Of a stretch of 64,000 nt of DNA, positions 1 through 64,000 are shown one piece after another (within the stretch, counting starts at the first letter, position 1; each line of letters begins with the position of its first letter). This DNA is from an uncultured bacterium. Its GTDB lineage: Bacteria > Patescibacteriota > Doudnabacteria > UBA920. The notes under the pieces are model-generated. The model had not been told where the DNA came from. It searched no databases and saw only the letters and a program-made list of their open reading frames with translations. The stretch is from contig CAVVMJ010000004.1 in NCBI GenBank assembly GCA_963749445.1, positions 93,015 through 157,014 of the forward strand, given 5' to 3'. The translations under genes were made by a program, and so were the position numbers.

Positions 1-87
1 ATATTTTGTAGTCGCCTCATCAAAACCACAACTTACCGTGCAGCGATTTGTATATTTGTTTAGATTTGTATATTTGCGAACACTATC

Positions 88-1147
88 ATGAAAAACAAAA
101 TTTTTATTTTATTTATCGGCGTGTCCTTGTTGTCCGCCGGATGCAGCCTGTTTGGCGGCGGGCCGGTGGCCACGGGCGTGGCCAAAAGCGTTAACGGCGG
201 AACGGATTGGCAATTTAGCAATACTGTTAAAGCCCCGACTGCCGGGAGTTTGAGCCAGTCCAACATCGCCAAATTGGCGTTTGATCCGCAGAACCGCCAG
301 ATAGTTTACGCTGGAAGTGTAACCGACGGCTTATACAAGTCCGACGATTCCGGTGCCAGCTGGAGCCGGATTTTGTCCAAAATTTCCGTTTACGATTTTA
401 TGGTTAGTCCCGCCGACAGCAAGACCATTTATCGTGGCCGGGATTTTTAACGGCCAGGGCAAGGTTTTAAAAACCGCGGACGGCGGCGCCAGCTGGCAGG
501 AAATTTACAACCAGACGGGCTCGGAAAACGCGGTGAGAGCCATTGATTTGAACCCCGCGGCCGTGACGCAGATGATAATCGGCACAACTTCCGGCGACCT
601 CATTAAGAGTTCCGACGGCGGCCTGAGCTGGCAGCTCGCAAACAGTTTTAACGACCAAATTAACGGCGTGTTCTGGCGCAGCGGCGGCGTGTACGTGCTT
701 TTGCAAAATAAGGGTTTTTACCGCGGTTCAAGCGCGGCGGACAACTTTCAGGCCATTACCACGTCTTTAACCGGAAGCGCCGGGCAGTATAATTTGTATA
801 ACGCCGTGGCTTATGTTTTTAACCAAGCTTATGTTGATCCCGTATCGTCCAGCCTGCTTTACGTTACCACGAGCCATGGCTTGAATAAAAGCACGGACGG
901 CGGCGTAACCTGGGCCGCTGTGGCTTTGCCGACCCAGGCCAGCAACATGAGCCCGCAACCAATAACCGTTGCCCAGACCAGTAGCAATATCGTTTTTACC
1001 AGCATAGGCCCGGTAATTTACAAATCCACCAACGCAGGCAGCACCTGGCAGACCCAGACCATTGCCACCAACGGCTACATCAATTATATTTTAATAGATC
1101 CGGTTTTGCCGCAAATAGATTACGCCGGCGTGTATGTGGCGCAATAA
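88..1147 (+). CDS. BNR/Asp-box (Ycf48-like) repeat lipoprotein, apparently frameshifted near 430-436 (ORFs 88..450 and 353..1147 belong together)
   Basis: Lipoprotein signal MKNKIFILFIGVSLLSAGC; repeated S-x-D-G-G-x-(S/T)-W Asp-box motifs (GGTDWQ, DSGASWS, DGGASWQ, DGGLSWQ, DGGVTWA, AGSTWQ) continue across the frame break; removing one base near 'atttatCgtggcc' restores KTIYVAGIFNGQG. Confidence 0.6.
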
Positions 1148-1240
1148 TTTTGAAATTAACAAATTAAATAAAATTAAGTAAAATTGATCCGAACAATTTT
1201 ATTTAATTTTAAAATTTTAATTAATTTTATTTAATATACA

Positions 1241-1798
1241 ATGATTGACCAAATCATCAGCAAACATCAGGAAGAATTTAACAAAGTTATGGACCATTTT
1301 GGCCATGAACTTAACAGCGTGCGCACGGGCCGCGCCAATCCGGCGCTACTCTCCACTGTTATGGTTGAAAGCTATGGCAGCAGGATGCCCATTGAGCATC
1401 TGGCTTCGGTTTCCGTAACCGATGCCAAAACTTTAACCATCAGCCCGTGGGACAAATCCCAGCTCGGCGCCATAGATAAGGCCATTCAAATGGCGAATTT
1501 GGGCTTTAACCCTTCCAACGACGGCAACGTCATCCGCATCACTCTTCCGGCCATGTCCGAGGAGCGCCGCAAAGAAATGGTTAAAATGATCGGGCAAATG
1601 GGCGAGCAGGCGCGCATCGGCGTGCGCAACGTGCGCGAAACCATCATGAAAGAATTTAAAAAAGCCGAAAGCGACGGTAAAATTAGTAAAGACGATTTAA
1701 CCCACGGCCAGAAGAAACTGCAGGAATCGATTGATAAATTAAACGAAGAGATTAAGAAACTATCCGAAGTCAAAGAAAAAGAAGTGATGACGGTATAA
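1241..1798 (+). CDS. frr: ribosome recycling factor
   Basis: 185 aa; full-length RRF-like sequence (..VRTGRANPALL..VESYGS..PWDKS..RITLPAMSEERRKEMVK..). Confidence 0.93.
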   Translation: MIDQIISKHQEEFNKVMDHFGHELNSVRTGRANPALLSTVMVESYGSRMPIEHLASVSVTDAKTLTISPWDKSQLGAIDKAIQMANLGFNPSNDGNVIRITLPAMSEERRKEMVKMIGQMGEQARIGVRNVRETIMKEFKKAESDGKISKDDLTHGQKKLQESIDKLNEEIKKLSEVKEKEVMTV

Positions 1799-1907
1799 TT
1801 AGCGAATAGTGATTAGGGAATAGAGAATAGGATAAAACAGATTTACCATGCTGGAATTTTTCGGCCGATGATTATCACGAGCTTGAAAATATCCGGGATC
1901 CAGATAT

Positions 1908-3173
1908 ATGCTTGCCACGATACTTATTTTTATAATAATCCTTGGCGTTCTCATATTCGTCCACGAATTTGGGCATTTTGTGGTGGCCAAAAAAAGCGGG
2001 ATGAAGGTGGATGAGTTTGGGTTTGGGTTCCCGCCCAGGATGTTTGGGATTTATCAGGTTGACGGAAAATGGCGGTGGGTGTGGGGGCATAAAAATCCAT
2101 CGGCGACTCCAACCACCCCGTCCCGACTACGTCGGGACACCCCTCCTCAGCAAGGAGGGGAAGCTCCGCGGTTATCCCAGCAAAACTTCGGAGACTCTTC
2201 CCCTGATAAGGGGGAGTACCTCGCGAAGCGAGGGGAGGGGGTTGGAGATGAAACGGTTTACTCCATCAACTGGATTCCGCTAGGCGGGTTTGTGAAAATC
2301 CGCGGCGAGAATAATGAAAACGAGGATGACCCGCGTTCTTTTATCAACCGGCCGTTTTGGCCGCGGCTGGCTACTTTAGTGGCCGGCGTGTTTATGAATT
2401 TTGTGCTGGCTTGGGTGTTGATGTCAATCGGCGCGGGGATTGGCCTGCCCGCGGCCATCAGCAGTCCCAATGATTTGCCGGCCCACGCGCGTTTGGTTAA
2501 TCCCCAAATCGCCATCTTGGAGGTAATGCCCAATGCTCCGGCGGCCAAAGCCGGGCTAATGTCCGGCGATGTTATTTTGGATATAAATCACCAGCCTTTT
2601 GCCAGCGGCGAGGACATGAGTAATTATGTAAAAACGCACGCCGGCCAGAGTTTTTTATTTGACGTGGACCGCGACGGACAAAAATTATCCGTCAGCGTCC
2701 AGTCAATCGCCAATCCCGGCCCCAACCAGGGTCCAACCGGAATACAGTTAGCCAGCGTGGGCAAGCTGGTGTTCCCTTGGTATTTGGCGCCGTGGGAAGG
2801 GTTAAAGGTTTTGTATATTCAAACTTCCAGTTTCCTTTCGGGTTTGGGCCAGTTGATTACCGGTAAAGTGAGCGTTAGCAATTTAGGCGGCCCGGTAAAA
2901 ATCGCGCAAATAACCGGCCAGGTCCGGGCCATGGGTTTTGATTACCTGCTCCAGTTTGCCGCGTTTTTAAGCATTAATTTAGCGATTTTGAACATCCTGC
3001 CATTCCCGGCGCTAGACGGCGGCCGCGTGCTGTTTTTGATAATTGAAAAAGTCCGCCGCAAGCGCAATAATCAGGTCGTTGAACAATGGGTCAACACCAT
3101 CGGCTTCGCGCTTTTGATTTTGCTGATGGTCTTTGTTACGGCGCATGATGTTTTCAATATTTTTCACAAGTAA
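1908..3173 (+). CDS. rseP: RseP-like site-2 protease (M50 zinc metalloprotease with PDZ) carrying an in-frame palindromic repeat insertion
   Basis: HEFGHFVVAKK HExxH motif at N-term TM helix, PDZ-like segment (ILEVMPNAPAAKAGLMSGDVILDIN), C-terminal LDGG motif; residues ~TPTTPSRLRRDTPPQQGGEAPRL..SPDKGEYLAKRGEGVGD encoded by repeat element at 2109..2245. Confidence 0.85.
   Translation: MLATILIFIIILGVLIFVHEFGHFVVAKKSGMKVDEFGFGFPPRMFGIYQVDGKWRWVWGHKNPSATPTTPSRLRRDTPPQQGGEAPRLSQQNFGDSSPDKGEYLAKRGEGVGDETVYSINWIPLGGFVKIRGENNENEDDPRSFINRPFWPRLATLVAGVFMNFVLAWVLMSIGAGIGLPAAISSPNDLPAHARLVNPQIAILEVMPNAPAAKAGLMSGDVILDINHQPFASGEDMSNYVKTHAGQSFLFDVDRDGQKLSVSVQSIANPGPNQGPTGIQLASVGKLVFPWYLAPWEGLKVLYIQTSSFLSGLGQLITGKVSVSNLGGPVKIAQITGQVRAMGFDYLLQFAAFLSINLAILNILPFPALDGGRVLFLIIEKVRRKRNNQVVEQWVNTIGFALLILLMVFVTAHDVFNIFHK
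2109..2245 (+). repeat. RPE-like modular palindromic element, in-frame copy inside rseP
   Basis: ccaaccaccccgtc..gtcgggacacccctcctcagcaaggaggggaagctccgcg..ctcttcccctgataagggggagtacctcgcgaagcgaggggagggggttgg; nested hairpins and terminal inverted repeat ccaaccaccc/gggggttgg; highly similar to 28275..28407. Confidence 0.85.
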
Positions 3174-3185
3174 ACAGTAAGTGTT

Positions 3186-3802
3186 CCATCCCGACCGACG
3201 AGTGCAGCCGACCCGTTCGGCAATACTCAGGGTCGCCCTGAGCGAAGTCGAATGGGCGAGGAGTGGAGGGATCTGTTAAAATATATGCACTACTATGTAT
3301 ATATTATGTCCAGCTTAAGCGGAGTCTTATATATCGGATTTACTTCGGATTTAAGGAAAAGGGTATTTGAACATAAGAATGATATCGTTGAAGGATTTAC
3401 CAAGAAGTATAGGTGCCACAAACTAGTGTATTACGAGGCTGGTGAAAGTTTTGAAGGAGTGCTGGAACGTGAAAAGCAATTAAAGAAGTGGAGACGTGAT
3501 AAAAAAATTTGGCTGATCGAGAAAATTAATCCCACTTGGAAAGATTTAACCCCTGAGCTGGGAGTATAAAAATAATAAATAACAGATCCCTCCACTCCCC
3601 CTCGACTCGTTCCGATAAAGTCCGGATCTCACTCGGGGTCGGTCGGGATGGAAAGCCCCGTATTCCATTCCGAGCGAGCGGCAACAATAAGCAAATCGCG
3701 AGCCGAGGAATCTGTCAGACAAGATTACTTTATCAATTAAATTAATAGATCCCTCCACTCCGGCTGGCTTGGTATTGCGATGACAGCCGTCGGTCGGAAT
3801 GG
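3186..3802 (+). mobile_element. GIY-YIG nuclease cassette bounded by nested inverted repeats
   Basis: Perfect 18-bp IR GGAGTGGAGGGATCTGTT (3260-3277) / AACAGATCCCTCCACTCC (3581-3598) flank the ORF; outer IR ccatcccgaccgac (3186-3200) / gtcggtcgggatgg (3638-3651); extra partial copies at 3746-3761 and 3788-3802. Confidence 0.6.
3285..3569 (+). CDS. small GIY-YIG family nuclease (ORF track start 3252; likely start MHYYVYIM at 3285)
   Basis: YYVYIMSSLSGVLYIGFTSDLRKRVFEHKN...KLVYYE...REKQLKKW = GIY-YIG motif block. Confidence 0.75.
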   Translation: MHYYVYIMSSLSGVLYIGFTSDLRKRVFEHKNDIVEGFTKKYRCHKLVYYEAGESFEGVLEREKQLKKWRRDKKIWLIEKINPTWKDLTPELGV

Positions 3803-5061
3803 AGAAAATGATTATGAAACAATCACAATATTTCCTTAAAACATCAAAAACAACTCCAGCGGATGATCTTTCCATCAATGCCAAACTGCTGGAACAGGGC
3901 GGGTTTGTGCATAAGGAAATGGCCGGGGTGTACAGTTTTTTGCCTTTGGGCTGGCGGGTTTTATCCAAGATAGAAAACATCGTGCGCGAGGAAATGGATA
4001 AAATCGGCGGGCAGGAAATGCTGATGTCAGCGCTGCATCCCAAGGAAAACTGGGTTAAAACCGGAAGGTGGACCGCGCTGGACGTGTTGTTTAAGTTAAA
4101 ATCCCAGCATGGCAACGAATACGCGCTCGGCCCAACTCATGAGGAAATTGTTACGCCCGTGGCTTTACCCATTATCAGCTCCTATAAAGATTTGCCCCTT
4201 GCTGTTTATCACATCCAAACCAAATTCCGCGACGAGCCGCGCGCCAAGAGCGGACTTTTGCGCGGCCGCGAATTCCGGATGAAAGATTTGTACAGCTTCC
4301 ACGCCTCGGAGGAGGATTTGAATCAGTATTACGATAAAATCACGATCCCGGCTTACCAAAAAATTTACCAACGTCTCGGGCTGGACGCGCTGCTCACCGA
4401 AGCTTCGGGCGGTACGTTTTCCAAATTTTCCCACGAGTTCCAGGTGGAAACACAAAACGGCGAAGACACCATTTACATTTGCCAAAAATGCCGCTTGGCC
4501 AAAAACAAGGAAGTTTATCAGGAAGGCATTGAGTGCACCAACTGCGGGCCCACGACCTGGAAAGAAGCCATGGCTTCGGAAGTTGGCAACATCTTTAAAC
4601 TGCAACAGAAATATTCCTCGGCGTTTAACCTAAAATTCACCAATGCCGAAGGCAAGCAGGAATTGGTTTTGATGGGCTGTTACGGTTTGGGCACCACGCG
4701 CGTAATGGGCGTGATTGTGGAAAAATTCCACGATGATAAGGGCATTATTTGGCCGAAGGCGGTGACGCCGTTTCAGGTTCATTTATTAGATATCGCCCGT
4801 AGCGGGCGGATAGTATCCGCCCCTACGGAAGCGGATAAGATTTATCGGCAATTGCTTGATGCCGGGGTTGAAGTCCTGTATGATGACAGGGACCAGAGCG
4901 CCGGAGCAAAGTTTGCGGACTCGGATTTAATCGGCATTCCCACACGGATTGTCGTCAGCCCAAAAACTTTGGCCCAGCAATCGGTGGAACTAAAAAAGCG
5001 GTCATCCGATGAACATCAGTTAATCAAAATTTCCGGATTGCCGGCCGAATTATCCAAATAG
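3799..5061 (+). CDS. proS: prolyl-tRNA synthetase, short bacterial-type form lacking the INS editing domain, with a Cys4 insert
   Basis: N-term QSQYFLKTSKTTPADDLSINAKLLEQGGFV, class II motifs, C-terminal anticodon-binding domain; CQKCRLAK..CTNCGP insert where the editing domain normally sits. Confidence 0.88.
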   Translation: MEKMIMKQSQYFLKTSKTTPADDLSINAKLLEQGGFVHKEMAGVYSFLPLGWRVLSKIENIVREEMDKIGGQEMLMSALHPKENWVKTGRWTALDVLFKLKSQHGNEYALGPTHEEIVTPVALPIISSYKDLPLAVYHIQTKFRDEPRAKSGLLRGREFRMKDLYSFHASEEDLNQYYDKITIPAYQKIYQRLGLDALLTEASGGTFSKFSHEFQVETQNGEDTIYICQKCRLAKNKEVYQEGIECTNCGPTTWKEAMASEVGNIFKLQQKYSSAFNLKFTNAEGKQELVLMGCYGLGTTRVMGVIVEKFHDDKGIIWPKAVTPFQVHLLDIARSGRIVSAPTEADKIYRQLLDAGVEVLYDDRDQSAGAKFADSDLIGIPTRIVVSPKTLAQQSVELKKRSSDEHQLIKISGLPAELSK

Positions 5062-5135
5062 CGTAAAATAAAAATCAAAATTTAAAATTCCAAATCCGGC
5101 ATCAAACCATTGGGATTTTATTTTGTGATTTATAT

Positions 5136-5300
5136 AAGTGTCATCCCGGAATTTTCAGTTTCGGTATAATCAAGCCTGAAAATATCCGGGATCCAGTATC
5201 GGGACTTGACACGATAATTTCTTGTTCTGGATACCGGATATTTTTGACTTACTGATGTTATCCCCAAAGTCAAAAATTCCGGTATGACAAGAGAAAAGGC
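5136..5300. repeat. two tandem copies of the CCGGAATTTTT...AAAAATATCCGGGATCCAG hairpin-repeat family
   Basis: gtgtcatcccggaattttcag..ctgaaaatatccgggatccag and ccggatatttttgac..gtcaaaaattccggtatgacaag; related copies at 1846-1900, 15466-15532, 29286-29360, 50648-50815. Confidence 0.7.
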
Positions 5301-5330
5301 GCATGGACAGTCTGTAACGACAAAATAAAT

Positions 5331-6383
5331 ATGTTCAGAAAATTTTATCAGCGGTTTTCCAAAGACATTGCCATAGATCTCGGCACGGCCAATACCCTGG
5401 TTTACGTCAAGGGCAAGGGGATTGTGATTAACGAGCCGAGCGTGGTGGCGGTGAACCAGCGCACTAAACAAATTTTGGCTATCGGCTCGGAGGCGCGCAA
5501 AATGGTTGGGCGTACGCCGCCGCACATTGTAGCCACCCGGCCGCTGGTGGACGGCGTCATCAGCGATTTTGAAGTTACGGAAAGCATGCTGCGCTATTTT
5601 ATAGACAAAGTCCACGCGCAGACTTACACTTTTTTGCGGCGGCCGCGCGTGGTCATTGGCATCCCGAGCGGCGTGACCGAGGTGGAAAAGCGCGCCGTGG
5701 TGGACGCGGCCTTAAACGCCGGCGCCAGCGAGGCTTATTTGATAGAAGAGCCCATGGCCGCGGCCATCGGCGCCAGGCTGCCGGTGCAGGAAGCCATGGG
5801 CTGCATGATTGTGGACATCGGCGGCGGCACGGCGGAAATCGCGGTGATTTCCCTGGGCGGCATTGTGGTGTCCAAATCTTTGCGCATCGCCGGCGACGAA
5901 ATGGATCAGAACATCGTCCAGTACGCGCGGGAAAATTTTAACCTGCTTTTGGGCGAGCGCACAGCCGAACAGGTCAAAATCAACATCGGCAGCGCTTACG
6001 AGTTGAGCGAGCCGCTGTATACGCAAATGCGCGGCAGGGATCTGGTGTCCGGCTTGCCCAAGGAAGTGACCATTTCCGACACCCAGGTGCGGGAAGCCAT
6101 CATGCCCAGTCTGCGCACCATTGTCAATAACATCAAAAATGTCATAGAAGAAATTCCGCCCGAACTGATTTCGGACATTTTGGATAAAGGAATAATTTTG
6201 GCCGGCGGCGGCGCGTTGCTGAAGGGTTTGGACAAACTGGTGGGCGAAACCACCAAGATGCCGATTGTGGTGGCCGAAGATCCGCTGACCTGCGTGGTGC
6301 GCGGCGCGGGCATTGTGGTGGAAGATTTGGAAATCCTGCGGGACGTGCTGCTGCCGACGGATCTTGGGAAGATACTCAGGTAA
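5331..6383 (+). CDS. mreB: rod-shape determining protein MreB
   Basis: IAIDLGTANTLVYVKGKGIVINEPSVVAV...; actin-fold motifs; followed by mreC/mreD/mrdA. Confidence 0.95.
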   Translation: MFRKFYQRFSKDIAIDLGTANTLVYVKGKGIVINEPSVVAVNQRTKQILAIGSEARKMVGRTPPHIVATRPLVDGVISDFEVTESMLRYFIDKVHAQTYTFLRRPRVVIGIPSGVTEVEKRAVVDAALNAGASEAYLIEEPMAAAIGARLPVQEAMGCMIVDIGGGTAEIAVISLGGIVVSKSLRIAGDEMDQNIVQYARENFNLLLGERTAEQVKINIGSAYELSEPLYTQMRGRDLVSGLPKEVTISDTQVREAIMPSLRTIVNNIKNVIEEIPPELISDILDKGIILAGGGALLKGLDKLVGETTKMPIVVAEDPLTCVVRGAGIVVEDLEILRDVLLPTDLGKILR

Positions 6384-6384
6384 C

Positions 6385-6520
6385 CCAAAATGGTAATAAG
6401 TTGTAGGTTTTGGCAACCGGTACGGTTATAAATAAGTAGGGAGTAAGGCTCTGCCTAACTACAATTGACCTACAACCATACTGGCCGCCACACCTTACAA
6501 CTTATTACTATCAATCAACA
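6385..6520. repeat. large hairpin repeat, GGCGGCCAGTAC family (copy a)
   Basis: long imperfect inverted repeat around ...tactggccgccacacc...; related copies at 8010-8218, 16540-16655, 31222-31345, 36487-36605, each immediately downstream of a gene. Confidence 0.65.
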
Positions 6521-7320
6521 TGAGATTCATATACACCAAAACTTTTTTAGCCTTTGCCGCCTGTCTGGTGTTGGTGGCATTTTTGGTTTTTTTGCAGGCC
6601 AAAGGCTGGCTTTATCCCATAAGCGAGGCATTTTTGCAGGCGCCCCGGCCGGTTTACGCCATAACCCGCGGTATAGCCCGTCCGGTAAAAGGTTTTTTTG
6701 CCTCTATTTATTCCTTGCGCCAAATTGCCAAAGACAATTCGCAGCTGAAGCAGCAGGTGATGGCGCTGTCCCAGCAGGTGGCCGATTACGATCAACAAAA
6801 ACGGGAAAATGAGGCGCTGCGGCAGGAGCTGGGTTTCGTGAGTTCAGCCAAGTTTTCTTTGGTTCCCTGCGCCGTTTTGTCGGCTAACCCCGCCGGCCTG
6901 GCCAATACGCTGGTGCTCGGTTGCGGTTCGAATCAGGGCGTTATGGCCGGCCAGGCGGTGCTGTCGCAAGGGTATTTGGTGGCAAAAATCGTTTACGCCG
7001 ACAGGGGCGGCAGCACGGCGCTGCTCGCCACAGACTCCAAATTTACGGCGGATGCCCAGTTGAGCAAGACCGGCACGGCTGGGCTGGTTACGGGCTCTTA
7101 CGGCTCGGGGCTGCTGCTTGACCGCCTGTCGCAAAGCGATCAGGCTGAGAAAGGCTGGATGGTCGTGACCGCGGGCATCAACAATTTGGTGCCCAAGGGG
7201 ATTTTAATCGGCCAGGTGGACCAAATAGTTTCTTCCGCCAACGATTTGTTTAAAAAAGCCACCGTCTTGACGCCGATTGATTTTAACAATCTGAACTTTG
7301 TTTTCGTAGCAAAACCCTAG
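6520..7320 (+). CDS. mreC: rod-shape determining protein MreC
   Basis: N-terminal TM, coiled coil (LKQQVMALSQQVADYDQQKRENEALRQELGF), beta-rich C-term; operon context. Confidence 0.85.
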   Translation: MRFIYTKTFLAFAACLVLVAFLVFLQAKGWLYPISEAFLQAPRPVYAITRGIARPVKGFFASIYSLRQIAKDNSQLKQQVMALSQQVADYDQQKRENEALRQELGFVSSAKFSLVPCAVLSANPAGLANTLVLGCGSNQGVMAGQAVLSQGYLVAKIVYADRGGSTALLATDSKFTADAQLSKTGTAGLVTGSYGSGLLLDRLSQSDQAEKGWMVVTAGINNLVPKGILIGQVDQIVSSANDLFKKATVLTPIDFNNLNFVFVAKP

Positions 7321-7340
7321 ACCGCTGACCCGTTTGGCAA

Positions 7341-7372
7341 TGCTCAGGGTCACCTTGAGCAAAGCCGAAAGG
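7341..7372. repeat. CTCAGGGTCACCCTGAG palindrome-family copy
   Basis: gctcagggtcaccttgagc; other copies 3220-3250, 37521-37556, 49551-49600; often followed by 'gaatggacgctgaa' and short CAGCGACCAATCAGCG-type direct repeats. Confidence 0.6.
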
Positions 7373-7474
7373 TGAATGGACGCTGAATTTAACACCAACG
7401 CTGATTGGACGCTGAAGCGTCAAGTTCAGCTCAGCGACCAATCAGCGTACCCATCAGCGACCAATCAGCGGTAT

Positions 7475-8008
7475 ATGAAATACTTTGTATACATCTTGCT
7501 ATTAATCGTGCTCTGCGGCCTTCAGGCCGGGCTGGCGCAGGTTGTAAATATCCGCGGCCAAACCCCGCAGCTTTTGTTTTTATTGGTGTTTGTCTGGTCT
7601 TTGGACAAAAACGACCGGGATTATTTGTTTCTGACTTTGGGCGCCGGGCTGTTTTTGGATTTTTATTCCGGCGTCCCGGTGGGCAGCATAACCTTGCCGC
7701 TTTTGGCAATCAGCCTGCTGCTGCATCAACTGGTGGAAAATTTTTTGGCTTTGGAGCTCAGCCCGAAATTGTTGGCGGCTTTGCTGCTGCCGGCCCAGGC
7801 CGTGTTTTATGTACTGTATTTTTTTTGTTTGCGGTGGCTTCCCGGCTCGCGCCTGCCGGTTTTAATTCCCGGGCTGCGGTTTTTGGCCGGTAACTTTGTC
7901 ATCGCGTTCGCCTATAATTTGCTGTTTTTGTATCCCGTATTTTTATTGGTTGAATTTGTGAGGTCATTCATTCATCGCCATTTTGAGCGCGAATACAAAA
8001 TCCAGTAA
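7475..8008 (+). CDS. mreD: rod-shape determining protein MreD (likely start MKYFVYILL; ORF track start 7376 runs through repeats)
   Basis: polytopic hydrophobic protein immediately after mreC, before PBP2. Confidence 0.7.
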   Translation: MKYFVYILLLIVLCGLQAGLAQVVNIRGQTPQLLFLLVFVWSLDKNDRDYLFLTLGAGLFLDFYSGVPVGSITLPLLAISLLLHQLVENFLALELSPKLLAALLLPAQAVFYVLYFFCLRWLPGSRLPVLIPGLRFLAGNFVIAFAYNLLFLYPVFLLVEFVRSFIHRHFEREYKIQ

Positions 8009-8009
8009 A

Positions 8010-8218
8010 TCCTATTAATGGTAGCAAGGTATAGGGTGTGGCGGCCAGTACAGAAATAAGTAGCAAGGTATAAGGTGTGGCGTCCGGTGTGGTTGTAAGG
8101 AATAGGTTTTAGGTAACATATACCTTAAAACCTACTACTGCACCGGGCGCCAAAACTAATACCCTATTACCATTCCCCGTACCGGCCGCCATAACTTATA
8201 CCCTATTACATATTCTTC
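8010..8218. repeat. large hairpin repeat, GGCGGCCAGTAC family (copy b, duplicated arms)
   Basis: ggtgtggcggccagtacag...gtaccggccgccataactta. Confidence 0.65.
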
Positions 8219-8219
8219 A

Positions 8220-10166
8220 ATGCGTGATCCCTTCAAAGTTTACACTTCCTTAAGTAATCAAAAAAACCGGCGGCCGTTGGATTGGGACGAGTCGGCGGCG
8301 GATACCCAGTCCGGCGTGGATGACGTTTACGACAGCGACCGTCGCCCGCCTACCCTGCGCGCCCTGGCGGTTTTTGCCGCCCTGGCGTTTGTTTGCCTGG
8401 GGATGCGGATTTTTTATTTGCAGATTGTCCGCGGCCACGAGTTTCGGCTGTTGTCGGAAAACAACCGGATCCGAAGCCAAGTTGTGTTGGCCCCCCGCGG
8501 CAAAATTTTGGACAGAAGCGGACAGGTCTTGGCCCAAAACACGGCCAGCTTTAATTTGGTGGCCATCGCGTTTGATTTGCCTAAAATCGGGTTAAGCCAG
8601 GAAGTTACCGCCTTGGCTGCCGAATTCGGCTTGGACGCCGGCGACGTGCTGGATAAAATCAGTGCGGTGCCGAAAAATTCCATTGAGCCCATAGTTATCA
8701 AACAAAACGTCAGCCGGGACCAGAGCCTGTTGTTTGAAACCGAGTCCAGCCGGTTTTTGGGATTTTCCGTGGAAGAAATTCCGGTGCGGGATTACGCGGA
8801 TGCGCCGGCTTTTTCCCACGTTTTGGGTTATACCGGACTGCTTAGTCCGGGCGATTTGGTCGGGTTGGACCAAAATGCCTACGCCAGCGAAGACTATATA
8901 GGCAAGCTCGGCATTGAACAGCAGTATGAAAAATATCTCCACGGGCAAAACGGCCAGGATTTGGTGGAGGTTGACGCCACGGGCAAGCTGCTGGATGTCT
9001 TGGGGGAGAACCCGCCCGTTCCCGGCAATACGCTAATTTTGAATATTGACAAGGATTTGCAGGCCCAACTTTACGCGGCGCTGCAGGCCAATGTTGGTTC
9101 GCAGCGCGGCGCTGCTGTGGCCATTAATCCTAAAAACGGGCAGGTGCTGGCTTTGGTGAGCAGTCCGGGTTTTAACAATGATTTATTTGCTCCCGGCATC
9201 AGCCAGGCCGATTATCAGGCATTATTGAATGATAAAAATCAGCCGTTATTCAACCGCGCCATAGCCGGCACTTATCCGCCCGGGTCAACTTCCAAACCCA
9301 TGACCGCCACTGCCGGACTGCAGGAAGGGGTCATTACCGACAGTACTGTAATTTACGATAACGGCGTCATCACCGTGCCCAATCAGTTCGGCGGCGTGGC
9401 ATACGATTTCCACGGGTGGAAGCCCGGCGGCCTCGGGCCAATGACAGTGCGCAGCGCGATTGCCATGAGTTCCGACATCTTTTTTTATGAAGTAGCCGGC
9501 GGCAGCCCCAACGGCTCCCTGGCGGGTTTGGGCGCGGACCGCTTGGCCGAGTACTTCCGCAAATTCGGTTTGGGCAAACCGTTGGGCATTGACATCCAAG
9601 GCGAAAAGGGCGGGCTGGTGCCGGATCCGGCCTGGAAAATGAGTTATTACAATAACGACCCGCTCTTGGGCAAATGGTATTTGGGCGATACCTACCATAT
9701 GGGCATCGGCCAGGGCGATGTTTTGGTCACGCCGCTGCAGGCCGCGGAATGGACCGCCATTGTGGCCAACGGCGGCACGGGCTACGTGCCGGAAATCGCG
9801 CAAAAAGTGATGGATGAAAACGGCAAAGTTTTGTGGCAAAACCAGCCTAAAGTTTTGGTGTCCAATATTGCTTCGGCGGCCAATATGAAAATCGTACAGG
9901 AAGGCATGCGCCAGACCGTAACCGCGGGCACGGCCAAAGCGTTGATGTCTTTGCCGATAAGTTCAGCCGGCAAAACCGGCACTTCGCAGTTTGACGATTC
10001 CAATCCGGCCAAGACCCACGCCTGGTTTACGGTTTACGCGCCATACGAAGACCCGCAAATCGTGATTACGGTTTTGGTGGAGGCCGGCGGCGAAGGCAAC
10101 GCCGCGGCCGAACCCATCGTCAAAAACGCCTTGCAGTGGTGGGCGACAAATAGGTATAAGAAATAA
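8220..10166 (+). CDS. mrdA: penicillin-binding protein 2 (elongasome transpeptidase)
   Basis: STSKP (SxxK), SSD, KTGT motifs; N-terminal TM; follows mreBCD. Confidence 0.9.
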   Translation: MRDPFKVYTSLSNQKNRRPLDWDESAADTQSGVDDVYDSDRRPPTLRALAVFAALAFVCLGMRIFYLQIVRGHEFRLLSENNRIRSQVVLAPRGKILDRSGQVLAQNTASFNLVAIAFDLPKIGLSQEVTALAAEFGLDAGDVLDKISAVPKNSIEPIVIKQNVSRDQSLLFETESSRFLGFSVEEIPVRDYADAPAFSHVLGYTGLLSPGDLVGLDQNAYASEDYIGKLGIEQQYEKYLHGQNGQDLVEVDATGKLLDVLGENPPVPGNTLILNIDKDLQAQLYAALQANVGSQRGAAVAINPKNGQVLALVSSPGFNNDLFAPGISQADYQALLNDKNQPLFNRAIAGTYPPGSTSKPMTATAGLQEGVITDSTVIYDNGVITVPNQFGGVAYDFHGWKPGGLGPMTVRSAIAMSSDIFFYEVAGGSPNGSLAGLGADRLAEYFRKFGLGKPLGIDIQGEKGGLVPDPAWKMSYYNNDPLLGKWYLGDTYHMGIGQGDVLVTPLQAAEWTAIVANGGTGYVPEIAQKVMDENGKVLWQNQPKVLVSNIASAANMKIVQEGMRQTVTAGTAKALMSLPISSAGKTGTSQFDDSNPAKTHAWFTVYAPYEDPQIVITVLVEAGGEGNAAAEPIVKNALQWWATNRYKK

Positions 10167-10715
10167 ATGTCTCCACATATGAAACTAATTTTAATTGACG
10201 GCGGCCCGGCATCAGGCAAAAATACTCTAGGAGAATTATTATCTGATAAGCTTCGCAAGCTTGGAGGCAGGGCCGTGCTTTTGGATTTAGACGCGTATGT
10301 TGAAAAATTTAATCCCAAATGGATATGGGACAACGAGCAGGAAAAAGACAAAGACCAATTCCAAGCAAGGGTTGATATCTCTAAAGATATTGATAAATAT
10401 CTTTTAGGAGATTTTATTATTGTCGTAATTGGAGAAAGCTTTTTATCAAAAGATGACGTTATTCGTTTTGTGAAAAAATTAAAAGTAGCGTCTCCAGTCT
10501 ATCTATACCATCTAAGTGCCCCTTTTTTTCTAAGGGTGCAAAGACTGTATCAAAGAGGCCCTCATTCGTTGATTGATTTAGAAAAAGACCAAAAGGATCG
10601 TGATGCAGTCAGTCAATGGCCAGGGTACGTTTATGAGAACATCCATTCCCCGGAAGTAGACGCATCCAGATTACTATCGCTGATTCAAGAAGGCAACGGC
10701 TTACTAAATTTTTAG
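10167..10715 (+). CDS. P-loop kinase-like protein (zeta-toxin/chloramphenicol-phosphotransferase-like fold?)
   Basis: Walker A LIDGGPASGKNTLGEL; ~180 aa; AT-rich relative to flanks. Confidence 0.4.
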   Translation: MSPHMKLILIDGGPASGKNTLGELLSDKLRKLGGRAVLLDLDAYVEKFNPKWIWDNEQEKDKDQFQARVDISKDIDKYLLGDFIIVVIGESFLSKDDVIRFVKKLKVASPVYLYHLSAPFFLRVQRLYQRGPHSLIDLEKDQKDRDAVSQWPGYVYENIHSPEVDASRLLSLIQEGNGLLNF

Positions 10716-10747
10716 CCGGTTGGAAGTTTTTTTGTATTTTGGTTTTT

Positions 10748-10776
10748 TTGACATTTATTTGCTTATAATTTAGAAT
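10748..10776 (+). promoter_or_regulatory. sigma70-like promoter for vapB (TTGACA-17-TAGAAT)
   Basis: TTGACA at 10748-10753, 17-nt spacer, TAGAAT at 10771-10776, ATG at 10783. Confidence 0.5.
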
Positions 10777-10782
10777 ATCAGT

Positions 10783-11040
10783 ATGAAGCATCCAATTGTC
10801 ACTAAAATTAAAAACGGCAAGATTGCCTTGCCCAGGGAGTTTTTGAAGGACTGGAAGGAAGGCCAGGTGCTTTTTACCGAGTCTCCGGGCGGGTTTTTTA
10901 TTAAATCCATTACTCCGCCTTCTTTGAGTTCAATCGCGAAAAAATTAAGCAAAGCCGCGGCAAAGGCCAAAATTACTCCCAAGGATGTCCGGGAAGCCGT
11001 TTTATGGGCGAGAAAAAAGGTTTATGAGGGCCGTTCTTGA
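10783..11040 (+). CDS. vapB: AbrB/SpoVT-domain antitoxin (VapB/MazE-like)
   Basis: KIKNGKIALPREFLKDW swapped-hairpin motif; overlaps downstream PIN gene. Confidence 0.6.
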   Translation: MKHPIVTKIKNGKIALPREFLKDWKEGQVLFTESPGGFFIKSITPPSLSSIAKKLSKAAAKAKITPKDVREAVLWARKKVYEGRS

Positions 11041-11437
11041 CACAAATGTTTTAATCTCAGCTTTTTTGTTTGAAAAGCGGCTGGGTAAAATAGTCAGGCT
11101 CATAGAACAAGGAGTTATCATTCCTTGTTTTGTTGTATATACGTTTCAGGAATTCCAGAGTGTTTTGGGTTATGAAAAATTTAAACCCGTGGTAAAAGCA
11201 TCCGGCATTGACGTTGGGGAAATTATCCGTCAAATGCAAGACCGGGGAATAATTTTGAATGACCCAAAAATTGTCCCCAATGTGACTCCGGACACGCCGG
11301 ATAATTACGTCTTGGCCGCGGCAAAACTGTCGGAAGCCCAGTTTATAGTGACGGGTGACAAGCTATTATTGTCTTTGAAAAATTTTGAAGGTATTTCGAT
11401 TATAACGCCGCAGGAGTTTTTGCAAAAATTCAGATAA
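11024..11437 (+). CDS. vapC: PIN-domain toxin VapC (likely start MRAVLDTNVLI; ORF track start 10985)
   Basis: AVLDTNVLISAF PIN N-terminal acidic motif, ...IVTGDKLL; 17-nt overlap with vapB. Confidence 0.7.
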   Translation: MRAVLDTNVLISAFLFEKRLGKIVRLIEQGVIIPCFVVYTFQEFQSVLGYEKFKPVVKASGIDVGEIIRQMQDRGIILNDPKIVPNVTPDTPDNYVLAAAKLSEAQFIVTGDKLLLSLKNFEGISIITPQEFLQKFR

Positions 11438-11449
11438 CCAAAATAAAAC

Positions 11450-12283
11450 ATGATTATTGATGGCAAGAAAATTGCGTCCGCGATATTATTAGATTTGAAA
11501 CAAAAAGTCGGCCAATTGCCTTTCCAGCCGGTGTTTTGCGATGTGCTGGTGGGGGATAATAAGGTTTCGGCCAGTTATGTAAGGATGAAAGCCAAGGCCG
11601 CGGAAAGAATCGGGATTAAATTCCGCGCGGCGAATTTTTCGGCAGGTGTCGGCGTGCAGGATCTCATCGCGGAAATCAAATCCATCAGCCAAGAACCCAA
11701 CATGTGCGGCTTGATTGTGCAATTGCCGTTACCGAAAAATTTGCCGCGGCAGGAGATTTTGGATGCCATAAAGCCAGAAATTGACGTTGACTGCATGGGC
11801 AGCAAGAATTTGGCGGATTTTTATCGGGGAAATATCCGTTTTGCGCCGCCCACGGCCGTGGCCATAATGGCAATTTTGGAAAGTTTGGGCGTTGATTTAT
11901 CGGCAAAAAGGTTTTTGGTCGTCGGCCAGGGAGAATTAGTCGGCAAACCGGTGACTTTTTTGTTAAAGAAAAAAGGTTATAATACAGATATCGCGGACAT
12001 CAATACCGAGAATACCGATGAGCTTTTAAAATCAGCGGATGTAGTAATTTCCGCCACCGGCAAAGCGGGACTTATCACCGGCGAAAAAATCAAAAAAAGT
12101 TCTATTATTATTGATGCGGGCAGTTCTGAATCAAACGGCGGCATTGTCGGGGACGCGGATTTTGGCAGCGTTTCATCGGTGGTATCTTATTTATCGCCGG
12201 TCCCAGGCGGCGTCGGGCCGGTGACGGTGGCGATGCTGTTAGGTAACGTTGTAAAATCTGCAAAAAATAAACTAGTCATCTAA
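11450..12283 (+). CDS. folD: methylenetetrahydrofolate dehydrogenase/cyclohydrolase
   Basis: MIIDGKKIASAILLDLKQKV..., Rossmann VVGQGELVGKP, ..PVPGGVGPVTVAMLL. Confidence 0.9.
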   Translation: MIIDGKKIASAILLDLKQKVGQLPFQPVFCDVLVGDNKVSASYVRMKAKAAERIGIKFRAANFSAGVGVQDLIAEIKSISQEPNMCGLIVQLPLPKNLPRQEILDAIKPEIDVDCMGSKNLADFYRGNIRFAPPTAVAIMAILESLGVDLSAKRFLVVGQGELVGKPVTFLLKKKGYNTDIADINTENTDELLKSADVVISATGKAGLITGEKIKKSSIIIDAGSSESNGGIVGDADFGSVSSVVSYLSPVPGGVGPVTVAMLLGNVVKSAKNKLVI

Positions 12284-12368
12284 CAGTAACCGATTTCGGA
12301 AAATCGGATAAATCAGAAAAATCGGAAGCTCCGATTTATCCGACCTCCGACCTCCGACCTTCCGAACC

Positions 12369-13223
12369 ATGTCCAACTTTTTTATCCATCTTAACATCCT
12401 CCTCAACCGTTTTTTGATGTTTTTGGGCGTGCGCCGGCAGGGTGAGCGGTGGGGAATAGTTTATGACAGCGTCAGCAAAGAGCCGCTGGATCCGGTAATC
12501 GTCTGGCTGGTTGACGCCAAAACCGGCAAGCTCACGCAGACTTCGGTGACAGATTTGTCGGGTCGGTATAATTTTTTGGCCTACCCGGGCAAGTTTAAAA
12601 TTTTGGTCAGGAAAAGCAACTACAACTTTCCGTCGGCGTTGTCGGCCGGCGACCACGACGAAATTTACCGCAACCTTTACCACGGAGAATTTTTTGAGCT
12701 TTCGGGCGACAGCGATGTTATTCCGTTTAACATCCCCATGGATCCGGCCAGAGACGATTGGAACCAAACGGCCAAAAAGCCACTAATGTCTTTTTCGCCC
12801 TATGCCGAAAATTTGCTTGATCACCTGGCCTCGGTTCTGTTTTGGTTTGTTTTGGCGCTGGCCTTGGTGGCTTGGTATTTTAGGCCATCGTCCATAGTTT
12901 ACGGCTTTTTGATTTTTTACGCCGCGGTTTTTGTGCTGGCGCTGTTTTTGCCCAGGCCCCGCTGGTGGGGCAGGGTGTGGTTTAAGAAAACCGGCAACCC
13001 GGCATCCGGAGATGTCTTAGAACTTAGCTATGCCAAAATGCCCGAGGTCATTGTGGCTAAGGCCAATATTTACGAGGACGGCAAGTTTTTTTTGCGTTTG
13101 GACCCGGGCAAGTACATCTTGGAAATTAAAAACTATCCGCCCGAAGGAGGGGCCGCGGTTTTGTACAGGCGAACTTTGCGGGTTGGTTTGGAGCAGGTGG
13201 TGAATCGGGAGTTTGCAATTTAA
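12369..13223 (+). CDS. hypothetical membrane protein with CarboxypepD_reg-like beta-sandwich segments
   Basis: two TM helices flanked by beta-rich segments (..LSGRYNFLAYPGKFKILV.., ..GKFFLRLDPGKYILEI..). Confidence 0.35.
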   Translation: MSNFFIHLNILLNRFLMFLGVRRQGERWGIVYDSVSKEPLDPVIVWLVDAKTGKLTQTSVTDLSGRYNFLAYPGKFKILVRKSNYNFPSALSAGDHDEIYRNLYHGEFFELSGDSDVIPFNIPMDPARDDWNQTAKKPLMSFSPYAENLLDHLASVLFWFVLALALVAWYFRPSSIVYGFLIFYAAVFVLALFLPRPRWWGRVWFKKTGNPASGDVLELSYAKMPEVIVAKANIYEDGKFFLRLDPGKYILEIKNYPPEGGAAVLYRRTLRVGLEQVVNREFAI

Positions 13224-13249
13224 GGGATTTTTGCTATAATTAATTCATC

Positions 13250-13648
13250 ATGTCACAAAGAAAGAAAATCCTCTTGGTGGAAGACGATAACGCTTTACGC
13301 GCCACGCTTCGCGACCGGCTGCAGGGAGCGTATGAAATTTTTGAAGCCCCGGACGGCGAACTGGCGGTTTCCCAATGCGTTGACCACCGGCCGGACTTAA
13401 TTCTCCTGGATTTGCTGCTGCCCAGGCTGGACGGCTTTAAGGTTTTGGAGCGGATTAGGGCTTATCCCGACGCCAATGTGGCCAAAACGCCGGTGATTGT
13501 GTTGAGCAACCTTTGGAGCCAAAAGGACATATTGCAGGTCCAGGGCCTCAAAGTTAACGAATACTTTGTCAAAGCCCACACCAAAGTGGAAGATGTCGTG
13601 GTTCGTATCCGCGCGGTTTTCAAAAACAGCCCGGTTGGGCGGGTTTGA
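13250..13648 (+). CDS. stand-alone response-regulator receiver domain protein (paralog 1 of 3)
   Basis: KILLVEDD...D(LILLD)...PVIVLSNL...YFVK; CheY-like, no output domain. Confidence 0.85.
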   Translation: MSQRKKILLVEDDNALRATLRDRLQGAYEIFEAPDGELAVSQCVDHRPDLILLDLLLPRLDGFKVLERIRAYPDANVAKTPVIVLSNLWSQKDILQVQGLKVNEYFVKAHTKVEDVVVRIRAVFKNSPVGRV

Positions 13649-13948
13649 CCCAGCACCACTTTTCACCAATTGAATTTGTTGGATATCTTTAATTGGGGTG
13701 ATAGCTTTACCCCTCTGCCATCGACACTAGAGAAAAGTGGTGCTGGGTTGACAGGTTTTTTAGCATTTGGTATGATAAGCATACAAAAGGCCTGCAGGGC
13801 CTTTTAAAAACGGCAAACTTTTATTTAAAAATATAGCTGCCGTCCCGAGTCCTTGAATTTTAGGACGAGGGATCCCTTAAAAAATAGCGAATAGAGAATA
13901 GGATAAGGCACTTGTCTCTAAGCACTAAGCACTATATCACCAAACTAA

Positions 13949-14125
13949 ATGTTCCAATTCCTCATTGAAGTCAAAAACGAACTGGCCAAAGTGGTTTGGC
14001 CGACGCGGGCGGAAACCGCCAAATACACGGTTATTGTGATTGTGTTCAGCATAGCCGTGGCCGCGATTTTGGGGGCGTTTGACTACGGGTTGCTGCGGCT
14101 GTTTGCCATTATAGTTACCAAATAA
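13949..14125 (+). CDS. secE: preprotein translocase subunit SecE (58 aa, absent from ORF track)
   Basis: MFQFLIEVKNELAKVVWPTRAETAKYTVIVIVFSIAVAAILGAFDYGLLRLFAIIVTK; EVK.EL.KV.WPTR.ET motif; lies upstream of nusG-rplK-rplA. Confidence 0.75.
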   Translation: MFQFLIEVKNELAKVVWPTRAETAKYTVIVIVFSIAVAAILGAFDYGLLRLFAIIVTK

Positions 14126-14233
14126 TTCATCCGCCACTAATTTTTGTCGGAAATTCAGCAGCTTATAAAATTAGTAATCAATTTTTTGATTTTTCAGATG
14201 CCTGTTTTATCATCAAAAATTAGAGGCGGATAA

Positions 14234-14770
14234 ATGTTACCTCCCGGACACTTTGCCGGCGGCTATTTGGCAGCCGAAGCACTTTTACATATTACCAAGG
14301 CGGATTTGTCATCGGCTCAGGCTAATCAGTTGTTGTGGTGGGGCGCATTTTTTGCTTTTGCCCCCGATTTGGATACTTTTGCTAGCTTCATCAAAGAGCG
14401 CGCCTGGTTCGTTAAAAATCCCGCCAATAATCATCGCAAATTTGTCAGCCACGCGCCCTTGTTATGGCTTTTAGCCGGGTTGTTGGTTTATTTTTTTTCC
14501 GCCGATATATATTGGAAAAATGTCGGTTTACTGCTTTGGCTGGGCAGCTGGACCCACTTTTTGCTGGACTCCATTGAGTACGGAATTATGTGGCTGTGGC
14601 CGTTTAGCAATCGGATATTTGCCTTAAAAAACCGTGAACGCGAGTTCAATATCCAATCTCCAACTTTCCTTGTTTACTGGTGGAATTTTGTAAAATCATA
14701 TACTCGTACACTAACTTTTTATATTGAGTTATTGATAGTAGTTATAGCCTTGATTGTCTGCGTCCGTTAA
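14234..14770 (+). CDS. membrane-bound metal-dependent hydrolase-like protein (YdjM/DUF457-like)
   Basis: hydrophobic, conserved His (GSWTHFLLD); inserted between secE and nusG. Confidence 0.4.
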   Translation: MLPPGHFAGGYLAAEALLHITKADLSSAQANQLLWWGAFFAFAPDLDTFASFIKERAWFVKNPANNHRKFVSHAPLLWLLAGLLVYFFSADIYWKNVGLLLWLGSWTHFLLDSIEYGIMWLWPFSNRIFALKNREREFNIQSPTFLVYWWNFVKSYTRTLTFYIELLIVVIALIVCVR

Positions 14771-14810
14771 ATCTTTCAATCATTTAATCTTTCAATCTTT
14801 CAATTAATCT

Positions 14811-15356
14811 ATGGCCAGACAACAAGTCACCGGCGAGCGCCACTGGTACGTGCTCCACACTTACAGCGGCTACGAAGACAGCGTCGCCTACAATTTAAAG
14901 CAGAGAATCGAGTCCATGAATATGCAGGACAAGATTTTTGAGGCGATGGTGCCCAAAGAAAAAAAGATCAAGATTAAGGACGGCAAGCGCGTTACGGTTG
15001 AGGAAAAGATTTTTCCGGGCTATGTTTTGGTGGATATGATTGTCACCGACGATTCCTGGTATGTTGTCCGCAATACGCCCAATGTGACGGGTTTTGTGGG
15101 CAGCGGCACTATTCCGAGCCCGATTGACGATGAAGAGTTGGTGTATTTGAAAAAGCGCATGGGCGCGGACGAGCCCAAGTTCAAAGTGGAATTTTTGGTG
15201 GGCGACTTGGTTAAAATCCAGGACGGCCCGTTTAAGGATTACGAAGGCAAAGTCGGCTCGCTGGATGAGCAGCACGGCAAAGTCAAAGTTATGGTCACCA
15301 TCTTCGGCCGCGAAACGCCGGTGGAGTTGGATTTTTTGCAGGTTAAGAAGATATAG
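14811..15356 (+). CDS. nusG: transcription termination/antitermination factor NusG
   Basis: HWYVLHTYSGYEDSVAYNLKQRI...KIFPGYVLV...KOW region GDLVKIQDGPFKDYEGKV. Confidence 0.95.
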   Translation: MARQQVTGERHWYVLHTYSGYEDSVAYNLKQRIESMNMQDKIFEAMVPKEKKIKIKDGKRVTVEEKIFPGYVLVDMIVTDDSWYVVRNTPNVTGFVGSGTIPSPIDDEELVYLKKRMGADEPKFKVEFLVGDLVKIQDGPFKDYEGKVGSLDEQHGKVKVMVTIFGRETPVELDFLQVKKI

Positions 15357-15362
15357 AAGTAT

Positions 15363-15451
15363 GTGAAATCGCGAGTGCAGCCGAAGCGATCCCGCTAATA
15401 CCGTATAGTGTAAGGGATTGCTTCGGTCGGATGCACTCCCTCGCAATTTCC
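15363..15451. repeat. GAAATTGCGAG...CTCGCAATTTC nested-hairpin repeat family copy
   Basis: gtgaaatcgcgagtgcagccgaagcgatccc...ggattgcttcggtcggatgcactccctcgcaatttcc; other copies 16007-16083, 30193-30292, 44252-44336. Confidence 0.7.
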
Positions 15452-15535
15452 GATAATTTGTGTCCATCCCGGAATTTTTTGTGCCGATGGATAGCACAAG
15501 CCGCAAAAAATACCCGGGATCCAGAAAGTAATCGT

Positions 15536-15853
15536 ATGACAAAAAAAATTCTAGGCTGGATCATCTTTCTCGCAATATATATAATGGGGTACTATTATAT
15601 ATATTCACAAGGTTTAAGTGGGCCGAATTGCAAAGGGGCAGCTATCTGTTTTGATGTCTTTACGCCCGCGGCCAGTTTAATTGTCAAAGAGCTGTATTTG
15701 TTTTTGTGGCTTATATTATTCCCGATTTTTGCTCTCTCGTGGGTTTCGGTTAAAAGGAAATTCGGAGATAGAAAATGGACAAAAATTCTTGATTGGATAA
15801 TGATTGTAATCGGAATTTTGTTTATAGTTTATACAGCGTGGATGCATTTTTAA
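15536..15853 (+). CDS. small hypothetical membrane protein (start MTKKILGWIIFL)
   Basis: three hydrophobic helices; AT-rich; ORF track start 15431 lies in repeat DNA. Confidence 0.3.
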   Translation: MTKKILGWIIFLAIYIMGYYYIYSQGLSGPNCKGAAICFDVFTPAASLIVKELYLFLWLILFPIFALSWVSVKRKFGDRKWTKILDWIMIVIGILFIVYTAWMHF

Positions 15854-16006
15854 TTATTTTATCCCTAATTCATGACTCGCGCTTCTCGAATTATGAATAA
15901 AGAATAAAATTAAGTATATACCAAAGTATATACTTCGGTATATACTTTTAGAAAGGAATGGTTGGTTCCGATATTTATCGGGATCTCGATCGCACTAAAA
16001 AGTTTT

Positions 16007-16083
16007 GTGAAATTGCGAGTGCAGCCGAAGCAATCCCCTTAAATAATGAGATTGCTTCGTCGGATGCACTCCTCGCAATTTCC
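16007..16083. repeat. GAAATTGCGAG hairpin-repeat family copy
   Basis: gtgaaattgcgagtgcagccgaagcaatcccc..gattgcttcgtcggatgcactcctcgcaatttcc. Confidence 0.7.
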
Positions 16084-16112
16084 AGAGCAGCGGTCTACCA
16101 TCATAAAAATAT

Positions 16113-16538
16113 ATGGCTAAGAAAGTTAAGGTTCAGCTAAAATTACAGTTACCGGCCGGAAAGGCCACGCCGGCGCCGCCGGTGGGCACGGCTTTGGGCC
16201 CGCACGGCATTAATTTGGGCGCGTTTGTTAAGGATTTTAACGACAAGACCGCGGCAATGGGGGATACTATCGTGCCTATAGTTATGACGATCTACGAAGA
16301 TCGCAGTTTTTCGTTTATCTTAAAAACCCCGCCGGCTTCCAATTTGATTATGAAGGCCATCGGCCTGGCAAAAGGGTCCGCGAATCCATTAACGACAAAG
16401 GTCGGCAAGATCACCGCCAAGCAAGTGCGGGAGATTGCGGAAAAGAAAATGCCGGATCTAAACGCCAACGATATGGCCGCGGCGGAAAAAATTATCCGCG
16501 GCACCGCTAGGTCAATGGGGGTGGAAGTTATTGATTAG
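16113..16538 (+). CDS. rplK: 50S ribosomal protein L11
   Basis: [43 protein letters not shown]... Confidence 0.95.
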
Positions 16539-16539
16539 T

Positions 16540-16655
16540 AGTAGGTTATAAGGTATAGCGGCCAGTACAGTAATAAGGTATGGGTTTTAAGTGGCCTTAT
16601 TACCAATGCCTTACAACTAAACCGGCCGCCATAACCTATAACCATTAACCTAAAA
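16540..16655. repeat. large hairpin repeat, GGCGGCCAGTAC family (copy c)
   Basis: ttataaggtatagcggccagtac...aaccggccgccataacctataa. Confidence 0.7.
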
Positions 16656-16658
16656 TTT

Positions 16659-17426
16659 ATGGACATCCTTTGGTTAGTCGTCGTCATCTTCGTCTTCTTT
16701 ATCCTGCCGGCGTTCCGCATTATCCAGCAGTACCAAAAAGGCGTGGTGTTTAGGTTTGGAAAAATTGTGGGGCTGCGCGGCCCGGGGCTGACTATGGTCA
16801 TACCGTACATTGACAAAGTCAGGAAAGTGGATTTGCGCACCATTACTCTGCCCATACCGGCGCAGCAAATTATCACCAAGGACAACGTTTCCCTGAACGT
16901 CTCGGCCGTGGCTTATTACCAGGTCACGGACGCGGTTAAGAGCATTGTGGCCATAGAAAATGTTATGTCGGCCATTAACCAAATCGCGCAAACCACAATG
17001 CGCAACATTGTCGGCAAGTTCCAGCTGGATGAAATTTTGAGCGAGCGCGACACAATTAACCAGGAAATCCGCAGCGTGCTGGACGAACGCACTGAGCCGT
17101 GGGGTGTAGTGGTCTCTGTTGTGGAAATTAAAGACATTGAACTGCCGGAAAATATGCAGCGCGCCATGGCCAAACAGGCCGAAGCCGAACGCGAAAAGCG
17201 CGCCAAGATAATCGCGGCCGAAGGCGAATTTTTATCGGTCCAAAAATTGGCCGACGCCGCCGACGTCATTTCGGCGCACCCGATTGCACTGCAGCTGCGC
17301 AACCTCCAGACGATGGCTGAAATATCCGTAGAAAAAAATTCCACCATCATCTTCCCCGCGCAGTTTATGGGCACGCTTTCGGATATTAAAAAATTCATAG
17401 CGGACGAAAGCGCAAAAACGATTTAG
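16659..17426 (+). CDS. SPFH/band-7 (stomatin/QmcA-like) membrane protein
   Basis: N-terminal TM then IIQQYQKGVVFRFGKIVGLRGPGLTMVIPYIDKV...; C-terminal coiled coil; inserted between rplK and rplA. Confidence 0.8.
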   Translation: MDILWLVVVIFVFFILPAFRIIQQYQKGVVFRFGKIVGLRGPGLTMVIPYIDKVRKVDLRTITLPIPAQQIITKDNVSLNVSAVAYYQVTDAVKSIVAIENVMSAINQIAQTTMRNIVGKFQLDEILSERDTINQEIRSVLDERTEPWGVVVSVVEIKDIELPENMQRAMAKQAEAEREKRAKIIAAEGEFLSVQKLADAADVISAHPIALQLRNLQTMAEISVEKNSTIIFPAQFMGTLSDIKKFIADESAKTI

Positions 17427-17433
17427 CTGAAGC

Positions 17434-17531
17434 TTGATGGGCATCTTCGTGTTTCTACGACCGCTTACGATGGTTATCAGTTAACGATAAATTGAAGTTG
17501 GTGGTTGTTTTGGCAAGAAGATGCCCATCAA
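17434..17531. mobile_element. MITE-like 99-bp element, copy 1 (TIR TTGATGGGCATCTTCGTG)
   Basis: ttgatgggcatcttcgtg...cttgccaa motifs...aagatgcccatcaa; intergenic between SPFH gene and rplA leader. Confidence 0.85.
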
Positions 17532-17664
17532 CATAAAGTGTTAAATTATTTTAATTAATTTGTGGGACCTGTTTTAAGTGTAGCGCGCCGATTCATCGGC
17601 TGCAGCCCAATAAATTGGGCACACTACATAGCACGGGGCTTGCACCACGAAAGGAAAGTTTACG

Positions 17665-18345
17665 ATGAAAATCGCAAAAAGGGTCAAAGCCAACAATGAG
17701 TTGGTGGACAAGGAAAAGCTATACACGGCCGAAGAAGCCATTGAGCTGGCCAAAAAAACCGCGAATACCAAGTTTGTCGGGTCAATGGAAGTTCATGTCC
17801 GTTTGATGATCGATGCCAAAAAAACCGACCAGTCCATCCGCGGCATGGCAAACTTGCCGCACGGCACGGGCAAGAGCAAAAAAGTGGCGGCGTTTGTATC
17901 GGAAGCCAAGGAAAAGGAAGCCAAGGATGCCGGCGCCACTATAGTCGGGGGTGAGGAGCTAATCAAAAAAATCAAGGAATCGGAAAAGACGGACTTTGAT
18001 ATTGCCGTAGCAGAACCCTCTATAATGCCAAAATTGGCCCAAATCGCCAAGATTTTAGGACCCCGCGGCCTTATGCCCAACCCTAAAACCGGCACTGTCT
18101 CAGCCGATATTGGCAAGGTTATCCGCGAAATCGCGGGCGGTAAGGTGGATTTTAAGAACGATGACAGCGGCAATATCCACCAAATCATCGGCAAGAGCAA
18201 TTTTGACTCGGCCAAGCTTTTGGAGAATTTCCAGGCGTTCATCAAGGCCGTGCAATCGGCCAAGCCCGCGGCGGTTAAAGGGCAGTATATTGCTTCCGTG
18301 TCGCTAAATGCCACGATGGGACCGGGGATAAAAATAAAGATTTAA
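17665..18345 (+). CDS. rplA: 50S ribosomal protein L1
   Basis: MKIAKRVKANNELVDKEKLYTAEEAIELAKK...HGTGKSKKVAAF... Confidence 0.95.
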   Translation: MKIAKRVKANNELVDKEKLYTAEEAIELAKKTANTKFVGSMEVHVRLMIDAKKTDQSIRGMANLPHGTGKSKKVAAFVSEAKEKEAKDAGATIVGGEELIKKIKESEKTDFDIAVAEPSIMPKLAQIAKILGPRGLMPNPKTGTVSADIGKVIREIAGGKVDFKNDDSGNIHQIIGKSNFDSAKLLENFQAFIKAVQSAKPAAVKGQYIASVSLNATMGPGIKIKI

Positions 18346-18432
18346 AAGATTGACATGATTGAACAAGATTGACAAGAATGGTATGCTAATCTTGTCAATC
18401 TTTTAATTCATTTAAATCTTGTCAATTTCTTC

Positions 18433-18867
18433 ATGTACGACGATTCAAGCAAAAAAATTTTGGTGATTGAGGACGATTTGGACTACCGCAAATCCCTATA
18501 TGATTTGCTCGGCCACGAATTCAGTTTTATTGCGGCCGATGACGGCGAGCAGGGGATAGAGCGTCTGTTGGTGCACCGGCCGGATTTGGTAATTTTGGAT
18601 TTGTTGTTGCCCAAAATTGACGGCTTTGAAATTTTAAAAAGGATCCGCGAATACCCGGACGAAGGCATTAAAAAAACTCCGGTCATCGTATTAAGCAATT
18701 TGGCGGGTAACGAAGATTTTGTCAAGGCGCAGAATTGGAAAGTGGAGGCTTATTTTGTCAAATCCCATACCGAACTGGCTGAAGTCAAAGCAAAAGTCAA
18801 AGAGGTGGTCTATCAGGGCACCGGCGGTCCCAAAGAAGAGGTCATGGATTTTCGGGATATAGCGTGA
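18433..18867 (+). CDS. stand-alone response-regulator receiver domain protein (paralog 2 of 3)
   Basis: KILVIEDD..DLVILD..PVIVLSNL..YFVK. Confidence 0.85.
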   Translation: MYDDSSKKILVIEDDLDYRKSLYDLLGHEFSFIAADDGEQGIERLLVHRPDLVILDLLLPKIDGFEILKRIREYPDEGIKKTPVIVLSNLAGNEDFVKAQNWKVEAYFVKSHTELAEVKAKVKEVVYQGTGGPKEEVMDFRDIA

Positions 18868-18962
18868 GCGGAGCGAACAACAATATTTTTCTCCCCCTCT
18901 GGGGGAGATGGCCGCAGGCCAGAGAGGGTGTTTCTGGCAGGGGGGTTAAAAGTTTAAAAAAT

Positions 18963-18990
18963 GGCGGCCTTCGGCCGCCGTTTTGTTTTA
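18963..18990 (+). terminator. rho-independent terminator after receiver gene
   Basis: ggcggccttcggccgcc followed by gttttgtttt. Confidence 0.6.
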
Positions 18991-19194
18991 TTATTAATTT
19001 TTTGACGGCCGTCAAAAAATTAATAATTTGATTTACGTCTGCAAAAATTGATAGGTTATTTTTTTATTGGAGAAAGGATGGCAAAAAAGTTATCAAATTT
19101 TGAGGGGTGGAGGTGGGGGAGTTGACAGCGCAACTTCCCCCACCGTGTCGGCGATCGGCCGCGCGGGTGCGCGACGGATGCCGAAAATTACGCG

Positions 19195-19422
19195 CTAGTG
19201 AGGGATCGCGGGCTCAGAGGCGCTGTCCCTTAGCAGTGTGGCGACCTCACCGTTTTCGGGACGAAGTCCCTTGAAGCGTCTCCCGTCATCGTGCCGAACC
19301 TCCAAGTAGTAAGAGGGGCTCGACGCAAGGGGTCCCGTGAAGCTAAGGATGGTCACTCCGTCGACCCTAATCCCGACCCTGATTTCGGGAATTCTGACCG
19401 TAAGTGTTTCCTGCACGTACAT
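19195..19422 (-). CDS. small hypothetical protein in a GC-rich island (start MYVQETL with SD caggaggg)
   Basis: strong SD 5 nt before ATG; composition visibly more GC-rich than surrounding genome; no recognisable motifs. Confidence 0.3.
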   Translation of the reverse strand: MYVQETLTVRIPEIRVGIRVDGVTILSFTGPLASSPSYYLEVRHDDGRRFKGLRPENGEVATLLRDSASEPAIPH

Positions 19423-19510
19423 TGTGCCCTCCTGGGCGTTATGAAATTCGGCCGCAACTTCCGGCCGCAAAGATAATAATTACATAAACTATCATCTTTT
19501 CGACCACAAG

Positions 19511-19546
19511 ACAAAATCAAAAACCCCGGGCCGCGAGGCCCGGGGT
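19511..19546 (-). terminator. rho-independent terminator (minus strand)
   Basis: ccccgggcctcgcggcccgggg stem followed on minus strand by tttttgatttt. Confidence 0.6.
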
Positions 19547-19742
19547 TTGGAGTTTGAATCAACTTATATCAAAACTCTTCCCATGCCAAGCGGCGCCGGA
19601 GTAATAATAATGATTATGCTGTTGGAAGAATGTATTCTGCGCATTTGTGGTATTATAGCAGGGCAAAAATTTTTGTCAAATGAAGAAGCGGGCCAATGCT
19701 TCTTCTCCGTTGAAGCCTGGCCCGCCGTCGCTTTCCCTCCGG

Positions 19743-19946
19743 CTATCCACTACCCCCTTCTTGTTTTGGAATCATAACCGAATATTCTTCGACGCTGACA
19801 CGTTCATGCCCATCGGGCGTCTTGTTTATACGACGGTATATCAACGTCGTATGTGTTGCAGAGTTTCCAATTTGGAAAACCCTGCCTTTTGTCCCGTCGG
19901 GTAATTTCACCTCGACGATTCTTTTTCCGTCTCGGATGAGTTTCAT
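19743..19946 (-). CDS. small hypothetical protein (start MKLIRDGK, SD ggaggg)
   Basis: 67 aa, SD 6 nt upstream of ATG; terminator downstream. Confidence 0.35.
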   Translation of the reverse strand: MKLIRDGKRIVEVKLPDGTKGRVFQIGNSATHTTLIYRRINKTPDGHERVSVEEYSVMIPKQEGGSG

Positions 19947-20215
19947 TTTACCCTCCGAATTGGCCGTAAAAATTATGGCTAATTCGCAAGGTAAAACAAA
20001 AACCACCCATTGCGGTGGTGTGAGCAAAATGTAAGTTTTTTGTACTTTTTACATCTTGTTTATCCCAACCGCAAAGGCGACCATCTTAGTGGTCTTGGTC
20101 TTCTTGGTTGTGGCAAAAGCAAAATGCATATATTAAAATTTTATCAGCAGATTGTAATTTTGTCAAATGGGGACAAATGTAGTAGAATATCTTTGTGTCA
20201 ATTGTTAATCGTTAA

Positions 20216-20803
20216 TTGTCAATTGTTATGATATTATCAGACCGCGACATCAAAAAAGCCATTAAAGCCGGGCGCGTACAAATTACGCCAAAGCCTGATT
20301 TTAAGGTCCAGTTGGGACCCTGTTCCATTGACCTTCATTTAGGCGACAGGTTCGCGGTGTTTAAGCATTCCAGCAAAGCGTACGTGGATTTGAACAACCC
20401 GCTGACAATTAACAGCATCATGAGCGAAATCGTGGTGCCCAAGGGCGAGGCTTTTATAATGCAGCCCGGGGATTTTGCTTTGGCCACCACGGTGGAGAAT
20501 TTAAAGTTGGCAGATGACATAGTGGGTAAAATTGAGGGACGCAGTAGCCTTGGCCGGTTGGGGATAATTGTGCACGGCACGGCTTCCATATTTGATCCGG
20601 GATGGGACGGCAAGCCCACAATGGAGCTCGGCAATTTGGGCGTGATGCCCGTGGCTTTGTATCCGGGAATGCGCGTCTGCGCCTTTACTTTTGAGGAACT
20701 TTCGAGTCCCGCGGAAAACCCGTTTAATAAAAACCGGGCGCACAATATCTACAACAAACAAAAAGACGCCAGGCCGAAGATTACCAAGCGGACAATATTC
20801 TAA
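20216..20803 (+). CDS. dcd: dCTP deaminase
   Basis: MILSDRDIKKAI..GPCSIDLHLG...EGRSSLGRLGI.. typical Dcd/dUTPase-fold motifs. Confidence 0.9.
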   Translation: MSIVMILSDRDIKKAIKAGRVQITPKPDFKVQLGPCSIDLHLGDRFAVFKHSSKAYVDLNNPLTINSIMSEIVVPKGEAFIMQPGDFALATTVENLKLADDIVGKIEGRSSLGRLGIIVHGTASIFDPGWDGKPTMELGNLGVMPVALYPGMRVCAFTFEELSSPAENPFNKNRAHNIYNKQKDARPKITKRTIF

Positions 20804-20839
20804 TGCCGTTGATTAGTCACTGACGGGTCTGAAAATTTG

Positions 20840-20938
20840 TTGATGGGCATCTTCGTGGTTCCATAAACGCTAACTGATGATTATCGGCTAACTATAAATA
20901 ACGGCCGAAGATTGTTTTGGCAAGGAGATGCCCATCAA
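20840..20938. mobile_element. MITE-like 99-bp element, copy 2
   Basis: ttgatgggcatcttcgtggttccataaacg...ggcaaggagatgcccatcaa. Confidence 0.85.
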
Positions 20939-20970
20939 TCTTAAAACGTACGTCCTTCGTAAATATTTGG

Positions 20971-21456
20971 TTATCTTTCTAACTCCAAAAATGTGTATTT
21001 CAAGCCCTCATATTTGCCTTCCTGCCGGAAGGTGATTTTTTTGAATTGGTCAAGATAAGGCGGGAAAAAAGTGTCGGCCTCGTATTCTTTATCCACAAGC
21101 GTGATGTAAAGTTTGTCCGCGCGCGGCAAAAATTGGGCGTAGATGGAGCCGCCGCCGATAATGAATATCTCATCCGGTTCATTTTTTTTGGCCTCAATAA
21201 TCGCCTCATCCAAAGAATGAACCACAGTGCATCCATCGGCTTTGTAGTTTGCGTCTTTCGCGATAACAATATTGGTACGGTGGGGGAGCGGACGGCCCAA
21301 AGATTCAAAGGTTTTACTGCCCATAATAATGGCGTGGCCGTTCGTCAGCTCCTTAAAGCGTTTTAAATCTTCGGGAATATGCCAGAGCAACCGGTTATTT
21401 TTGCCGATGGCCAAATTTTTCGCCACCGCCCCGATCATGCTGATTTTTGGTTGCAT
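20971..21456 (-). CDS. folA: dihydrofolate reductase
   Basis: ISMIGAVAKNLAIGKNNRLLWHIPEDLKRFKELT..IIMGSKTFESLGRPLP.R.NIV. Confidence 0.9.
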   Translation of the reverse strand: MQPKISMIGAVAKNLAIGKNNRLLWHIPEDLKRFKELTNGHAIIMGSKTFESLGRPLPHRTNIVIAKDANYKADGCTVVHSLDEAIIEAKKNEPDEIFIIGGGSIYAQFLPRADKLYITLVDKEYEADTFFPPYLDQFKKITFRQEGKYEGLKYTFLELER

Positions 21457-21502
21457 TATTTTTTCTTGTCTAATATCATTTCCGGCCGGAAATGATATTA
21501 GA

Positions 21503-21928
21503 CTAAATAATTCCCGCTAATTTTTTTTCCACGGCATCCATAACTTCGTCCATGGATTGATAGCGGATCAGACTAAATAACGGGCTGTTAATACCCAAAA
21601 CAAAGCGGCTGACATTGGCGCTTTTATGCGCCACGCCCAAAACCGGTCGGTGGCTGTTTAAAGCAGTGGCAATTTCAAAGCCCAGGCCGATGGAAGGGTG
21701 GCTGCAATCCGCGACCATCAAATCGCAGTTTTTTGCTCCGGCGGAGTTATGCTCAAACACATCTTGGTTAGTGCCGTTTTCCGGTTCCCGAAAATCTATA
21801 ATCGAATATTTTTGCCCAAGAGTCTTTTTTAGCTTTTCGATTTCGTCCTTGTATTCCTGCGGCGCATGGGTGAGCCCGCAGCCGACGTATATTGTTTTTC
21901 CGCCTTTGGCGGGCGTAATCTTAGTCAT
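21503..21928 (-). CDS. nucleoside 2-deoxyribosyltransferase-like (Rossmann) protein
   Basis: IYVGCGLTHAP...DLMVADCSHPSIGLGFEIA pattern resembling NDT/flavodoxin-like nucleoside-processing family. Confidence 0.4.
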   Translation of the reverse strand: MTKITPAKGGKTIYVGCGLTHAPQEYKDEIEKLKKTLGQKYSIIDFREPENGTNQDVFEHNSAGAKNCDLMVADCSHPSIGLGFEIATALNSHRPVLGVAHKSANVSRFVLGINSPLFSLIRYQSMDEVMDAVEKKLAGII

Positions 21929-21961
21929 GGTTGATGGTTAATTTTTAGGTTGTGATTTGAG

Positions 21962-22060
21962 TTGATGGGCACCTTCGCTGTTCCACAATCGCTGATTGAT
22001 TGTTGTCGGATAGTGTAGGATTGAGATCGAAGATTGTGTTGGCAAGAAGGTGCCCATCAA
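21962..22060. mobile_element. MITE-like 99-bp element, copy 3 (slightly diverged TIRs)
   Basis: ttgatgggcaccttcgctgttccacaatcg...ggcaagaaggtgcccatcaa. Confidence 0.8.
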
Positions 22061-22066
22061 TCTTGA

Positions 22067-22399
22067 TTAATTAATAATCGTATGCTTGGGCAAAGCGGCC
22101 AAAACGGCAAAAATAATCAGCGTAAAAATTAGCAGCCAGCCTAAGGTGCAAAGGAAAAGTTTGATGCCTTCGGATTTTTTGCCATCCATATACCAAAGCA
22201 CGGGACGGCCTAAAACTAAGGAGCCGACTATGGCGGCGGACAGGACAAACAATGAAAGTATGGCAACGCCGGCGACAATCCCGTTGCCCGGCCCGAACCA
22301 GCGGTTTCCGTTGTTCATTATTAGGGCGACAAGGGCAATGTATGCTACGGTCCCTAAAGCGTGCAAAAATCCAAGAAGAGCGAGTTTTTTATTAGTCAT
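22067..22399 (-). CDS. hypothetical small membrane protein
   Basis: three predicted TM helices. Confidence 0.4.
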   Translation of the reverse strand: MTNKKLALLGFLHALGTVAYIALVALIMNNGNRWFGPGNGIVAGVAILSLFVLSAAIVGSLVLGRPVLWYMDGKKSEGIKLFLCTLGWLLIFTLIIFAVLAALPKHTIIN

Positions 22400-22461
22400 G
22401 ATTTTAGGATTATTTGATCAGTTTTGGTCAAATCCTACTATCCACTGTAAGATGATAGAAT

Positions 22462-22899
22462 TCAGCCTAAATTAATTTGCTTGATGAATGCCAGTGCGGA
22501 CATAATGGCGTTTTTGACATTGGGGAGGAGGTTTAAATTGTCTAATTTATTCAGATCCACCCATTCTGGCGTTGTTTCATTTTTTGCAGTAAGAGTGCCG
22601 GAATATTTGGAACACAAAAAGATTTCCATGGAAGCAAGCTTGGTTCCGTTCTTGAAAGTGATTACCGCTTCGTAATAGTTATTTGGGAATGGATGTAAAT
22701 CTTCCGTAGTCGTAAGTAATCCTGTCTCTTCCTTAAGCTCTCTAACGGCGGCATCAATAGCTTTTTCTCCGGGTTCCAGCCTGCCGCAGGGCAAGCCGTA
22801 AGTGTCATTTAGGTGTTCCGCTTCTTGCCCGTGTTTGACCAATAATACTTCGCTGTTTTTAAAGATTATCACCCCGGCTCCAATTTTTTCGGGTTTCAT
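22462..22899 (-). CDS. NUDIX hydrolase (start MKPEKIG; ORF-track N-term overlaps thyA)
   Basis: Nudix box GRLEPGEKAIDAAVRELKEETGL. Confidence 0.8.
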   Translation of the reverse strand: MKPEKIGAGVIIFKNSEVLLVKHGQEAEHLNDTYGLPCGRLEPGEKAIDAAVRELKEETGLLTTTEDLHPFPNNYYEAVITFKNGTKLASMEIFLCSKYSGTLTAKNETTPEWVDLNKLDNLNLLPNVKNAIMSALAFIKQINLG

Positions 22900-22948
22900 A
22901 TGTTTGCAATCTCCCATACTCCAGCGTATGGGAGATACGGAAAAATTG

Positions 22949-23941
22949 TTAGGATTTTTTTTGCACGAATTTTTTCCAGGAATCGGTGGCAAGCCCGCCG
23001 GTCGGGGAGAGTTCGGCTTTAATCGGCGGGTGCGCGTCATAGCCTTCAATTCTGGCGTGTTCGGGCTTGAAGTCGTCAATTTCCTTAACGGAAGGGTCAA
23101 GGATTAATTTTGGGAAAGCCTTGGGTTCGCGTTTAAGTTGTTCCTTAACAGCGTCAAAATGGTTTTCGTAAATATGGGCGTCGCCGAAAGTATGGATAAA
23201 CTCGCCGGGTTTATTGCCGGTAACCTGGGCCAAAATTACGGCTAAGAGCGCATAGCTGGCAATGTTAAACGGCACGCCCAAAAACATATCGGCGGTGCGC
23301 TGGTAGAGCTGCAGGCTAAGTTTGCCGTTTTTGACATTACATTGCCACATATTGTGGCAAATGGGGAACCGGCACGCTTCTTCGGGCAGGGCCATTTTAT
23401 ATAAATACTCGGGATTCCAGACGCTGACTAAGGTATTGTGCGCATCGGGATCATCACGCAGTTCGTTGACGAGCCACTGGACCTGATCCACCGTGCGCCC
23501 GTTTTTCCCCGGCCACCTGCGCCACATTTCTCCGTAAATATGCTTGAGCTCGCCGTGCTGTTTGGCAAATTCCGCATCCGCGGCAATCTTGGCTATAAAT
23601 TTATCCTTGGTCATTTCGGGCTCCTGTCCTTTTTCCATTTTTTCCCGATAGATTTTGTAAGGATAGTCATCCCAAATATGGACCCCGTTGTCAACCAAAT
23701 ATTTGATATTAGACTGGCCGGACAGAAACCAAAAGAGTTCTTGCAAAACGCCTTTCCAAAAAACTTTTTTTGTCGTCAATAGCGGGAAGCTTTCACTTAA
23801 GTCAAACCTAATCTGCTGGCCGAAAATACTGTAGGTAATAACCCCAGTGCCTTTGTCGGTTTGCTTAACGCCATTGTCTAAAATGTCTTGCAGAAGATTA
23901 AGGTATTGGTATTCGGGATGTTTGTCTTTCATAAATCTCAA
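22949..23941 (-). CDS. thyA: thymidylate synthase (ThyA family, long form with insert; dUMP-specific Asn retained)
   Basis: ..FPLLTTKKVFWKGVLQELFWFLSGQSN..PICHNMWQ (catalytic Cys)..LQLYQRTADMFLGVPFNIASYALL. Confidence 0.85.
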   Translation of the reverse strand: MRFMKDKHPEYQYLNLLQDILDNGVKQTDKGTGVITYSIFGQQIRFDLSESFPLLTTKKVFWKGVLQELFWFLSGQSNIKYLVDNGVHIWDDYPYKIYREKMEKGQEPEMTKDKFIAKIAADAEFAKQHGELKHIYGEMWRRWPGKNGRTVDQVQWLVNELRDDPDAHNTLVSVWNPEYLYKMALPEEACRFPICHNMWQCNVKNGKLSLQLYQRTADMFLGVPFNIASYALLAVILAQVTGNKPGEFIHTFGDAHIYENHFDAVKEQLKREPKAFPKLILDPSVKEIDDFKPEHARIEGYDAHPPIKAELSPTGGLATDSWKKFVQKKS

Positions 23942-23972
23942 ATTAGTTTAAATAGGTAAATTAAGGATAATT

Positions 23973-24109
23973 GCGGAGCCTCTCCTCCTATTTATAGGAG
24001 GAGTACCCTGCGTCAGCAGGGGGAGGTGGTATTAATACTTGCCGATTAGTACCACCTCGTCCCGCTTCGCGGGACACCCCTCCTATGCAAGGAGGGGAAT
24101 GCTCCGCGG
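23973..24109. repeat. RPE-like modular palindromic element, intergenic copy (modules in swapped order)
   Basis: gcggagcctctcctcctatttataggaggagtac...gtcccgcttcgcgggacacccctcctatgcaaggaggggaatgctccgcgg. Confidence 0.8.
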
Positions 24110-24136
24110 TTATTCTTAATAAAAAAGTACGGTCTT

Positions 24137-24820
24137 TTATTCAATGTTAAATATTTTCTCTGTGCCGTAGTAATCCTGCCAATTTTTGTTGTAATAGTCA
24201 AACATCCGCGCTAACCTATCCTGAGGCAATTCATCGAGGTTTAGCTCTTCCATCAGCCGACGCAATAGAGCCTTGGTTTCGTCAGCTTTATTTTTATCAT
24301 CTACCACCATTTCAAATTCCGACAAGTAGCCGTAGCCCGCGTTTTTGTCGATACTCACATTGGCGTTTTTATACTTGAACTCCTGCCGTTCCCGAGACCA
24401 TTTGGCTTGGTATTTGAATCCCGATTTCAGAACTAGCTTATCTAATTCTTCGATTGAGATGTTGGCTTTTGATTCCCATTCTAGGCGCGCGGTGCCGTTG
24501 GAACTTGTTGTATCGTCGACGGACGCTTTAATTACAAGTATGACTTTCCCATCAGCCCATCTCGTTCGCACGGAAAAATCCTTAGCTTTGTCCGCGAGTT
24601 CCTTGAATTTTGTCAGCTGATCTTTTTCAACGACATCTTTGGTATTTTCATAAAGCCGGTTTAAATTCCCGTCAACAAAATAATGGTTCAGCTGTTTATG
24701 CGAGCCGATTTCCACTAGTTTTGGGTCTGCCGCGCGCATTTTTCGCCTTAACTCATCGGTCTTTTCCTTACCCCCGAGCAAGCTCTTTATCTCAATTTCA
24801 AAATTATGATTTGTACTCAT
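24137..24820 (-). CDS. CYTH-domain protein (triphosphate tunnel metalloenzyme family)
   Basis: N-terminal EIEIKSLL (ExExK signature). Confidence 0.7.
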   Translation of the reverse strand: MSTNHNFEIEIKSLLGGKEKTDELRRKMRAADPKLVEIGSHKQLNHYFVDGNLNRLYENTKDVVEKDQLTKFKELADKAKDFSVRTRWADGKVILVIKASVDDTTSSNGTARLEWESKANISIEELDKLVLKSGFKYQAKWSRERQEFKYKNANVSIDKNAGYGYLSEFEMVVDDKNKADETKALLRRLMEELNLDELPQDRLARMFDYYNKNWQDYYGTEKIFNIE

Positions 24821-24843
24821 TTATTTTTGTCAATTTTGTTCAA

Positions 24844-25452
24844 TTATGTCAATTTTGTCATTTTTTTTAAATCTCCCTCTACAAACCGGTTGCGGGCAAA
24901 GCGGTACCAGTCAACGGGATCGGATTTTTTTATGGCTTTCCAGAGTTTTTTGGCCGATTTGGTATAAAACCGCGAATAAATGATTTTGCGGTTGTCGTCC
25001 CATGCCTTCATGTGCAGTTTGCCCGCGGCTTTTTGTTCCTGGATTTCAAAATCCACGTCCAGCCAGTCTGCGTCTTTGACAATTTTTGCTTCAATAGTTT
25101 TGCGTTCCTCGTATTCGCGCCACAGGGAAACCATTTCTTTTTCCAGCAAAGTGTTTTTAAAAATATCCTTGATTGCCTTTAGCTCATCGCGTTTGGTGTA
25201 TTGCCTGGAAATGTAATGCACGTCGCCGGTACGGCTTTCGGCTACGTCGTGGACCAACGCCATCTTCATTATTTTTGCCGTATTGCCTTTGCCCTCCATC
25301 TTATTTAAAATCAAGGCAATCCAAACTACCCGAAAATGATGGTCGGCCAAATTGGCAAAATCCGGCCCCAAAAACTGTTTCCAGGCGCGCTGGATAAAGC
25401 GCAAACAGCCGAGTTCGTATAAAAGTTCCAGGTCACGGTTATTTTTTGGCAT
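24844..25452 (-). CDS. HD-domain phosphohydrolase (YfbR-like 5'-deoxynucleotidase family)
   Basis: HFRVVWIAL...ALVHDVAESRTGD HD motif. Confidence 0.75.
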   Translation of the reverse strand: MPKNNRDLELLYELGCLRFIQRAWKQFLGPDFANLADHHFRVVWIALILNKMEGKGNTAKIMKMALVHDVAESRTGDVHYISRQYTKRDELKAIKDIFKNTLLEKEMVSLWREYEERKTIEAKIVKDADWLDVDFEIQEQKAAGKLHMKAWDDNRKIIYSRFYTKSAKKLWKAIKKSDPVDWYRFARNRFVEGDLKKMTKLT

Positions 25453-25500
25453 GTTTTGATTATAGCAAAATAAACCCCAAAATGCTATAATTTTAAGGCT

Positions 25501-26064
25501 ATGAAAAGCCCTCAAAAACAAGAGAAAATGATTATCGGCCTGGTCGGGGAAAAGCTGGCTGGCAAGGATACCTTGGCCAATTTTTTAGTGCAAAAATACG
25601 GGGCGTACCACGCGCGGTTTACCCATTTATTGGACGAGATTTTGAATATTTTGGATTTGCCGATTTCCCGCCGCAACGAAATAGATTTAGGCCTTGACCT
25701 GCGTAAAATTTTCGGCGAACGGGTTTTGGGCACAGCGCTTATCGGCCGTGTCCAAAAATCCAACGCGCCTATGGCGGTTATAAACGGTATTAGAATGGAC
25801 GAGATGGAAGTAGTCAAAAAAATCGGTGCGACAATTATTTACGTGACCGCTTCGCCGCAAATCCGCTATGAGCGTTATATGCAGCGGCACGAAAAAGTTG
25901 ATGACGGCAAAATGACTTTTGTAGAATTTTTGGAGCAGGAAAAAGAGCGAACCGAAATCGGCATTCCGGAACTGGGCGCTACGGCGGATTTTAAGATTGT
26001 GAATGAGGGGAGCGTGGAGGAGTTATATAAGCGAGTCGAAGAAATTCTAGAAAAGTTGACCTAA
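25501..26064 (+). CDS. deoxynucleoside monophosphate kinase-like P-loop kinase (T4 gp1-like pattern)
   Basis: IIGLVGEKLAGKDTLANFL resembles the G.K.SGKDT.A.F N-terminus of phage dNMP kinases. Confidence 0.5.
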   Translation: MKSPQKQEKMIIGLVGEKLAGKDTLANFLVQKYGAYHARFTHLLDEILNILDLPISRRNEIDLGLDLRKIFGERVLGTALIGRVQKSNAPMAVINGIRMDEMEVVKKIGATIIYVTASPQIRYERYMQRHEKVDDGKMTFVEFLEQEKERTEIGIPELGATADFKIVNEGSVEELYKRVEEILEKLT

Positions 26065-26213
26065 ATTGTCGTTAATCGGTGTACGGCGGCGCTGCGGGTA
26101 TCGGTAAGCGTCAAGCGGTTTACGGCCGCAAGCCGTGTGCCACCGGACGATACGCGCGGCGCTGACGATAAACGAATTACGATTCGGGTATTGGAATTTA
26201 TTTAGAATAATTT

Positions 26214-26930
26214 ATGAAACTTCCATTCGGAAAAAACAGAAAAGTTGGACTAATCAACCGCGGGCGATTAATCGTGCTGGACGGCATTGACGGCAGCGGC
26301 AAAAGCACGCAGCTAAAGATGCTTGATGATGAGCTAAAATTTATCGGCTACAAAACTGAGGTCATCCACTTTCCCCAGCACGGCAGTCGCTCTGCTGCCA
26401 TGGTTGACGATTATTTGGCCGGCAAGTTCGGTTCGGTGAATCCTTACGCCGCCTCGGCGTTTTACGCCGTGGACCGGTTTGAGGCCGGCCCGCGCATTGA
26501 AGCCTGGCTAAAAGAGGGCAAAGTGGTGCTGTCCGACCGTTACGTTACGGCCAATGCCGCGCACCAGGGCGGAAAAATCGTCGACCATTTTGAACGTTTA
26601 AAGTTTTTCAAGTGGCTGGATAATCTGGAATACACGGTGTTCGGCATCCCCAAACCCGACCTTAACATTATTTTAAATGTGCCTGCCGAGGCTGCCATCC
26701 AACTGCTAAAATTGCGCGCCGAAGACGCTCATCACGTAGACAAAATGCACGAACCTAACAAACAGCATCTGGTTAACAGCTATAACGCTTTTGTGGAAAT
26801 TTCGCGGCTGTTTCCCAACACTAAATTAATTGAATGCGTGCAGAATAACGAACTTCTGCCACCCGAGCAAATCCACAACAAAGTTTGGGATTTTGTCAGA
26901 AGAATAGCATTAAAGGATTTTAAGGCATAA
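26214..26930 (+). CDS. tmk: thymidylate kinase
   Basis: LIVLDGIDGSGKSTQ P-loop, DRY-like ..SDRYV.., lid region. Confidence 0.8.
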   Translation: MKLPFGKNRKVGLINRGRLIVLDGIDGSGKSTQLKMLDDELKFIGYKTEVIHFPQHGSRSAAMVDDYLAGKFGSVNPYAASAFYAVDRFEAGPRIEAWLKEGKVVLSDRYVTANAAHQGGKIVDHFERLKFFKWLDNLEYTVFGIPKPDLNIILNVPAEAAIQLLKLRAEDAHHVDKMHEPNKQHLVNSYNAFVEISRLFPNTKLIECVQNNELLPPEQIHNKVWDFVRRIALKDFKA

Positions 26931-26931
26931 A

Positions 26932-27387
26932 ATGGGTGAATTTTATCAGAATCTGGAAACACCGCGACAACAGAAGTTAAGGGGTTATGTTGATTATTTT
27001 GCCGATGCGATGGAAGCGGAAGACAAGGTGCCGGCGAATCTTGTAAAAAGATCATCTCACGATGAGGATTTGTTTAAGGTACAGGATAATTTTTTTCTGG
27101 ACATACATTTGCAGTTAGTTGACATTATAAATCCGGTAAATGCCTTGATATTGGATCCCGGCCATCTTGATGAATTGAAAAAGGGCGTGGACGAGATTAT
27201 AGAGATGATCGCGGAAAGCCGAATTTTAGAACACGATTTGACAGCTGATGATAGTCTTGGCGAAGCCGGCGTTTTTAACAAAAAGCGGGAACTTAGACAA
27301 AACCAAGTATATATATTGAATGGCATTATACTGAAGACAATTCGTATTTTGGAAGCGGAAAGAAAAGCTGATTATGGCCCTCATTGA
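26932..27387 (+). CDS. hypothetical protein
   Basis: ATG overlaps tmk stop (taaaATG); no recognisable motif. Confidence 0.3.
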   Translation: MGEFYQNLETPRQQKLRGYVDYFADAMEAEDKVPANLVKRSSHDEDLFKVQDNFFLDIHLQLVDIINPVNALILDPGHLDELKKGVDEIIEMIAESRILEHDLTADDSLGEAGVFNKKRELRQNQVYILNGIILKTIRILEAERKADYGPH

Positions 27388-27525
27388 GTGGCTGACATAT
27401 TGGAATCTTAAATGATGGAGTATTTAGCAAGCCCTTTTCAAAAGGGCTTTTTTTGTGTATAATTTTTTTACCCTTTTTGCCCCTGCTCCGGGGGCGGGGA
27501 GGGTTCTGGCTACTTTCGGGCTGAT

Positions 27526-27963
27526 ATGTATAAACAGACCGGAAGTAAGCGTTACCTTGTAATGCTTTGGGTAGGTAAGCATGCTAATCATCGTTTTGAG
27601 GAGATGGGCAGAGCGCTCTGCGTTGCTCCGGAAGCGCTTGTGTCGCTTCTTCTCGAAAATATGGTGCGCAGGCTTAAAAAACAACCTGACATTCTGCCAT
27701 GGGTGTCAAAGTTGTTTTTAGAGATTGGAGAACCTCCGGTTCATCCGATCCACGCCGACCTGAAGCATGAGGTTTATTTTACCCTGATAGGGCATGCTCA
27801 TGACCGCCGGCTGGCAGTCAGTGATCTCGCCAGCAGACTCTTGGCGGTAGGGCTGCCGTTTTGGGATTACCAGCCGGCCATTGGTTTGACCGGCAGGGCT
27901 CAGCAGGAGGAATTGAAGCGCGGGATCAGAATCGATCTTGCGCTTGAGTTTGCCCAGCTTTGA
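27526..27963 (+). CDS. hypothetical protein (GC-richer segment)
   Basis: ORF only; no recognisable motif. Confidence 0.25.
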   Translation: MYKQTGSKRYLVMLWVGKHANHRFEEMGRALCVAPEALVSLLLENMVRRLKKQPDILPWVSKLFLEIGEPPVHPIHADLKHEVYFTLIGHAHDRRLAVSDLASRLLAVGLPFWDYQPAIGLTGRAQQEELKRGIRIDLALEFAQL

Positions 27964-28021
27964 GTGCAGAGGTTCGCGTAAGTTTGCCGCGGCCTCTTTT
28001 TTTTGTCATAATACCTATGAA

Positions 28022-29254
28022 ATGAACGAACTCATCAAGCGGCTGGAAAATCTCAAATCCGAAATCTCAAATCTGAAATCCCATTTGGATTTGCCCCAAA
28101 AGGAGCAGAGGATCTTGGAATTGGAAGACAAGATGCAGGTTCCAAATTTTTGGAATGATAATGAAAACGCCCAAAGAATATCAAAGGATTATAACCAGTT
28201 AAAGCTGTTTGTTGATTTTTGGAAAGATTTGGAAAAGGATATCCAGGAAACACTGGATTTGGTTAAAGACACTCCAACCACCCCGTCTGCTTTGCAGACA
28301 CCCCTCCTTGAAAAGGAGGGGAATGCTCCGCATGTATCCCCGAACAAACGCGGAGCCTCTCCCCCTGACAAGGGGGAGTACTCCGCGAAGCGGGGGGAGG
28401 GGGTTGGAGATATAAAAATATCCGATGCGGATTATCTTAGGCAACATACGGAACAGCTGGAGGAACAATACCGCAAAAACCGTTTTGTTGCGCTGCTTTC
28501 CAAAAAATACGACGACCACAACGCAATTTTTTCTCTGCACAGCGGCGCCGGGGGGCTTGACGCCCAGGATTGGGCGGAAATGCTCCTGCGGATGTTTTTA
28601 CGCTATTGTGAACGCCGGGGATTTATTACAGAAATTTTAGAATCAAACCGCGGAGCGGAAGGCGGCATTAAATCGGCTGTTGTGGAAGTTCACGGGCCGT
28701 ATGCTTACGGCTTGCTAAAAAGCGAGGCCGGCGTTCATCGGCTTGTCCGATTGTCGCCGTTTAATCCCGCGCACACCCGCGAAACCTCTTTCGCGCTTTT
28801 GGAAGTTTTGCCGCTTTTGGAAGATGTAGAAAAAATTGACATCGACCCCAAAGATTTAAAAATAGAAGCCAATACCGCCTCTGGCCACGGCGGGCAATCG
28901 GTCAATACCACTTATTCCGCCATCCGGATTACGCATATTCCCACCGGCCTTAAAGTCAGCATCCAAAACGAGCGCTCCCAGCACCAAAACCGCGAAATCG
29001 CCATGAAAATTTTGATGGCTAAGTTGAAAACTTTGGAAGAGGAAAAATTGCAACAGGAAAAACTGGAAATTCGTGGGGAATTTAAATCGGCCGAATGGGG
29101 AAACCAAATTCGCTCCTACGTTATCCATCCCTACAAACTGGTCAAAGACCACCGTACCGGTTTTGAAACCTCAGACCCGGATAGCGTTCTAAACGGTGAA
29201 CTGGACGAGTTTGTGGAAAGATATTTGGAAAAAACCGCGGTGACCGCTGAATAG
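28022..29254 (+). CDS. prfB: peptide chain release factor 2 (single uninterrupted ORF) with in-frame palindromic repeat insertion
   Basis: GGQ (SGHGGQSVNTT), SPF motif (RLSPF) = RF2; start MNELIKRLENL; residues TPTTPSALQTPLLEKEGNAPHVSPNKRGASPPDKGEYSAKRGEGVGD encoded by repeat 28275..28407. Confidence 0.9.
   Translation: MNELIKRLENLKSEISNLKSHLDLPQKEQRILELEDKMQVPNFWNDNENAQRISKDYNQLKLFVDFWKDLEKDIQETLDLVKDTPTTPSALQTPLLEKEGNAPHVSPNKRGASPPDKGEYSAKRGEGVGDIKISDADYLRQHTEQLEEQYRKNRFVALLSKKYDDHNAIFSLHSGAGGLDAQDWAEMLLRMFLRYCERRGFITEILESNRGAEGGIKSAVVEVHGPYAYGLLKSEAGVHRLVRLSPFNPAHTRETSFALLEVLPLLEDVEKIDIDPKDLKIEANTASGHGGQSVNTTYSAIRITHIPTGLKVSIQNERSQHQNREIAMKILMAKLKTLEEEKLQQEKLEIRGEFKSAEWGNQIRSYVIHPYKLVKDHRTGFETSDPDSVLNGELDEFVERYLEKTAVTAE
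28275..28407 (+). repeat. RPE-like modular palindromic element, in-frame copy inside prfB
   Basis: ccaaccaccccgtc..gacacccctccttgaaaaggaggggaatgctccgc..gcggagcctctccccctgacaagggggagtactccgcgaagcggggggagggggttgg. Confidence 0.85.
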
Positions 29255-29469
29255 ACGCTGATATGTACGCTGATCTGTCGCTGAAACCCAATGTGTCCAT
29301 CCCGGAATTTTTTGCGCTGATGATTATCATGGGTCGCAAAAAATATTCGGGATCCAGGCACACGTTTCTTTCCCTTTTGCCAATTTTTTGGTACAATGTA
29401 CTTATAAACATCGCTTTGAAATAAATACTGACCGGCTGATAAGCGTATCAGCTGATAAGCTTGTAAGCT

Positions 29470-30111
29470 ATGATCAAGTTTGAAAATGTCGGCAAGCATT
29501 ATGACGGCGTCAAGGCTTTGGATGGCATTGATTTGCGAATCCACCACGGCGAGTTTATTTCGCTGGTGGGCATGAGCGGCGCGGGAAAAACCACATTGCT
29601 GCGCCTGATTATCGGCGAAGAGCATTTGGATACTGGCAGGATTTTGATTGACGATATAGATATTACCAAAGTACCCAAGCGCGATTTGCCTTATTTGCGC
29701 CGAAAAATCGGCATGGTCTTCCAAGACATCAAGCTGTTGCCGCGCCGGACGGCTTTTGAAAACGTGGCTTTTGCTATGGAGGTCTGTGGGCACAAAAAGG
29801 AAAAAATCGCCCAAGACGTGCCGAAAATTTTGGATTTAGTCGGCCTTTTGCATAAAACCGACCATTTTCCTTACCAAATGTCCGGCGGGGAAAAACAGCG
29901 CACAGCCATTGCGCGCGCTTTAGCCCATAGGCCGGTGCTGCTTTTGGCTGACGAACCCACAGGCAATTTGGACGAGGTCAACTCCAACGAAGTTTTGGAT
30001 TTGTTGCTAAAGATTAACGAGCTGGGCACCACGGTTATTCTGGCCACCCACGCCTCGGATTTAGTCAACAGAATCAACAAGCGGGTGATTACCATGGAGG
30101 GGGGAGGATAA
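29470..30111 (+). CDS. ftsE: cell-division ABC ATPase FtsE
   Basis: MIKFENVGKHYDG..GMSGAGKTT..LSGGEKQR..LLLADEPTGNLD. Confidence 0.9.
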   Translation: MIKFENVGKHYDGVKALDGIDLRIHHGEFISLVGMSGAGKTTLLRLIIGEEHLDTGRILIDDIDITKVPKRDLPYLRRKIGMVFQDIKLLPRRTAFENVAFAMEVCGHKKEKIAQDVPKILDLVGLLHKTDHFPYQMSGGEKQRTAIARALAHRPVLLLADEPTGNLDEVNSNEVLDLLLKINELGTTVILATHASDLVNRINKRVITMEGGG

Positions 30112-30192
30112 TTAAGCAGCAGCAGACGGGTAAATACGAGTTATAACACAAGCGGCGCCAACGATTAACGAGTAACAAAATTTAAAATATCG

Positions 30193-30292
30193 GAAATTGC
30201 GAGCCCTAAGTGCACCCGAAGGGCGCGGCAATCCCTCTCTTTAATAGGATTGCTTCGTCGCCAGACAAAGCCCTGGCTCCTCGCAATTTCAC
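30193..30292. repeat. GAAATTGCGAG hairpin-repeat family copy (between ftsE and ftsX)
   Basis: ggaaattgcgagccctaagtgcacccgaagggcgcggcaatccc...ggattgcttcgtcgcc...ctcctcgcaatttcac. Confidence 0.7.
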
Positions 30293-30302
30293 TCCTTGAT
30301 TT

Positions 30303-31220
30303 ATGCTGGATTCCATCTCATTTTTGCGCGTCATAAAAACCGGCTTCACCAATTTTTGGCGCAACCTGTGGCTGTCGGCGGCCGCCACCATGGTTATGAC
30401 CGTAACCCTGGTGATTTTTGCCATTATGTTTTTGATGTTCGGCCTCACCAGCTACTCCATCAAGACCATCCAGAATACCGTGGACATCAGCGTTTACTTT
30501 AAAGTCGGTTTGGATGAAGGCCAGATTATGAAAATCAAAGGTGATTTGCAAAACGATTCGCGTATCAAAGACGTCGTTTACACTTCCCAGCAACAGGCGT
30601 TTGACCAGTTCAAGCAGCGCCACGCCGGCGATCCTTTAATTCAGGAGTCGCTCAACGAGCTCACGGAAAATCCTCTGCCCGCGACTTTGAACATCAAAAC
30701 TTATAATCTTTCCGACTATCCGGCCGTGTCGCAGGAATTGCAGGGTTCGGATTATAAAAATTTTATTGACAAAGTGAATTTTGAGGACAACCGTGCGGTC
30801 ATTGACCGTTTGGACAAAATTTTGCGCTTTATTACCACATTCGGCGTGGGACTGGTCGCGGTGTTTTCGCTGATCGCGATTTTGGTAATTTACAATACCA
30901 TCACCCTGACCATTTACAACCGCAAGGAAGAAGTGGAGATTATGCGGCTGGTGGGAGCGACTAACTGGTATATCCGCGGGCCGTTTTTGGTGGAAAGCTT
31001 GCTTTACGCCATCGGTTCCACCATTTTGACCGGCCTGGTATTTGCCCCGGTATTTAGCCAGGTTTTGCCGCGGATTGCCAATTACGTTAACCCGCAGCTC
31101 AACGTCCTGCATTCCAATTTTTTCAATTTTTGGTATTTGGAGCTTTTACTTTTGGTGATTTCCTTGTTGTTGGCCGTGATTTCCACCATGCTGGCAATCC
31201 GGAAGTATCTTAAAATATAG
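30303..31220 (+). CDS. ftsX: cell-division permease-like protein FtsX
   Basis: 4 TM helices, large periplasmic loop; follows ftsE. Confidence 0.85.
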   Translation: MLDSISFLRVIKTGFTNFWRNLWLSAAATMVMTVTLVIFAIMFLMFGLTSYSIKTIQNTVDISVYFKVGLDEGQIMKIKGDLQNDSRIKDVVYTSQQQAFDQFKQRHAGDPLIQESLNELTENPLPATLNIKTYNLSDYPAVSQELQGSDYKNFIDKVNFEDNRAVIDRLDKILRFITTFGVGLVAVFSLIAILVIYNTITLTIYNRKEEVEIMRLVGATNWYIRGPFLVESLLYAIGSTILTGLVFAPVFSQVLPRIANYVNPQLNVLHSNFFNFWYLELLLLVISLLLAVISTMLAIRKYLKI

Positions 31221-31221
31221 T

Positions 31222-31345
31222 TGTATAGTTGTAAGGTATAAGGCGTGGCGGCCGGTACGGTTATTGGGATATGGTCTTGGGTGACTTATGCCCTATTACT
31301 TATTACTACACTGGCCGCTATTCCTTATAACCTATGACTTTCAGG
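31222..31345. repeat. large hairpin repeat, GGCGGCCAGTAC family (copy d)
   Basis: ggcgtggcggccggtacgg...cactggccgctattcc. Confidence 0.65.
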
Positions 31346-31528
31346 GGAATTTGACAAACTTATAGCATCGGGTATACTAACAAAGAGCCCAAATAGCGAC
31401 TCTCGCGAACCGGGGCTTTTTTTGTTAGTAGTAATCCCAAATAAACAAATCAACACAAATATACAAATACTGGCAACCCGCAGCAATTTGTATATTTGTT
31501 TATATTTGTATATTTGCGAACACTACAT

Positions 31529-31974
31529 ATGAAGGTAATATTTATCAAGGATACACCGGGCCAGGGAAAAGGGGTGAAATCAAGGATGTCAGCGAAGGGT
31601 TTGCCCAGAATTTTTTGATACGCAAAGGCTTGGCTCAAGTCGCGACCGCCGATATCCAGGCCAAGATCGCCAAGGAAGCCAAAGAGGCGGAAAATAAGAA
31701 ATTAAAAGAAATTGGGAAATTGCAGGCTTTGAAATCGGAACTGGAAAAGCGTACCTTTACGGTTAAAGTCAAAGTCGGGGAAAAGGGCCAGATTTTCGGC
31801 AGCGTGCAGGAAAAGGATATTGCGGCCGCTGTGTCGGCTAAGCTTAATTATCCGCTGGAAAAGAACCAGATTAACATCGAAACTCCGATTAGGCAAACCG
31901 GCGAACATCAGGTCAAAGTAAAATTGGGCGGCGGTATTATTGCCGTGATCAAGATTAATGTGGAAGCGATGTAA
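31529..31974 (+). CDS. rplI: 50S ribosomal protein L9, apparent -1 frameshift in gggaaaagggg run (~31565-31575)
   Basis: frame A MKVIFIKDTPGQGK then frame B RGEIKDVSEGFAQNFLIRKGLAQ... matches L9 N-terminus across shift; ORF track shows only 31615..31974. Confidence 0.8.
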
Positions 31975-32054
31975 TCTTTCGCGGATACGCGGATATCACG
32001 GATAACACCGACCGCGAAATCCGCGCCATCTGCGTATCCGCGAACCAAACAATT

Positions 32055-33038
32055 ATGGATAACAACCTACCGCAAACTAATCTGCCAAGCAACAATCAGC
32101 TGCCGGAAAAACCCTCCATTTGGGTCACTAACCCGCACTTAAAAATGCTTTTGCTGGTTTTGATTTTTGTGTTTTTGGGTTGCGGGATTTTTTTGGTGGT
32201 ATTACAGCAATTGCAAATGAATTATCGGAAAACCATAAATGTTTCGGACTTGCCTAAACATCAGGTCAAACAAATTGTCTTGGCCGACGGCCGTCTGCAG
32301 GTGGACAACCCTAAAGAAGGGGACACAGTAGGCCAAACTTTTACTGTTTCCGGTTATGCGCAGGGGTGGTTTGAGGCCACGATCGCGGTAAAAGTTTTTG
32401 ACAACAACGAAAATCTACTTTACCAAAACAGTGTAATGGCTTCCGGGGACAATTACGGCCAGCCCGCGCCGTTTAACGGTAAGATAACTTTAACCGGTAC
32501 TTCAACCGCACCGGCCGGGAGGATTGAGTTTAATGATTATTCCCAAAAAGACGGGAATTTGGCATACCAGAAAGTCGTTCATATCAAGTTTGGTGATTAT
32601 AAGGCCATTGACACGACGGGGTGGAAAACCTATAAAAATGACCAGTATGGGTTTGAGTTACAGTACCCGCCAGATTGGAATTTTGAAATGATGCCCAGAT
32701 ACAATAAAGACGGTTCCGTTGCAGTCGGTTTATTTGATTTTGCTTTTACCCATCAGGGCGCTCTTGTCCGAATGTTGGTGTCGCCGTTGGGTGGTAGCGC
32801 ATACAGCCCGAGCCAACTTAAAAAAACTGAAAATTTAGACATGAATGGAAGCACAGTGAGAAAGAGTGAATTCGGAGATACAAATGGAACCTATGGCATT
32901 ATTGTTGATCAGTTTAACAACACGCAATACCCGCTTTTTGAAATTTGGTTCGGTCCGATTAATGCGAATGAGTATTTAAGTTTAAAAGATATTGCCCAAT
33001 TTGATCAAATGTTTTCAACTTTTAAATTTACCAAATAA
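32055..33038 (+). CDS. hypothetical membrane-anchored protein with Ig-like (Gmad2-like) beta domain
   Basis: single N-terminal TM; GDTVGQTFTVSGYAQGWFEATIAVKVFD beta-sandwich-like segment. Confidence 0.35.
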   Translation: MDNNLPQTNLPSNNQLPEKPSIWVTNPHLKMLLLVLIFVFLGCGIFLVVLQQLQMNYRKTINVSDLPKHQVKQIVLADGRLQVDNPKEGDTVGQTFTVSGYAQGWFEATIAVKVFDNNENLLYQNSVMASGDNYGQPAPFNGKITLTGTSTAPAGRIEFNDYSQKDGNLAYQKVVHIKFGDYKAIDTTGWKTYKNDQYGFELQYPPDWNFEMMPRYNKDGSVAVGLFDFAFTHQGALVRMLVSPLGGSAYSPSQLKKTENLDMNGSTVRKSEFGDTNGTYGIIVDQFNNTQYPLFEIWFGPINANEYLSLKDIAQFDQMFSTFKFTK

Positions 33039-33108
33039 TATTTAAGATTCCCGCTTTCGCGGGAATGACAAATTAAAAATTGAAAATTAAGAATTAAAAA
33101 ATTTATCT

Positions 33109-34806
33109 ATGTCCTACCACATCAAGGCTCGCAAGGCCAAAAAACTCAATACCAAATTTATTTTCGTGTCCGGCGGGGTTATATCCTCAGTCGGCAAGGG
33201 GATTACAGTGTCATCAATTGCCATGCTGCTGGAGTCGCGCGGTTATCGCGTGGCGCCGGTGAAGGCGGATATGTATTTAAACGTGGACGCCGGCACCATT
33301 CGCCCGCAGGAACACGGCGAAGTCTTTGTGACCAAAGACGGAGTGGAAACCGACCAGGACTTGGGGAATTACGAACGCATGATGAATACGGATTTGTCCA
33401 GTTCCAACTATATTACCAACGGCCAGGTTTACCAGACCATCATCCAAAAAGAGCGGAACTTTGAATACGCCGGCGAAGACGTGGAAATCGTGCCGCACGT
33501 GCCTGAGGAAATTATCCGCCGTTTGGAAAAAGCCGCGGTGGAGCGCCGTGCGGATTTTGTGATTGCGGAAATCGGCGGCACGGTAGGGGAGTACCAGAAT
33601 GTTTTGTATATGGAAGCCAATCGCATTATGAAATACCGTGACAACCGCGATGTTATTCACGTGCACGTCGGTTATTTGCCTACGCCGCCCAGTGTCGGGG
33701 AAATGAAGTCCAAGCCCGTGCAAACCTCGGTGAGGATTTTAAACGGCAGCGGCATTCAGCCGGATTTTTTGGTTTGCCGTGCCGAGAAACCGCTGGACGA
33801 CCGCCGCAAAGAGACTTTGGCCTGGGTGACCAGCGTGCCAGCCCAAAACATCATCAGCGCGCCGGACGTTGACACCATTTACCGCGTGCCCATGAATTTT
33901 GAACAGCAGCATTTGACCGACAAAATTCTGGCTAAATTCGGCATGAACCCGGGCAGGCATGATTTGGCCAAGTGGAAAAATTTGCTTAGCCGGGTGAGCC
34001 GCGTCAGCGCCGGCAGCAAAGAGGTCAACATTGCCGTGGTCGGCAAATATTATGAAACCGGCGCTTACAAACTGGCCGACGTTTACATTTCGGTGGTGGA
34101 AGCCATTAAGCACGCGTCCTGGAATAACGGCGTCAAGGCAAAACTGAGCTGGGTTTCCAGTTTGGATGTGGAAAAACAAGGCGCCAAAGCGGTGCTGGAA
34201 AAGTTTGACGGCATTGTGGTACCCGGGGGCTTTGGCACGCGCGGCACGGAGGGGATGATAGAAACCGTTCGTTATGCCCGCGAGAACAAAATTCCTTATC
34301 TCGGATTATGTTACGGCATGCAAATGGCCACCATCGAGTTTTCAAGAAATGTCGCCGGGCTCAAATCGGCAAACACCACCGAGGTTGATGACGACACCCC
34401 GCATCCGGTTATTCACATTATGCCGGATCAGGAAAAAAAGATGCTCAACCGCGAATACGGTGCGAGTATGCGTTTGGGCGGCTGGGACTGCGTAATTGCC
34501 AGAAACACCAAGACTGAAAAAGCGTATTTAGATGCAGGGCTTATAAAAAAATCGGGAATCGCTAAAATAAGCGAACGCCACCGCCACCGGTTTGAATTTA
34601 ACAACGCTTACCGCGAGCAACTGGTCAAAGCCGGTCTGGTTATATCCGGGACTACTCCCGACGGTAAGCTGGTGGAAATAGTTGAACTTAAAGATCACCC
34701 GTACTTTGTGGGCAGCCAATTCCACCCCGAATTCCAATCCCGCCCGCTCAGCCCGCATCCGCTGTTTGATGGCTTTGTTAAAGCTGCGGTGAAGATAAAG
34801 AAATAA
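33109..34806 (+). CDS. pyrG: CTP synthase
   Basis: KFIFVSGGVISSVGKGI..; GATase domain LGLCYGMQ..H..E. Confidence 0.95.
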   Translation: MSYHIKARKAKKLNTKFIFVSGGVISSVGKGITVSSIAMLLESRGYRVAPVKADMYLNVDAGTIRPQEHGEVFVTKDGVETDQDLGNYERMMNTDLSSSNYITNGQVYQTIIQKERNFEYAGEDVEIVPHVPEEIIRRLEKAAVERRADFVIAEIGGTVGEYQNVLYMEANRIMKYRDNRDVIHVHVGYLPTPPSVGEMKSKPVQTSVRILNGSGIQPDFLVCRAEKPLDDRRKETLAWVTSVPAQNIISAPDVDTIYRVPMNFEQQHLTDKILAKFGMNPGRHDLAKWKNLLSRVSRVSAGSKEVNIAVVGKYYETGAYKLADVYISVVEAIKHASWNNGVKAKLSWVSSLDVEKQGAKAVLEKFDGIVVPGGFGTRGTEGMIETVRYARENKIPYLGLCYGMQMATIEFSRNVAGLKSANTTEVDDDTPHPVIHIMPDQEKKMLNREYGASMRLGGWDCVIARNTKTEKAYLDAGLIKKSGIAKISERHRHRFEFNNAYREQLVKAGLVISGTTPDGKLVEIVELKDHPYFVGSQFHPEFQSRPLSPHPLFDGFVKAAVKIKK

Positions 34807-35179
34807 TCATGGCTGAATTTGAGAACGGTCCGCAAGAGGCAAAAATAGTGATCTTAATGAGATTAGGCGCGCGTTATTTCGACTTGGGCTTCTTGGAGAA
34901 TGTACGTCTAAAGCTCGAGAAATGGCAAATAAGTACCCTGATAATTGTCAGCATTGCATATTGTACCATATATTATCCGGAGGAGGCGCGGCGGCCGTTG
35001 AGCCGTCATTTTTAGATTTTCCAAATAATGAAATTGAGAAATTTTTAAGGGAAATGGCAACAAAACACGGTATTGCGAGCTGAAACAATGTAAAATTATA
35101 CAATTTAGCTTGACAGTTTTTTTATAGATGATATAATTTTAATGTCGATAAAATCCTACTTGTAGGAAATTCTACTTTT

Positions 35180-35425
35180 ATGGCAAGCCATCATCAGCTA
35201 AAAAAATTTTACGGCGCAACGACCCTGGGAGAAAAAGGCCAGGTGGTTATTCCCGTGGAAGCGCGCAAACTTATGAAACTCAAGGTGGGGGAGAAGCTGC
35301 TGGTTTTCGGCAAGGGCAATGATATGCTGGCTTTGGCTAAAGTTGGCCAAATCCACAAGTTTGCGGAAGAATTAAGCCAGCGGCTGGACAGCATTAAAAC
35401 GATTATCAAAAAGAGCGGGAAGTAA
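35180..35425 (+). CDS. AbrB/MazE-family (SpoVT/AbrB domain) small DNA-binding protein
   Basis: GQVVIPVEARKLMKLKVGEKLLVF. Confidence 0.55.
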   Translation: MASHHQLKKFYGATTLGEKGQVVIPVEARKLMKLKVGEKLLVFGKGNDMLALAKVGQIHKFAEELSQRLDSIKTIIKKSGK

Positions 35426-35434
35426 TTCAACCAG

Positions 35435-35533
35435 TTGATGGGCATCTTCTTGCCAACACAATCCTCGACCGTTGTTTGTCATTATTCGATGATTATCAGT
35501 TGGCGATTGTGGAACCACGAAGATGCCCATCAA
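35435..35533. mobile_element. MITE-like 99-bp element, copy 4 (opposite internal orientation)
   Basis: ttgatgggcatcttcttgccaacacaatcctcgacc...gtggaaccacgaagatgcccatcaa. Confidence 0.85.
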
Positions 35534-35669
35534 TCGAAAGTTAAAATTATGGACATTATCCAGGTAAAAAATCTTACCATCCGCCTTCGCTCCCGACTTC
35601 GCCAAGGCTTCGTCGGGTAAGAAAGCTTCGGCGGATCTCTGCCGGATTTTTAAAATTTTCCGATTTATT

Positions 35670-36485
35670 ATGACTATGAGCGATAACAATATTATTAAGG
35701 TTAGTAATCTTTCGAGGAAATTCGGGGATTTTAAGGCTGTGGATAACATTTCCTTTGAGGTCAAACAGGGTGAAATTTTCGCTTTTTTGGGGCCGAACGG
35801 AGCGGGAAAATCCACGACCATTAAAATGCTGACAACTTTGCTTAATCCGACTCGCGGCAGCATTGAGCTTAACGGTTTTAACCCCGTAAAAAACGCCAGC
35901 GCGGTGCGCAAGGCTTTTGGCATCGTCTTCCAGGACCCGAGCCTGGACGACGAGTTGACTGCCTGGGAGAACATGGAATTCCACGGCGTGCTTTACGGCG
36001 TGCCCAAAAAATTGCGCCGAGAAAGAATTGAACAACTGATGAATTTTGTGGAGCTGTGGGACCGCAAAGACAGTTTGGTCAAAGAATTTTCCGGCGGCAT
36101 GAAGCGCCGTTTGGAAATCGCCCGCGGGCTGCTCCACCATCCCAAAGTCTTGTTTTTGGACGAACCGACCATTGGGCTGGATCCGCAAACCCGGAACCAC
36201 ATGTGGAATTATTTGCTGGAGCTAAACAAATCCGAAGGCATAACGGTATTTTTTACCACCCACTATATGGAAGAGGCAAGCAAGATTGCCCAGCGGATTG
36301 CCATTATTGACCACGGCAAAATTGTGGCCACCGGCACCACGGAAGCCTTGCAGGCGCAAACCCAAACCGCTTCTTTGGAAGACGCGTTTTTAAAGCTGAC
36401 CGGCAATGTCATCCGCGACGAGGAAGCCAGCGCCACGGACCGCCTGCGCGCGCACCGGCAGTGGCGCGGCGGCGGCCGACGATAA
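35670..36485 (+). CDS. ABC transporter ATP-binding protein (ABC-2/DrrA-like)
   Basis: GPNGAGKSTT, LSGGMKRRL, LFLDEPTIGLDP. Confidence 0.9.
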   Translation: MTMSDNNIIKVSNLSRKFGDFKAVDNISFEVKQGEIFAFLGPNGAGKSTTIKMLTTLLNPTRGSIELNGFNPVKNASAVRKAFGIVFQDPSLDDELTAWENMEFHGVLYGVPKKLRRERIEQLMNFVELWDRKDSLVKEFSGGMKRRLEIARGLLHHPKVLFLDEPTIGLDPQTRNHMWNYLLELNKSEGITVFFTTHYMEEASKIAQRIAIIDHGKIVATGTTEALQAQTQTASLEDAFLKLTGNVIRDEEASATDRLRAHRQWRGGGRR

Positions 36486-36486
36486 G

Positions 36487-36605
36487 GTTTTGGTTGTAAG
36501 GTATGGCGGCCAGTATAGTAATAGGTTTTGGGTTGTAAGTAACTTATAACTTTTTACCTACAACTATACTGGCGGCCACAACTTAAAGCTTATTACTTTT
36601 TAAAA
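36487..36605. repeat. large hairpin repeat, GGCGGCCAGTAC family (copy e)
   Basis: gtatggcggccagtatagtaatagg...ctatactggcggccacaactt. Confidence 0.7.
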
Positions 36606-36607
36606 CC

Positions 36608-37354
36608 ATGAAAACCATCTACATAATGTGGCTTAGGGAACTGAAGCGCTATTTCCGTTCCAAATCTAGAATGATCGGGTCTTTGGGCCAGCCGATATTG
36701 TTTTTGCTGGCTTTAGGCTATGGGCTTGGCGCGACTTTCCAAAAAGCCGGCGAGGGTAATTATATTAATTTTTTGGCGCCCGGCGTGATTGGCATGAGCA
36801 TTATTTTTACCTCCATTTTTTCCGGCATTCAGGTAATTTGGGACCGTCAGTTCGGGTTTTTAAAAGAGACCATGGTTGCGCCGGTTTCGCGCTTTAACAT
36901 TATGATCGGCCGCACGCTTGGCGGCGCCACCATAGCGACGCTGCAGGGAATTATTGTGTTTTGCCTGGCTTTGGTTCCGGGTTTTCGGCCGTACAATTGG
37001 GCGCTGGTTTTTCCGCTGGTGTTGGTGATGCTGCTGGTCGGGACCATGTTTACGGCTTTGGGAACTGCCATTGCTTCTCAGCTGGAGGATATGCAGGGTT
37101 TTCAGCTGATTATGAATTTTTTGGTGATGCCGTTATTTTTCCTGTCCGGCGCTTTGTTTCCGCTTACGGGCTTGCCAAGCGCGCTGTTAATCGTAACTAA
37201 AGTTGACCCTTTGTCTTACGGCATTGACGCTTTTAGGATACTTCTTTCCCACGCCGGAACCTCCAGTTTGGGTTTGGACCTTTCCGTGCTTTTTGTAATT
37301 ACTTTGGTATTTTTATCAGTTGGCAGTTATTTGTTTTCCAAGATTGAAATTTAA
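36608..37354 (+). CDS. ABC-2 type transporter permease
   Basis: 6 TM helices, follows ABC ATPase. Confidence 0.8.
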   Translation: MKTIYIMWLRELKRYFRSKSRMIGSLGQPILFLLALGYGLGATFQKAGEGNYINFLAPGVIGMSIIFTSIFSGIQVIWDRQFGFLKETMVAPVSRFNIMIGRTLGGATIATLQGIIVFCLALVPGFRPYNWALVFPLVLVMLLVGTMFTALGTAIASQLEDMQGFQLIMNFLVMPLFFLSGALFPLTGLPSALLIVTKVDPLSYGIDAFRILLSHAGTSSLGLDLSVLFVITLVFLSVGSYLFSKIEI

Positions 37355-37591
37355 GGCCACCGGCCACCCTCGGAATATCGGCAAAACCGCGGAGCCTCTC
37401 TCCTTTTGAGGAGAGATGTCCCGCGCTTTGTTTAAGAATTATAATAGCCAAAGCGAGGGACAGAGAGGTTGCCTGGCTTGATTATTGCAACCTCTCCCTA
37501 GCCTCCCCTCACCACTTCGGCTTCGCTCAGGGTGACCCTGAGCCTTGCCGAAAGGGTCAAAAGGGGAGGGAGCTCCGCAGATAATCCAAAT

Positions 37592-37623
37592 AAAAAACTC
37601 TCCAAATCGGAGAGCTTTTTATT
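37592..37623. terminator. bidirectional rho-independent terminator (after permease on +, after rpmA on -)
   Basis: aaaaaactctccaaatcggagagcttttt. Confidence 0.65.
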
Positions 37624-37633
37624 ATCAGAAAAT

Positions 37634-37915
37634 TTATCTGGCCGCGACCACGTTGACAATTTTTGTCTTCCGCAAATTACCGTGGAAGCGTTTTGTCATC
37701 CGGTGCTGGAATTTAACCAAACCGTCCATCATGGAATACAGGGTGGAGTCGCCGCCGATTTTAACATTTTTGCCGGGCGTGTATTTGGTGCCTTTTTGGC
37801 GGACAATAATTTGGCCTTTTTTAACGGCCTGGTCGCCGAAAATTTTAACGCCTAAGCGCTTACTTACCGAATCGCGGCCTAAAGCTGTACTGCCGCCTGC
37901 TTTTTTATGAGCCAT
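37634..37915 (-). CDS. rpmA: 50S ribosomal protein L27
   Basis: [32 protein letters not shown]. Confidence 0.9.
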
Positions 37916-37988
37916 TGTTTACCTAGCATTTAGCATATAGCAATTAGCATTTAGCTTAACCGCTAACTGCTAACCGCTAGTTGCCGTA

Positions 37989-39332
37989 TTAAGATTTTTC
38001 AAAAATTATAATTTCCCTTGCCACAATCTGGTCTTTCCGGTCGTAAATTGCCGTGCCCCTGTCAGTTAATTTGAGAAAGGGGAGCTTGTGTGCTATTGCG
38101 GCCGGAATAATATCCATCAAATTATATCCTAAAGCCGCGGCAAAGTCAAGGCTTGGGAACATTTCGTAGGCGTCGCGGTTTTTGCGGTAAGCGGGCAGGC
38201 ACATCACAATTTTGCCTTGCTTCGGCAGGAATTTGGCAAATTCTTTGAAACTGGCTTTGTAAAGTTTTTCCAGTTCCTTAAAGTTTTTGGCGATTTCGTC
38301 AGTTTTTGGATATTGGCCGTAGAGCGGCCCGAGCGTGCCTTCGGTGACAATCGCGGCGATTTGGTTTTTGGATTTTTCAATTAAGCCGGCGACTTTAGCC
38401 GCGTCCGAAACCTCCACGCCGTATTTGCCCGGCGCGATTTTGTAGCGATTGCGGAACCATTCCAAATTTTGCTCACTGCCACGGATGGCGATTTTGTTGA
38501 TGTCGCTGCCTATCATCCGGTATCCTAAAAGCAGGCCTTCCTGGATAATGGTGCCAATGCCGCAGAACGGATCCAAAATTGTCTCGCCGGCTTTGGTGCC
38601 GGCCAGATTGAGCATTATCTGCGCCACTTTGGGCGGAATCATGCCTTGCTTTTCGTCACGGGCCGGGCGCTGGTAATCGCGGCGGCCGTAATCTTCAAAA
38701 TCCTGCACGCAAAGGGTCTTGGCCACGTGCACCGCGTTTTTGGAGGCCAGTAAACAAATCTCCGCGCCTTTTTGCAGTAGCAAATTTTTGGTAACCACCA
38801 CCGAGGCCAAAGACAGGGAATTAAATTCCGGCAAAACCAGGCGCACGCTTTCGCCCATGTCGGTAAGCGAATTTTTTATCATCATGCCCAGGCGCTTGGG
38901 TTCGGCGAAGATGTTGTTGAAAATTTTATCAGTGGCACCCGGGCGAGCTGGGGCGGGCCGTTTGGCCAAGTCCATATCCAACAAATAAACGCTGACGCCG
39001 AACTGGATTTTGCCTTTGTAGTTTTTAAAAAATTGTTTTTTGATGACGCTGGGCTTAAAGTAGTGACGGAGCGCGAAGTTTACCGAGTCCTGTTCGCGTT
39101 TTCTGACGCTGTCTGAAACCAGCAGAATTTTAATCACCCCGCCGAGTTTTTTTTGCAGCTTTTCGGTTTGCAGGGGAGTGTCAGTTTCAACCATCAAGAC
39201 TTCCGGCGAAGCCTCCAGCAGCTTAACCGGCGTTCCCGACAAGCCCAAAACCGGATCCGGCCTTTCCAATACTGCCAAAAGTTCAGCCACGGATAAAGTA
39301 TAAACCCTCCCTAAAACAAAAGCGTATTTCAT
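37989..39332 (-). CDS. THUMP-domain RNA (tRNA m2G-type, Trm11/TrmN-like) methyltransferase
   Basis: N-terminal THUMP-like region, SAM motif I ILDPFCGIGTIIQEG, motif IV-like region. Confidence 0.65.
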   Translation of the reverse strand: MKYAFVLGRVYTLSVAELLAVLERPDPVLGLSGTPVKLLEASPEVLMVETDTPLQTEKLQKKLGGVIKILLVSDSVRKREQDSVNFALRHYFKPSVIKKQFFKNYKGKIQFGVSVYLLDMDLAKRPAPARPGATDKIFNNIFAEPKRLGMMIKNSLTDMGESVRLVLPEFNSLSLASVVVTKNLLLQKGAEICLLASKNAVHVAKTLCVQDFEDYGRRDYQRPARDEKQGMIPPKVAQIMLNLAGTKAGETILDPFCGIGTIIQEGLLLGYRMIGSDINKIAIRGSEQNLEWFRNRYKIAPGKYGVEVSDAAKVAGLIEKSKNQIAAIVTEGTLGPLYGQYPKTDEIAKNFKELEKLYKASFKEFAKFLPKQGKIVMCLPAYRKNRDAYEMFPSLDFAAALGYNLMDIIPAAIAHKLPFLKLTDRGTAIYDRKDQIVAREIIIFEKS

Positions 39333-39379
39333 CTTAACAAATTTGTGTTATACTAAATTAAATGGTTTGGTCTGCGGTC

Positions 39380-39478
39380 TTGATGGGCATCTTCATGGTT
39401 CCACAAACCTCAATCAATAACTATCCGGTAATGATAAATAACGGTCGAGGGTTGTATTGGCATGAAGATGCCCATCAA
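39380..39478. mobile_element. MITE-like 99-bp element, copy 5
   Basis: ttgatgggcatcttcatggttccacaaacc...ggcatgaagatgcccatcaa. Confidence 0.85.
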
Positions 39479-39499
39479 GCGAGACAGAGTTTAATCAGA

Positions 39500-39901
39500 A
39501 TGTTCACTTACGTCGAAATCAAAAGCTGGCTTTCAGAAAAAGAAAATAAGCAGAAAATCATTTATGGTATCTGCTTTATTTTAGTGTTTATTATCGGTTT
39601 CGGCACCGGAAAGCTTAATCAGGATAGTTACGGGTTAACATCACAAAAGCAAGTTAATTATAGCACAAAATCAACATCAAATCCAGCTCCGGCCGCCGCT
39701 AGCAAGGCGGGGGACAACGCCACTTTGGTTAAAGGCACCAGCACGCCGGCCAGCTGTGTGATTAAGGGCAATATCAACTCCAAAGGTTATAAAATTTACC
39801 ACGTTCCCGGCGGCCAGTATTATAAAATCGTCAAACCCGAGCAGTGTTTTAATACGGAAGCCGAGGCTCAGGCCGCGGGATTTGTGAAGTCTTCTCGGTA
39901 A
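39500..39901 (+). CDS. small membrane-anchored protein with conserved Cys-containing C-terminal motif
   Basis: start MFTYVEIKS after MITE; TM helix; C-term CVIKGNINSKGYKIYHVPGGQYYKIVKPEQCFNTEAEAQAAGF. Confidence 0.35.
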   Translation: MFTYVEIKSWLSEKENKQKIIYGICFILVFIIGFGTGKLNQDSYGLTSQKQVNYSTKSTSNPAPAAASKAGDNATLVKGTSTPASCVIKGNINSKGYKIYHVPGGQYYKIVKPEQCFNTEAEAQAAGFVKSSR

Positions 39902-39934
39902 GATTGAGATTATGGAGTTATATTATATTTATGT

Positions 39935-40033
39935 TTGATGGGCATTTTCGTGGTTCCACAAACCGCAATTAATAATTATTGGATGACGATAAACAACGGT
40001 CGAGGATTGGGTTGACACGAAGATGCCCATCAA
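39935..40033. mobile_element. MITE-like 99-bp element, copy 6 (abuts the 5' end of the desulfurase gene)
   Basis: ttgatgggcattttcgtggttccacaaaccg...gacacgaagatgcccatcaa. Confidence 0.85.
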
Positions 40034-40065
40034 AGCTATGTATTTTTAAAATTCTTATAATCATT

Positions 40066-41307
40066 TTGCCTAAAGCGAAGAAATTAAAGAATTCAATTTA
40101 CCTTGATTACGCCGCGACCACGCCGGTTGACCCGGCGGTTTTAGATGCGATGCGGCCTTATTGGAGCAAGGCTTTTGGCAATCCCAGCAGCCTTTATAAA
40201 CAGGGGATGGAGGCAAAAAAGGCGGTTGATAATTCCCGAAAAACCATCGCGGATATTTTGGGAGCACGGCCATCGGAAATTATTTTTACCGCCGGCGGCA
40301 CGGAAAGCTGTAACCTCGCCATACTAGGAGTTGCCAATATGGCGAGACGAAAGAACACGAACAGAAAGACGAAAAAACACGAAAAATTTCATATCATCAC
40401 TTCTTCGATTGAGCACCATGCCGTGTTAAAACCAATTGAGGCACTGAAAGGGGAGGGGTATAAAATTACCATCCTTGATGTTGATTCTGACGGGCTGATA
40501 AATATCAGGGGTTTGGAAAAAGCAATTCGTCCGGAAACTGTTTTGGTTTCTATTATGTATGCCAACAATGAGATCGGAACAATAGAGCCAATCACGGAGA
40601 TAGGGAAGCGGATAGCACGGATTAATATCGATCGCAGAAAGAAAAATCATCCGCCAATCATTTTTCACACCGACGCGTGCCAGGCAGCCGGCAGTTTGGA
40701 TTTGAAAGTTAACCGGCTAAATGTGGACTTGATGTCAGTCAACGGCAGTAAAATTTATGGTCCAAAACAAAGCGGCTTTTTATTTGTTAGGAACGGGGTG
40801 AATTTAAAGCCATTGATTTACGGCGGCGGACAGGAGCGGAATTTGCGCAGCGGCACGGAAAACGTTGCGGGCATTGTCGGTTTAGCTAAAGCTTTGGCGT
40901 TGGCACAGAAAAATAGAAAAATAGAGAATAAGAGAATTAGTAGATTACAGTCCTATTTTATCGATGAGCTGACCAAAATCCAGGGGGTTCAACTAAATGG
41001 CCCTGTGGCTGGCAACCAAAGGCTGGCTAACAATCTTAACGTAACGATTAAAGGCGTGGAAGGCGAAGCCTTGATGTTGTATTTGGACGCTTATGGGATT
41101 GCGGTTTCCACGGGCAGCGCCTGCACTACCGGCCTGGCTGACCCATCCCATGCCCTGATGGCTATCGGATGTACTCCGGAGCAGGCCAAGAGCAGTATCC
41201 GGTTGACTATGGGCAAACAGACCACCAAAAGGCAGATTGATTATGTGTTAAAGGCTTTGTCGCCGTTAATAAAGCAGCTTCGGAAAACCAAAAACTTTTT
41301 ATTATAG
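40066..41307 (+). CDS. cysteine desulfurase (IscS/NifS family); probable TTG start just after MITE
   Basis: YLDYAATTP, PLP-Lys region SVNGSKIYGPK, catalytic Cys STGSACTTG; Lys-rich insert RRKNTNRKTKKHEK. Confidence 0.8.
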   Translation: MPKAKKLKNSIYLDYAATTPVDPAVLDAMRPYWSKAFGNPSSLYKQGMEAKKAVDNSRKTIADILGARPSEIIFTAGGTESCNLAILGVANMARRKNTNRKTKKHEKFHIITSSIEHHAVLKPIEALKGEGYKITILDVDSDGLINIRGLEKAIRPETVLVSIMYANNEIGTIEPITEIGKRIARINIDRRKKNHPPIIFHTDACQAAGSLDLKVNRLNVDLMSVNGSKIYGPKQSGFLFVRNGVNLKPLIYGGGQERNLRSGTENVAGIVGLAKALALAQKNRKIENKRISRLQSYFIDELTKIQGVQLNGPVAGNQRLANNLNVTIKGVEGEALMLYLDAYGIAVSTGSACTTGLADPSHALMAIGCTPEQAKSSIRLTMGKQTTKRQIDYVLKALSPLIKQLRKTKNFLL

Positions 41308-41575
41308 ACGTACGGTTAATTAAAAATATTGTTTTTGACAACATCGGGGGAGTGTAGCCTTAATAAAAAACCGTCCTTATAATCAAGGGCGGATTTTTTA
41401 TGAAAAAATTTTTACCAAAGCAAAATATTTTTGATTCAATAATCAGTAATTGGGCTATTTATTGGGGTATTAGGGAAAGACCGATAAATTGACTCAAGGG
41501 GATAGCCAAACAAAAATATCTATCACGTCGCGCAATGTATCTTCTGCGACGAGCAATATAAGAAAGTCCTATAAA

Positions 41576-42655
41576 TTAACGGATCGGGCCAAATTGTTGA
41601 TAGCAGCCTAAGACTTTAGGCGCGTAATTTCTACTTTCATTATAACCGGTATTTGGCACATTATGCGCGGTATCGTCGTACAGGCATTCCCACGCTCTCA
41701 TTGGATTAGTGCCATCACAACTGGTGCCTGTACAGTCAACGCTTTGCGCGCAAGCTTTTGTTCCGCCATTATAACCGGCGGCGATATTTAAAACTCCGCT
41801 GCAGCTTGACGAAAGGGTTTGAAGATATTGGGCTCCGAGGCAAATAACCTGGCTGGCGTTGCTTGGATTGGTAAGCCAGCCGGAATCGACAGTTACGTTG
41901 ATGCCGCAGGCCGATTTATAACTGGAGTTGTTAGCTGTATCAACTTGTAGCTGCATTAATCCGTAAGAATTAGCCCCGGAGGCCGCACCGGGCTTACAAG
42001 ACGATTCATTGACCATAATTGCTTTAATTAAGGAGGCCGCATCTACTCCGCTGATGGAAACTTTTTGTGCGGCAGCGGTGATAGCATTGTTATATTGATC
42101 ACAAGCGGAATTTGTACATGAGAGACCTGACGGCGCTTGGCAGATAGCGGCGTTTACCGTAGCCGCCCCTCCTGCCGCCGGCGCTCCTGTAGTCGGGGTT
42201 GTCACTCCCGGCGTCACTACTACGCTGGGCGGTTGGATGGATTGGAAGCGCAAGAGGTCGGGATTTAAAGCCCTAAGCAGGACATAGCCGCCAAACAGAA
42301 TGACCATGGCCGTTATGGAGCTGATAAACATGCTTTTAGCGTTGTCTATGGTTTCCTGGTTGCCATCTGATGCCATGTATCGGTACCCGGCGATGACAAT
42401 GAACAAAATCGCCACCACGCTGCCCGCGGCAATGGCGAAACGGTAAAGTTTGTTAATGCAGGTAAATAAATCCGTGCCGACCGTATTGGTGGGCGCGCAA
42501 AGATATTGCTCAATCTGGCTGGAAACGCCGGAATACACAGGCGGGTTGGTCACCGAAGGCGAATTTTGCGCGTAAGCCAAATTGATGTGTGCCAACAAAA
42601 GCTGTGTCGCAATCAGGATAATAAAGAAAGTTTTAATCTTTTGGCGTTTATTCAT
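41576..42655 (-). CDS. secreted fusion protein: N-terminal TrbC/VirB2-like pilin-type double-TM domain + C-terminal lytic transglycosylase (SLT) domain
   Basis: signal peptide, two adjacent hydrophobic helices (AIAAGSVVAILFIVIAGY / ITAMVILFGGYVLL), Thr/Pro-rich linker, SLT motifs ..IMVNESSCKPG..SYGLMQLQ.. Confidence 0.5.
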   Translation of the reverse strand: MNKRQKIKTFFIILIATQLLLAHINLAYAQNSPSVTNPPVYSGVSSQIEQYLCAPTNTVGTDLFTCINKLYRFAIAAGSVVAILFIVIAGYRYMASDGNQETIDNAKSMFISSITAMVILFGGYVLLRALNPDLLRFQSIQPPSVVVTPGVTTPTTGAPAAGGAATVNAAICQAPSGLSCTNSACDQYNNAITAAAQKVSISGVDAASLIKAIMVNESSCKPGAASGANSYGLMQLQVDTANNSSYKSACGINVTVDSGWLTNPSNASQVICLGAQYLQTLSSSCSGVLNIAAGYNGGTKACAQSVDCTGTSCDGTNPMRAWECLYDDTAHNVPNTGYNESRNYAPKVLGCYQQFGPIR

Positions 42656-42669
42656 TTTAGCGTGTTATG

Positions 42670-42768
42670 TTGATGGGCATCTTCGTGCCAATGCAACCCT
42701 CGACCATTGTTTATCGTCGGCCGATAATTACCGTCTGACGTTTGTGGAACCACGAAGATGCCCATCAA
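42670..42768. mobile_element. MITE-like 99-bp element, copy 7
   Basis: ttgatgggcatcttcgtgccaatgcaaccctcgacc...gtggaaccacgaagatgcccatcaa. Confidence 0.85.
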
Positions 42769-42785
42769 TCGTAAACCCTATTTAT

Positions 42786-44195
42786 TTATTGCGCTGGCAA
42801 AAAATCCAATGGGTTATAAGTATAGCCGTAAGGGATTTTATACGGGCCGTAAATTTTGGTGTAAGCTCCGGATTTAACCCCGAAACCATCAACATCGTAA
42901 ACCCCGAAGTGCGCGTGGTATCCCCTCTCCGGACCGTAAAGTTTGGCGGTGGTGTTGCCGGTGTTGCCCTCGTAACCAATAAGATCGCCTTGTTTGACGG
43001 ACTGACCCGGAGAGACTATAAAGCTGCGAAAGTGCGCGTAAAGGGTAATAATGTTAACTTGGCCGTTTGGGCCGCTGAGCGAATGTTTGATGGCGACCCA
43101 GTTGCCGAATTCCGTATCCGAGCGGTCTGTGTCATAAACCACACCGTCGGCCGCGGCGTAAACCGGCGAACCGGCCGGCCCGGCAACATCTATGCCGTTG
43201 TGAAAAGTATAGCCTAAAGCGGTAAAACCGGTGTTGCCGTACCCTTGGGTCAAAATGCCGTCAACCGGCCACTCCAGAAGCCCGGCTCCGGCCGGCGTGG
43301 CTTTGTTGCCGAGCTTGGCGCGGATTTGGTTGTCCAAATCGTTGACTTCTTTTTGCAAGTCAGCCGCGCTTTGCTTGCTGGAGACAAGAAGTTTTTGATA
43401 GTTACTTTCCAGCCCGCGGGTCTGGTTGAGCAGCTGCTGTTTTTGGTCGCGCTGTTCGGACAGCGAATCTTGGGTAATTTGCAGCTCGTTTTGTAATTCC
43501 TGCAGGGTTTTTAGTTGTGCCTTTAAGCTGTCTTGCGTGGACTGAAGCTGGGCCTTTAAGTCTTTGATTTTTTGCACCAGCTGGTAAATTTTGTCCTGGT
43601 AGTCCTTGGTGTACTGGATTTGGTCCAAAAAATCGGAAAGGTTGTCGCTGCCGATTGTGGTTTTCAGCCCGTATTCGGTGTCGTATTCGTTTAGCTCTAC
43701 GATGAGCGCGGACAGGATTTGCCGGTTTTGGGCGATTTCGTTATTTTTTTCTTCTATGGCCTGCTCTAGCTGCTGGATTTGCAAATTGACGTCGTCTTCT
43801 TGGGTTTGCTTGGCTTCTATTTCCAGCTGGGTGGAAGCGATTTGTTTGTCAAAAACCAGAATGGCGTTTCTGAGCGTGTCGGCGGATTTTTGCGTCGTTG
43901 CGATTTGCTGCTGGTACTGCTTAATTTGCCGGTTTATCTGGTCCAGCTTGATTTGGTTGGCGGATTTTTGGGCGTTTAAATCGTCAACGCTGGTGTCCGC
44001 TCTGACAACAGAAAAACTTAAAACCAGCGCCAAAATAAGGATGAAGGCGAATTTTGGTTTTACCCGCCTAAATTTGAAAGAGTTGATGGGAAAAATGCCG
44101 TGGCCGTTTTTGTTTGGTGCAAGGGCGTTTTTTCCATCACGGGAGATTTTTTCAAATTTTGGCGGGTTAATGTTGGTTTCTTTTCCATAAAGCAT
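42786..44195 (-). CDS. M23 (LytM) peptidase with long N-terminal coiled coil (EnvC-like)
   Basis: N-terminal TM, ~280 aa Q/L-rich coiled coil, C-terminal HNGIDV...LYAH (HxxxD / HxH M23 motifs). Confidence 0.8.
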   Translation of the reverse strand: MLYGKETNINPPKFEKISRDGKNALAPNKNGHGIFPINSFKFRRVKPKFAFILILALVLSFSVVRADTSVDDLNAQKSANQIKLDQINRQIKQYQQQIATTQKSADTLRNAILVFDKQIASTQLEIEAKQTQEDDVNLQIQQLEQAIEEKNNEIAQNRQILSALIVELNEYDTEYGLKTTIGSDNLSDFLDQIQYTKDYQDKIYQLVQKIKDLKAQLQSTQDSLKAQLKTLQELQNELQITQDSLSEQRDQKQQLLNQTRGLESNYQKLLVSSKQSAADLQKEVNDLDNQIRAKLGNKATPAGAGLLEWPVDGILTQGYGNTGFTALGYTFHNGIDVAGPAGSPVYAAADGVVYDTDRSDTEFGNWVAIKHSLSGPNGQVNIITLYAHFRSFIVSPGQSVKQGDLIGYEGNTGNTTAKLYGPERGYHAHFGVYDVDGFGVKSGAYTKIYGPYKIPYGYTYNPLDFLPAQ

Positions 44196-44251
44196 CGGTT
44201 AAATTATACTACAATTTTGGGGTTTTGGCAATTTTGGGCTTAATTGTATCA

Positions 44252-44336
44252 GAAATTGCGAGCCCCGATGCAGAGGGGCGCGGCAATCCCGTAAAATGTC
44301 GGGATTGCTTCGTCGGATGCACTCCTCGCAATTTCC
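44252..44336. repeat. GAAATTGCGAG hairpin-repeat family copy
   Basis: gaaattgcgagccccgatgcagaggggcgcggcaatccc...gggattgcttcgtcggatgcactcctcgcaatttcc. Confidence 0.7.
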
Positions 44337-44343
44337 GGATATT

Positions 44344-45888
44344 TTAAGACAATTTTTTTATGGCGCATTTTATCCGGCTCAAAATTTCCGGCTTGCCTGG
44401 TCCAATTGCTAAAGTCGCGGCCACCTCAAACGGCCCCGGGCTTTTGTCCGCTCCAGTCAAAGCGACCCTTAGCGGCCACAGGACTGAACCATTGTCAAAA
44501 TTATTATCCAATATAAATTTTTTGATTTGCGTTTCCAGATTTTCGCGGCTGAAATCCGTCATCAAGTTAAATAAATCGGATAATTCCTGCAAAGCCTGTT
44601 TGGTTTTTTCTTTATTCGATTTTTTCCAGACGAGTAGCCCGGCGTCGTAATCAGGCGCCGCAAAAAAGTAGCGCGTCCTCTCCCCTATCTCGGAAAGTTT
44701 TTTGAGGCGTTCTTTTTCCAACGTTGTTATGGCAGTTAGGTAATTTTTTCCAGACGTATTTTTAACGGCCGTTAAAAATACGTCTGTTTTGCCGATTGTT
44801 AAATCGTTTTGCCAATAGGGAATAAGCCGGTCAGTTAACTCTTCTATCGGCATTTGGCGGACGTAATGGCTGTTTACCCAATCCAGTTTGTTAATGTCAA
44901 AAATCGCGGGAGATTTGTTGATTTTTGCCAAATCAAAATCGCCGATCAATTCTTTCATCGACGGATAAAATTCTTTTTCGGTTTTTGGGTTCCAGCCCAA
45001 AAACGCCACAAAATTTATCAGTGCTTCTTTTAAATAGCCTTTAGCCAAAAAATCTTCCACCAATACGTCACCCTGGCGTTTGCTTAATTTGGTTTTATCC
45101 GGATTGACGATTAACGGCAAGTGCGCGAACTGCGTCGGCTCCCAGCCGAGCGCCTGGTAAATCAGCAAATGCTTGGGTGTGGACGGAATCCATTCCTCGC
45201 CGCGGATCACGTGGCTGATTTGCATATAATGGTCGTCCACAACCACGGCCAAATGATAGGTTGGGAAGCCGTCGGATTTAATGATGACCTGATCATCCAA
45301 AATTTTGTGTTCATAGGTAATGTCGCCATAAACAATATCGTGAACCACAGTTTGGCCTTCCAGTGGGATGGCAAAACGGATTACCGGATTTTTACCCGCG
45401 GCCTTGAATTCCTCAAGTTGTTTTTTTACTTCGTCGGCTTTTAAATTCCGGCAGTGCCGGTCGTACATCGGCGGTTTTTTTAAAGCCGTTTGTTCCTTGC
45501 GCAAATCTTCCAGCCTTTGCTCGCTGCAAAAACAATAATAGGCTTTGCCTTTGGCGATTAATTCCTGCGCGTGCCGCTGATATTTATCAAGCCGTTTGGA
45601 TTGCAGATATGGCCCAAATTTACCCCTCTCCCCTACTCCGTCGTTATTTTGTAAATAAAAACCTTCATCAAATTCCACGCCCAAGGTTTTCATCACGCCT
45701 AATAAATTTTCCAGCGCGCCTTCCACTAACCGATTCTGGTCGGTATCTTCAATCCTTAAAATATTAACGCCGTTGTTGTGGCGCGCGAAAAGATACGCGA
45801 ACAGCGCGGTGCGCAAACTGCCAATGTGAACAAACCCCGTGGGGCTGGGCGCGAACCGCGTGCGTATTGCGGAATTTTTATCAGTCAT
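44344..45888 (-). CDS. gltX: glutamyl-tRNA synthetase
   Basis: IRTRFAPSPTGFVHIGSLRTALF (HIGH), KLSKR (KMSKS). Confidence 0.95.
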   Translation of the reverse strand: MTDKNSAIRTRFAPSPTGFVHIGSLRTALFAYLFARHNNGVNILRIEDTDQNRLVEGALENLLGVMKTLGVEFDEGFYLQNNDGVGERGKFGPYLQSKRLDKYQRHAQELIAKGKAYYCFCSEQRLEDLRKEQTALKKPPMYDRHCRNLKADEVKKQLEEFKAAGKNPVIRFAIPLEGQTVVHDIVYGDITYEHKILDDQVIIKSDGFPTYHLAVVVDDHYMQISHVIRGEEWIPSTPKHLLIYQALGWEPTQFAHLPLIVNPDKTKLSKRQGDVLVEDFLAKGYLKEALINFVAFLGWNPKTEKEFYPSMKELIGDFDLAKINKSPAIFDINKLDWVNSHYVRQMPIEELTDRLIPYWQNDLTIGKTDVFLTAVKNTSGKNYLTAITTLEKERLKKLSEIGERTRYFFAAPDYDAGLLVWKKSNKEKTKQALQELSDLFNLMTDFSRENLETQIKKFILDNNFDNGSVLWPLRVALTGADKSPGPFEVAATLAIGPGKPEILSRIKCAIKKLS

Positions 45889-45929
45889 ATTCGTCGTATA
45901 AGTCTTATTTGTCCTATTATTTTACCATT

Positions 45930-47378
45930 TTAAGCCAAATCTTTCAAATCATCCATGACTATTTTTGTCAGGCTGGCTCTTTCGGAATGGATAGCTTTGT
46001 CCAGTTGGTCGACCGGAACCCATCGAAAACCCATAAACTCGTGATGATCAACATAAACTTTGTCATCCGCGCCTAAAAATTTAAAATAGGCAATATTTTG
46101 AACCTGCCCGATGTTTTTATGCCTGCGGTTGTGCCAAAATTTACGCGCGGCGTTATTCCAAATGTAAGTGTTGGTATGCGGGGAGATTTTGATAAATTCT
46201 AAATTTTTTATTCCGGTTTCTTCCAGGGCTTCTCTTTTTGCCGCTTGTATTAGATTTTCTGTGCCGTCTATTCCTCCTTGCGGCAACTGCCAGTAATTTG
46301 CTCTCTTTAAATTTTCTTTTGTCGTCATAACATCGACGTGGAAATTTTTGGGGTCGCGCTGGCAAACCAGGACTTCATTTTTTTTATTAAGAATGGCTAT
46401 CGCGATGTTCGGCCTTAAGGGCAGGTTCGCAAAAACTTTATAGTGCCACAGGGCGGATGCCAGGCCGAAAGTCGCGTTAATAATTCTGGGCAGGCGCTTG
46501 GGCTGGGTGAACAGGCGCCAGAGCCATTCCAGGCCCGTTCGGCGCAAAAAACGCGGCGGCTGGGGCTGTTTGCCGGCGATGTAGTCAAATGTTCCGCCCA
46601 GGCCGACAACCAGTTTTATGGGCAAATCCGGCAAGTTTTTGGCAATCCACTTTTCCTGCCTGATTGGACCGAAGGCCACAAACAAGAGGTCAGGCGCCGC
46701 CTTTTTTATGTCCTCGATAATGGTCGGGTTATCAGGGTTTTTGTTTGACCACCCGGCCACCTTGAGTTTACTAGCTGATTTGCTTATTAGCTTATCAGCT
46801 GCTAATTTTGGTGTGTCGCCGAATCCGCCTAAAAGGTAAACTGATAAATTATTATCAACAGCCAGTTTTGCCAAATCCCAAACCAAATCTGCGCCGGGGA
46901 TTTTTTCTTTCATACCACCTCCCCCGCCTGCGGCGGGTACTCCTCCTATGATAGGAGGAGAGCTCCGCGTGTCATCCGAGGATAGCTGCGGAGCGTCCCC
47001 TCCTAAAGTAGGAGGGGTGGCCGCGTTAGCGGACGGGGTGGTATTGTAAATAAATTTTGGATAAAAAACTATCGCCGCCAAACTGTATTTAATTTGCCAC
47101 GCTGCCTGCAGAATTTTTCCCCAGTAGGATTTGGCGGTAAGAGGAATTGATAAATATCGGGCGGCCCAAAACAAACCAATGCCGTCGGGCACGGCAATGT
47201 CAGCGGAATTTAAAATTTGCATCACTTCCGGGTCCAGCAACGCGGCGCGTAAAAACTCGGAGTACGGCGTGATTAGCCAGGTTTTTTGCCCGTTTTTTAT
47301 CTGCTGGCGTAAGCGTTCAAGCAATTCGGCTTTCGTCAGCGCGTCAATTTTCAATCCCGCGATGTCGATTTTGTCCAT
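45930..47378 (-). CDS. WecB/TagA/CpsF-family glycosyltransferase fused to C-terminal NUDIX hydrolase, with in-frame repeat insertion (start MDKIDIAGL; ORF track extends to 47750)
   Basis: TagA-like LITPYSEFLRAALLDPEVMQILNSADIAVPDGIGLFWAAR; Nudix box GGIDGTENLIQAAKREALEETGI; residues ATPPTLGGDAPQLSSDDTRSSPPIIGGVPAAGGGGG encoded by repeat 46915..47042. Confidence 0.6.
   Translation of the reverse strand: MDKIDIAGLKIDALTKAELLERLRQQIKNGQKTWLITPYSEFLRAALLDPEVMQILNSADIAVPDGIGLFWAARYLSIPLTAKSYWGKILQAAWQIKYSLAAIVFYPKFIYNTTPSANAATPPTLGGDAPQLSSDDTRSSPPIIGGVPAAGGGGGMKEKIPGADLVWDLAKLAVDNNLSVYLLGGFGDTPKLAADKLISKSASKLKVAGWSNKNPDNPTIIEDIKKAAPDLLFVAFGPIRQEKWIAKNLPDLPIKLVVGLGGTFDYIAGKQPQPPRFLRRTGLEWLWRLFTQPKRLPRIINATFGLASALWHYKVFANLPLRPNIAIAILNKKNEVLVCQRDPKNFHVDVMTTKENLKRANYWQLPQGGIDGTENLIQAAKREALEETGIKNLEFIKISPHTNTYIWNNAARKFWHNRRHKNIGQVQNIAYFKFLGADDKVYVDHHEFMGFRWVPVDQLDKAIHSERASLTKIVMDDLKDLA
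46915..47042 (-). repeat. RPE-like modular palindromic element, in-frame copy inside tagA-NUDIX gene
   Basis: reverse complement reads ccaccccgtccgctaacgcggccacccctcctactttaggaggggacgctccgc...cgcggagctctcctcctatcataggaggagtac...gcgggggaggtgg; same translation frame as copies in rseP/prfB. Confidence 0.8.
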
Positions 47379-47431
47379 AATTGAATTATATCCTATTTTA
47401 GCCTGATTTGATAGCATTTTTTTGATCTTTC

Positions 47432-47725
47432 GTGTATAATCCCAATATGGAATCCATAGGAAAAATCGCCAAATTTCCATCAGCAAAACCAAAAAAAGAC
47501 GTCCATCTCCACTCACCGGCCCACCTTTTGGCCGATGAATTATGCCACAAGCTGAATGACAAAAAACATTTTGGTTTTTATTTAAAGATGGCGACTTTGT
47601 ACGATCACAATTGGCTGCGCGGTTTGGCCGGGCAGGTGCTGGAAGGCAAAAATGTGGCCACGCCCGGAAGGTTGTTTGCGTATTTGATAAAGAAGCATAA
47701 CCAAGAGTCAAGAAGCAAGAATTAA
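47432..47725 (+). CDS. hypothetical small protein
   Basis: ORF only. Confidence 0.25.
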   Translation: MYNPNMESIGKIAKFPSAKPKKDVHLHSPAHLLADELCHKLNDKKHFGFYLKMATLYDHNWLRGLAGQVLEGKNVATPGRLFAYLIKKHNQESRSKN

Positions 47726-47730
47726 GAGTC

Positions 47731-48207
47731 ATGATATTACCTATTCTCACTTATCCCAATGAAGTTTTAAGGAAGCCGACCGAGCCGGTGAGCTTTCCTT
47801 TGTCTAAAGATATTATCAAGCTGACCCAGGACATGATAGACACGGTGCGCAAGGCTGAAGGCATCGGCTTGGCCGCGCCGCAGGTCGGCCGGAGCGTCAA
47901 AGTGATTATCATTAACCTGGAAAAAAACGGCGTGCCGATTTTTCCGCTTTACAACGCGCGCGTAATGTCAAAGGGTTTTAAAAAGGTGGAAGTTGAGGAA
48001 GGCTGTCTGTCCATTCCCGGAGTTTACGGTATGGTCAAGCGGCCAAAAAAAGTCAAAATCCAGGCGCAAAATATGGAAGGCAAAAAAATTACTTTTACCG
48101 ACGACGGCTGGATTTCCCGAGTCTGCCAGCATGAAATTGACCACATCGACGGCATACTCATCATCAATTTGATAAAAAAATACACCCAGGGCGAGGAAAA
48201 AGTTTAG
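47731..48207 (+). CDS. def: peptide deformylase
   Basis: GIGLAAPQVG, EGCLSIPG, QHEIDHIDG. Confidence 0.9.
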   Translation: MILPILTYPNEVLRKPTEPVSFPLSKDIIKLTQDMIDTVRKAEGIGLAAPQVGRSVKVIIINLEKNGVPIFPLYNARVMSKGFKKVEVEEGCLSIPGVYGMVKRPKKVKIQAQNMEGKKITFTDDGWISRVCQHEIDHIDGILIINLIKKYTQGEEKV

Positions 48208-48328
48208 GAGTGGAAGAAACAGAAGCTCTTGTAACAATTGTGTTTCAATTTTATTTCTATCTTATTTCAACTTTATATCCGAAATACAATAGAAATAAAT
48301 GGAAATACAATAGAAATAAATTGTTCAG

Positions 48329-48865
48329 ATGAAATTCATAAAGGATTTATTAATTTTTGAAATCCAGACCACGGGACAGGATGTGGACAAAGACAACGTT
48401 ATCCAACTGGCGGCGATTTTGCTGGACAAAGACAATTTATTGGAAAAGAACAATTATAATTCCTACATCCGTGTCAGTTTTTTGGACAGCGTGATTAACG
48501 AGCACAGCAAACTCCTGCATTGCGATTATGAAAGTTTAAAGCGCAGCCCGAAAGTTTATGACGCAATAAAGCAATTTCATAATAAATTCGGCACCAATCT
48601 TTTACTCGCTGCCAATAACTTAAACAAACTTTTATTTTTAAAAGCCGGTTTTAAAAAAGCCGCGGTGCCGTTTGATTACGACCCGCATATTCTGGAATTA
48701 TGGACGCTCGGTTACGTCTATACCCTAAATTACGGATTAAAAAAGATGCCGACTTTTACCACGTTTATGGATTATTTTAAGCTCAAGCAAAAGCGGCCTT
48801 GGGACGCCATGGAACAAGTCAGGCTGGAAGCGGAGGTGTTTAGGAAGATAATTAAGGAAGTTTAA
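48329..48865 (+). CDS. DEDDh 3'-5' exonuclease-like paralog with degenerate catalytic residues
   Basis: aligns with downstream paralog but DxE -> FEIQ and H...D -> WDAMEQ. Confidence 0.5.
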   Translation: MKFIKDLLIFEIQTTGQDVDKDNVIQLAAILLDKDNLLEKNNYNSYIRVSFLDSVINEHSKLLHCDYESLKRSPKVYDAIKQFHNKFGTNLLLAANNLNKLLFLKAGFKKAAVPFDYDPHILELWTLGYVYTLNYGLKKMPTFTTFMDYFKLKQKRPWDAMEQVRLEAEVFRKIIKEV

Positions 48866-48935
48866 AAAGTTCTCAGTTCTCAGTTCTCAGTTATCAGTTA
48901 TCAGTACTCAGTTATCAGTACTCAGTGCTCTGCTG
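48866..48935. repeat. tandem heptamer-like repeats (CTCAGTT/ATCAGTT/ACTCAGT)
   Basis: ctcagttctcagttctcagttatcagttatcagtactcagttatcagtactcagtgctc. Confidence 0.7.
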
Positions 48936-48969
48936 TGTACTGTGAACTGATAATTAAGCAATACAACCC

Positions 48970-49536
48970 ATGGATTTTCACAAAGACATCCTGCTCATAG
49001 ACACCGAATTTTCCGGGTTTGACGTGCCTAAAAAACACGATTTGCTGCAAATCGCGGCCGTGCTTTTGGATAAAAAAACCTTAAAAGAAAAAAAGTCTTT
49101 TAATATTTATATCAAACCGGCCAAATGGAAAACCCGCGACCAGGAATCAATGGCCGTAAATAAAATTACTTTTGATATGGTTAAAGGCGCGCCGCCGCTG
49201 AAAAAGGCCATTAGGAAATTTAACCGCGCGTTTCCGCACAACGTCACCCAGGCTTTTTATGTCGGGTACAACGACAAAAGGATTTTATTGGACGCTTATA
49301 AAAGAGCGGGGCTAAAGTGGCCGTTTGATTACCATTATTTTGATTTGTGGGGATTGTTTTATGCCGTGCTGGCCAAAAATAATCGGTTAACATCCAAAAA
49401 AGATTTTGCCGGGTTTGGTTTGGAAAGTTTGATAAAAATGATGAATATTAAGATAGATAAAAACCAGATGCACGACGCGTTGGTTGACTGCAGGTTGGAG
49501 GCGGAAATATTGAGGAGAGTAATAGCCGCTGAATAA
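48970..49536 (+). CDS. DEDDh 3'-5' exonuclease (DnaQ/RNase T-like)
   Basis: Exo I LLIDTEFSG, Exo II YVGYNDKRILL.. , Exo III HDALVDCRLEAEIL. Confidence 0.7.
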   Translation: MDFHKDILLIDTEFSGFDVPKKHDLLQIAAVLLDKKTLKEKKSFNIYIKPAKWKTRDQESMAVNKITFDMVKGAPPLKKAIRKFNRAFPHNVTQAFYVGYNDKRILLDAYKRAGLKWPFDYHYFDLWGLFYAVLAKNNRLTSKKDFAGFGLESLIKMMNIKIDKNQMHDALVDCRLEAEILRRVIAAE

Positions 49537-49667
49537 ACGCTGACCCATTCGACGATGCTCAGGGTCACCCCGAGTATCGTCGAGGGAAGACGGGTACGCT
49601 GAATGGACGCTGAAAAGCGCGATTCAGCGACAAATCAGCGTAGTAATCAGCGACAAATCAGCGGGAT

Positions 49668-50590
49668 ATGAAAATTATATTTTTCGGCACGGCGAACGTG
49701 GCGCTGCCGATTTTGGAAAATTGAATAAGCAACATCAAGTTTTGGCCGTGGTCACCAATCCCGATGCCGCGGTCGGCCGGTCGCAAAGTCTAGAGGAAAC
49801 GCCAGTTTCGGCTTTGACTAGGGATTTAAAATTGCCCACATTTAAGCCGGAAACGGTTAAAGACAACCAGGAATTCATCGGCCAGCTAAAAAATCTCGGA
49901 GCGGATGTGTTTGTGGTCGTGGCTTTCGGCACCATTATGCCGGCGGAAGTCATAAATATGCCACCGTTAAAAACCATAAACGTGCATTTTTCGGCGCTGC
50001 CCAAATACCGCGGGCCGTCCCCCATCCAGTCCGCTTTGCTCAACGGCGACAAGCAAACCGGCACCACAATTTTTATTTTGGATGAACAAATTGACCACGG
50101 GCCGCTGCTGGCCCAAAAAATCGCGGACATTGAACCCGATGACAATTATTTTACGTTATCGGACCGGCTCGCCCACGTGTCCGCGGATTTATTGATGGAA
50201 ACATTGTCCGATTATCAGCCGGGCAAAATAACTCCCCTGCCCCAGGATGAATCGCAGTCATCGTATACTAAAATTATTACCAAGCAGGCCGGAAAAATTG
50301 ACTGGACCCAATCAGCCACTCAAATTTACAACCAGCTGCGGGCTTTTTACATTTGGCCAGGGATTTGGACAACGTGGAAGGGCAAGAAAATTAAAATTCT
50401 TGATATTCATCCGACGGGAAGTTCGTCGGATGCCGGAAATCCCGGCACAGTACTGCCAGGAGGCAGGGTTTTGTGCGGCGGCAACACCATCCTTCAAATC
50501 AAAACGCTCCAACCGGAGGGCCGGAGCGAGATGGATATTGACAGTTTTTTGAATGGGTACCGGGATTTTGTTGGGAGCAAACTGGAATAG
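49668..50590 (+). CDS. fmt: methionyl-tRNA formyltransferase, apparent -1 frameshift at ggaaaattg (~49716-49722)
   Basis: frame A MKIIFFGTANVALPILE then frame B (L)NKQHQVLAVVTNPDAAVGRS...HFSALPKYRGPSPIQSALLNGD; joined matches Fmt N-terminus. Confidence 0.85.
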
Positions 50591-50647
50591 CCTAATTGAA
50601 AGATTTAAAGATTGAAAATTGAAAGACTGCGGAAATTAAGGATTTTT

Positions 50648-50815
50648 TAAAATTTTATTGGTGTCATCCCGGAATTTTTCGCGTACCGGATTATTATCGG
50701 CCGCGAAAAATATCCGGGACTCAGTATACGGTATCTGGATTCCAGATATTTTTGATATTTTTGGTTGCCGATGATTTTCCAATTTTAACCAAAAATTCCG
50801 GAATGACACAAGGGC
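50648..50815. repeat. CCGGAATTTTT hairpin-repeat family, composite copy
   Basis: gtgtcatcccggaatttttcgcg...cgcgaaaaatatccgggactcag...ccaaaaattccggaatgacacaag. Confidence 0.7.
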
Positions 50816-50824
50816 GGATTTTTT

Positions 50825-51616
50825 TTATTTAAGGTATTTCTGTTTGTTTATCAAGTGCTCGTCGTAAGTCCCGGCAAACACAGCCTGGCCGGTTTTGGGG
50901 TCGGTCAAAAAGTAAAAGTAATTGCTGGCGGTCGGATACAGGGCAGCCATAATGGAAGACAGTGAAGGGTCGCAAATCGGCCCGGGCGGCAGGCCAAGAT
51001 TGTTGTAGGTGTTGTAATCCGGCAGGCTTTGTTGTTGGCTAAAGGCTACGGTAGCGTCGCTCTGTAGAGGCATTTTGGCGTTGAGTCGGTTATAAAAAAC
51101 CCCCGAGATCATCGCGCGGTCTTCGGTTTTGCCTGACTCTTTTTCTATGATTGAGGCCAGCGTAACAATTTGGTAGGCCGTCATTTTTTGCTTGGCCGCC
51201 TGCTGTTGCATATCAGCCGTAAACTTTACGCTAAAGTTATCCACCATTTTTTTAATGATTTCACTGGCCTGAAGGCTTTCATCGGTCTGGTAAACTGCCA
51301 CGCGGTAAGTGTCCGGAAACAAGAAGCCTTCCAAACCGGCGGTTTTTGGCTTGGACGACAGGATTGGGTAAGCGGAGACATCAAACTTTCCAGCAGCGTT
51401 TAAAAAATCGCTTCTTTTTAACAGGCCCTTTTGTTCCAGGTAATCGGCGATTTGCGCGTTAGTCCAGCCCTCGATAATCGTTATTTGCGTTTCCGGCGCT
51501 TTGGCTTCTTGCCGCTGTTGCCTGAGGTTTTGCCTGTATCGGAAAAGGCCGTAGCCAATGAGGCTACCGCCAACAATCAGAAATATAAAAACGGTAATGG
51601 CGATTTTTTTAATCAT
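50825..51616 (-). CDS. mltG: endolytic murein transglycosylase MltG/YceG
   Basis: N-terminal TM; YceG-like core (..GLEGFLFPDTY.., ..LASIIEKES..). Confidence 0.85.
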   Translation of the reverse strand: MIKKIAITVFIFLIVGGSLIGYGLFRYRQNLRQQRQEAKAPETQITIIEGWTNAQIADYLEQKGLLKRSDFLNAAGKFDVSAYPILSSKPKTAGLEGFLFPDTYRVAVYQTDESLQASEIIKKMVDNFSVKFTADMQQQAAKQKMTAYQIVTLASIIEKESGKTEDRAMISGVFYNRLNAKMPLQSDATVAFSQQQSLPDYNTYNNLGLPPGPICDPSLSSIMAALYPTASNYFYFLTDPKTGQAVFAGTYDEHLINKQKYLK

Positions 51617-52053
51617 TCCCCGATAATCTTAAGTCGCACTTCGCGCGTTCGGCCGCCGTCGGTTTCCACAAAGAAGATGCTTTGCCTGCCGCCGAGCACC
51701 AGCTGGGCTTTTTCCACAATCAGGCTTTCCGACGAGCCGAGCAAAAAAGCCTTAACATGCGCGTGGCCGTTGGAGCGCTCGTTGGGCGCCACGTTTTGGC
51801 GCACTTCAAACAGGTCGTGGCTGTAGCTGATATCCAGCGGCACCAGGCGGTACAGGGTTTTCATGATGTCCTGCATCAGCAGAGGCTCGTTGTGGTTAAG
51901 GCGCACCGCGGCTGTGGTGTGCGGGCAAAAGATTACCGCGATCCCCTCTTTGACGCCCGATTCAATCACCGCGGTTTGGACATAGGAGGTAATATCCACC
52001 AGTTCAAATTGCTTTTTGGTTTCCAGATTGAGTTTTTTAGAGTAGGTTTTCAT
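51613..52053 (-). CDS. yjbQ: YjbQ/UPF0047 family protein
   Basis: ..IFCPHTTAAV..NE...D...H..HV.. conserved pattern. Confidence 0.7.
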   Translation of the reverse strand: MKTYSKKLNLETKKQFELVDITSYVQTAVIESGVKEGIAVIFCPHTTAAVRLNHNEPLLMQDIMKTLYRLVPLDISYSHDLFEVRQNVAPNERSNGHAHVKAFLLGSSESLIVEKAQLVLGGRQSIFFVETDGGRTREVRLKIIGE

Positions 52054-52181
52054 AGGGTTTTGATTTATTTTTAAACGATTTTATTTAGCCAAATTGCGAT
52101 ATTCATCACCATTGATGATCTGAAACAATTTTTTTGCGAGCCAGACATTTCACTTTAAAGCGTTGGGTTAATTATAGCACA

Positions 52182-53835
52182 TTAAGGTTTGGCGGCGGGA
52201 ATATTTTGGTTTTGCGCCAAATCCAGCAAAGTGGTTTTGGTGAGGTTGGTATGGATGGGGACGGTAAAGATGAATTTTGAGCCTCTTCCCTCCCCCGTGC
52301 TTTCAGCCCAGATTTTGCCTTTGTGCTGCCCAATTACTATTTTGGCCACGTAAAGGCCGAGTCCCAGTCCGGCGCTTTGGTTAATTGACCCCTTGCCGCG
52401 GGTGTATTTTTCAAAAATCAGCCCCTGTTCTTCGCGCGCAATGCCCTTGCCGGTGTCGGCAACTTCAAAACGCAAATCATTGCCGTCTTGCCGCAGCTGA
52501 ATGCGGATAGTGCCTTTTTTGGTGTATTTAATCGCGTTATCAATTAAATTATTCATAACCTGCCGCAGTTTTTCCTTGTCCGCCATAATTTTGGGTAAAT
52601 GGTTTACGGGCGGCTGGTAAACAAGTTCCAGATGTTTTTCCTGGGCAATCGGCTGGAGCTGTTCCAAAGTAATATTTGCCAGTTCGGCCACGTCGGTTTC
52701 CTCAAACAAAAATTCCATTTTGCCGCGCTCAATGCGCGAAACGTTAAGCATATCGTCAATTAAGGAAATCAGCGAATTGTTGGTGCGGAAAGTTTTTTCT
52801 ATAATCTCCTTGGTTTTCCGCCTCCAGCTTGCCGTAATCTCCGGCCAAAATCGCGGCCAAATACCACTTAACCGTGGCCGGCGGGGTGCGCAGCTGATGC
52901 GAGGCGATGGAAATAAACTCCGCCCGCGCCTGGTCCAGGATTTTAAGCTGCTCGTTGGCGGCTTCCAATTGTTTGGTCAAAATTTGCAATTGCTCTCTTT
53001 GTCTTACCTCAATAAGTACGCTTTTGATCAAGAATATGCTGAATATTAAAATGAGAAGGCCGATAATGCTTTGCAGTATCAAATTTGTGAGGTCTTTTGC
53101 CAAAAGTATTTGCCACAAGCTGGTGAATAATAGGAAGAAAGAAGCGATTTCCGTAGCAATAACTTTTATATTTAACAATTTATGCCTCAGAATCGCATAT
53201 GAAGTCGCGATAATGGTGGGCATAACGTAGAATGGCGAATAGATGGTGAGGGATGAGTTATTAAATAGTACTATAGCCAGATAGAGGAAGGATAAGATAA
53301 AGGTGTACGTTAGAGTCAGGCCGATTGAAATCGATCTCCACTGTTTTTTTTCCAGTCCAACGGAAGCTATGTATTTTTTGATCATCAGGTAAAAAGTCAA
53401 CAGGGAAGCGCTAAGAATGGAGAAGCCGTAGTAAGGCATCAGTATTCCCGTTTGCGGCAACGGAATATTATTAACAACGCCCACCGTTTTAAAAATAAAA
53501 GGCGTCAACGGCAGGATTGTTAGTGAACCGCCCCAGACCAAAAGCAGTAAGAGATCTCTTTTTTTGACAATAAATTCCTGTTTTGGAAAATTATAGACAA
53601 AGAGAAAAAATGAAAAAATAGTCGGTATGGCAAAAACCATTACCAAGCGGATCCATTGCAAAGATTCCATTGGATTTATTGTCAGGGCCAAATAATTGCA
53701 AATGAGCCAGCCGCAGTTGGACAGCGAGTGAATCAAAAATAAAACATTGGTTTTACTGCTGGTATCGTGCAAGTAAACCAAAAAACCTAAATAGACAATA
53801 ATGAATGCCGACAGGCAGGTTAAAAAAAGATTCAT
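52182..53835 (-). CDS. sensor histidine kinase (7TM sensor + HisKA + HATPase), apparent frameshift near 52780-52790 splitting ORFs 52756..53835 and 52182..52751
   Basis: H-box SIASHQLRTP; after shift ..NNSLISLIDDMLNVSRIERGKMEF.. X-box; N/G1/G2 boxes (NLIDNAIKYT, DTGKGI, GLGLGL). Confidence 0.75.
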
Positions 53836-53836
53836 T

Positions 53837-54982
53837 CTATTTTTTCCGTTTAATTTGGCGAAGCGGTTGGCGTGTTGTTTTTTTGACTAGCCAAGTTTTT
53901 GTAGCGGCTTGTGTTAGGACAGTTGGCTCCAGACTGTATCGGCCGCTTGGGATTTTTGTTCCCAAAAGTATATGCCTGGTTAAATAGGCCAAAACCGCAC
54001 CGCTTAGGCTGGCTGCAGACCCCAATTGTGGCCAAGCGAATAGCGTTTTGCCGATTTCACGCAATGACTCCTGCACGCGCGGAGGCATATTTTCCTGCCC
54101 GATGATCCTTGTGACCAGTTTGATGACTTCTTGCGGTTTATAATGTGTGAATTCTTCCATGGTAAAATCTCCGAGCAGCCCATTAAAAATTTTTAAGTTT
54201 TGATCTAAGTCATAGCGTTCAATATCCACTATCCCCCATTCCCCAACATCGGTGGCCATAAGAAGTGCGGTTTTAGATTGTCTGGCTTTGAGACGCAGCC
54301 GGATTTTCATCTCCAGGCTGTCTACTTGGTCAATTAGAAGGTCAGATGCCGGAATTTTGTCGGCTTTGTCGCCATCGACAAACTCATCCAGGTTACTGTG
54401 GGTTAGTCCTTCCGGGTAAATAAAAATATTGGTGTACGGATCAATCTCGGCAATTTTTCTGGCAAAATAAAGTGCTTTATTAGTTCCGATGGAGGAAAAA
54501 CCCGCGGGTAAACGGTTAAGGTTAGAGCCAGATATTTCGTCGAAATCGGCCAATTTGATATTTTTTGCTCCGCCAGTCAGCGCAATAGAAAGGGCGGCGT
54601 GGCTGCCGACGCTCAATCCGGCAATGGCCACGGTGCTATTATAAAATTTTTGCTGCTCTGCGCTCAGGATCATATTTTTGTTGCGTGCGGTGCGGATTTC
54701 CTGATGCAAATCCGGTTCCAGATAATGGACAAGAGTTTGCTTCCAGTCAAAGTAAAACCAGACGCCGCACTCTCCCAGTTTTTTACCTTTTTTGTGATTG
54801 TCTATAAATTTCGCTAAGCTTGTCTCATGCCCTTTTTTAAACCGGTATTTGGGGTTTCTGATAAAAAATAATTCTTCCAGCAAATTTTGGTAATAATCAT
54901 GAATAAGACGAACCGGGTATTTCCTTCGGAAGTCCCGTAATTTTTTTTTAGTCGGGTCAAATGTAATTAATTTAAATTTCAT
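53837..54982 (-). CDS. ThiF/MoeB/E1-like adenylyltransferase-family protein with N- and C-terminal extensions (start MKFKLITFD, ATGA-coupled to upstream gene)
   Basis: Rossmann VAIAGLSVGSHAALSIALTGGAKNIKLADFDEISGSNLNRL. Confidence 0.7.
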   Translation of the reverse strand: MKFKLITFDPTKKKLRDFRRKYPVRLIHDYYQNLLEELFFIRNPKYRFKKGHETSLAKFIDNHKKGKKLGECGVWFYFDWKQTLVHYLEPDLHQEIRTARNKNMILSAEQQKFYNSTVAIAGLSVGSHAALSIALTGGAKNIKLADFDEISGSNLNRLPAGFSSIGTNKALYFARKIAEIDPYTNIFIYPEGLTHSNLDEFVDGDKADKIPASDLLIDQVDSLEMKIRLRLKARQSKTALLMATDVGEWGIVDIERYDLDQNLKIFNGLLGDFTMEEFTHYKPQEVIKLVTRIIGQENMPPRVQESLREIGKTLFAWPQLGSAASLSGAVLAYLTRHILLGTKIPSGRYSLEPTVLTQAATKTWLVKKTTRQPLRQIKRKK

Positions 54983-54984
54983 GG

Positions 54985-56496
54985 TCAGATTTTGGCTGGC
55001 GTTGCCTGTTTTTGCAACCATTTTTGTTTGCTCCCGCTTTTAAAATATTTTTCGTGATTGTAGTCCCAAAAAATTAAGCGCGGCCTGGTTCGTTGGATTA
55101 AAAGATGCTTGGTCAGTTCTCTATATTCAGAATTGTTCTCTAAGAGGTTATTTACTATGGCATGCTCTGTGGATTCTTGTAGTTTTAAAGTGCTACCATG
55201 GCTGGGTTTTAATTCTAAATTAATTTCAAATTGTTGGTTTTGTTTGCGGTCGTAGACCACCGCCATGCTGAATTTGCCGGTGAGGTATTTTAAGAGCTTT
55301 TTATTTTCTAAGGCTTGCTTGATGGTTTGGGGGTAAATTTGGAGGCCATAAAAGCTTACCGAGAAATCATTTCGTTCGTATAAGGAAACGAGAGGGAGGC
55401 TTTCCAGTTTAATATGTTTTGCCTCTGCTTCTTTTGCCAGATTTATGCCGAAAGCCGCAAATATTTTTTTAACCCGTTCTAAATCCATCACGTTGCCTGT
55501 ATCCCCTATCTGATAGCGGATCAGCGGCGTGGCGCTGTCTGCGGTCAGAAACAATTCCCCGTTCTCCTCCTCAAAAGCAGCAAACAGCGGGTTAAATTGA
55601 CCTAAAGTGGGAACCTTGGCTCCATGCTTGAAGATTTTTTGAAAAATATTGGGGTATTTAAGTGCCAAACGTTTAATGAGCATGCATGTCGGGGTTTCCC
55701 AAGCGATTACGCCGGCTTCGCTGCATCCGTACATATTTCCAGTATCACGATAAGGATCTCTCATGCCAATTTCGGCGGCGAGGTAGTCGCGGAAGTTTTC
55801 GGTAAATGTTTCCCCGCCAAACAGCAAGCGCAGGTGCATTTTTTTAAGATTAATGTTTTGCTGTTTTGCCTCGTCGATAACGTCTTTAATAAACGGTGGG
55901 TAGCCGACTAAAATTACGGAATCGTATAAAGGGGCGAGTTTTGTGAAGCTTTTAAAAATTTCAATTTTGTTTATGCCCGTAGGGATGATACTAACAATAC
56001 AACCGCGCTCTCCCGCCAGAGTGACAGCATCATATGTAAGAACACCGGCTAGCCATAAGCCTAACCCGTAGGCGTCTATAAACAAGGTTTTGGTGTTGGG
56101 TTTACCCAGCTTTAAAAAATACTCAATCCACGTGGAATACTGCCGGGCTAGATTATTGCTGCGGTAAAAATATACTGGCATTCCGGTGGAACCTGAGGTC
56201 GCGCATAACGACAGTCCTTTAGTTTTAAAAATGTTCGGCCATGTCATCTCGTGAAGGGGAAAGATGCGAAAATAGTTATTTTTATTCATCGCCGGCAATC
56301 CTTTAAAATCTTGGTATGATTTTATTTTTTTTGGATTGATTTTGTGCTGCTTGAGAAATTTTCGGTAGGCTGGCACGTTTTGGGCGGCATGCTGGAAAAG
56401 CTTTAGGCTGATACTTTGTTGCTGTTTTTGCCAGAAATTGCAGCTTTTGATGCCGTAAAACTTAAATAATTGTTTAGTATTCAATTTTGGGTTCAT
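54985..56496 (-). CDS. PaaK/LuxE/F390-synthetase-like adenylate-forming enzyme
   Basis: ATSGSTGMPVYF (P-loop-like AMP-binding motif of PaaK family), ..YGCSEAG.. Confidence 0.6.
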   Translation of the reverse strand: MNPKLNTKQLFKFYGIKSCNFWQKQQQSISLKLFQHAAQNVPAYRKFLKQHKINPKKIKSYQDFKGLPAMNKNNYFRIFPLHEMTWPNIFKTKGLSLCATSGSTGMPVYFYRSNNLARQYSTWIEYFLKLGKPNTKTLFIDAYGLGLWLAGVLTYDAVTLAGERGCIVSIIPTGINKIEIFKSFTKLAPLYDSVILVGYPPFIKDVIDEAKQQNINLKKMHLRLLFGGETFTENFRDYLAAEIGMRDPYRDTGNMYGCSEAGVIAWETPTCMLIKRLALKYPNIFQKIFKHGAKVPTLGQFNPLFAAFEEENGELFLTADSATPLIRYQIGDTGNVMDLERVKKIFAAFGINLAKEAEAKHIKLESLPLVSLYERNDFSVSFYGLQIYPQTIKQALENKKLLKYLTGKFSMAVVYDRKQNQQFEINLELKPSHGSTLKLQESTEHAIVNNLLENNSEYRELTKHLLIQRTRPRLIFWDYNHEKYFKSGSKQKWLQKQATPAKI

Positions 56497-56507
56497 AGAG
56501 GCGACGG

Positions 56508-57524
56508 CTAGTTAAAAATTATTTGTGTCAAGGGTAAGCGCGGCGCAAACGGCGGGATTTTTTCGCAATATCCTAAACGGAAAAAAAGTTGAGGCCTCTC
56601 ATTGATATTCAGCAGTTGTTGCAGCCTGCGGAAATGGTTGCCAATTTCAATTGGCGCTGCCAGCAACGCGAGTCGCAAATTTTGGATTTCCGTTTCCACC
56701 GCCATTTTTTCAAAAATATCCCCGCACCGGAGCCACGCGGCGGCGTTGTCTTCAGGCGTGCTTAAAACCATAAAAGCTTGTGAGGCATAAAGCATGTCGC
56801 CGGCCATTTTGGACTGGCTGCCGCCCAAAGGTAGATGTTTAATAGCCCAAGGCATAAAAAAAGAAAACACCCAAGGAATGCCGATATTGTAGCCTGGCAT
56901 GCCGTCCGTGTATTTTTTCAAGCTGGGTTTGATCCAACGCGACAATTCATCAATGAACGCTTTATCCTTAAAGGCATCTGTTGTGGCTTGTTCCGCGATT
57001 GTTTGCGCGATCTGTTTTTGTTTCGCGTCGACGATGGCATCGGCACGGACATCTTGTCCAGCAATATCGATAATTTTTTGTAGGGTTTGTTCGGCGATGG
57101 GGCGATTGTCATATTTGAACCGGTTGCAGCGGCGGGTTAAAATAGCTTTAAGCCGGATTGCGTCATAACGGGAAGGCGTTAGATTGGTAAAGGAGACTAC
57201 GGCGATGGGGATATCACTGGAAGCAGGCTGAGGTTTTAAGTTGTATTGGTAATTTAAGCCCAGGGCATCCGAAGCTATTATCACGTTGGCTAGTGCGGCT
57301 CCGAGACTGATATAAAACTCCCGCCCTGTCGGATCGGAAGCGGCTAGTTTTCTGGTCCAGTTCGCCCAAAGTTCAATAGTTTGGCCGGCGCACTTAAAAA
57401 GCCAAGGTTGAGTGTTATGGCTGGAAGGCGCGAGTGTCGCTAAAAATGTCAAATAACGAAGCTTTTCTATATCTGGCAGTCCAGCAAAGTGCTCTAATGC
57501 TATATAGTTTGTTCGCGTATACAT
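56508..57524 (-). CDS. nitroreductase-family protein (tandem nitroreductase fold; SagB/Acg-like)
   Basis: LAPSSHNTQPW motif, 338 aa consistent with double nitroreductase domain. Confidence 0.55.
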   Translation of the reverse strand: MYTRTNYIALEHFAGLPDIEKLRYLTFLATLAPSSHNTQPWLFKCAGQTIELWANWTRKLAASDPTGREFYISLGAALANVIIASDALGLNYQYNLKPQPASSDIPIAVVSFTNLTPSRYDAIRLKAILTRRCNRFKYDNRPIAEQTLQKIIDIAGQDVRADAIVDAKQKQIAQTIAEQATTDAFKDKAFIDELSRWIKPSLKKYTDGMPGYNIGIPWVFSFFMPWAIKHLPLGGSQSKMAGDMLYASQAFMVLSTPEDNAAAWLRCGDIFEKMAVETEIQNLRLALLAAPIEIGNHFRRLQQLLNINERPQLFFRLGYCEKIPPFAPRLPLTQIIFN

Positions 57525-57616
57525 TTATTTTTATTTTTTTATCTTTTTGGAAGGGTTTCCCCTTTATTATAGCATAAAAATAGAATATATGCTATAATCT
57601 GCCAGAGGGGAGAAAC

Positions 57617-58021
57617 ATGCCAGAATTGAAACAAAAGAAAATTTTAGTGGTGGAGGACGATTCGGCTATGCGGGAGATTGTTACCCACAAGCTTATCTCC
57701 CACGGTTTTGCCGTTAACCAGGCGGAAGACGGCCGGCAGGCCTTGGAGGTTTTTATCGCGGAAAAGCCGGATTTGGTTTTGCTGGATTTGCTGTTGCCGG
57801 AACTTGACGGTTTTCACGTGCTGCAAGCTATCCGGAACAATCCCGATTTGGCTTTGGCCAAGACGGCCGTGATTGTGCTAAGCAACCTGTGGAGTAACAA
57901 GGATATTTTGAGCGTTCAGGCATTGCATGCCGACGCGTTTATGGTCAAGGCTTATTTTACGACTGAAGAGATTTTGGCCAAGGTCAATGAGATTTTGCTT
58001 TTGCACGAAAAAACCGGTTGA
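57617..58021 (+). CDS. stand-alone response-regulator receiver domain protein (paralog 3 of 3), divergent from HK operon
   Basis: KILVVEDD..DLVLLD..AVIVLSNL.. Confidence 0.85.
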   Translation: MPELKQKKILVVEDDSAMREIVTHKLISHGFAVNQAEDGRQALEVFIAEKPDLVLLDLLLPELDGFHVLQAIRNNPDLALAKTAVIVLSNLWSNKDILSVQALHADAFMVKAYFTTEEILAKVNEILLLHEKTG

Positions 58022-58027
58022 CGGTTG

Positions 58028-58126
58028 TTGATGGGCACCTTCGTGCCAATACATCACTCGACCGTTATTTATCACTAACCGATAATTATCAGTTGGATTT
58101 TGTGGAACCGCGAAGGCGCCCATCAA
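58028..58126. mobile_element. MITE-like 99-bp element, copy 8 (diverged right TIR)
   Basis: ttgatgggcaccttcgtgccaatacatcactcgacc...gtggaaccgcgaaggcgcccatcaa. Confidence 0.8.
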
Positions 58127-58365
58127 ACTCTAGGGACTGCTGCACTAACCTGTTGGTAAAGTTAATCGATAAACGGCAAAATTATCGATAAACGCTAATG
58201 TTTACCGGCGCTTGATGATTAACTGATTAGCATAAAAGCAAAACTGATTTCATAAACGAAATTAGTAACGAAAAAATACACAAAATCGCCTGTAGCTACA
58301 GGCGATTTTGATTTATCCACCAACAGATATATGCACCAGTCCCAAACTCTAAATTCATCCATCCA

Positions 58366-58398
58366 AATCAAAAACCCTCCGAACGCCGGAGGGTTTTT
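58366..58398. terminator. bidirectional rho-independent terminator downstream of hup
   Basis: aaaaaccctccgaacgccggagggttttt. Confidence 0.7.
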
Positions 58399-58408
58399 AA
58401 AATTGCGA

Positions 58409-58681
58409 TTACAGGATGCTGTCTTTGGCGGCTTTGGCTACGCGGAATTTTACCACGGTCTTGGCGGCAATCTGGATGCTTTCGCCGGTCGCGGGGTTTC
58501 TGCCCATTCTGGCGGCGCGGTGCTTCTTTTGCAGTTTGCCCAAACCCGGAATGGTGAATTCGCCGGACTTTTTGGTTTCGGCGTAGGCGATGCCCACTAA
58601 CGCGTCCAGCATTTCGCCGGCTTGTTTGCGGGTCACGCCGAGCTTGTCGGCCAGGGCCTGCAAAGTCTCTGACTTGGTCAT
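58409..58681 (-). CDS. hup: DNA-binding protein HU
   Basis: ..GEFTIPGLGKL....RMGRNPATGE.I.I....V.F. Confidence 0.9.
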   Translation of the reverse strand: MTKSETLQALADKLGVTRKQAGEMLDALVGIAYAETKKSGEFTIPGLGKLQKKHRAARMGRNPATGESIQIAAKTVVKFRVAKAAKDSIL

Positions 58682-58958
58682 GGATTTTGTGTCCTTTTTC
58701 TCTTTTCCCTCCCCTCCGTGCCCGTCTCGCTCTCGGCGAGCCGAGGCGGAGGGAGGGATAAAGAGGGGTAAAAGATTTAATGATTTTTTAACTATGGTAA
58801 GTTTAGCAAAAAGGCCAATAAAATCAAGGATTTTTTGCCAATGTCAAGGGTTTTAAAGGGGTTTTTAGAGTTTTATGTAGATGAATTTTTAAATTAAGGC
58901 TTATTTATAAGGAAATAATTTTTAAGCAACCTCTAGGTTTTTTTTAAATATCCACAGA

Positions 58959-60005
58959 TTAAGGTAACAGCAGCATGCCGTCCCCAAAGGAGAAGAAACG
59001 GAGGCGGCAATTGATGGCGCGTTGATACAAATCAAGAATAGTTTTTCGACCAGCAAAAGCGGAGACCATCATCAGGAGACTCGATTTGGGTACGTGAAAG
59101 TTGGTAATGAGGCCGTTAATGAATTTGAATTTGTAGCCTTCCCGGATGAAGAGGTCGGTGTTGCCCGTCAGTTTACTCAGATGATTATCGGCTGCGGCGG
59201 ATTCAAGCGTGCGCGCGACCGTGGTGCCCACGGCAATAATGGGGCGGCCTTGGGCTTTGGCAAAATTGAGGAAGGTGGCGGTTTCGCGGTCGATGGAATA
59301 AAATTCCTGATGAAGTTTGCCGGTTTTAAGATTATCCTCGCGTAGAGGCGCAAATGTCCCGAGGCCGACATCCAACCGTACGAATTTTACGCCAATCCTC
59401 TGTTTGAGCAAATTATTCATCAGGCGTTTGGTAAAATGCAAAGATGCGGTTGGCGCGGCCACGGACAGGCCGATTTTGGCAAAGATTGATTGGTATTGCT
59501 CCCGTTTTTGTTTTTCGGTCAGCGGAGAATTCTTGATGTATGGCGGCAACGGCGTGTAGCCGTATTTTTTGATGATATCCGGCAACTGTGATAAAGAAAA
59601 AGAGGGTTTTAAGAAATAAAATTGGCCAGCTTTTTTTACGACTCGCAGCGTCGGTTTCTTAAACTCACGGCCGTGAATAAAGCAAAGCAGAGTTTTGGGG
59701 GTGAGTTTCCTATTAGTCAAAACTTTGATCAAGTTTTTATCACGCGAAATATAAAGTAGCTCCACTTTGCCCCCGGTCGGTTTTTGCGTGATTAAGCGCG
59801 CGGGCCAGACTTTGGTGTGGTTAAAGACCAAGACGGTATTGTTGGGCAGATATTTGCCTAGATTGGAAAATCGATCAAACCTGATTTTTTTTGATCGGCG
59901 ATTATAAATCAAAAGCCGCGCGTTGTCGCGGGGTTTGGCCGGTGATTGGGCGATTAGTTCCGGCGGCAGGTAATAGTTGTATTTTTTTAGGAATTTGTCG
60001 AGCAT
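58959..60005 (-). CDS. queA: S-adenosylmethionine:tRNA ribosyltransferase-isomerase
   Basis: YNYYLPPELIAQSPAKPRDNARLL...LLYI.., full-length QueA. Confidence 0.9.
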   Translation of the reverse strand: MLDKFLKKYNYYLPPELIAQSPAKPRDNARLLIYNRRSKKIRFDRFSNLGKYLPNNTVLVFNHTKVWPARLITQKPTGGKVELLYISRDKNLIKVLTNRKLTPKTLLCFIHGREFKKPTLRVVKKAGQFYFLKPSFSLSQLPDIIKKYGYTPLPPYIKNSPLTEKQKREQYQSIFAKIGLSVAAPTASLHFTKRLMNNLLKQRIGVKFVRLDVGLGTFAPLREDNLKTGKLHQEFYSIDRETATFLNFAKAQGRPIIAVGTTVARTLESAAADNHLSKLTGNTDLFIREGYKFKFINGLITNFHVPKSSLLMMVSAFAGRKTILDLYQRAINCRLRFFSFGDGMLLLP

Positions 60006-60021
60006 TTATTATAGTTGTTAG

Positions 60022-60121
60022 TTGATGGGCATCTTCGTGCGGCTATAACAGTTAGCGGATGGTTATCAATTGGCGTATCCATCATCACAAACTAAACTAT
60101 AACCTCGAAGATGCCCATCAA
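60022..60121. mobile_element. MITE-like 99-bp element, copy 9
   Basis: ttgatgggcatcttcgtgcggctataac...cctcgaagatgcccatcaa. Confidence 0.85.
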
Positions 60122-60990
60122 GCTATAATATGTATCACCTCAACCAGGCCCCAAACGGCCAGGCCAATAAACACCAGCGTGCCCAAAAATGATACCCATG
60201 CGTTGCGTACCGCGGCCGTGGTTTTGGCCGGGCTGACGAACAGGGCGATGTTCAGCGCGGTGTGCGCGGCCAAAACGCCCACGGAAAAACCAAAAACGTT
60301 GACTATGGAAAACAAGGGCACATAACCGGCAAAGTCATCCAAACCCAGTAAGAACGGAACGGTAAAAGCAAACCACAATAGATTTTTCCAGGGCAGGCTT
60401 TCATCAGCTTTAAGTTTTTTCCCAAGGTCGGGAAGAATTTTGGAAGTCAGCGGCCGGGTGATTTTTAAAATGACGGATAAAAATCCATCAAGCGTCAAAT
60501 ATACCGCGCGCTTTACTCCCCCGCTTGCTTCCCAGCTCACAAAATGTTCCAGCCCGCCGTAAGCCAACTCAAACAAAACCAGCGCCGCCACAAAAATCAT
60601 AATTGCCAAAAGCCAGTGGATTTGCCTGAAAAATATCCACAGAACCAAAATCAAAATTGTGCCCAAAGTGTTGCCCAAAGCCGTGCCGATTTCAATGGCA
60701 ATCCGGTTTTTCCAGCCGGAATTGGCCGACATCAGCCGCCCCATAAAAATGGCAAAATCCACGGAGGTTTTCAGGTAAATAATCGCGCCGACCAAAACAT
60801 CGCTCCAGCGCAAAACTGGAGAGATATTTCCTGCAGCAGGCAAAAGATTCAGGCCTTTGACCGTCAGCCACAGCAGCGCCGATAGGCAGGCCAAAACGAC
60901 CAGAGTTAAAGCTAGCGGAATGATTTGTTCCACAACCAGGCCGGGTTTTTTTATCAGGGACATACAATCAGTAATTGAGTAACCAATCAA
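60118..60990 (-). CDS. integral membrane protein (TerC/DUF475-like, two repeat halves)
   Basis: 8+ TM helices; repeated D-F-A motifs (SVDFAIFMG / LDDFAGYV). Confidence 0.4.
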   Translation of the reverse strand: MIGYSITDCMSLIKKPGLVVEQIIPLALTLVVLACLSALLWLTVKGLNLLPAAGNISPVLRWSDVLVGAIIYLKTSVDFAIFMGRLMSANSGWKNRIAIEIGTALGNTLGTILILVLWIFFRQIHWLLAIMIFVAALVLFELAYGGLEHFVSWEASGGVKRAVYLTLDGFLSVILKITRPLTSKILPDLGKKLKADESLPWKNLLWFAFTVPFLLGLDDFAGYVPLFSIVNVFGFSVGVLAAHTALNIALFVSPAKTTAAVRNAWVSFLGTLVFIGLAVWGLVEVIHIIA

Positions 60991-61711
60991 ATTTCCACTC
61001 CCAACCGTGTTTATAGCCGCCTTTTAGAAACATTTTTGAAAGAATTTTCAGCAATTGCTGTTGGGTTTTAATGTCTCCCTGTTTGGCTATTTTTGTTATC
61101 ATTTTGATAAATTTCGCTTGGGAAATAGGAATTTTTTTTAGAGGCTCGCGTTTTAACTCCCATTTTAGGTATTTATAATAAGGTTTAAGCCGCCCGTGCC
61201 AGGCAAATACCGCGTTTAGCATCGGCTGGATGGATTCGTTACCTTCCAGCCTGGAAGCCAGCAAATCTCCGTCGCGATGGGTTTTTATAGAGCGGTATAC
61301 CTGGTTAATGTAGTGATCTATGCTGTCTTTTATAAATTGTTTTTTATATTTTGCCGGAAGAGAACCTTTTTCGTCAACAATTTTTTGTATCTTACCCGTT
61401 TTGTCTAAAGGCGCTTTTAATCTTGCAAAATTGTATCTGTCCCAAGCATAATTTCCTCCCCATGATGCATAGTTTTTAAAAGCATTCAATTCCATTACAA
61501 AGAGATCAAAGTCAAGCTTGCGGAATCTGAGGAGACTCTTTACGATTTTTTTTGGGGTTTTATTCTTTACCACAAGGAATACATCGTAATCAGAGTGTTT
61601 TGTAACTTTACCTTTCCCTCTTGAGCCGGTTAAAATTATCCCAATAACGTAAGGATTTGATTTTGCCTCGTTTAAAAGATTCTTATAGTGTTTGTCTAAA
61701 TTAACAGGCAT
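60968..61711 (-). CDS. polymerase-beta superfamily nucleotidyltransferase (KNTase/ANT/Lnu-like)
   Basis: GS-x10-DYD motif: GIILTGSRGKGKVTKHSDYDVFLVV; helical C-terminal domain. Confidence 0.55.
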   Translation of the reverse strand: MPVNLDKHYKNLLNEAKSNPYVIGIILTGSRGKGKVTKHSDYDVFLVVKNKTPKKIVKSLLRFRKLDFDLFVMELNAFKNYASWGGNYAWDRYNFARLKAPLDKTGKIQKIVDEKGSLPAKYKKQFIKDSIDHYINQVYRSIKTHRDGDLLASRLEGNESIQPMLNAVFAWHGRLKPYYKYLKWELKREPLKKIPISQAKFIKMITKIAKQGDIKTQQQLLKILSKMFLKGGYKHGWEWKFDWLLNY

Positions 61712-61715
61712 AAAA

Positions 61716-63005
61716 TTAGGTCAAATATTTTTTATTTTTTAATTTTTCGGGTAGATAAGAATCTTTGTCGTATTTTCCGTAATCTTTGCCGTAGTCCAGT
61801 TTTTCCATTAATTTGGTGACGGGGTTGCGGATTTTTAAGGGCACGGGGAGATTGCCTTCTTTTTTGACGTCGGCCAGCGCGGCCATGTAAGCGTTATAAG
61901 CGCTGCGGTCTTTCTTGCATAGTGAAAGATACGCGACGCCTTGGGCGAGATTTTCCCGGCATTCGGGGTAGCCGATGGTTTCGCAGGCGCGGAATACGGC
62001 ATTGGCCACTACCAAAGCGGTAGGCTGCGCGAGCCCAATATCTTCCGAAGCGAATACTACCATCCGGCGCGCAATGAATAACGGATCCTCTCCGGCTTCT
62101 ACCATCCGCGCCAAATAATAGAGGGCGGCATCGGGCTGCGAAGCGCGCATGCTTTTTATAAAAGCGGAAATGACGTTATAGTGTTCCTCTCCGGCTTTGT
62201 CGTAGCGCAGGAATTTGGATTGCAGGGTATCTTTAAGGGATTGTAAAGTTATTTTACCGTAAAGTTTTTTGGTGTTTTCAATCATACTAATGGCTTGGCG
62301 CGCGTCGCCATTGGACATTTGCACCAGCCACGATTTTGCGTCAGAACTGATTGCCGAGGGTTCCCCTCGGCTTCGGGTTTTCTTAGTCCGAGGGGAACCC
62401 TCGGTCGCCAACATTGCTTGATCGATTATCTTTCCAATATCCTCATCTCTTAATTCTTCCAGCACAAACACGCGGCAGCGGGAAAGCAGCGGAGCGATGA
62501 CTTCGAAGGATGGGTTTTCGGTGGTTGCGCCTATCAGATATAATTTTCCGGTTTCCACGGAAGGTAGTAAAAAGTCCTGCTGGGCTTTGTTGAAACGGTG
62601 AATCTCATCGAGGAATAATATTTTGGGTTTTTGTGTCCCCTTCTCCCCTGGCGAGGGGAGATGTCGCGAATGCATCTGAGCGACAGAGAGGTCGAACGGC
62701 TGTTGCCCGCCAGATTCTTGATTTTTATCAAAGGAGTCTTTTTTCGAGTCGTTCTCCACAATTTTTTTAATGTCGTCTTTGCTGGCGCTGACTGCGGACA
62801 GCTCAAAATATTCCGCGTTGAGGGCTTTGGCATATATCCGCGCCAAAGTGGTCTTTCCCACCCCGGGCGGCCCCCAAAAAATAAAACTGAACAAATGTTT
62901 TTGCTCAATGGCAATCCTTAAAGGCTTGCCCGGGCCGACCAGATGCTCTTGGCCGACAAAGTCCTTTAAGGACGTGGGGCGGATTTTATTGGCTAATGGT
63001 TCCAT
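61716..63005 (-). CDS. rarA: replication-associated recombination protein A (MgsA/RarA AAA+ ATPase) with two in-frame palindromic insertions
   Basis: Walker [10 protein letters not shown], Walker [12 protein letters not shown], sensor regions; extra segments encoded by palindromes at 62340-62405 and 62630-62705. Confidence 0.9.
62340..62405. repeat. palindromic insertion inside rarA (in frame)
   Basis: cgagggttcccctcggcttcgggttttcttagtccgaggggaaccctcggtcg; encodes [18 protein letters not shown]. Confidence 0.6.
62630..62705. repeat. degenerate RPE-like palindrome inside rarA (in frame)
   Basis: ccccttctcccctggcgaggggagatgtcgcg; encodes ..[14 protein letters not shown].. Confidence 0.6.
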
Positions 63006-63061
63006 ATGCCGCTGATCTGACGCGGATCAGCTACGCGGATTAAACGCTGATAAAAGTGCGA

Positions 63062-64000
63062 TTATTTTTTATTATACTCCCCCACCCGGTAAAGTTCCAG
63101 ATATTGGCCGGAGAACAATTTTTGGGAATTTTGTGAAAATTGCTGCGAGGGCGCGTACATTTGGAACAGCTGCGCGGGAACAATCAGCAAGTATGGCTCC
63201 GCGGGAGTCGTGCCGGGCAGTTGCGCGATTTGTTTGCCGGCGTAAAAAGGTAGGGTTTCGTTCCATGTCCATAAATAGCTATAGGACTTTTGCTCCGGTG
63301 GCGCCGCGGCAATATCCTGGCCGATAATTTTTTCTTCATCGGCCACAAAAATATCCTCGGCCATGCCGGCGCGATAATAAAAACATTGCCAAATAACGTT
63401 TGCGGCCCCGGCCAAAAATAGCAGAAGTAAAAATCCCAAAAAGATTTTTTTTACCCAGCTTTTTTGCAGACTCTTGTACATCAAACCAAAAACAATTGCT
63501 AAAAATATCGAAAAATAAGGATAAAGCGGTTCTAGGTAATAAAACAGTTTGGTTTTGGCAATGGCAAAGACCGTAAAAATAAACGCGGCCAAAGCCAGCA
63601 TGGCAAAACCCGCCCGAAACAACTGGCTGTTTTTTTCGCGGGTTGCAAAAGCCGCCGCCGCAAACCAAATTGCCGCTAAAACAAACACGGCCATCCACGG
63701 TTCCACCAGCAAAAATAAGAATCTGATATAGTTCCAAACCGTAATATTGCCTCCCAAAATCGGCGAGGCAAAACGCTGGAGTACGTGATAAAACAAATAA
63801 TCATGCCAAAATTGCAGGCCAAACCGCGCGCTTTCGTACCAGTGCCAAGGGACAATAATCGCGCCTGCTAAAATTAGGCCGCCCCAAAAAAAGCGGTTTT
63901 TGAGCCAACCCCAGTTTTTGTAGATTAAACTTAGTATCAATATCAGCGGCAAGGGAAACAAGCCGACCAGGTTTTTGGTCAGGGCGGACAGACCCAGGGT
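63062..64000 (-). CDS. GT39/ArnT-like membrane glycosyltransferase, C-terminal portion (N-terminus runs off window end)
   Basis: polytopic, aromatic-rich TM helices; ORF remains open to position 64000. Confidence 0.45.
   Translation of the reverse strand, partial: TLGLSALTKNLVGLFPLPLILILSLIYKNWGWLKNRFFWGGLILAGAIIVPWHWYESARFGLQFWHDYLFYHVLQRFASPILGGNITVWNYIRFLFLLVEPWMAVFVLAAIWFAAAAFATREKNSQLFRAGFAMLALAAFIFTVFAIAKTKLFYYLEPLYPYFSIFLAIVFGLMYKSLQKSWVKKIFLGFLLLLFLAGAANVIWQCFYYRAGMAEDIFVADEEKIIGQDIAAAPPEQKSYSYLWTWNETLPFYAGKQIAQLPGTTPAEPYLLIVPAQLFQMYAPSQQFSQNSQKLFSGQYLELYRVGEYNKK

Follow-up and report, generated by a model that had tools for sequence, protein, structure and literature searches.

Which pathway is encoded by a compact gene cluster that combines a ThiF/E1-like protein, a nitroreductase-superfamily protein (NTR), a PaaK-like adenylating enzyme and a 7TM histidine kinase? 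We addressed this question in a 64,000-nucleotide window from an uncultured bacterium of the Doudnabacteria (assembly GCA_963749445.1, contig CAVVMJ010000004.1, positions 93,015 to 157,014), where ORF calling placed the four genes side by side on the minus strand (Table 1). The initial annotation had described them as tightly packed and as no textbook pathway. Both descriptions held: three of the ORFs fill 53837-57524 and the kinase starts at 53835, and they form a co-located, conserved biosynthetic cassette.

Gene layout and protein families

The claimed ATGA overlap at 54982-54987 was absent, the sequence there reading TGA (54987-54985), CC and ATG (54982-54980). Given a ThiF start at this ATG, which is supported by alignment of homologues, a 2-nt spacer follows the stop codon of the PaaK-like gene; an alternative ATG at 55021 would create a 37-nt overlap, and the 13 residues that it adds have no counterpart in relatives. 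The ThiF stop codon (TAG, 53839-53837) does abut the kinase start (ATG, 53835), one base apart. The surroundings were also described correctly: Pfam and NCBIfam recognized UPF0047 (yjbQ) and YceG (mltG) genes downstream, and a stand-alone receiver gene diverges from the cassette. The same databases assigned the cassette proteins to the Nitroreductase/Acg, ThiF/Rv1355c, PaaK-like (weakly) and HisKA_7TM plus HATPase_c families. No ORF for YcaO, ThiS/MoaD or a precursor peptide is present, as had been noted, and a scan of the intergenic regions returned only unconserved ORFs of 25-31 aa.

Table 1. Features of the cassette and its upstream flank, with predicted functions.
Feature	Coordinates	Strand	Remarks
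Acg-type flavin-dependent oxidase (FDO), predicted desaturase	56508..57524	-	338 aa; carries SHNTQPW
PaaK-fold (ANL superfamily) adenylate-forming ligase	54985..56496	-	503 aa; carries SGSTGMP
ThiF/E1-like ATP-dependent cyclase (predicted), Rv1355c/TrzS clade	53837..54982	-	381 aa from supported start; long ORF to 55021
HisKA_7TM sensor histidine kinase, frameshifted	52182..53835	-	ORFs 52756-53835 and 52182-52751
Single-domain response regulator (receiver only)	57617..58021	+	Pfam Response_reg, E 2e-20
Divergent intergenic region, 92 bp	57525..57616	.	perfect 11-nt inverted repeat, 57566-57576 / 57588-57598

The sequence of the ThiF-like protein places it in the Rv1355c/TrzS cyclase clade. 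It matched positions 23-338 of the NCBIfam model NF005901 (Rv1355c family; E 1e-90), so that an earlier pointer to MoeY-type fusions was on target: the match falls on the N-terminal half of the Rv1355c (MoeY) family. Against the corresponding half of a PGAP-named Rv1355c family protein it was 35% identical (E 3e-62), and the GLSVG, DFD..SNLNR, NK and D-S-L motifs are kept between the two. All ATP-binding motifs are present, including the aspartate of the adenylation motif; the D217A variant of TrzS is unable to cyclise (PMC12856293). The protein contains one, non-conserved cysteine, and a search of it for a CxxC zinc motif was negative. Its AF2 model (pLDDT 86.8) was nearest to the solved folds of AclA (9egb), ThiF, MoeB and MccB. 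Of the two extra domains attributed to it, the N-terminal one, of ~100 aa, is a true, confidently modelled domain common to Rv1355c-family proteins, whereas the C-terminal one is a low-confidence basic tail in the model.

The supposed tandem nitroreductase-fold protein is indeed a member of the Nitroreductase superfamily with the SHNTQPW motif, and its identity is that of an Acg-type FDO. It scored 221 bits against NF047509 (Acg family FMN-binding oxidoreductase; cutoff 199), aligned over its full length with MsAcg 2ymv (E 4e-12) and gave a partial match to the Rv1355c family model in its FDO half. The 72 cassette NTRs all carry APS..N.QPW, RxxxR and three glycines in common with a TrzS-family FDO domain and with MsAcg. 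In sister cassettes, the NTR of the same slot matched the FDO domain of ThiF-FDO fusion models over its full length (PRK14851, 243 bits; Rv1355c, 201 bits), and Acg is the nearest homologue of known structure to the FDO domain of TrzS (PMC12856293). The mycobacterial genes of this type (Acg, Rv3131 and Rv3127; DosR-regulon FDO-B) do not lie beside ThiF-like genes and have no known substrate, whereas the cassette ties its Acg-like gene firmly to a TrzS-like cyclase.

No Pfam model matched the ligase, and its matches to the PaaK/F390 models of NCBIfam were weak and far under cutoff (63 bits for the PaaK equivalog, cutoff 646). The sources annotate it as 'phenylacetate-CoA ligase'. The top Foldseek matches of its AF2 model (pLDDT 87) were PaaK1 2y27 (E 2e-24) and BT_0428, then the 6six/6siy ligases, AjiA1 and ClxA. 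A TSGSTG P-loop, YG..E, GD.GG and the lysine of a C-terminal KQ.W motif are invariant in its family, which comprised 788 clusters/representatives at 50% identity (E<=1e-30) and occurred in at least 573 species genomes; every confidently named one belongs to the Patescibacteria. NatL2, AjiA1 and ClxA, CoA-independent ligases from benzoxazole pathways that share the PaaK fold and count among the structural neighbours, adenylate an acid and hand it straight to an O or N nucleophile, starting a heterocycle (PMC7204872, PMC9400959, PMC12519233); for NatL2 and ClxA, amide or ester bonds are known to be made without CoA. The window ligase is 14-16% identical to these enzymes, ~70 aa longer and in a family of its own. 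We infer that this distinct ~500-aa PaaK-fold family replaces the usual N-acyltransferase, and its predicted role is to activate a carboxylic acid and form an amide, feeding the cyclase.

Conservation of the cassette in Patescibacteria

The gene neighbourhood is strongly conserved in relatives, and the protein families recur together. We counted the partners of the ligase gene in 44 non-redundant loci flanked on each side by 6 kb or more: ThiF was present in all 44, NTR/FDO in 42 and the 7TM kinase in 41, and all four genes occurred together in 40. The linkage is more than chance. It persists through at least five different gene orders and recurs in hundreds of genomes, with permuted order and gene fusions. 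Among the latter, in which ELFV stands for the dehydrogenase and PaaK for the ligase, were ELFV-PaaK (847 aa, four MAG accessions), PaaK-ThiF (863 aa), ThiF-PaaK (880 aa) and ELFV-PaaK-ThiF (1242 aa, two independent assemblies).

An amino-acid dehydrogenase, nearest to Trp and Leu dehydrogenases, preceded the ligase in 18/44 loci, and in 7/44, all lacking the dehydrogenase, an aminotransferase filled that slot just upstream of the ligase. The window cassette has neither gene. TrmB-type regulators were found in 9 loci. Searches of the cassettes for an N-acyltransferase, YcaO, Ubl or conserved small ORF were negative, as were those for a 2-oxoacid oxidoreductase or decarboxylase; no small ORF family recurred in 80 related loci. 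Some Patescibacteria cassettes contain an extra gene for a possible methyltransferase or alpha/beta-hydrolase; the methyltransferase match of one such 313-aa ORF was below threshold.

A candidate oxazolone-type pathway and its alternatives

On this sequence evidence, the cassette probably specifies a form of the oxazolone (azlactone) / N-acyl-dehydroamino-acid pathway that is particular to Patescibacteria. Work published in 2021-2025 on ThiF+FDO pairs showed by experiment that Rv1355c (TrzS), TyzBC and OxzB are oxazolone synthetases with N-acyl amino acids as their substrates (PMC12856293, PMC10404671, bioRxiv 10.1101/2020.06.11.147165), and NAS+ThiF+NTR clusters in other phyla make N-acyl dehydrotyrosines (PMC12479983). 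ThiF+NTR chemistry thus has a precedent; what is new is a Patescibacteria-specific version with a PaaK-fold ligase, an optional dehydrogenase or aminotransferase and a hard-wired 7TM kinase. We found no description of this Patescibacteria cassette in the searchable literature.

In the proposed pathway, the ligase would adenylate a carboxylic acid and join it to an amino acid at the amino group, probably with no need for CoA. This step would yield an N-acyl amino acid and stand in for the OxzA, TyzA or TrzA N-acyltransferase of known systems. Gene position and fusions suggest that many relatives probably use a 2-oxo acid here, which the Trp/Leu-type dehydrogenase or a HisC-like aminotransferase would produce from an amino acid with a hydrophobic or aromatic side chain; these enzymes could instead supply the amino acid. 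Adenylation of the N-acyl amino acid at its free carboxylate would then fall to the ThiF-like enzyme, with ring closure by the amide oxygen to a 5(4H)-oxazolone, as predicted by close homology to TrzS, for which this step is experimentally shown. Desaturation of the C-alpha/C-beta bond would be the task of the Acg-type flavoprotein, a homologue of the FDOs TyzC, OxzB and TrzS. The 7TM kinase, which almost always closes the operon and has a receiver-only regulator nearby, may sense the lipophilic product, in an autoinducer-like loop, or control its synthesis.

Known systems resemble this scheme to different degrees. TrzAS (Rv1356c / Rv1355c 'MoeY') synthesizes N-acyl tryptazolones in M. tuberculosis, M. 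smegmatis and Rhodococcus jostii (PMC12856293). It has the same ThiF-like clade, including the N-terminal domain and ATP motifs, and an Acg-like FDO partner; the expected shared chemistry is ATP-dependent cyclisation followed by desaturation. In the cassette, however, cyclase and FDO are separate genes (with the ligase gene between them in this genome), a PaaK-fold adenylating ligase replaces the TrzA-type N-acyltransferase, the 7TM kinase is operon-linked, the window FDO is only a distant relative of the TrzS FDO domain, and the host belongs to the Patescibacteria and not to the mycolic-acid actinomycetes. OxzAB of Pseudoalteromonas rubra and TyzACB (Rv2336-Rv2338c), which make tyrazolones and phenazolones (bioRxiv 10.1101/2020.06.11.147165; PMC10404671), also apply a ThiF protein and a nitroreductase-superfamily oxidase to an N-acyl aromatic amino acid, and the Tyz activities are separate, as in the cassette. 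Unlike the cassette, they take the acyl group from acyl-CoA/ACP through a GNAT/AHL-synthase-like enzyme, and their clusters lack a dehydrogenase, aminotransferase, ligase or kinase. NAS-ThiF-nitroreductase(-methyltransferase) clusters, the source of the N-acyl dehydrotyrosines known as stieleriacines, thalassotalic acids and kyonggic acids (PMC12479983), share the ThiF+NTR pair with optional tailoring. Their hallmark NasY synthase is absent from the cassette, whose end products may be ring-opened dehydro-N-acyl amino acids, not oxazolones.

Characterised FDOs require O2, and many members of the Patescibacteria are regarded as anaerobic fermenters, which counts against the oxazolone reading. 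So does the window NTR itself: its BLASTP similarity to a TrzS-family FDO domain was weak (E 0.011), it scored higher against MsAcg, and, according to Grigg et al., the M. tuberculosis Acg-type FDO-B enzymes are not linked to oxazolones. Could the same enzymes make another heterocycle or activated intermediate? Once the ThiF-like enzyme had adenylated the carboxylate of the ligase product, a nucleophile other than the amide oxygen might attack, and the flavoprotein would oxidise the result. A lactam, for example, could form, or a ring of the imidazolone/pyrazinone type built on a dipeptide-like or 2-oxoacyl intermediate, or else an intermolecular amide. All characterised oxazolone systems use a different acylating enzyme, the window NTR is distant from characterised FDO-A domains, and ThiF-like enzymes tend towards neofunctionalisation (PMC12596934); moreover, actinomycete relatives of the ThiF clade adjoin other partners, KAS III and GNAT, suggesting chemical versatility. 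We nevertheless regard this outcome as unlikely, because the ThiF-like protein is close to TrzS over its whole length, N-terminal domain included, and all characterised ThiF+FDO pairs to date lead to oxazolones or dehydro-N-acyl amino acids.

Two readings of a different kind have far lower probability. A catabolic module, in which the dehydrogenase/aminotransferase and a PaaK-type acyl-CoA ligase burn aromatic or branched-chain amino acids next to unrelated ThiF and NTR genes, would fit the sources' ligase annotation and a dehydrogenase of the Trp/Leu/Phe type. It is made very improbable by the ligase score far below the PaaK equivalog cutoff, the lack of 2-oxoacid oxidoreductases and decarboxylases, the presence of ThiF and NTR in 42-44 of 44 loci, and the covalent ligase-ThiF and dehydrogenase-ligase-ThiF fusions, which indicate one pathway. 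Scarcely credible is an E1-like system that modifies macromolecules, be it by ubiquitin-like activation, azole-forming RiPP maturation or TcdA-like tRNA (ct6A) cyclisation. The ThiF/E1 fold is similar to MccB, PaaA and TcdA, and in some Foldseek alignments the extra N-terminal domain aligned loosely with the peptide-clamp region of MccB/PaaA, but this domain is also found in TrzS-family enzymes, which work on small molecules. The lone non-conserved cysteine and missing zinc motifs argue against such a system, as do a flavoprotein that is not SagB-type and the absence of genes for a beta-grasp protein, precursor, YcaO, E2 or JAB and of a conserved small ORF across 80 loci. For the same lack of YcaO, precursor and beta-grasp genes, and with an Acg/FDO-type flavoprotein, the azoline/azole, peptide-modifying framing of the initial annotation was not sustained. 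That an Rv1355c/TrzS-clade cyclase with an Acg-type FDO is an oxazolone-making pair type likewise speaks against an azole/RiPP or ubiquitin-like system.

The sensor kinase, the receiver and the intergenic region

The window kinase is of the 7TM type, as claimed, but its gene is interrupted. At about 52810-52822 the frame shifts by 1 nt, so that the first ORF carries HisKA_7TM and HisKA (Pfam) and the second carries HATPase_c. In a tblastn search, the intact orthologue of locus L005 switched frame between GDYGKLEAE and KTKEIIEK and was 74% and 68% identical to the window sequence on the two sides of the break. The sensing arm may therefore be inactive here; alternatively, a sequencing error may account for the break. 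Receiver orthologues lie beside the cassette in L001, L002, L004 and L092; among the well-flanked loci, this holds for 13/44 (about 30%). This low frequency and the frameshift count against the kinase/receiver part of the preferred explanation.

Are the kinase and receiver then an ordinary co-operonic two-component regulator, through which an external cue (oxygen, membrane stress or host contact) switches on the synthesis of a membrane lipid-like or protective metabolite rather than a signal? This is a real possibility, if a tentative one. Proposed oxazolone roles include stress-linked physiology, with mostly cell-associated products; the receiver lacks an output domain and is missing near most cassettes; some loci have TrmB-type regulators; and the present genome apparently tolerates a broken kinase. 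In 41/44 loci, however, an intact kinase follows the last biosynthetic gene on the ligase strand, it stays linked in the fused, rearranged sub-lineage too, and its 7TM sensor part is conserved unusually well (mean pairwise identity 37%, versus 39% for the catalytic core). The question touches the role of the kinase only and is compatible with the proposed biosynthesis.

CqsA/CqsS, LqsA/LqsS/LqsR and LuxM/LuxN are modules of an autoinducer synthase and a multi-pass membrane sensor kinase. By analogy, the cassette links small-molecule synthase genes with a histidine kinase of the polytopic type and with a receiver protein, and its predicted product would be lipophilic and hydrolytically labile, as AHLs are; the synthases share no homology, and ligand sensing by HisKA_7TM is putative here. 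The cassette is possibly a signal circuit, and it suggests that these minimal Patescibacteria produce a small molecule akin to a signal and may also sense it.

A generic promoter scan of the divergent intergenic region showed no rise over shuffled background. Each arm of the inverted repeat reads TATGCTATAAT on its own strand, so that the two arms form back-to-back extended -10-like elements with a putative promoter function.

Composition and conservation of the cassette

The cassette consisted of four minus-strand genes, encoding a nitroreductase-superfamily, Acg-type protein (NTR), a PaaK-fold ligase, a ThiF-like protein and a HisKA_7TM histidine kinase, with a receiver-only response regulator gene on the opposite strand (see the table below). 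The NTR stop codon lay 11 nt from the ligase ATG (56496), and the ThiF stop codon (53839-53837) abutted the kinase ATG (53835) across a 1-nt gap, as the initial annotation had reported. The ATGA overlap that it placed between the ligase and ThiF genes at 54982-54987 turned out to read TGA-CC-ATG, a 2-nt spacer, and alignment of 28 homologues favored a ThiF start at the ATG of position 54982. A genuine 4-nt overlap of the ATGA type was found at the yjbQ/mltG junction (51613-51616). An independent Logan assembly (L085) was 100% identical to the window from 53049 to 58161, which confirms the three enzyme genes; it ended short of the frameshift in the kinase gene and thus does not confirm the latter.

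Coordinates of the cassette genes, adjacent genes and optional genes of related loci (L numbers)
Feature	Location	Coordinates	Strand	Basis or position
NTR, nitroreductase superfamily, 338 aa	window	56508-57524	minus	ORF
PaaK-fold ligase, 503 aa, SGSTG P-loop	window	54985-56496	minus	ORF
ThiF-like protein, long ORF	window	53837-55021	minus	ORF
Histidine kinase, 7TM start	window	from 53835	minus	ORF
Receiver-only response regulator, divergent	window	57617-58021	plus	Pfam
UPF0047/yjbQ	window	51613-52053		downstream of cassette
YceG/mltG	window	50825-51616		downstream of cassette
304-349-aa ORF	L015	13701-14615
304-349-aa ORF	L023	9830-10879
304-349-aa ORF	L040	5340-6281
304-349-aa ORF	L046	4218-5147
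304-349-aa ORF	L047	4202-5143
304-349-aa ORF	L049	17688-18644
304-349-aa ORF	L060	14889-15821
Alpha/beta-hydrolase	L089	9732-10607
Alpha/beta-hydrolase	L091	7681-8556
Alpha/beta-hydrolase	L092	3767-4648

Promoter and terminator counts in the 50500-58500 interval (17 versus 13.4 and 14 versus 12.7, respectively) did not rise above the shuffled expectation and are therefore uninformative on operon structure. Searched against Rfam from end to end (1-64000), the window gave zero families at the gathering score, with no tRNA, rRNA or riboswitch. Small ORFs in the two intergenic regions singled out by the initial annotation were merely 25-32 aa long and unconserved, and clustering of 4,852 unassigned ORFs from 80 loci produced no recurrent small family save antisense artefacts within housekeeping genes. 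Both scans bear out the earlier impression that the cassette has no evident precursor or beta-grasp gene.

HMMs derived from the window and from three of its relatives were run on these 80 loci, and genes were counted in 44 of them, a non-redundant set in which the ligase had at least 6 kb on either side. The ThiF-like gene was present in all 44, NTR in 42 and the kinase, always on the ligase strand, in 41; 40 loci contained all four genes, and 13 contained a cassette-type receiver. Ligase loci were found in at least 573 genomes, counting one genome per GTDB species, and the ligase profile had 788 matches at E ≤ 1e-30 among 1.84 billion cluster representatives. The order in the window, NTR-PaaK-ThiF-HK (HK, histidine kinase), was shared with L005, the closest relative, and orders elsewhere included PaaK-ThiF-NTR-HK, PaaK-NTR-ThiF-HK, NTR-ThiF-ELFV-PaaK-HK and ThiF-PaaK-NTR-HK. 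Such permutation implies selection on co-location and not on a frozen operon.

ELFV denotes a Glu/Leu/Phe/Val-family dehydrogenase, whose gene stood directly upstream of the ligase in 18 of the 44 loci and whose closest solved relatives were tryptophan dehydrogenase (5b37, 2e-62) and leucine dehydrogenases. Where it was missing, a HisC-like class I/II aminotransferase occupied the same slot in 7/44 (11 loci overall). This is a non-orthologous replacement, which points to interconversion of an amino acid and a 2-oxo acid feeding the ligase. In the window and its nearest relative the slot held neither enzyme, and the whole 64 kb had no ELFV gene.

The top profile matches included fusions of these enzymes: dehydrogenase-ligase (P0254, 847 aa, four MAG accessions), ligase-ThiF (P0257, 863 aa), ThiF-ligase (P0355, 880 aa) and a triple dehydrogenase-ligase-ThiF protein (P0317, 1,242 aa, two independent NCBI assemblies). 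Genes for NTR, an alpha/beta-hydrolase and the HisKA_7TM kinase neighbored the fusion genes, and all named sources were Patescibacteria/Parcubacteria. The fusions place the dehydrogenase, the ligase and the cyclase in a single pathway, and the domain order in these sequences suggests that the reactions run from dehydrogenase to ligase to cyclase.

Other genes were optional. TrmB regulators were found at 9 loci, and at 7 the NTR and kinase genes were separated by an ORF from a family of roughly 304-349 aa; the 313-aa member in L047 matched nothing significantly in Pfam, NCBIfam or PDB, all methyltransferase hints being sub-threshold. In the sub-lineage with fused ligase and ThiF, a 291-293-aa alpha/beta-hydrolase (Abhydrolase_1), which could open an oxazolone ring, always separated the kinase from the biosynthetic genes, and at two loci bactofilin and DAGK_cat genes followed the kinase.

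The three enzymes

The ligase lacked a Pfam match and showed weak similarity to PaaK and F390 synthetase, scoring 63 bits on the PaaK equivalog TIGR02155 (cutoff, 646). Its AlphaFold model (pLDDT 87) adopted the PaaK fold, with PaaK1 (2y27) as the best match (E 2e-24, TM 0.69/0.81) and BT_0428, the PaaK-family ligase 6six/6siy, AjiA1, ClxA, HCL and the amide-bond synthetase McbA as other neighbors. Judged by this score and the predicted fold, it is a PaaK-fold enzyme and not a PaaK orthologue. The TSGSTG loop, YG..E, GD.GG and the lysine of the C-terminal KQ.W were invariant in 28 homologues, and because these ANL motifs are intact the ligase is predicted to be competent in adenylation. Among PaaK-fold enzymes of benzoxazole pathways, NatL2 makes an ester and ClxA an amide or ester, both without CoA (PMC7204872, PMC9400959, PMC12519233). 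More than 1,000 close homologues were found; the best 120 were all about 500 aa long, 42-100% identical and free of Pfam domains, and the named hosts among them were all Patescibacteria (Doudna-, Wildermuth-, Wolfe-, Kaiser-, Lipton-, Magasanik- and Vogelbacteria and Paceibacterota).

The ThiF-like protein matched positions 23-338, the N-terminal half, of the NCBIfam model for the Rv1355c family (NF005901, E 1e-90), far more strongly than it matched the ThiF, MoeB or TcdA models; its ThiF/MoeB equivalog scores were far under the cutoffs. Over residues 43-352 it was 35% identical (E 3e-62) to a plasmid-borne protein of Mycolicibacterium sp. TY66 (L088), named "Rv1355c family protein" by PGAP. 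The two had in common the GLSVG glycine loop, DFD..SNLNR, NK, D-S-L, the adenylation-motif Asp and WPQL, the first four being invariant across 28 homologues. There was one Cys, which was not conserved, and no CxxC zinc site. Of the extra N- and C-terminal domains proposed in the initial annotation, the former stood, as about 100 confidently modeled residues common to the Rv1355c family; the latter dwindled to a 25-residue basic tail of low confidence. The closest solved folds to the AF2 model were AclA of Tenacibaculum discolor (9egb), ThiF, MoeB, MccB, PaaA and TcdA. On these homologies we assign the protein to the putative cyclases of the TyzB/OxzB/TrzS clade, with its adenylation motif intact.

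The same clade was represented on plasmids of Kitasatospora (L086, 5152-8036) and Streptomyces (L087, 5929-7703) by proteins of 31-36% identity, N-terminal domain included; the Kitasatospora protein had an additional N-terminal region of about 280 aa. A gene for ketoacyl-ACP synthase III (KAS III) or a GNAT family protein came directly after, and no flavin-dependent oxidase (FDO) was among the listed neighbors. These neighbors imply that the cyclase pairs with varied acylating partners.

The window NTR scored 221 bits on the NCBIfam model of Acg-family FMN oxidoreductases (NF047509; curated cutoff, 199), could be aligned end to end with the structure of MsAcg (2ymv) and partially matched the C-terminal half of the Rv1355c model. 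Its similarity to the FDO domain of the TrzS family (TrzS is the ThiF-FDO fusion Rv1355c, or "MoeY") was marginal (BLASTP E 0.011), with 24 bits as against 57 for MsAcg; other cassette NTRs showed the reverse. Sorting by BLAST to two references, one for FDO-A (whose ThiF-associated subclusters are A4/A8/A23) and one for the Acg-type FDO-B, left 37 of the 72 cassette NTRs ambiguous. A short class (about 320-338 aa), to which the window NTR belongs, scored highest on the Acg model, and a long class (about 346-365 aa; e.g., L002, 8667-9722) matched the FDO domains of ThiF-FDO fusion models in full length (PRK14851, 243 bits; Rv1355c, 201 bits). Length class appeared to correlate with gene order among the 72, the short class occurring mostly where NTR precedes ThiF. 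The TrzS-family FDO domain itself scored 121 bits on the Acg model, and the authors of the TrzS study name MsAcg as the nearest solved relative of the TrzS FDO domain (PMC12856293), so that "Acg family" amounts to a name for FDOs in general. APS..N.QPW, RxxxR and three glycines, generic FDO motifs, were common to all 72 NTRs, the TrzS-family domain and MsAcg. Should the window NTR turn out to be FDO-B-like, this would be a first case of an FDO-B tied to a ThiF cyclase.

A candidate oxazolone-type pathway

We favor, with somewhat better than even confidence, the reading that the cassette encodes an oxazolone-type biosynthetic pathway. It resembles the known OxzAB, TyzACB and TrzAS systems in having a ThiF-like cyclase with a nitroreductase-superfamily FDO nearby. 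TrzS carries out ATP-dependent cyclization and then O2-dependent desaturation of N-acyl-tryptophan, yielding N-acyl tryptazolones; D217A abolishes cyclization and R540A impairs desaturation (Arg540 and Gln651 follow the numbering of the M. smegmatis enzyme; PMC12856293). Such chemistry has also been demonstrated for TyzB/TyzC of M. tuberculosis (PMC10404671) and OxzB of Pseudoalteromonas rubra (bioRxiv 10.1101/2020.06.11.147165; PMC12596934). Clusters with an N-acyl amino acid synthase (NAS), ThiF and nitroreductase, at times with a methyltransferase, have been connected with N-acyl dehydrotyrosines of Planctomycetota, Pseudomonadota and Bacteroidota (PMC12479983).

The one defining difference from every described oxazolone cluster is the acylating enzyme. 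In all described cases the N-acyl amino acid comes from a GNAT/AHL-synthase-like N-acyltransferase (PMC12856293, PMC10404671, PMC12479983). We found no such NAS (OxzA/TyzA/TrzA/NasY) in the window cassette, among the Pfam-annotated neighbors at 6 related loci or among the recurrent additional ORF families of the 80 loci. By its context, the PaaK-fold ligase would take the place of the missing enzyme: it would activate an acid by adenylation and itself make the amide, a step for which NatL2 and ClxA offer a precedent. By homology to the characterized enzymes, the ThiF-like protein would then adenylate the carboxylate of the N-acyl amino acid and cyclize it to an oxazolone, which the FDO would desaturate. 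The dehydrogenase or aminotransferase would most plausibly convert a hydrophobic or aromatic amino acid to a 2-oxo acid that serves as the acyl donor, which would suit organisms without fatty-acid synthesis; possibly the same enzymes run in the opposite direction and supply the amino acid. The enzyme pair and its chemistry are thus already known; what is new is the ligase, the optional dehydrogenase or aminotransferase, the separation of cyclase and FDO, and the operonic 7TM kinase. The searchable literature held nothing relevant on this patescibacterial cassette.

A serious rival is that the same enzyme set makes a different heterocycle. The KAS III or GNAT genes adjoining the actinomycete ThiF relatives speak for it; on the side of an oxazolone stands the likeness of the window's ThiF-like protein to TrzS. 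The framing of the initial annotation, which drew on azole, peptide-modifying and ubiquitin-like pathways, did not hold up. A Ubl/E1 conjugation system like ThiF-ThiS or MoeB-MoaD was rejected for want of a beta-grasp gene, a conserved small ORF or Cys/zinc motifs, and azole formation on a TOMM-type RiPP since neither the window cassette nor the related loci had a YcaO protein or precursor and the NTR hit Acg/FDO models, not SagB. Along with these two, modification of tRNA of the ct6A type is disfavored, the N-terminal domain being common to TrzS, which acts on small molecules. Plain catabolism of amino acids or phenylacetate is contradicted by the fusions and the universal ThiF/NTR linkage.

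The Doudnabacteria MAG GCA_037200925.1 had COX2- and COX1-family haem-copper oxidase genes overlapping the kinase end, stop to start (L002, 11420-13488). They are of interest because desaturation by the characterized FDOs needs O2.

The sensor kinase and a possible signaling role

The initial annotation had counted a single 7TM histidine kinase gene. All of its domains were present, but in the window one frame change at about 52810-52822 broke the gene into the ORFs 52756-53835 and 52182-52751; in relatives it was intact. The reading frame shifted by one base near GGAGGCGGAAAACCAAGGAG (52790-52840, minus strand): identity to the intact L005 orthologue (3670-5319) was 74% up to GDYGKLEAE and 68%, in the other frame, from KTKEIIEK. 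Outside this point both halves were well conserved, with no further stops. Either the gene was inactivated very recently or the assembly or the sequencing is in error here.

The kinase belongs to the conserved core of the cassette. Among 36 orthologues, mean pairwise identity was 37% in the 7TM sensor region as against 39% in the catalytic core. It is unusual for sensor domains to be conserved as well as the catalytic core. Such alignment-based conservation would fit a conserved ligand, possibly the lipophilic product; a conventional regulatory role of the kinase is equally possible. We also entertain, as a tentative and rather unlikely proposal, a self-contained chemical signaling circuit spread lineage-wide in Patescibacteria (CPR), in which the co-operonic kinase would detect the oxazolone or dehydro-N-acyl amino acid and signal via the receiver-only regulator.

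Patescibacteria live as episymbionts, with very small genomes and a limited biosynthetic repertoire, and we know of no description of molecular communication in that way of life. At least 573 species-level genomes keep the oxazolone enzyme pair, in a cassette that often draws a building block from an amino acid and is nearly always operon-linked to a conserved 7TM kinase; exchanging an acyl-CoA-dependent acyltransferase for an ATP-dependent ligase would be sensible without fatty-acid synthesis. The biosynthesis of oxazolones came to light only in 2021-2025, and those who described it call the biological role unresolved, mentioning signaling as a possibility (PMC12856293, PMC10404671, bioRxiv 10.1101/2020.06.11.147165). 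The cassette gives a testable hypothesis both for that role and for chemical communication in CPR bacteria. If true, the signaling reading would mean that bacteria thought to be almost without secondary metabolism make an autoinducer or a signal between symbiont and host; oxazolones would gain a first physiological role, and the Acg family a clue to its function. An Acg-like flavoprotein tied to a defined pathway may inform work on the Acg/Rv3131 dormancy proteins of M. tuberculosis. The enzymes are three or four small soluble proteins that can be expressed heterologously, so the product is identifiable without culturing the host.

The 92-bp divergent region between the NTR and receiver genes contained a perfect 11-nt inverted repeat, ATTATAGCATA at 57566-57576 and TATGCTATAAT at 57588-57598. 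Each arm reads TATGCTATAAT on its own strand and resembles an extended -10 box (TGnTATAAT), so that the two face both ways; as an alternative, the repeat could be an operator. Two more receiver-type ORFs lay on the plus strand of the window, at 13244-13645 and 18373-18864, with 132 and 111 bits, respectively, on the cassette-receiver HMM.
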